In this document: positions 1-17,250 of the stretch, piece by piece
How positions within the stretch are numbered: position 1 is the stretch's first letter
Layout: each line of letters opens with the position of its first letter
Assembly (NCBI GenBank): GCA_013416795.1
Contig: RQSC01000637.1
Location: 1 to 17,250 of the forward strand
DNA from: Prasinococcaceae sp. CCMP 1430
Lineage: Eukaryota; Plantae; Prasinodermophyta
Direction of reading: 5' to 3'
Length of the DNA: 17,250 bases
The notes under the pieces: generated by a model
Seen by the model: the letters and a program-made list of their open reading frames with translations, nothing else
Databases searched by the model: none
Told to the model about the DNA's origin: nothing
Program-made: the position numbers and the translations under genes

Positions 1-34
1 AGCGGTGCTCACCGAAGGTACAAGCGGAGGCTGA

Positions 35-514
35 GGCGGAGGGGCAGGGGCAGCGACTACGGCGGCGGCGGAAGGCGGCGGCGGCACGAACGCCACCGTG
101 GCCGCTGCCTCCACGACGCTACGCATCGGGCTGCCGGGCGTGGACGCCGAGGGCCGTAGCAGCGACGGCAGTGGCGAGAGTGGTGGTGCTAGTGGGGACA
201 GCGTCGCGCGCGAGCGCGCGGCTGCGGCCGCGCAGGCCGCGCTGGTGCAGAAGCAGGTGATGGCGAGGCTGCGCGGCAGCCGCGGCGATGGCGGCGGAGG
301 AAGTGTCGGTGACGGCGGCGCGAGCGGAGGCGGCGACGAGGGCGGCAGCGCCACTGGCGCGGGCGGCGAGAGGCCCGCGGCAAACGAAGGCGATGGCGGG
401 CAAGCGCACACGCGAGCGGACGCGGCCGGCGCTGAGGGCGCCTCGGGGGCAGAGAGTGCAGCGAGCGCGAGCGCTGCCGAAGAGTTTGTGCAGACTGTCG
501 CGCAGGTGTTGTGA
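35..514 (+). CDS. 3' end of a hypothetical Ala/Gly-rich low-complexity protein (5' part outside the window or frameshifted)
   Basis: Open frame 35-514 ending in TGA, with GC3-rich codons (…AAAAQAALVQKQVMARL…EEFVQTVAQVL*). No recognisable domain. In-frame TGA at 32-34. Confidence 0.5.
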   Translation, partial: GGGAGAATTAAAEGGGGTNATVAAASTTLRIGLPGVDAEGRSSDGSGESGGASGDSVARERAAAAAQAALVQKQVMARLRGSRGDGGGGSVGDGGASGGGDEGGSATGAGGERPAANEGDGGQAHTRADAAGAEGASGAESAASASAAEEFVQTVAQVL

Positions 515-664
515 AGCGCCGTCGCCGTCGCTCGCGTGCGCGTGTACACATTGTATGGATGCGACCTCGAGCGCGCGCCCGCGCCCGCGCGCACATGCGT
601 GCGCCTTTTCGTGCCTGCGCGTCGCACCAAGTTATTAGGGTGTATGGCGATGTGCGGCGTCCTC

Positions 665-1643
665 CTACTTCTTCCCGTACCCGTAGCCGCGCAGGTGCAC
701 GTCGCTCTTGCGCCAGCCCTTGCGCACCTTGACGCGCAGGTTGAGCACCACCTCGCGCCCCAGGAAGGCCTCGATGCCCGCGCGCGACGCCTCCGACAGG
801 GCACGGATCTGTGCACCGCCCTGACAGGCGCAGCGGAGGCCGGCCACGCGCGTGGGGCGCCGCACGCGCGGCGAACGAGCGACTGTCAGCACGCAGCGCG
901 CGTACGCGAATTCTACACGTGGGGCGTGCGTGCGCGTGTGCGCGCGTGTGCGCGGGTGTGCCCACCTTGCCGATGATGATGCCCTTCTGGCCGTCCCTCT
1001 CGACAACCACGGCGACGTGAATCTCGTCCTTGCGCCCAGCCTCCCGCGCCTCCTTGAAGGTCTCCACCTCAACTGTGGACGAGTAGGGCACCTCGTCGTC
1101 GAACATCTCGAAGAGCTTCTCGCGCACCAGCTCGCCCACGAAGAAGCGCTCGGGCTCGGTGGAGAGCTGCACGCGCGCGTGCGCGCGCGCAGAGCGCGCA
1201 TGTGGCGCGGCGCGGGCACGCGTGCCAGCAGGCGCGCGTCAGCACGCGTTGGCGCTCGCACTGGGCGGCCGCCAGCGCGCGCGCTCGCGCTCTCAGCGCC
1301 GCCCGCCGCGTCGCGCGCACCTGGTCCTCGGGGAAGTACTTGGGCCCCGTGGGCAGCAGCTCCTTGATGGCCTCCATGAGCTCCTCGACGCCCTCACCAG
1401 TCTCCGCGGAGGTCATCAGCACCGCCTTGGCGCCCTCCGCGTGCTCCTCGTGCCACGCGCGCACGCGCTCGCGCTGCTCGGGGCCGAGCAGGTCGACCTT
1501 GTTGAGCACGAGCAGCGTTGGCACGCGTTTCACGACGGCGGGGAGCGCCGCGAGCGCAGGCTCGAGCTTGTACGCCGCGAGCGAGGCCGAGTCGGCCTCG
1601 TCAGCCGCGGCGCCGTCCGCTGCGGCGCGCGCGCCGCGGCCGC
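665..1643 (-). CDS. era: Era-family GTPase, C-terminal half (G4/G5 plus KH domain). Exons 1643-1321, 1166-966, 820-665. 5' end lost at the N at 1644
   Basis: Spliced product has LVLNKVD (G4), TSAETGEG (G5), GPKYFPEDQ|LSTEPERFFVGELVREK, DEVPYS, ERDGQKGIIIGK|GG (KH GxxG) and LNLRVKVRKGW. Both GT-AG introns (1320-1167, 965-821) are phase 0 and restore the frame. TAG stop at 667-665. Confidence 0.93.
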
Positions 1644-1644
1644 N
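1644..1644. other. Single-N assembly gap joining two truncated genes
   Basis: VPS54 stops and Era begins abruptly at this base, in different frames. Confidence 0.85.
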
Positions 1645-2201
1645 ACCGCGTCGCCGAGCTTTCCGGGCAGGCTTCGCAGCGCGGCGACGCCCGTGAGCTG
1701 TTCGCGCACCACGACGCCTTGAACGTCTTCCACCAGGTCCAGCACGCCCATGTAGTCACCCCCCTGCAGCAGCATGGGCAGCGCGTCGGCCGCCGCAGCG
1801 ACCTCGCCCACCAGCTCGAGCAAGCGCAGCGCGCTGGCCGCATTCTCTCGCTCGCGCTGCAGAGCGCGCACGCGCACAGCGCAGCCGCACAACCTCTCCG
1901 CCAGCAGCGCCTGACCCGCGCGGCAGCGCGTCGCCTGCTCGCGCCCCTCGCGAACGGCCTCGCCGAGACCCTGGAGCGCGCCCAGCGCGTCGAAGAATGA
2001 GCCCGACCGCGCCTCGATCTCTGCGAGCAGGTGCTGCTCGATGAAGTCCAAGTGGTGACTCAGGCGCTCCTGCAGCACGAGGCTGCCAGGCACGCTGTAC
2101 TCGGGGCAGATAGCGGCAAAAGTTCCCGGAGCTCCCAGGTTGAAGTCCTCGGCGAAGAAGAGCTCGGGCACAGCGCGCCCAGCATCGCGACCGCCACCCA
2201 A
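1645..2201 (-). CDS. VPS54: VPS54 (GARP complex subunit), N-terminal portion. 3' part missing at the gap; start codon uncertain
   Basis: VPELFFAEDF…LQERLSHHLDFIEQHLLAEIEARSGSFFDALGALQGL…GDYMGVLDLVEDVQ…LTGVAALRSL matches the plant VPS54 N-terminal pattern (VPxLYFxEDF, LQEKLSxYLDxVE, RSDSFF). No in-frame ATG immediately upstream. A 4-codon exon (ATG 2318) plus a 90-nt intron (2308-2219) would fit the frame but has no branch motif. Confidence 0.85.
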
Positions 2202-2351
2202 GCTCCCCCCCCCCCTCGCTGAGCACCACCCACAGCAGGGCCGCGAGGCGCCCGCCCGCGCGCGGTGTGGCTACGCGCGCGCGGCTCCCGCACCTCGCAC
2301 ACACGCACTCGGATGCATTTTGATATGTGGCTGCAGAATGTCTCCCGTGGG

Positions 2352-2387
2352 TATATATTATCTATAAATAAATTTATAATATTCATT
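2352..2387. promoter_or_regulatory. AT-rich island with inverted TATA boxes between divergent VPS54 and SKL2
   Basis: 36-nt almost pure A/T stretch in very GC-rich surroundings. TATAAAT at 2363-2369 (+) and its reverse complement ATTTATA at 2372-2378. Confidence 0.55.
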
Positions 2388-2610
2388 CTGGCTGACGGCA
2401 ACGGTGCCGAGCCGTACCTGGTGCGTCGGCTGGGCCGCCGCCCGGCCCCCCGCGAGGGTTTCGGGAAAGGGTTCGGCGCGGCGCATTTGAGGTTTGAAAC
2501 GGCGTATGAAAAGAGGGTCTTTAGGTGTTTGGATTTTGATGGGCCGAGGGGGAGGCGCCCTCGCGGGCGCGCGCGGCGGGGCGGCGGCTCGCGGCAGCGG
2601 GGCCGGCGAG

Positions 2611-2664
2611 NNNNNNNNNNNNNNNNNNNNNNNNNNNNNNNNNNNNNNNNNNNNNNNNNNNNNN
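2611..2664. other. Assembly gap (54 N)
   Basis: Run of N. Confidence 0.99.
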
Positions 2665-3691
2665 CGGCGGCGCGCGCGGCGTTCGACGCGGCGACCGCCG
2701 AGGCGCCGCTCAACGTGGTGCTCGTCGGGCGCGACACGGCGCTGCTGGCCAACGTGGGCGCGCTGCTGGGCGCCGAGCTCGGCTACACGCCGCTCTCCAC
2801 CACCGAGCTCCTCGCGGGCGTCGCCAACATGCCCGTGGAGGAGCTCGTGCAGGCGCAGGGCGTCGACGCGGCGCTGGCCGGCGAGGGGTCGGTCTTCGAG
2901 GCGCTGAGCACGCAGATACGGCTGGTGGTGTCCACGTGGGGAGAGGGCGCCACGCAGCGCGCCGACGAGTGGCGATGGCTGCACGGCGGCGTGGTGGTGC
3001 ATGTCACCACGGGGGAGCCCTCGGGTGCGTGCCTGCGGACGTGCGGGCAAGCGCGGGGGGCGCGAAAGCGCGCAGGGCGCGCGTGTGCGAACGCGCGCGA
3101 GCGCGCAGGCGCGCGTGCGGCGCCCTGGCTCTTTGGACGGCGCGTCGCTGACGCGCGCGCGCCGACGCCGCGCTGCGCGTGCCGTCACCCCGCCGCGCTG
3201 CAACCCGCGCGCTCCCCTCTCTTTCTCCCGCGCGCCTGAAGAGCACGCCGCGCTGATGTCGTCGCGTGCGGACTGCGAGGCGCGGCACGCGCTGGGCGCC
3301 TCGCCGGAGGAGGTGCTGCCGGCAGTCTTCGATGCGATGGCCGGCGCTGTGGGCGCCAACGAGGAGCTCGTCAAGAAGAAGACCATGTACATCAAGTTCG
3401 GCTGCCGGTGCGTGAGCGCGCGCGCGCACGCGCGTGCTCGAACTCCCCCCCCACACACACACCACCACACACACACTCCTCTGCTCCCTCCCACTCGCCG
3501 CTCGCACCTCGGTCCGGGGATGAGGAGTGTGGAATTGTCGGGGTGCTCAGAAGTCCCCGCGCTGACGCCCGCGCGCGCGCACGCGCAGCGGCGACTGGCC
3601 CGAGCTCAAGCCCCCCGGATGGGACCCCAGCAAGCCGGACGAGATCGACCCCTACCTGCCCAAGAACCAGCGGTCGGGCGCGGGGGGGTAG
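2665..3691 (+). CDS. SKL2: Shikimate kinase-like protein 2 (probably inactive). Exons <2665-3024, 3242-3407, 3589-3691. N-terminus in or before the gap 2611-2664 (possible ATG at 2540)
   Basis: NVVLVG…LGYTPLSTTELL…EGSVFEALSTQIRLVVST…QRADEWRWLHGG, and the spliced C-terminus KKKTMYIKFGCR|GDWPELKPPGWDP, match plant SKL2 (KKSLYIRLGCRGDWPNIKPPGWDP). Introns 3025-3241 (phase 1) and 3408-3588 (phase 2) keep the frame. TAG at 3689-3691. Confidence 0.88.
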
Positions 3692-3987
3692 TTATGCGGC
3701 GCGCGCGCGGCTAAGGGCGGCACGGCGCGCGTAACGCGCCAGTGTCGCCGCCCGCGTCTTCTCCTCAACCCTCCCGCGCATGCGCGCCCTCGAGCAATGC
3801 CCGAGATTTGCGCTGTCCGCGCCGCTGTCATCCGAGAGCGCCCTCAAGCGCGCCCACGTGCGCGCGCGCGTCCGCGGTCGCGACGGTCCAGGACGACGGG
3901 TGCAATGGCTCCCCGCTCGCTCAGGGTTTTTATGGCGGCCGCGCGCGCGCATGCGCGAGCGATTAGCGCCCTTTCACGATCTGTCCG

Positions 3988-6303
3988 TCACTCGGTGCTG
4001 AGCTCGAGCACCTCGAGCACCTCGGCGTCCTCCGCGAGCCGCTCGACCACCTCGCCCACCACGCACGCGTGCGGGTAGCCCGCCCGCACGAGCTCCTCCA
4101 CGCACGCTCGCGCGCGCGCCGCGGGCACCGAGGCGAGCAGGCCGCCCGCGGTCGTCGGGTCGAACATGAGGGGGTAGGCGTCGCACGACGTCACCTCCGG
4201 CGAGAGGCCGCGCACGCCCCTGCGCAGCCGCAGGTTTTGCGGCTGCAGAGAGCTCATGATGCCCTTGGCGACGCACTCCTTGGCGCCCTCCAGGAGCGGC
4301 ACGGCGTTCATGTCGAGCCTGGCCACGCAGCCGCTCGCCTTGGCCATCTCGATGAGGTGCCCCGCCAGCCCAAAGCCCGTCACGTCCGTGCAGCAGCTCG
4401 CGCCGTGCGCAAGCAGCACGTCGGCGCCCTGCCTGTTGGACTGCTGCATCTGCTCGAGCGCCGCGCTCACCCACCTGCCCTTGGCCTGCCCGCGCATGTC
4501 GGCCGCGAAGAGCGCGCCCGTGCCCACCGGCTTGGTGAGCACCACTGCCTCGCCGGGCGCCATGCCGCCCTTGTGCATGATCTCCTGTGGCTTGGCGGCG
4601 CCCGTGATGGCGAAGCCCAGGGAGACCTCGGCGCCCTCGCAGGAGTGGCCGCCCACGAGCGCGCAGCCCGCCTCCTCAAGCACGCTCACAGCGCCGGCCA
4701 TCATCTCGAAGAGGTCCTCCTCCACCTTGGCGTCGAGCCCGAAGGGCACCGTGGCGATGGCCAGCGCGCTCAGCGGCCGCGCCCCCATCGCGTGCACGTC
4801 GCCCAGCGCGTGGTTGGCCGCCACGCGCCCGAAGACGTAGGTGTCGCTCACGAAGGCGCGGAAGAAGTCCACCGTCTGAATGGTCACGCACCCGTCGGGC
4901 ACCTTGACCACCGCCGCGTCATCCGGCGCGTCCAGGCCCACGAGGATCTCCGGGCCGAGGTTCTGTTTCGGCAGGCGCGCCATGACGCGGCTCAGCACGG
5001 TGGCGCCCACCTTGGCGCCGCAGCCGCCGCAGCGCATGGGCACCGCGCGGATCGCCGCGAGCGCCTCCGCGCCGGCCGCCGCCGCCGCCGGGGGCGGGGC
5101 GACCTCCTTCTGCTTCATGAATTCGAGCTTGTTGTACTTGTCCATCCACGCGCGGTCGATCCTGTCCTTCATCGTCCAGCACCAGCCGCCCTCCAGCGCG
5201 AAGCCGCCCTTGGACAGCACGGCGTACTTGTTTCCCGTCGTGATGAGCCCCATGAAGGTCTTCTGCGGCGCGAAGGGCTTGAGCGCCTCGCCCAGCGCGA
5301 CGCGGCGGAGGTTCTCCGCGAGCGGCATGCCCTGGCGCACGGCGAAGACGCCCGCCTTGGGGCGGGGGTGCTCGAGGACGTTCGCGCAGTCGCCCGCCGC
5401 GAACACGCCCGGGTGGGAGGTGCTCTCCAGGGTGGGGTGCACCGCGACGAAGCCGTCGCCGTCCGTCGCCAGGCCGCTCGCGCCCAGCCACTCGGCGGCG
5501 CGCGCCTGCGTGCACCACACGCAGGCGTCGTGGTCGATGCGCTCGCCCTGGCCCTCGCCCTCCGCGCGCAGCACGATGGCGCCGCTCTCGACGCCCGCCA
5601 CCTCGGCGTGCTCGCGCAGCTCGAAGCCCTCGCGCTCGCCCGCGATGCGGCGGAAGATGGCGCGCACCTTGGCGGGGTGCGTGGGCAGCGCCTCGCCGCG
5701 CGTCACGCAGCGCACGCGCACCTCGGCGCGCCCGGCGGCCTGCTCCGTGAGCGCGTGGTGCATGCTGAGCGCGAGCTCGATGCCGCCGGCGCCCGCGCCG
5801 ACCACGGTGAGCTCGAACCGCCTGCCGCTCCCGGCTGCGTCCTCGGCGTCGGCCCTGATGGCGTCCCAGCGCGCGCAGAATCCGTCGATGGGCTTGACGG
5901 CGGTGGAGTGCGCCCCGGCGCCCGGCACGCTGCCGAAGGCCGGCGTGATGCCCACGTCGATGGAGAGCGCGTCGTAGGCCACCGGCGGCCTGCCGCCGCT
6001 CAGCATGACGCACTTGTCCTTGAGGTCGAGGCCGATGGCCGTCGCGTGCACCAAGCGCGCGCCGGCGAACGCGCACAGCGGCCCCAGGTCCACGTGGCAC
6101 TCGTCGCGCGTGTAGTAGCCGGCGACGTACCCCGGCAGCATGCCGCTGTACGGCGTGTGCACGTCGCGCGCCACCAGCGTCAGCCGCACGCCCGGCAGCG
6201 GCCTCATGCCGAACATCTTCAGCACGGCGACGTGCGAGTGGCCGCCGCCGATGAGCACGATGTCGGCCACGCGCGGCGGCGCCGCTGCACCGCCCGCGTC
6301 CAT
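3988..6303 (-). CDS. selD: Selenide, water dikinase (selenophosphate synthetase) fused to an N-terminal FAD-dependent pyridine nucleotide-disulfide oxidoreductase domain; 771 aa, intronless
   Basis: N-terminal domain: LIGGGHSH, PYSGMLPG, VVGAGAGGIE, VFAAGDC, RPKAGVFAVRQG. C-terminal domain: MRCGGCGAKVG, DDAAV, QTVDFF, FGRVAANHALGDVHAMG, GGHS, LTKPVGTG, CTDVTGFGLAGHL, DPxTAGGLL. In-frame TAA upstream of ATG 6303. Confidence 0.96.
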   Translation of the reverse strand: MDAGGAAAPPRVADIVLIGGGHSHVAVLKMFGMRPLPGVRLTLVARDVHTPYSGMLPGYVAGYYTRDECHVDLGPLCAFAGARLVHATAIGLDLKDKCVMLSGGRPPVAYDALSIDVGITPAFGSVPGAGAHSTAVKPIDGFCARWDAIRADAEDAAGSGRRFELTVVGAGAGGIELALSMHHALTEQAAGRAEVRVRCVTRGEALPTHPAKVRAIFRRIAGEREGFELREHAEVAGVESGAIVLRAEGEGQGERIDHDACVWCTQARAAEWLGASGLATDGDGFVAVHPTLESTSHPGVFAAGDCANVLEHPRPKAGVFAVRQGMPLAENLRRVALGEALKPFAPQKTFMGLITTGNKYAVLSKGGFALEGGWCWTMKDRIDRAWMDKYNKLEFMKQKEVAPPPAAAAAGAEALAAIRAVPMRCGGCGAKVGATVLSRVMARLPKQNLGPEILVGLDAPDDAAVVKVPDGCVTIQTVDFFRAFVSDTYVFGRVAANHALGDVHAMGARPLSALAIATVPFGLDAKVEEDLFEMMAGAVSVLEEAGCALVGGHSCEGAEVSLGFAITGAAKPQEIMHKGGMAPGEAVVLTKPVGTGALFAADMRGQAKGRWVSAALEQMQQSNRQGADVLLAHGASCCTDVTGFGLAGHLIEMAKASGCVARLDMNAVPLLEGAKECVAKGIMSSLQPQNLRLRRGVRGLSPEVTSCDAYPLMFDPTTAGGLLASVPAARARACVEELVRAGYPHACVVGEVVERLAEDAEVLEVLELSTE

Positions 6304-6515
6304 CGCTCGCGCGCGCGGCGGAGGGGGTTAGGCGGGCGCCCTCGGCGCCGACGGCGGCCTGTGCGGGCCATCGCAGGGGTTGCCGCAGGATGGGAGGCTG
6401 GGGAGTGTGTGGAGGAGAGGGGGGGGGGGGGAAGGGGGGGACGACGGATGCCGTCCGTGGCGGGGACTGTGCTGCCACACAGAGCGCGAGGGCAGGCCGC
6501 GCTGGGCGGCGCGAT

Positions 6516-6866
6516 ATGTGTGTGCGGCCGGGAGCCGAGGAGGACGACGACGGGTGGGTGGTGGTCGGCACGCGCGTCCAGGGTGGGGCTGGCGACCTGG
6601 CAGGCGCCCCTGATGGCGACGAGCGGGCAAGTGGCGGCGGCGGCAGGCGCCCGCATGCGCTCGGATCTGCCGAGGAGGCGGCCGCGCCCGGCGCCGCGCC
6701 ACGCGACAATCGCGTCACCTCGCACGTGGCCAGCGCCGAGGACATCCGCGCGGCCGCCTCGGCAGGCCCGGTCGACGGCTTCGGCTACAGCGATTCCGCC
6801 CTTGCCAACAAGCGTGGGGGCGTGCCTGAGTGGCTCGCAGCGAACGCTGCAAAGCTCGGGCGCTAG
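6516..6866 (+). CDS. Small hypothetical protein (116 aa from ATG 6516), divergent from selD
   Basis: Open frame with GC3-rich codons in otherwise non-coding space: MCVRPGAEEDDDGWVVVG…GFGYSDSALANKRGGVPEWLAANAAKLGR*. No recognised family. Confidence 0.5.
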   Translation: MCVRPGAEEDDDGWVVVGTRVQGGAGDLAGAPDGDERASGGGGRRPHALGSAEEAAAPGAAPRDNRVTSHVASAEDIRAAASAGPVDGFGYSDSALANKRGGVPEWLAANAAKLGR

Positions 6867-7114
6867 CCCGGGCGTCCGCGCAGGCGCCGGCCATGGGGGG
6901 ATAGGACGCCGCGCGAGCGTGCAAGCTCCGCTCGCTTCCGCTCGGGCACGACCCCGACGGGGCTGCGCAGCGCTGTGAGCAGCGCTGTCCGCGCAGCCGG
7001 CGGAGGTGCGGGTCGCCCAACGCGCCACGCGAGCGCGCAGCGGCACGTCGGGCGCGAGCGCGCCCGCCAGGCGCCACGTGACACGTCGTACGACGTACTG
7101 TGGATGGATGTGAG

Positions 7115-7119
7115 TTACA
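7115..7119 (-). terminator. Candidate UGUAA polyadenylation signal of the peroxiredoxin mRNA
   Basis: TTACA on + reads TGTAA on -, about 285 nt past the Prx stop and downstream of the SECIS candidate. UGUAA is the established chlorophyte poly(A) signal. Confidence 0.45.
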
Positions 7120-7224
7120 CGAGCAGCACACGACGGCAGCGGCGAGCGCGGCGTCGCGCGCCGCACGCAACACACCGCCACGGTGAGGTGTCCCTCTGGT
7201 CAAGGAGGGCGCGGGCCCGCTCCG

Positions 7225-7296
7225 GGCAAGCGTAGGAAGTTTGTCGGCCACCCAGCAGGCGCATGCCTTTGTGCGTGGGGGCGTCATGCACTTGCC
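7225..7296 (-). promoter_or_regulatory. Candidate eukaryotic SECIS element (type II) in the peroxiredoxin 3' UTR
   Basis: Minus strand reads GGCAAGUG-C-AUGAC-GCCCCCACGC-AC-AAA-GGC-AUGC-GCC-U-GCUGGGUGGC-CGAC-AAACUUCCUA-CGCUUGCC. Hand fold gives an 8-bp helix I, a UGAC/CGAC core with tandem G·A pairs, a 9-bp helix II with two bulges, an unpaired AAA and a 3-bp apical mini-stem. Confidence 0.72.
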
Positions 7297-7402
7297 GTGC
7301 GGAGCGGATGTGGCGGGCGGCGCGGGCGGCGGGCGGGTTGCGGTGCCGCGTGCGTCACGTAACACGGATGTCGGACGGGTGGGCGCATCGGGTCCGCTCA
7401 GC

Positions 7403-7780
7403 TTAGAGAGCCTTGATCTCCTTGAGCATGTTGTCGATGCAGGACACCTCGGGGAAGTCGTCGCCGGCGGGGTCCTCCTCGCCGAGCGGGCCCTTCTCCG
7501 CGACGTTGAGCACCTTGATGATGCCGTTGTCCACGTACGCGGCGAAGCGCTTGCAGCGCGGGTTGCCGAGGTCGGCCATCGGACCGGGGTGCTTGAGCTC
7601 CATGCCGAGCGCGTCGGTGAGCTCCTTGCGGGTGTCGGCGAGGAACTTGACCATGGTACCCTCGACCTTCATCTCCTTCGCCCAGGCGGACATGCAGGCG
7701 CCGTCGTTCACGCAGAAGACGAGCACCTCATCAATCCCGGCCTCCTTCAGCTGGTCCTGTCCAGCGAGGTAGCCCGGGAC
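7403..7780 (-). CDS. Peroxiredoxin, Prx5/type II (Redoxin) family; last exon only (126 codons). Upstream catalytic exon not visible; probable selenoprotein
   Basis: Acceptor CTCAG at 7785-7781, then VPGYLAGQDQLKEAGIDEVLVFCVNDGACMSAWAKE…FLADTRKELTDALGMEL…RCKRFAAYVDNGIIKVLNV…*. VPGY, CVND…AW, LAD and KRFA are Prx5 hallmarks. TAA at 7405-7403. Confidence 0.9.
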   Translation of the reverse strand, partial: VPGYLAGQDQLKEAGIDEVLVFCVNDGACMSAWAKEMKVEGTMVKFLADTRKELTDALGMELKHPGPMADLGNPRCKRFAAYVDNGIIKVLNVAEKGPLGEEDPAGDDFPEVSCIDNMLKEIKAL

Positions 7781-8016
7781 CTGAGAGTTTTAGGAAATAA
7801 TCGTGAGTGTGTGTGTGTGTTTGTTTGTTTTTGGGGGGGGGGAGCAAGGGCGCAGACGTGTCAGCTGCGCGCGCCGCCGGCGTGGCGCTGCCGTCGCGAA
7901 GGCATCGCACGATTTCCAGGCCCCGCGCGAGCATGCGGGCGCACACGCGTGCCGAGGGGCAATCGGGGCGTCGGGGCCGCCCTCTGCCGCCCCCCACGCG
8001 CCCGCGCCGCGCCCCG

Positions 8017-8465
8017 NNNNNNNNNNNNNNNNNNNNNNNNNNNNNNNNNNNNNNNNNNNNNNNNNNNNNNNNNNNNNNNNNNNNNNNNNNNNNNNNNNNN
8101 NNNNNNNNNNNNNNNNNNNNNNNNNNNNNNNNNNNNNNNNNNNNNNNNNNNNNNNNNNNNNNNNNNNNNNNNNNNNNNNNNNNNNNNNNNNNNNNNNNNN
8201 NNNNNNNNNNNNNNNNNNNNNNNNNNNNNNNNNNNNNNNNNNNNNNNNNNNNNNNNNNNNNNNNNNNNNNNNNNNNNNNNNNNNNNNNNNNNNNNNNNNN
8301 NNNNNNNNNNNNNNNNNNNNNNNNNNNNNNNNNNNNNNNNNNNNNNNNNNNNNNNNNNNNNNNNNNNNNNNNNNNNNNNNNNNNNNNNNNNNNNNNNNNN
8401 NNNNNNNNNNNNNNNNNNNNNNNNNNNNNNNNNNNNNNNNNNNNNNNNNNNNNNNNNNNNNNNNN
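8017..8465. other. Assembly gap (449 N), probably hiding the 5' exon(s) of the peroxiredoxin
   Basis: Run of N immediately upstream of the peroxiredoxin intron. Confidence 0.95.
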
Positions 8466-8806
8466 CTCGCCGCGCGCCGCGCGGCGGCCGCGGGCGCCGC
8501 CGCGCGCGTGGAGAGGAGGGTACAGCTCCCGCCCCTCGGCTCATCGGCTCGCCGAGCTCGCGGGCAGGAAGTCGGGGGGGAGGGGGGGGTGAAGCGTGAG
8601 CGGCGGCGCGCCTGCTCACGCCGCGCGCCAGCAGCGGCTCCCCCCCCAAAGGAGCGCTGCCGACGGCCCGCCAGCCGACGCGGACCCTATCAAAAAGCAC
8701 CCGGCCGGACCCCAGAGCGAAAGCCTCGCTCACAGTATGTAAACCCTATGTTAAACCATAAATGGCGCATTCGAAACCTGAACCCTCGCGTTCAAACGGT
8801 TGAAGA

Positions 8807-9100
8807 TTGTCGTGCTCGGCTGGTGCCTTGTGGGAACGCCTAGTGCTTCGGGCACGTGTGTCGTCCGCGACGCTCCAGCCCCCACCGCAGTTCGGGCAGT
8901 ACATAGCGCGCGAGCGCTTTGAGCTCATTCGCAGGTATGCGCCCCACGTATTGAGTGCTCCGCAATTGAGCCAGCTGCCTTACGGCGCCTTCGCGGTGGA
9001 CACGACGTGCGGCACGCGCGCGGCGGAGTCGCCGGGCGCGCCGCCTGCCGGGTCAGAGGAGCAATTGCTCCTGCGTCTACCTCCGTGGAAAGGTTTATGA
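8807..9100 (+). mobile_element. Possible degenerate piggyBac-like transposase fragment
   Basis: LW…PPPQFGQYIARERFELIRRY resembles the PxFGxxMxRxRFxxIxR segment of piggyBac/PGBD transposases. The region is more AT-rich than the genes. No DDD core or matched terminal repeats are visible. Confidence 0.25.
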
Positions 9101-9595
9101 TACCTCCACTCTGGCCACGTACCCCGACGAAGAGTTCAAGGCGTGGATTGCAGAATACGACGCCAGCTTGGGCAGAGCACGCACGAAAGAGCTCGCCAGC
9201 GCGGCGGTGCGCAAGGGCAAGCCGAGCGCGTCCAACAAGGGCCAGGTGTGATCGCTTCCCCTTTTTTGAGTGATAAGGGGCGGGGGGCGTCAGCCCCGCC
9301 CTCCGTGCCCTCTTACAGTCCTCCCCCTAGCTCCCCGCGCACTATCCCGTCGCTTTAGGGCGCGGGGGGTACACGCTGCACACGCTCTGGCACACAACCC
9401 TACCGCCCTTCTAAAAATATCTCACACGGGGAACTCCCCTACGTCAAAATGAACGAGGAGGGGTGGGTTCCACTGGATTCGCAGCGGTTGGTCACAAGGT
9501 GCCCAGGGTTCCATTCTCTGAACCCTTCCCCTAAGTCGGGTTAAGGTCCGGGACCTTAGACCCTACCCTTAGGAGTCGTTTGTGTTGGGGTTCCA

Positions 9596-10231
9596 NNNNN
9601 NNNNNNNNNNNNNNNNNNNNNNNNNNNNNNNNNNNNNNNNNNNNNNNNNNNNNNNNNNNNNNNNNNNNNNNNNNNNNNNNNNNNNNNNNNNNNNNNNNNN
9701 NNNNNNNNNNNNNNNNNNNNNNNNNNNNNNNNNNNNNNNNNNNNNNNNNNNNNNNNNNNNNNNNNNNNNNNNNNNNNNNNNNNNNNNNNNNNNNNNNNNN
9801 NNNNNNNNNNNNNNNNNNNNNNNNNNNNNNNNNNNNNNNNNNNNNNNNNNNNNNNNNNNNNNNNNNNNNNNNNNNNNNNNNNNNNNNNNNNNNNNNNNNN
9901 NNNNNNNNNNNNNNNNNNNNNNNNNNNNNNNNNNNNNNNNNNNNNNNNNNNNNNNNNNNNNNNNNNNNNNNNNNNNNNNNNNNNNNNNNNNNNNNNNNNN
10001 NNNNNNNNNNNNNNNNNNNNNNNNNNNNNNNNNNNNNNNNNNNNNNNNNNNNNNNNNNNNNNNNNNNNNNNNNNNNNNNNNNNNNNNNNNNNNNNNNNNN
10101 NNNNNNNNNNNNNNNNNNNNNNNNNNNNNNNNNNNNNNNNNNNNNNNNNNNNNNNNNNNNNNNNNNNNNNNNNNNNNNNNNNNNNNNNNNNNNNNNNNNN
10201 NNNNNNNNNNNNNNNNNNNNNNNNNNNNNNN
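9596..10231. other. Assembly gap (636 N)
   Basis: Run of N. Confidence 0.99.
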
Positions 10232-10681
10232 CCCCCCCCCCCACACACACACTGCCTGCCGGCCCGCAGCGCGCAGCCCGCACGTCGGGAGGGTGGGTTG
10301 GTGAGGGAGGCGAGGGGGCGGGGAATCCGCGATTGTGCGCACTCATCACTGCGCCGCTGCCGGGGCGCTCCCTAACCCAAACCTCCGCGCTGCACACCAA
10401 CCGTCGGGAGACGCAAACACAGATCACATCGCATCCGCAATCGTTCATACTCAAACCCCAATTCAAACCCTAAATACGCGGCGTGGGCGGGCCGGCGGCA
10501 CACACCTGCCTCGGCTGGAGCACACGCCACGCCACACGCAGCTGCGTGCGTGCGAGGCGTATCTCGCAAATTGGGGCCATTTCGCGCTGCGCGGCGCGTC
10601 TTGGGCCTTTCTGAGTGATGGCCGCGCGACCGGATCGGCGCGCGCCCCGTCGCCGCGTTTTCGGCCCGGCCCCGGCCCCCG

Positions 10682-12714
10682 GCCCCGGCCACAGGGGAGC
10701 TCTCCGCTGCAGTCACAGGCGGCGGCGGCGGCGCCGGCGGCGGCGCGGGCGAGGCGAGCGAGGCGCTGCCGTCGCGCATCGACACGACGACCATGGGGCA
10801 GTTCCTCGAGGTGCGCGGGATCGGCCGCCCAGGGCGCGGATCCGCAGCGCGCCTAGCGCCGGCAACTCCCAGCGTGCGCGCCCTGACCTCTGTTGCACCA
10901 TCCCGCCGACGCGCCCTGCCCCGCCGGCCCATGCGCGGACACCGCGCGCGCACGCTTGCGTGCGCGCGCCCAGGTGTCGCAGGACAAGCTCACGGCGCGG
11001 TACGGCGGCGAAGCGGCGCACTCCAACGACGTAGGGGCGGCGCAGGGCGACTGCTGCGAGCCGCGGCGTGCGGCTCTGTACTACTACGAGCTCAGGGTGA
11101 TCAACGCGGGCAGAGATGGCGCCATCGCCATCGGCTTCAGCCAGGAGGGTGCGCGCTTGACGCGGCAGCCTGGCTGGGACCCGAACTCGTACGGCTACCA
11201 CGGCGACGACGGGCGCAAGTTCCACAACAAGTGCGTGCGCGCAGCAGCGCGGACGGCGGCCCCGCCGGCCGCGCTCGACGGCGCGCTGGGCGCGAGCGCG
11301 CTCGCCGTGCGGGCACACGTCCCGGGTCCGCTCGCGCGCGCGCTCTCGCTCTCGATCGGGCGCCCCGGACCGCGCTGACGGAAAACGGCCCGCACCCGCA
11401 CCCACCGCACCACGGCCTCGCGACGCCACCGTCGCTCGCATCCATCGCTCCCCCACCCCGACCCCTCCACTGCTTGCCTGCAGCGGCACGGGCGAGCCGT
11501 ACGGCCCGCACTTCGGCGCGGGCGACGTCGTGGGCGCTGGCATTAACACCGCCGACCGCACCATCTTCTTCACGCGCAATGGGGTCGATCTCGGCGTCGC
11601 GTTCGAGGGCGTGCGCTCCAACCTGCGGCCATCGTTCGGGTTGCACTCGAAGGACGAAGAGGTGCGCGTCAATTTCGGCCAGGAGCCCTTCATGTACGAC
11701 GTCGACGCGGCGGTGCGCCGCTCGCGCGAACGGCTCGCAGCGCGCGTGGCCACGTTCGCGGCCAACGCGAGCACCGCGCACGCGCTCGTGCGCTCGTACC
11801 TGGCGCACCACGGCTACGCGCGCACGCTCGATGCGTTCGTGAGGTCCGCAGGGACCAGCGCGGACGGCGCGGCGACGACGAGCGAGAATGGGGAGGGGGG
11901 AGGGGAAAAGGGGCGGGCGGACGCCATCACCAACGCCACGCTCGAAGCGCGCGCGCAGGTGCGCGCCCTGCTGCTCGAGGGCGACGTGCGTGCCGCCTCG
12001 CATCGCATCGCGAGCGACTTCCCCGCGGCGATGGCACAGGGGTCGCGCGCTCGCTTCTACCTCGACTGCCAGCAGCTCATCGAGCTGGTGCGACAGGGCA
12101 ACGCCGATGAGGCCGCGGCGCACGCGGCGGCCAACCTCTGCGTTGACGACGCGGAGGCAGACCAGCAGTCGAATGGCATGGCGGACGGCGGCACGGGCGC
12201 CTCAGATGAGGACGGCGGCACGGTGCGCACACCACTCGCGAATCGGCTCGTGTACCTCGCCGAAGTCGTGGCGCTCCTCGCGTACGACGTGAGCAGCATC
12301 GCCGACCACGCGCGCGCTTCCAACGGAGGCGGGGGGGGCTCCGTGAGCGCCGAGGAGGCCGCCCTCGCCCCGCTCTTATCGCAGGCGCAGCGCGAGCGCA
12401 CGGCGGACGAGGTCAACGAGTGCATCCTCCACAGCGAGCTGGTGTCCGTGGCGGGCTGCGACGCGGGGAGCCACGTTGGCGGCATGCCGCCGCACGACCG
12501 TCTGCGCACGGCCGCACAGCACCTACAGGTGTGCCGCGACGAGCTGCGCGAGCGCACCGGGCGCTTCGGCGAGGTGTACGACGTGGTACGCGAAATACGG
12601 GCCTGCGTGGACGGCGTGGACGCGGCGGGAAGGGGCGCCGACGAGACGTTGCGTTGCGATGAAGGTGCGCCGCCGCAGCTGGCCAGCCTCGGTGGATGGG
12701 CTTCCCTGCTGTGA
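10682..12714 (+). CDS. RANBPM: RanBPM/RanBP9-10-like CTLH-complex subunit (SPRY-LisH-CTLH-CRA). Exons ~10682(ATG 10793)-10810, 10974-11230, 11484-12714
   Basis: SPRY: YYYELRVINAGRDGAIAIGF, RQPGWDPNSYGYHGDDG, YGPHFGAGDVVGAGIN, IFFTRNG, VRVNFGQEPF. LisH: LVRSYLAHHGYARTLDAF. CTLH: RAQVRALLLEGDV, LDCQQLIELVR. CRA: LLAY, QRERTADEVNECIL. Introns 10811-10973 (phase 0) and 11231-11483 (phase 2) join in frame. Confidence 0.92.
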
Positions 12715-13146
12715 AGCGGCGCGCCCCTCTCGGCGCCGCGCGAGCCCTGGCACGCGGCCACCATCGCGCCGCTGACCCCGCCGCTGCGCGCGGCCGCCCG
12801 CCCCGCGCGCGTGAAGTTGAGGCCGACGCGCGCATGGACGAAGCAGATGCGCCGTGATGAGGACCGGCGTGGGCCTGCGCCCCCCGTCCTTGCGCCCGCC
12901 CGCCCGCCGCGTCGAGCGCCCGACGAGCGCACGCTCGTCTCTCGCACGCGCGCGCAGGTGTCAAGCAAACGCGACCCGAGCACGCAGCGGTCGAGCGTCC
13001 CGGCGCGCCGCGCCGCTGTTGGGAGTCACATAAGCATTCGTCGATAGTCTTTACGGGCGAAGAGCTGCAGGCGTATGCCCCTAATGCGTGGCGCGGCTCC
13101 CACGCCACGCGCGCCGCGCCGCGCCTTCGCCTCCGATCTCCTAGCT

Positions 13147-14958
13147 TCACGCGCCACTGACGTGAGGCGCGGCGCCGACCGTAGCCATGGTGCAGTCGTT
13201 GGCCTTGAAAGCCGCCATCTCCTCCGCGGTGAGCAGCGCGTCGTCCAGCGCCTTCGTAATGCCCGCTCGATCCATGTTCTGGCCGATGAAGATGATCTCC
13301 TGCCGCCGGTCGCCAAAGTCGCCGTCGAAGTCATGCATGATGAAATCCACCTGTGTCTTGCCCTCGGGCCACTCCTCCTTGGGCAGCGCAGCCCACCACG
13401 CGCCCTCGTCGCGCACCTCGAAATGCGTGCCCGCGTGCGACCAGTAGCGAGCCATGTTGTGCGAGTTGGCAATCCAGCAGTAGCCCTTGGAGCGGATCAC
13501 CGAGCGGAAAGCGCTCAGGCCGTCGCCCTTGGCGGCGGCGGCGGCGGGGCTGTCGCCGTCGGCATCGACCTCCACGCCCTTCGTGGCGAGGTTGCGCGAC
13601 ACAGGCAGCTGGCGCACCACGCGCACCAGGCGTTGCGGGTGGAAGGGCATGCGCCGCGCGTACACGAACGACGTGATGCCGAAGCGGGTCTCCCCGGTGT
13701 TCTTGTCCGAGTGGCCGTGCGCGTGGCCGTGGCCGTGCGAGTGGTCGTGCGTCGGGTCGTTGCAGACGGGGTCCATGCAGGTGTCGCCGTCAGCGTCCGC
13801 GTGGCCATTGCCGTGCGAGTGGTCGTGGCCGTGCTTGTGCTCGTGCCCGTGCTCTTCCTTGTGGTCGTGCGCGTGCTCGTGCTTGCGCTTGTGGTCGGGG
13901 GAGTGCTCGTGCCCGTGCTTGCGCTCATGCTCTTCCTTGTGCTCGTGCTCGTGCTTGTGCTCTTCCTTGTGCGCGTGCTCGTGGCCGTGCTCGTGTTCGC
14001 AGCCGTGCCCGTGCTCTTCCTTGTGCTCGTGCTCGTGCTTGTGCTCTTCCTTGTGCGCGTGCTCGTGGCCGTGCTCGTGTTCGCAGCCGTGCCCGTGCTC
14101 TTCCTTGTGCTCGTGCTTGTGCTCTTCCTTGTGCTCGTGCTTGTGCTCGTGCTTGTGCTCTTCCTTCTTGGCATTCTCCACCATCAGCCTGTGCTCCGAG
14201 TCGAGCGTGCTGTTGGCCGCCCAGCGGCCCTTGGCGGGCGTGCCGTCCGCGCTGAAGTTGAGCACGCTCTTGACGTCCACCACCCCCCACTGGGTGGCCG
14301 TCACCTTGGCGAGCGAGTTGCACGCGGTCATGATGGTCTTGAGATACTTGAGCTCGTCCTCGTCCACCGTGTCCGTCTTGTTCAGCACGAGGACGTCGGC
14401 GCATTCCACCTGCTCGACGAGGAGGTCGACGACGGGGCGCGCCGACTCGCCGTCGTTGTAGCCCAGGTCGGGCCTGTTGGCGGCGGAGTCGCGCACCTTG
14501 TAGAGCTCCAGGAAGCTCGAGGCGTCCACCACGGTGACCATGGTGTCGAGCACGATGTGCCGCATGAGCGGGATGCCCGCGTCGGTCGCGTCGTTGAACT
14601 GGTCCTTGATGTTGCGCGGCTCGGCGACGCCGGAGCACTCTAGCACGATGGCCTGGAAGGGGTCGCCCCGCCGCCGCCCCATGATGATGAGCTGCTCGAT
14701 CGACTGCATCAGCTCCTCGGCCTTGGAGCAGCACGCGCACCCGTTCTCCAGCTGGATGGTGTCGACCAGGCCCGCGTCCGGGTTGCCGTTGCGCACGAGC
14801 TTGGCGTCGACGTTCACCTCGGCGACGTCATTCACGATGAGGCCGATCTTGACCCCCTGCTGGTTCTGCAGCAGGTGGCGCAGCAGCGTCGTCTTGCCCG
14901 CGCCGAGGAAGCCCGACAGGATGATTATCGGCGTGAGCGCCGGGGCCGGGGCGGCCAT
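13147..14958 (-). CDS. COG0523/CobW-family (G3E) metal-binding GTPase, putative zinc metallochaperone; 603 aa from ATG 14958, intronless, with a long His-rich insert
   Basis: Walker A SGFLGAGKTT, VNDVAEVNVD, GCACC (CxCC metal site), LECSGVAEP, VDA, EQVECADVLVLNKTD; CobW_C domain FVYARRMPFHPQRL, RSKGYCWIA, WSHAG, GDRRQEIIFIG. Confidence 0.95.
   Translation of the reverse strand: MAAPAPALTPIIILSGFLGAGKTTLLRHLLQNQQGVKIGLIVNDVAEVNVDAKLVRNGNPDAGLVDTIQLENGCACCSKAEELMQSIEQLIIMGRRRGDPFQAIVLECSGVAEPRNIKDQFNDATDAGIPLMRHIVLDTMVTVVDASSFLELYKVRDSAANRPDLGYNDGESARPVVDLLVEQVECADVLVLNKTDTVDEDELKYLKTIMTACNSLAKVTATQWGVVDVKSVLNFSADGTPAKGRWAANSTLDSEHRLMVENAKKEEHKHEHKHEHKEEHKHEHKEEHGHGCEHEHGHEHAHKEEHKHEHEHKEEHGHGCEHEHGHEHAHKEEHKHEHEHKEEHERKHGHEHSPDHKRKHEHAHDHKEEHGHEHKHGHDHSHGNGHADADGDTCMDPVCNDPTHDHSHGHGHAHGHSDKNTGETRFGITSFVYARRMPFHPQRLVRVVRQLPVSRNLATKGVEVDADGDSPAAAAAKGDGLSAFRSVIRSKGYCWIANSHNMARYWSHAGTHFEVRDEGAWWAALPKEEWPEGKTQVDFIMHDFDGDFGDRRQEIIFIGQNMDRAGITKALDDALLTAEEMAAFKANDCTMATVGAAPHVSGA
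13928..14117. repeat. Exact 84-nt tandem duplication (about 2.3 copies) inside the His-rich tract
   Basis: Unit starting TGCTCTTCCTTGTGCTCGTGCT… recurs at 13928, 14012 and partially at 14096. It encodes the 28-aa unit HGHGCEHEHGHEHAHKEEHKHEHEHKEE. Confidence 0.95.
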
Positions 14959-15695
14959 GGTGGACGACTCGAGGGCCGAACGGGTACGAGGGCAGGATAG
15001 GGCGAGGCGAGGCGCCTGCGCCCGGCTGTGAGAGGCGGGGGGCGGCGTGGGCGGCGGAGCGCCGCGCGCGTCGTGTGCCGCCCCCGTCGCCCTGCCGCGC
15101 CTCGCCCCCAAGGGTCTTGCCGCTGCGGCGCGCGCGCGCGCCCGCGTTCATCTATTTGCCGCCTGCTGTGATATTCCATGCTCCCGCCGACGCTTTTCCC
15201 GCGCGCGCGAAACCGAAACCGCGTCTTCCGCGTCCTCAAAAAGACAAAGGCCCGCGCGCCCATGCCTCTCGCTTTCATCATATCTTTTGGACATATAACA
15301 AAACCACGGGAGATCATAGGCGAGGTCGGAACGCATCCGCGGAGAAATCGCGGATTCGGCGCGCGAAATCCGCAGAGTCGGCAGGCGGGCGACGGCGGGT
15401 GGTCGCCGGCCGCCGGCACGCGCGCCTTTTTTTTTGGTGGGTTTTTGGGGTCGATTTTCTAAAATAATTCCTGGGCCTTTTTTTTATTCGCGTGCGGGTG
15501 GGTCGGGGGGAGGCGGTCCAGGGCGTCCAAGCCGCGGGTGCGGCCCCGGTCGTCCCACACCCGCGCGCTCCCCCGGCTCCCCGCCCACGCCGCAAGCTCA
15601 GCAAGCGGCTGCGTCCCCGAAGGGAGCGAGCCACGCGATCGATCGCGCGCCAATGTCCAGAGTAAACAATCGTGTTATGCACCGCCGCCGCTCTG

Positions 15696-15696
<1 letters not shown>

Positions 15697-15735
<39 letters not shown>
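15697..15735. repeat. C39 homopolymer (G39 on the minus strand)
   Basis: Direct count of 39 consecutive C, starting 5 nt past the stop of the minus-strand coiled-coil gene. Confidence 0.9.
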
Positions 15736-15736
<1 letters not shown>

Positions 15737-15740
15737 CTGG

Positions 15741-17250
15741 TCAGGGGCTCAGCACCCCCCGAGCGGCGCGCGCGGCGTTCTCCAGCCAGTCGCACGCGGC
15801 CGCGGCCTGGTCGATGGCGTCCTGCGCGCTGGCGGCCACGAGCGCGCTAGGGCTGGGCGCGTGCGGCGGCGGCGCGGCCAGGCCACCGCGCGGCGGCGAC
15901 TGCAGCGTCGAGCGCTCAACGGCCGGCGCACGGGCGGCGTTTGCGGCGTCCGCTCCGAGCGAATCGAAGAGCTCCGCCACCTCCCTCATCGCGCGCAGCG
16001 AGGGCGACGGCGAGTTGGCGAAGCGCGAGGGGCTCGGCGTCGCCTTCGGGCCGACGCCCGCAGCCGGCGCCCTCGCAGACGCCTCCAAGGCCGCCGAGGC
16101 GGCGGCGCGCGCCTCGTCGCGCTCGCGCAGCAGTTCGGCGCGCTCGGCCTCCCAGCGGGCCTCCGCGTCCACGGACTGCCTGAGGTGCGTCTGGTACGAG
16201 CGCAGCATCTCGACCACCTCGCCCGCCTCCGCAGCATCCAGCACCTCGCGCGGCGTGCGCGCAGCGGGGCTGCCGACAGGCGGGGCTGCCGACGAGCGGA
16301 ACGGCGGCGTCTCCGGCACCGGCGCGAGCAGGAGGGCGCGCGGCGGCGACGACGCCACCGCAACGTGCGCCTTGGCTGCCGCGAGCGCCAGAGCGACGCG
16401 CTCGGCCGCCGCCTCCGCCGCGAGCCTGTCCTCCTCTGCTTCCTCCTCCTCCCGAGCTGCCGCCGCCTCGTCCTCGTCGATCGCATCGCCGAGCGCGTCG
16501 CCGGCGTACGCGCGCGCGACGGAGAGCGCCATGGCGTCCTCGTCGGTGTCGATCGCCGCGCTCGCGCGCGCGCCTGCACCAGCCGGCGCGTCGTCGGCCT
16601 CAACCTCGTCGACGAGCGCCGCGAAGTTGTCGCGCATCGCCTCCAGCTGCGCCTGGAGCGCGACGGTGCCCTCCGCGAGCGACACGTTGTCCGCCACTTG
16701 CACCTCGAGCACGCCGCGCGTCTCCGCGGCCTCAGCCTCGAGCGCGGCCACGCGCTGGCGCAGCTCGCTGGCCCCTGCGACCTCGGTGTCCAACGCGTCG
16801 GCGAGGCGGGCGACGGTCGCTTCGAGCTCCGCCACCTCCACCTCGAGGGTCTGCGCCGCCCCGTGCGCCCGCGCGACCTCCGCCGCGTCCCTCCTGGAGA
16901 GCGCCTTCGCGCCCTCGAGGCGCACCGCCTGCTCCCGCGCGAGCGCGTCGGCCTTCGCCGAGCGCCGCTCCAGCTCGGCGCGCACGCGCGCGACCTCGCC
17001 CTCGAGCGCGGCGCGCGCGTGCCGTGCCTCGGTGGCCTCGAAGCGCGAGGCGGACAGCTTTGCGCTTTGCTTGCGCGCCTCGGCAGCGGCGGCCTCCAGT
17101 CTTGCCTCCAGCTCCGCCCTGGTGCTCGCCGCCGCCGCGCTTGCCTCCTCCGCCGCGTCGGAGGCCACCTCGAGCGCGGCGTCGCGCTCGGCGCGCATCA
17201 CGTCGGACGCGCGTTGCGCTGCGGCGCGCGCCTGCCGCGCCGCGGCGGCG
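15741..17250 (-). CDS. C-terminal part of a hypothetical Ala/Glu-rich coiled-coil protein (frame open to the window edge)
   Basis: Long open frame with heptad-like segments (ELEARLEAAAAEARKQ…LEVEVAELEATVARLADAL…EMLRSYQTHLRQSVDAEARWEAERAELLRERDEAR) and Ser/Pro-rich linkers. TGA at 15743-15741. No family recognised. Confidence 0.75.
   Translation of the reverse strand, partial: AAAARQARAAAQRASDVMRAERDAALEVASDAAEEASAAAASTRAELEARLEAAAAEARKQSAKLSASRFEATEARHARAALEGEVARVRAELERRSAKADALAREQAVRLEGAKALSRRDAAEVARAHGAAQTLEVEVAELEATVARLADALDTEVAGASELRQRVAALEAEAAETRGVLEVQVADNVSLAEGTVALQAQLEAMRDNFAALVDEVEADDAPAGAGARASAAIDTDEDAMALSVARAYAGDALGDAIDEDEAAAAREEEEAEEDRLAAEAAAERVALALAAAKAHVAVASSPPRALLLAPVPETPPFRSSAAPPVGSPAARTPREVLDAAEAGEVVEMLRSYQTHLRQSVDAEARWEAERAELLRERDEARAAASAALEASARAPAAGVGPKATPSPSRFANSPSPSLRAMREVAELFDSLGADAANAARAPAVERSTLQSPPRGGLAAPPPHAPSPSALVAASAQDAIDQAAAACDWLENAARAARGVLSP

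Follow-up and report, generated by a model that had tools for sequence, protein, structure and literature searches.

Which residue serves as the catalytic center of a peroxiredoxin whose readable sequence begins just past the active site, and does a hairpin downstream of the stop codon bear on the answer? The question is raised by a gene on the minus strand of the 17,250-nucleotide stretch of DNA analyzed here (the window; 72% GC). The initial annotation of this locus proposed that the hairpin is a SECIS element and that a missing exon carries a TGA, to be read as selenocysteine (Sec), five residues ahead of the VPGY with which the visible exon starts. On the evidence described below, we put at about 90% the probability that this Prasinoderma coloniale gene encodes a peroxiredoxin of the Prx5 type (plant type II-like) with Sec as its peroxidatic residue.

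The last coding exon of this Prx5-type selenoprotein occupies 7406..7780 on the minus strand. By translation, it begins at 7780, right after a CAG acceptor, and its 125 codons, VPGY...KEIKAL, end at a TAA stop at 7405-7403; the product starts VPGYLAGQ and reads VPGYLAGQDQLKEAGIDEVLVFCVNDG...RCKRFAAYVDNG...KEIKAL. Pfam assigns the exon to the Redoxin domain (PF08534; 36.5 bits against a cut-off of 26.6, E 5e-9). The best database match is PRCOL_00002341-RA, a 170-aa protein of P. coloniale whose residues 46-170 are 100% identical to the exon, and the best PDB matches belong to the Prx5 subfamily: Vibrio vulnificus Prx3 (5k2i), poplar Prx D-II (1tp9) and human PRDX5 (1hd2). In each of the three, the alignment with the exon starts five residues past the enzyme's own peroxidatic Cys. 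The Prasinoderma protein shares with these Prx5 and plant type II structures the domain, the conserved Arg in RxKRF and, judging from its near-identical relatives, the active-site motif PGAFTPxC-SxxH/Q-(V/L)PG, with an identity of only about 30–40%. The conserved catalytic Arg segment, R-x-K-R-F, is present in the exon as RCKRF and aligns with the RxxR of 5k2i; R75 and R78 are invariant among 36 sequences. Whereas the structures use Cys at the peroxidatic residue, the Prasinoderma protein is predicted to have Sec there and, unlike them, to read U-S-T-C, with an additional Cys three residues past the Sec.

Where, then, is the active site? An assembly gap at 8017..8465, to which no strand applies, hides exon 1, together with the 5′ flank and the beginning of the intron, as judged by colinearity with the metagenome contig L003. 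Six such contigs (L001-L006) match the window at 95–99%, with L003 reaching furthest upstream. From L003:519 onward, this contig aligns colinearly, at 96% identity, with the window sequence that descends from 8016, while nothing in the window corresponds to L003:1-518, so that the gap hides at least 518 nt. The readable 3′ part of the intron (7781..8016, minus strand; 236 nt, with the acceptor ...CUCAG at 7785-7781) is colinear with L003:519-749. By this comparison, exon 1 (180 nt) would lie entirely inside the gap, preceded by ~124 nt of 5′ flank and followed by the initial 214 nt of an intron that measures 445 nt in total; the sequence from 8466 upward does not join onto the peroxiredoxin gene.

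Exon 1 can be read in L003, which is the one contig that covers it at near identity. It lies at L003:125-304, begins MGGRSSKMVQVGD and encodes MGGRSSKMVQVGDAFPAIKLDDGFAGLGCPKVDMAERLAGKKSIVVGLPGAFTPT-TGA-STCQ, that is, 60 codons ending ...GLPGAFTPT-U-STCQ, with the Sec codon as codon 56 (L003:290-292). The DNA reads ATG...GGC CTG CCG GGC GCC TTC ACG CCG ACC TGA TCG ACG TGC CAG|GT and is followed by a GT..AG intron of 445 nt (L003:305-749) and then by VPGY. The TGA thus falls on the peroxidatic position, five codons ahead of the Val of VPGY, as the initial annotation had anticipated. The predicted product would be a protein of ~185 aa from two exons, with Sec at residue 56. Since the peroxidatic codon and its motif lie inside the gap, we infer from the relatives of the window strain that the gene in the window itself also carries TGA at this codon.

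The published gene model bears on this point. The first 45 residues of PRCOL_00002341-RA are identical to the L003 exon-1 translation; they were not found in the readable window, either as 7-mers or by tblastn, because exon 1 sits in the N gap. After these residues the published protein passes from ...KKSIV straight into VPGY, leaving out VGLPGAFTPTUSTCQ. The model splices from a GT donor located 15 codons upstream and so removes both the TGA and the active site, which is the expected behavior of a gene predictor facing an in-frame stop. Although the initial annotation called the gene unannotated, a model of it exists, and instead of being truncated, as was foreseen for standard pipelines, it is spliced around the TGA. 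A model from Pavlovales sp. CCMP2436 (T492DRAFT_845085, NCBI) contains the same error, with ...AERLAGKKTIV joined to VPGY and the Sec-bearing active-site segment omitted. We also note that, since residues 1-45 of the published protein correspond to N in the window (8017-8465), the annotators must have had sequence there; it is possible that they used another assembly version or that the region was masked.

Relatives at two distances carry the same TGA. In a second Prasinoderma-like species, whose protein is ~86% identical, three contigs (L087, L088 and L089) have it in contiguous DNA without an intron and read ...GLPGAFTPT-TGA-STCQVPGYLAGQ...; since they are intron-less, they confirm the exon junction CAG|GTC. 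Among more distant plankton relatives, comprising loci from JGI metagenomes and metatranscriptomes with 50–69% identity, TGA occurs at exactly the same codon (GLPGAFTPT-u-SxxQ-VPGY) in 80 of 80, and the coding sequence is conserved on both of its flanks. The search for orthologues with Cys or TGA at this position, which had been suggested as a check, therefore returned TGA in L003, in L087-L089 and in all 80 relatives. The 321 homologues in protein databases are nearly all fragments of 100–140 aa beginning (M/V)(Q)VPGY, and a few end ...PGAFTPT, a pattern that marks ORF callers halting at a Sec codon.

Could the TGA nonetheless be a true stop, in a broken or split gene or in one whose exon 2 is translated separately, with the hairpin as a GC-rich stem that has nothing to do with Sec, for instance a 3′-end or regulatory structure? 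Termination is incompatible with a TGA that is kept at one codon in all 80 relatives amid conserved flanking amino acids. DNA of 72% GC does form many stable hairpins, and Rfam finds no SECIS here; however, as described below, the Rfam negative is uninformative, and the hairpin has AUGA, AAA and GA at the spacing of its orthologues and is the sole conserved island of the 3′ UTR. We regard this explanation as scarcely credible. Somewhat less remote, although still improbable, is a reversion of the peroxidatic codon to Cys (TGC or TGT) in this strain, which would make the hairpin a fossil SECIS. The gap hides the codon, and Sec-to-Cys replacements with a leftover SECIS are documented in algae, an example being the Cys-PRX of Symbiodinium minutum (PMC7539508). 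Yet a predictor would have had no reason to skip exactly 15 codons around a site that encodes Cys; the 96%-identical L003 has TGA, as do the 80 of 80 relatives; and purifying selection on the SECIS is visible between two species. A Sec codon in the gap is the reading that we retain.

If the UGA is decoded as Sec, does the hairpin have the structure of a SECIS? We assign a type-2 SECIS element to 7225..7296 on the minus strand, on the basis of its fold, of models trained on orthologues and of a footprint against a sister species (L090:477-521). Helix I pairs 7296-7289 (GGCAAGUG) with 7232-7225 (CGCUUGCC) over 8 bp; its 5′ strand begins 106 nt past the stop, and a lower stem (7308-7300 with 7224-7216) lengthens the helix. 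The core G.A/A.G quartet is formed by AUGA (7287-7284; 115 nt past the stop) opposite GA (7245-7244). Helix II pairs 7282-7272 with 7257-7247; it is bulged, as first described, but the count of 9 bp does not stand, since there are 10 bp with single-base bulges at C7275 and U7250. Above it lie an unpaired C-AAA (7271-7268, with AAA at 7270-7268) and a GGC/GCC mini-stem (7267-7265 with 7260-7258) closed by the loop AUGC (7264-7261), all on the minus strand. The 96-nt hairpin region has a folding energy of -44.8 kcal/mol (z = -3.2 vs shuffles). A UGUAA at 7115..7119 (minus strand), which is conserved in L003, is a candidate green-algal polyadenylation signal and, if used, would put the SECIS inside the 3′ UTR. 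The hairpin parts, the VPGY exon start and the TGTAA (7119-7115) were all found where the initial annotation had placed them.

The element has in common with the canonical eukaryotic type-2 SECIS (Rfam SECIS_1, RF00031; SECISearch pattern AUGA_AA_GA) helix I, the internal loop, the AUGA/GA quartet, helix II, the unpaired AAA, the mini-stem, the small apical loop and the location in the 3′ UTR. It differs in that the distance from AUGA to AAA is 13 nt, compared with the usual 11–12, in that helix II is bulged after the third pair, and in having no score against the Rfam model. The pairs flanking the quartet are U.C and C.C, vs the commoner U.U or U.G. The 13-nt spacing, the helix II bulge and the Rfam non-match are all common to orthologous algal elements, which read AUGACGCCC...(13–14 nt)...AAA, as in the window. 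A spacing of 13 nt is therefore the norm for this family of peroxiredoxin SECIS elements, and the reservation that had been attached to it falls away.

Failure against SECIS covariance models had been named as an outcome that would count against the hairpin, and with Rfam it does fail: cmscan found no SECIS on 901 nt, on 131 nt (even at E<=10) or on the whole window. We rejected this non-match as evidence against a SECIS, as a control on 19 orthologous mRNAs with in-frame UGA was equally blank. Since these Sec mRNAs were missed as well, Rfam has no power for this lineage; its SECIS model misses the lineage's form of the element altogether. Models built from orthologues do match. A first hand-written descriptor was too strict, with candidates at roughly one locus in three, and was used solely as a model seed. 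Plain MAFFT alignments of the candidates, in which the 3′ strand was misaligned, were discarded in favor of a two-sequence seed with hand-checked structure, which recovered 13 elements, and iterative covariance-model alignment. The resulting models, R2 (13 elements) and R3 (15 elements), were made from orthologous 3′ UTRs only, with the window and L001-L006 left out.

With R2, positions 7291-7240 score 16.0 bits over the full model length, the top match of the window (E 0.03 for the whole 17-kb window, both strands, filters off), and with R3 the same positions score 17.8 bits, again the best match in the window. Scores of 16–18 bits are modest. In an R3 search of 150 kb on both strands, 31 of 31 matches at >=14.9 bits lay on the sense strand, 3′ of a peroxiredoxin stop codon, and the best other match reached 11 bits. 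In the alignment of orthologous elements, 92% of cells are paired, vs 27–59% in slid controls, and compensatory changes are seen in 15 of the 16 pairs; because these alignments are fitted to the structure of the model, the pair counts are inflated.

A phylogenetic footprint singles out the same hairpin. When the 3′ UTR in the window is compared with that of the sister species (L090), the sole significant similarity is a stretch of 45 nt that runs exactly from AUGA to GA (7287-7243 vs L090:477-521; 84%, E 1e-10); for coding DNA in the vicinity, the identity is 86%. The differences number seven and affect both bases flanking the quartet (C.C to A.G), the bulged U, the base ahead of AAA and three of the four loop bases. 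None touches the 26 paired bases or AUGA, AAA and GA. By our own calculation, a Fisher comparison of the unpaired or non-Watson-Crick positions (7 of 10 changed) with the paired or motif positions (0 of 35 changed) yields a p of ~3e-6. Both species have a helix I, but its sequences are unrelated. Between L003 and the window, the element has two substitutions, one in the 3′ internal loop and one that changes the U7290-G7231 wobble of helix I to U.U.

It might be argued that the gene is a selenoprotein gene but that its functional SECIS is another element further downstream, as SECIS elements can sit far from the stop codon and the putative UGUAA bounds only the first 300 nt or so. We think this very unlikely. 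The best other minus-strand matches 3′ of the stop reach 8.9 bits (6947-6908) and 5.1 bits (7081-7036), and this hairpin is all that the sister species keeps in its UTR. Together, the orthologue-only models and the footprint support the identification of 7296-7225, on sequence grounds, as the SECIS of the peroxiredoxin gene, in line with the original proposal.

Is Sec available to this organism? A single-exon selenophosphate synthetase (SPS) fusion (Pyr_redox_2 + AIRS + AIRS_C, 771 aa) occupies 3988..6303 on the minus strand, as identified from its ORF and by Pfam on the 97%-identical copy in L001. It begins 1.1 kb 3′ of the peroxiredoxin stop on the same strand, an adjacency that is kept in L001-L004. 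The genome paper on P. coloniale describes an alga with many selenoproteins (PMC7455551). That report and the presence of a selenophosphate synthetase gene next to the peroxiredoxin indicate that the Sec machinery is present in the genome. In 4 of 4 longer metagenome contigs, the SPS start codon is immediately preceded by a segment of ~290 nt that is missing from the window (6321-6323 vs L001:1523-1811), which could reflect an indel polymorphism or a collapse in assembly.

In eukaryotic Sec insertion, SBP2 and eEFSec with Sec-tRNA(Sec) recode UGA by means of a SECIS in the 3′ UTR. By homology with this process, the in-frame UGA of the Prasinoderma mRNA would be read as Sec through the type-2 SECIS at 7296-7225 in its 3′ UTR; the kink-turn quartet AUGA/GA would bind SBP2, which would bring eEFSec with Sec-tRNA(Sec) to the UGA. 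From established Prx5 catalysis, the selenolate would then be expected to reduce peroxide in the conserved Thr-Sec-Arg site (PGAFTPT-U, RCKRF), and the selenenic acid would be resolved by a thiol, likely that of the invariant Cys in VFCVNDG, which lies ~27 residues further on. The sequence U-S-T-C, which the Prasinoderma enzyme shares with a minority of relatives, places a redox motif of the UxxC kind at the peroxidatic position and suggests another, rather doubtful, route, in which a local selenenylsulfide with Cys59, instead of the distal VFCVNDG Cys, resolves the selenenic acid. If this reading is true, a thioredoxin-like UxxC mechanism would have been grafted onto the Prx5 scaffold.

Some of the plankton contigs have features of their own. 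In-frame fusions join the Sec-Prx5 domain to another domain in L074 (the whole contig), L066 and L070. The partner is glutaredoxin-like in L074, where it has a second in-frame TGA (SYuPHA), SelU/PRXL2-like in L066, again with a second TGA (LGuPLC), and inorganic-pyrophosphatase-like in L070. Two database proteins, P0093 and P0102, resemble Prx5 units arranged in tandem. The 2020 algal survey is said to describe selenoprotein fusions for GST and MSRA only (PMC7539508). A metatranscriptome contig with a Sec-peroxiredoxin mRNA, L018, opens with 105 nt of eukaryotic SSU rRNA (L018:1-105; Rfam, 120 bits) and is probably a chimeric assembly.

How much of this is new? Sec-peroxiredoxins were described in 2007 in Ostreococcus tauri, O. 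lucimarinus and Thalassiosira pseudonana (Lobanov et al., 2007; PMC2375036). Among the Sec proteins of algae, PRX ranks with the most widespread (Jiang et al., 2020; PMC7539508). The proteins of these surveys and the one predicted here have in common a thioredoxin-fold peroxidase, the replacement of the peroxidatic Cys by Sec, recoding through a SECIS in the 3′ UTR and a marine picoplankton host. They differ in that the window gene comes from the Prasinodermophyta, a phylum outside those surveys, and in that its public model is without Sec. Prasinoderma and peroxiredoxin are both absent from the main text of Liang et al. (2019). The biology of a Sec-peroxiredoxin with a 3′ UTR SECIS in marine picoalgae is thus already established and will not surprise a specialist; the new part is this gene, or at least the fact that it is publicly mis-modeled.

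The main value of our analysis is therefore the correction of a faulty gene model, as PRCOL_00002341 is without its catalytic center and T492DRAFT_845085 has the same defect. A general blind spot is involved, since hundreds of database entries for this peroxiredoxin family are ORF fragments of 100–140 aa, cut at the UGA. Finally, the corrected gene would add a Sec-peroxiredoxin to the selenoproteome of the Prasinodermophyta, the earliest-diverging phylum of green plants.
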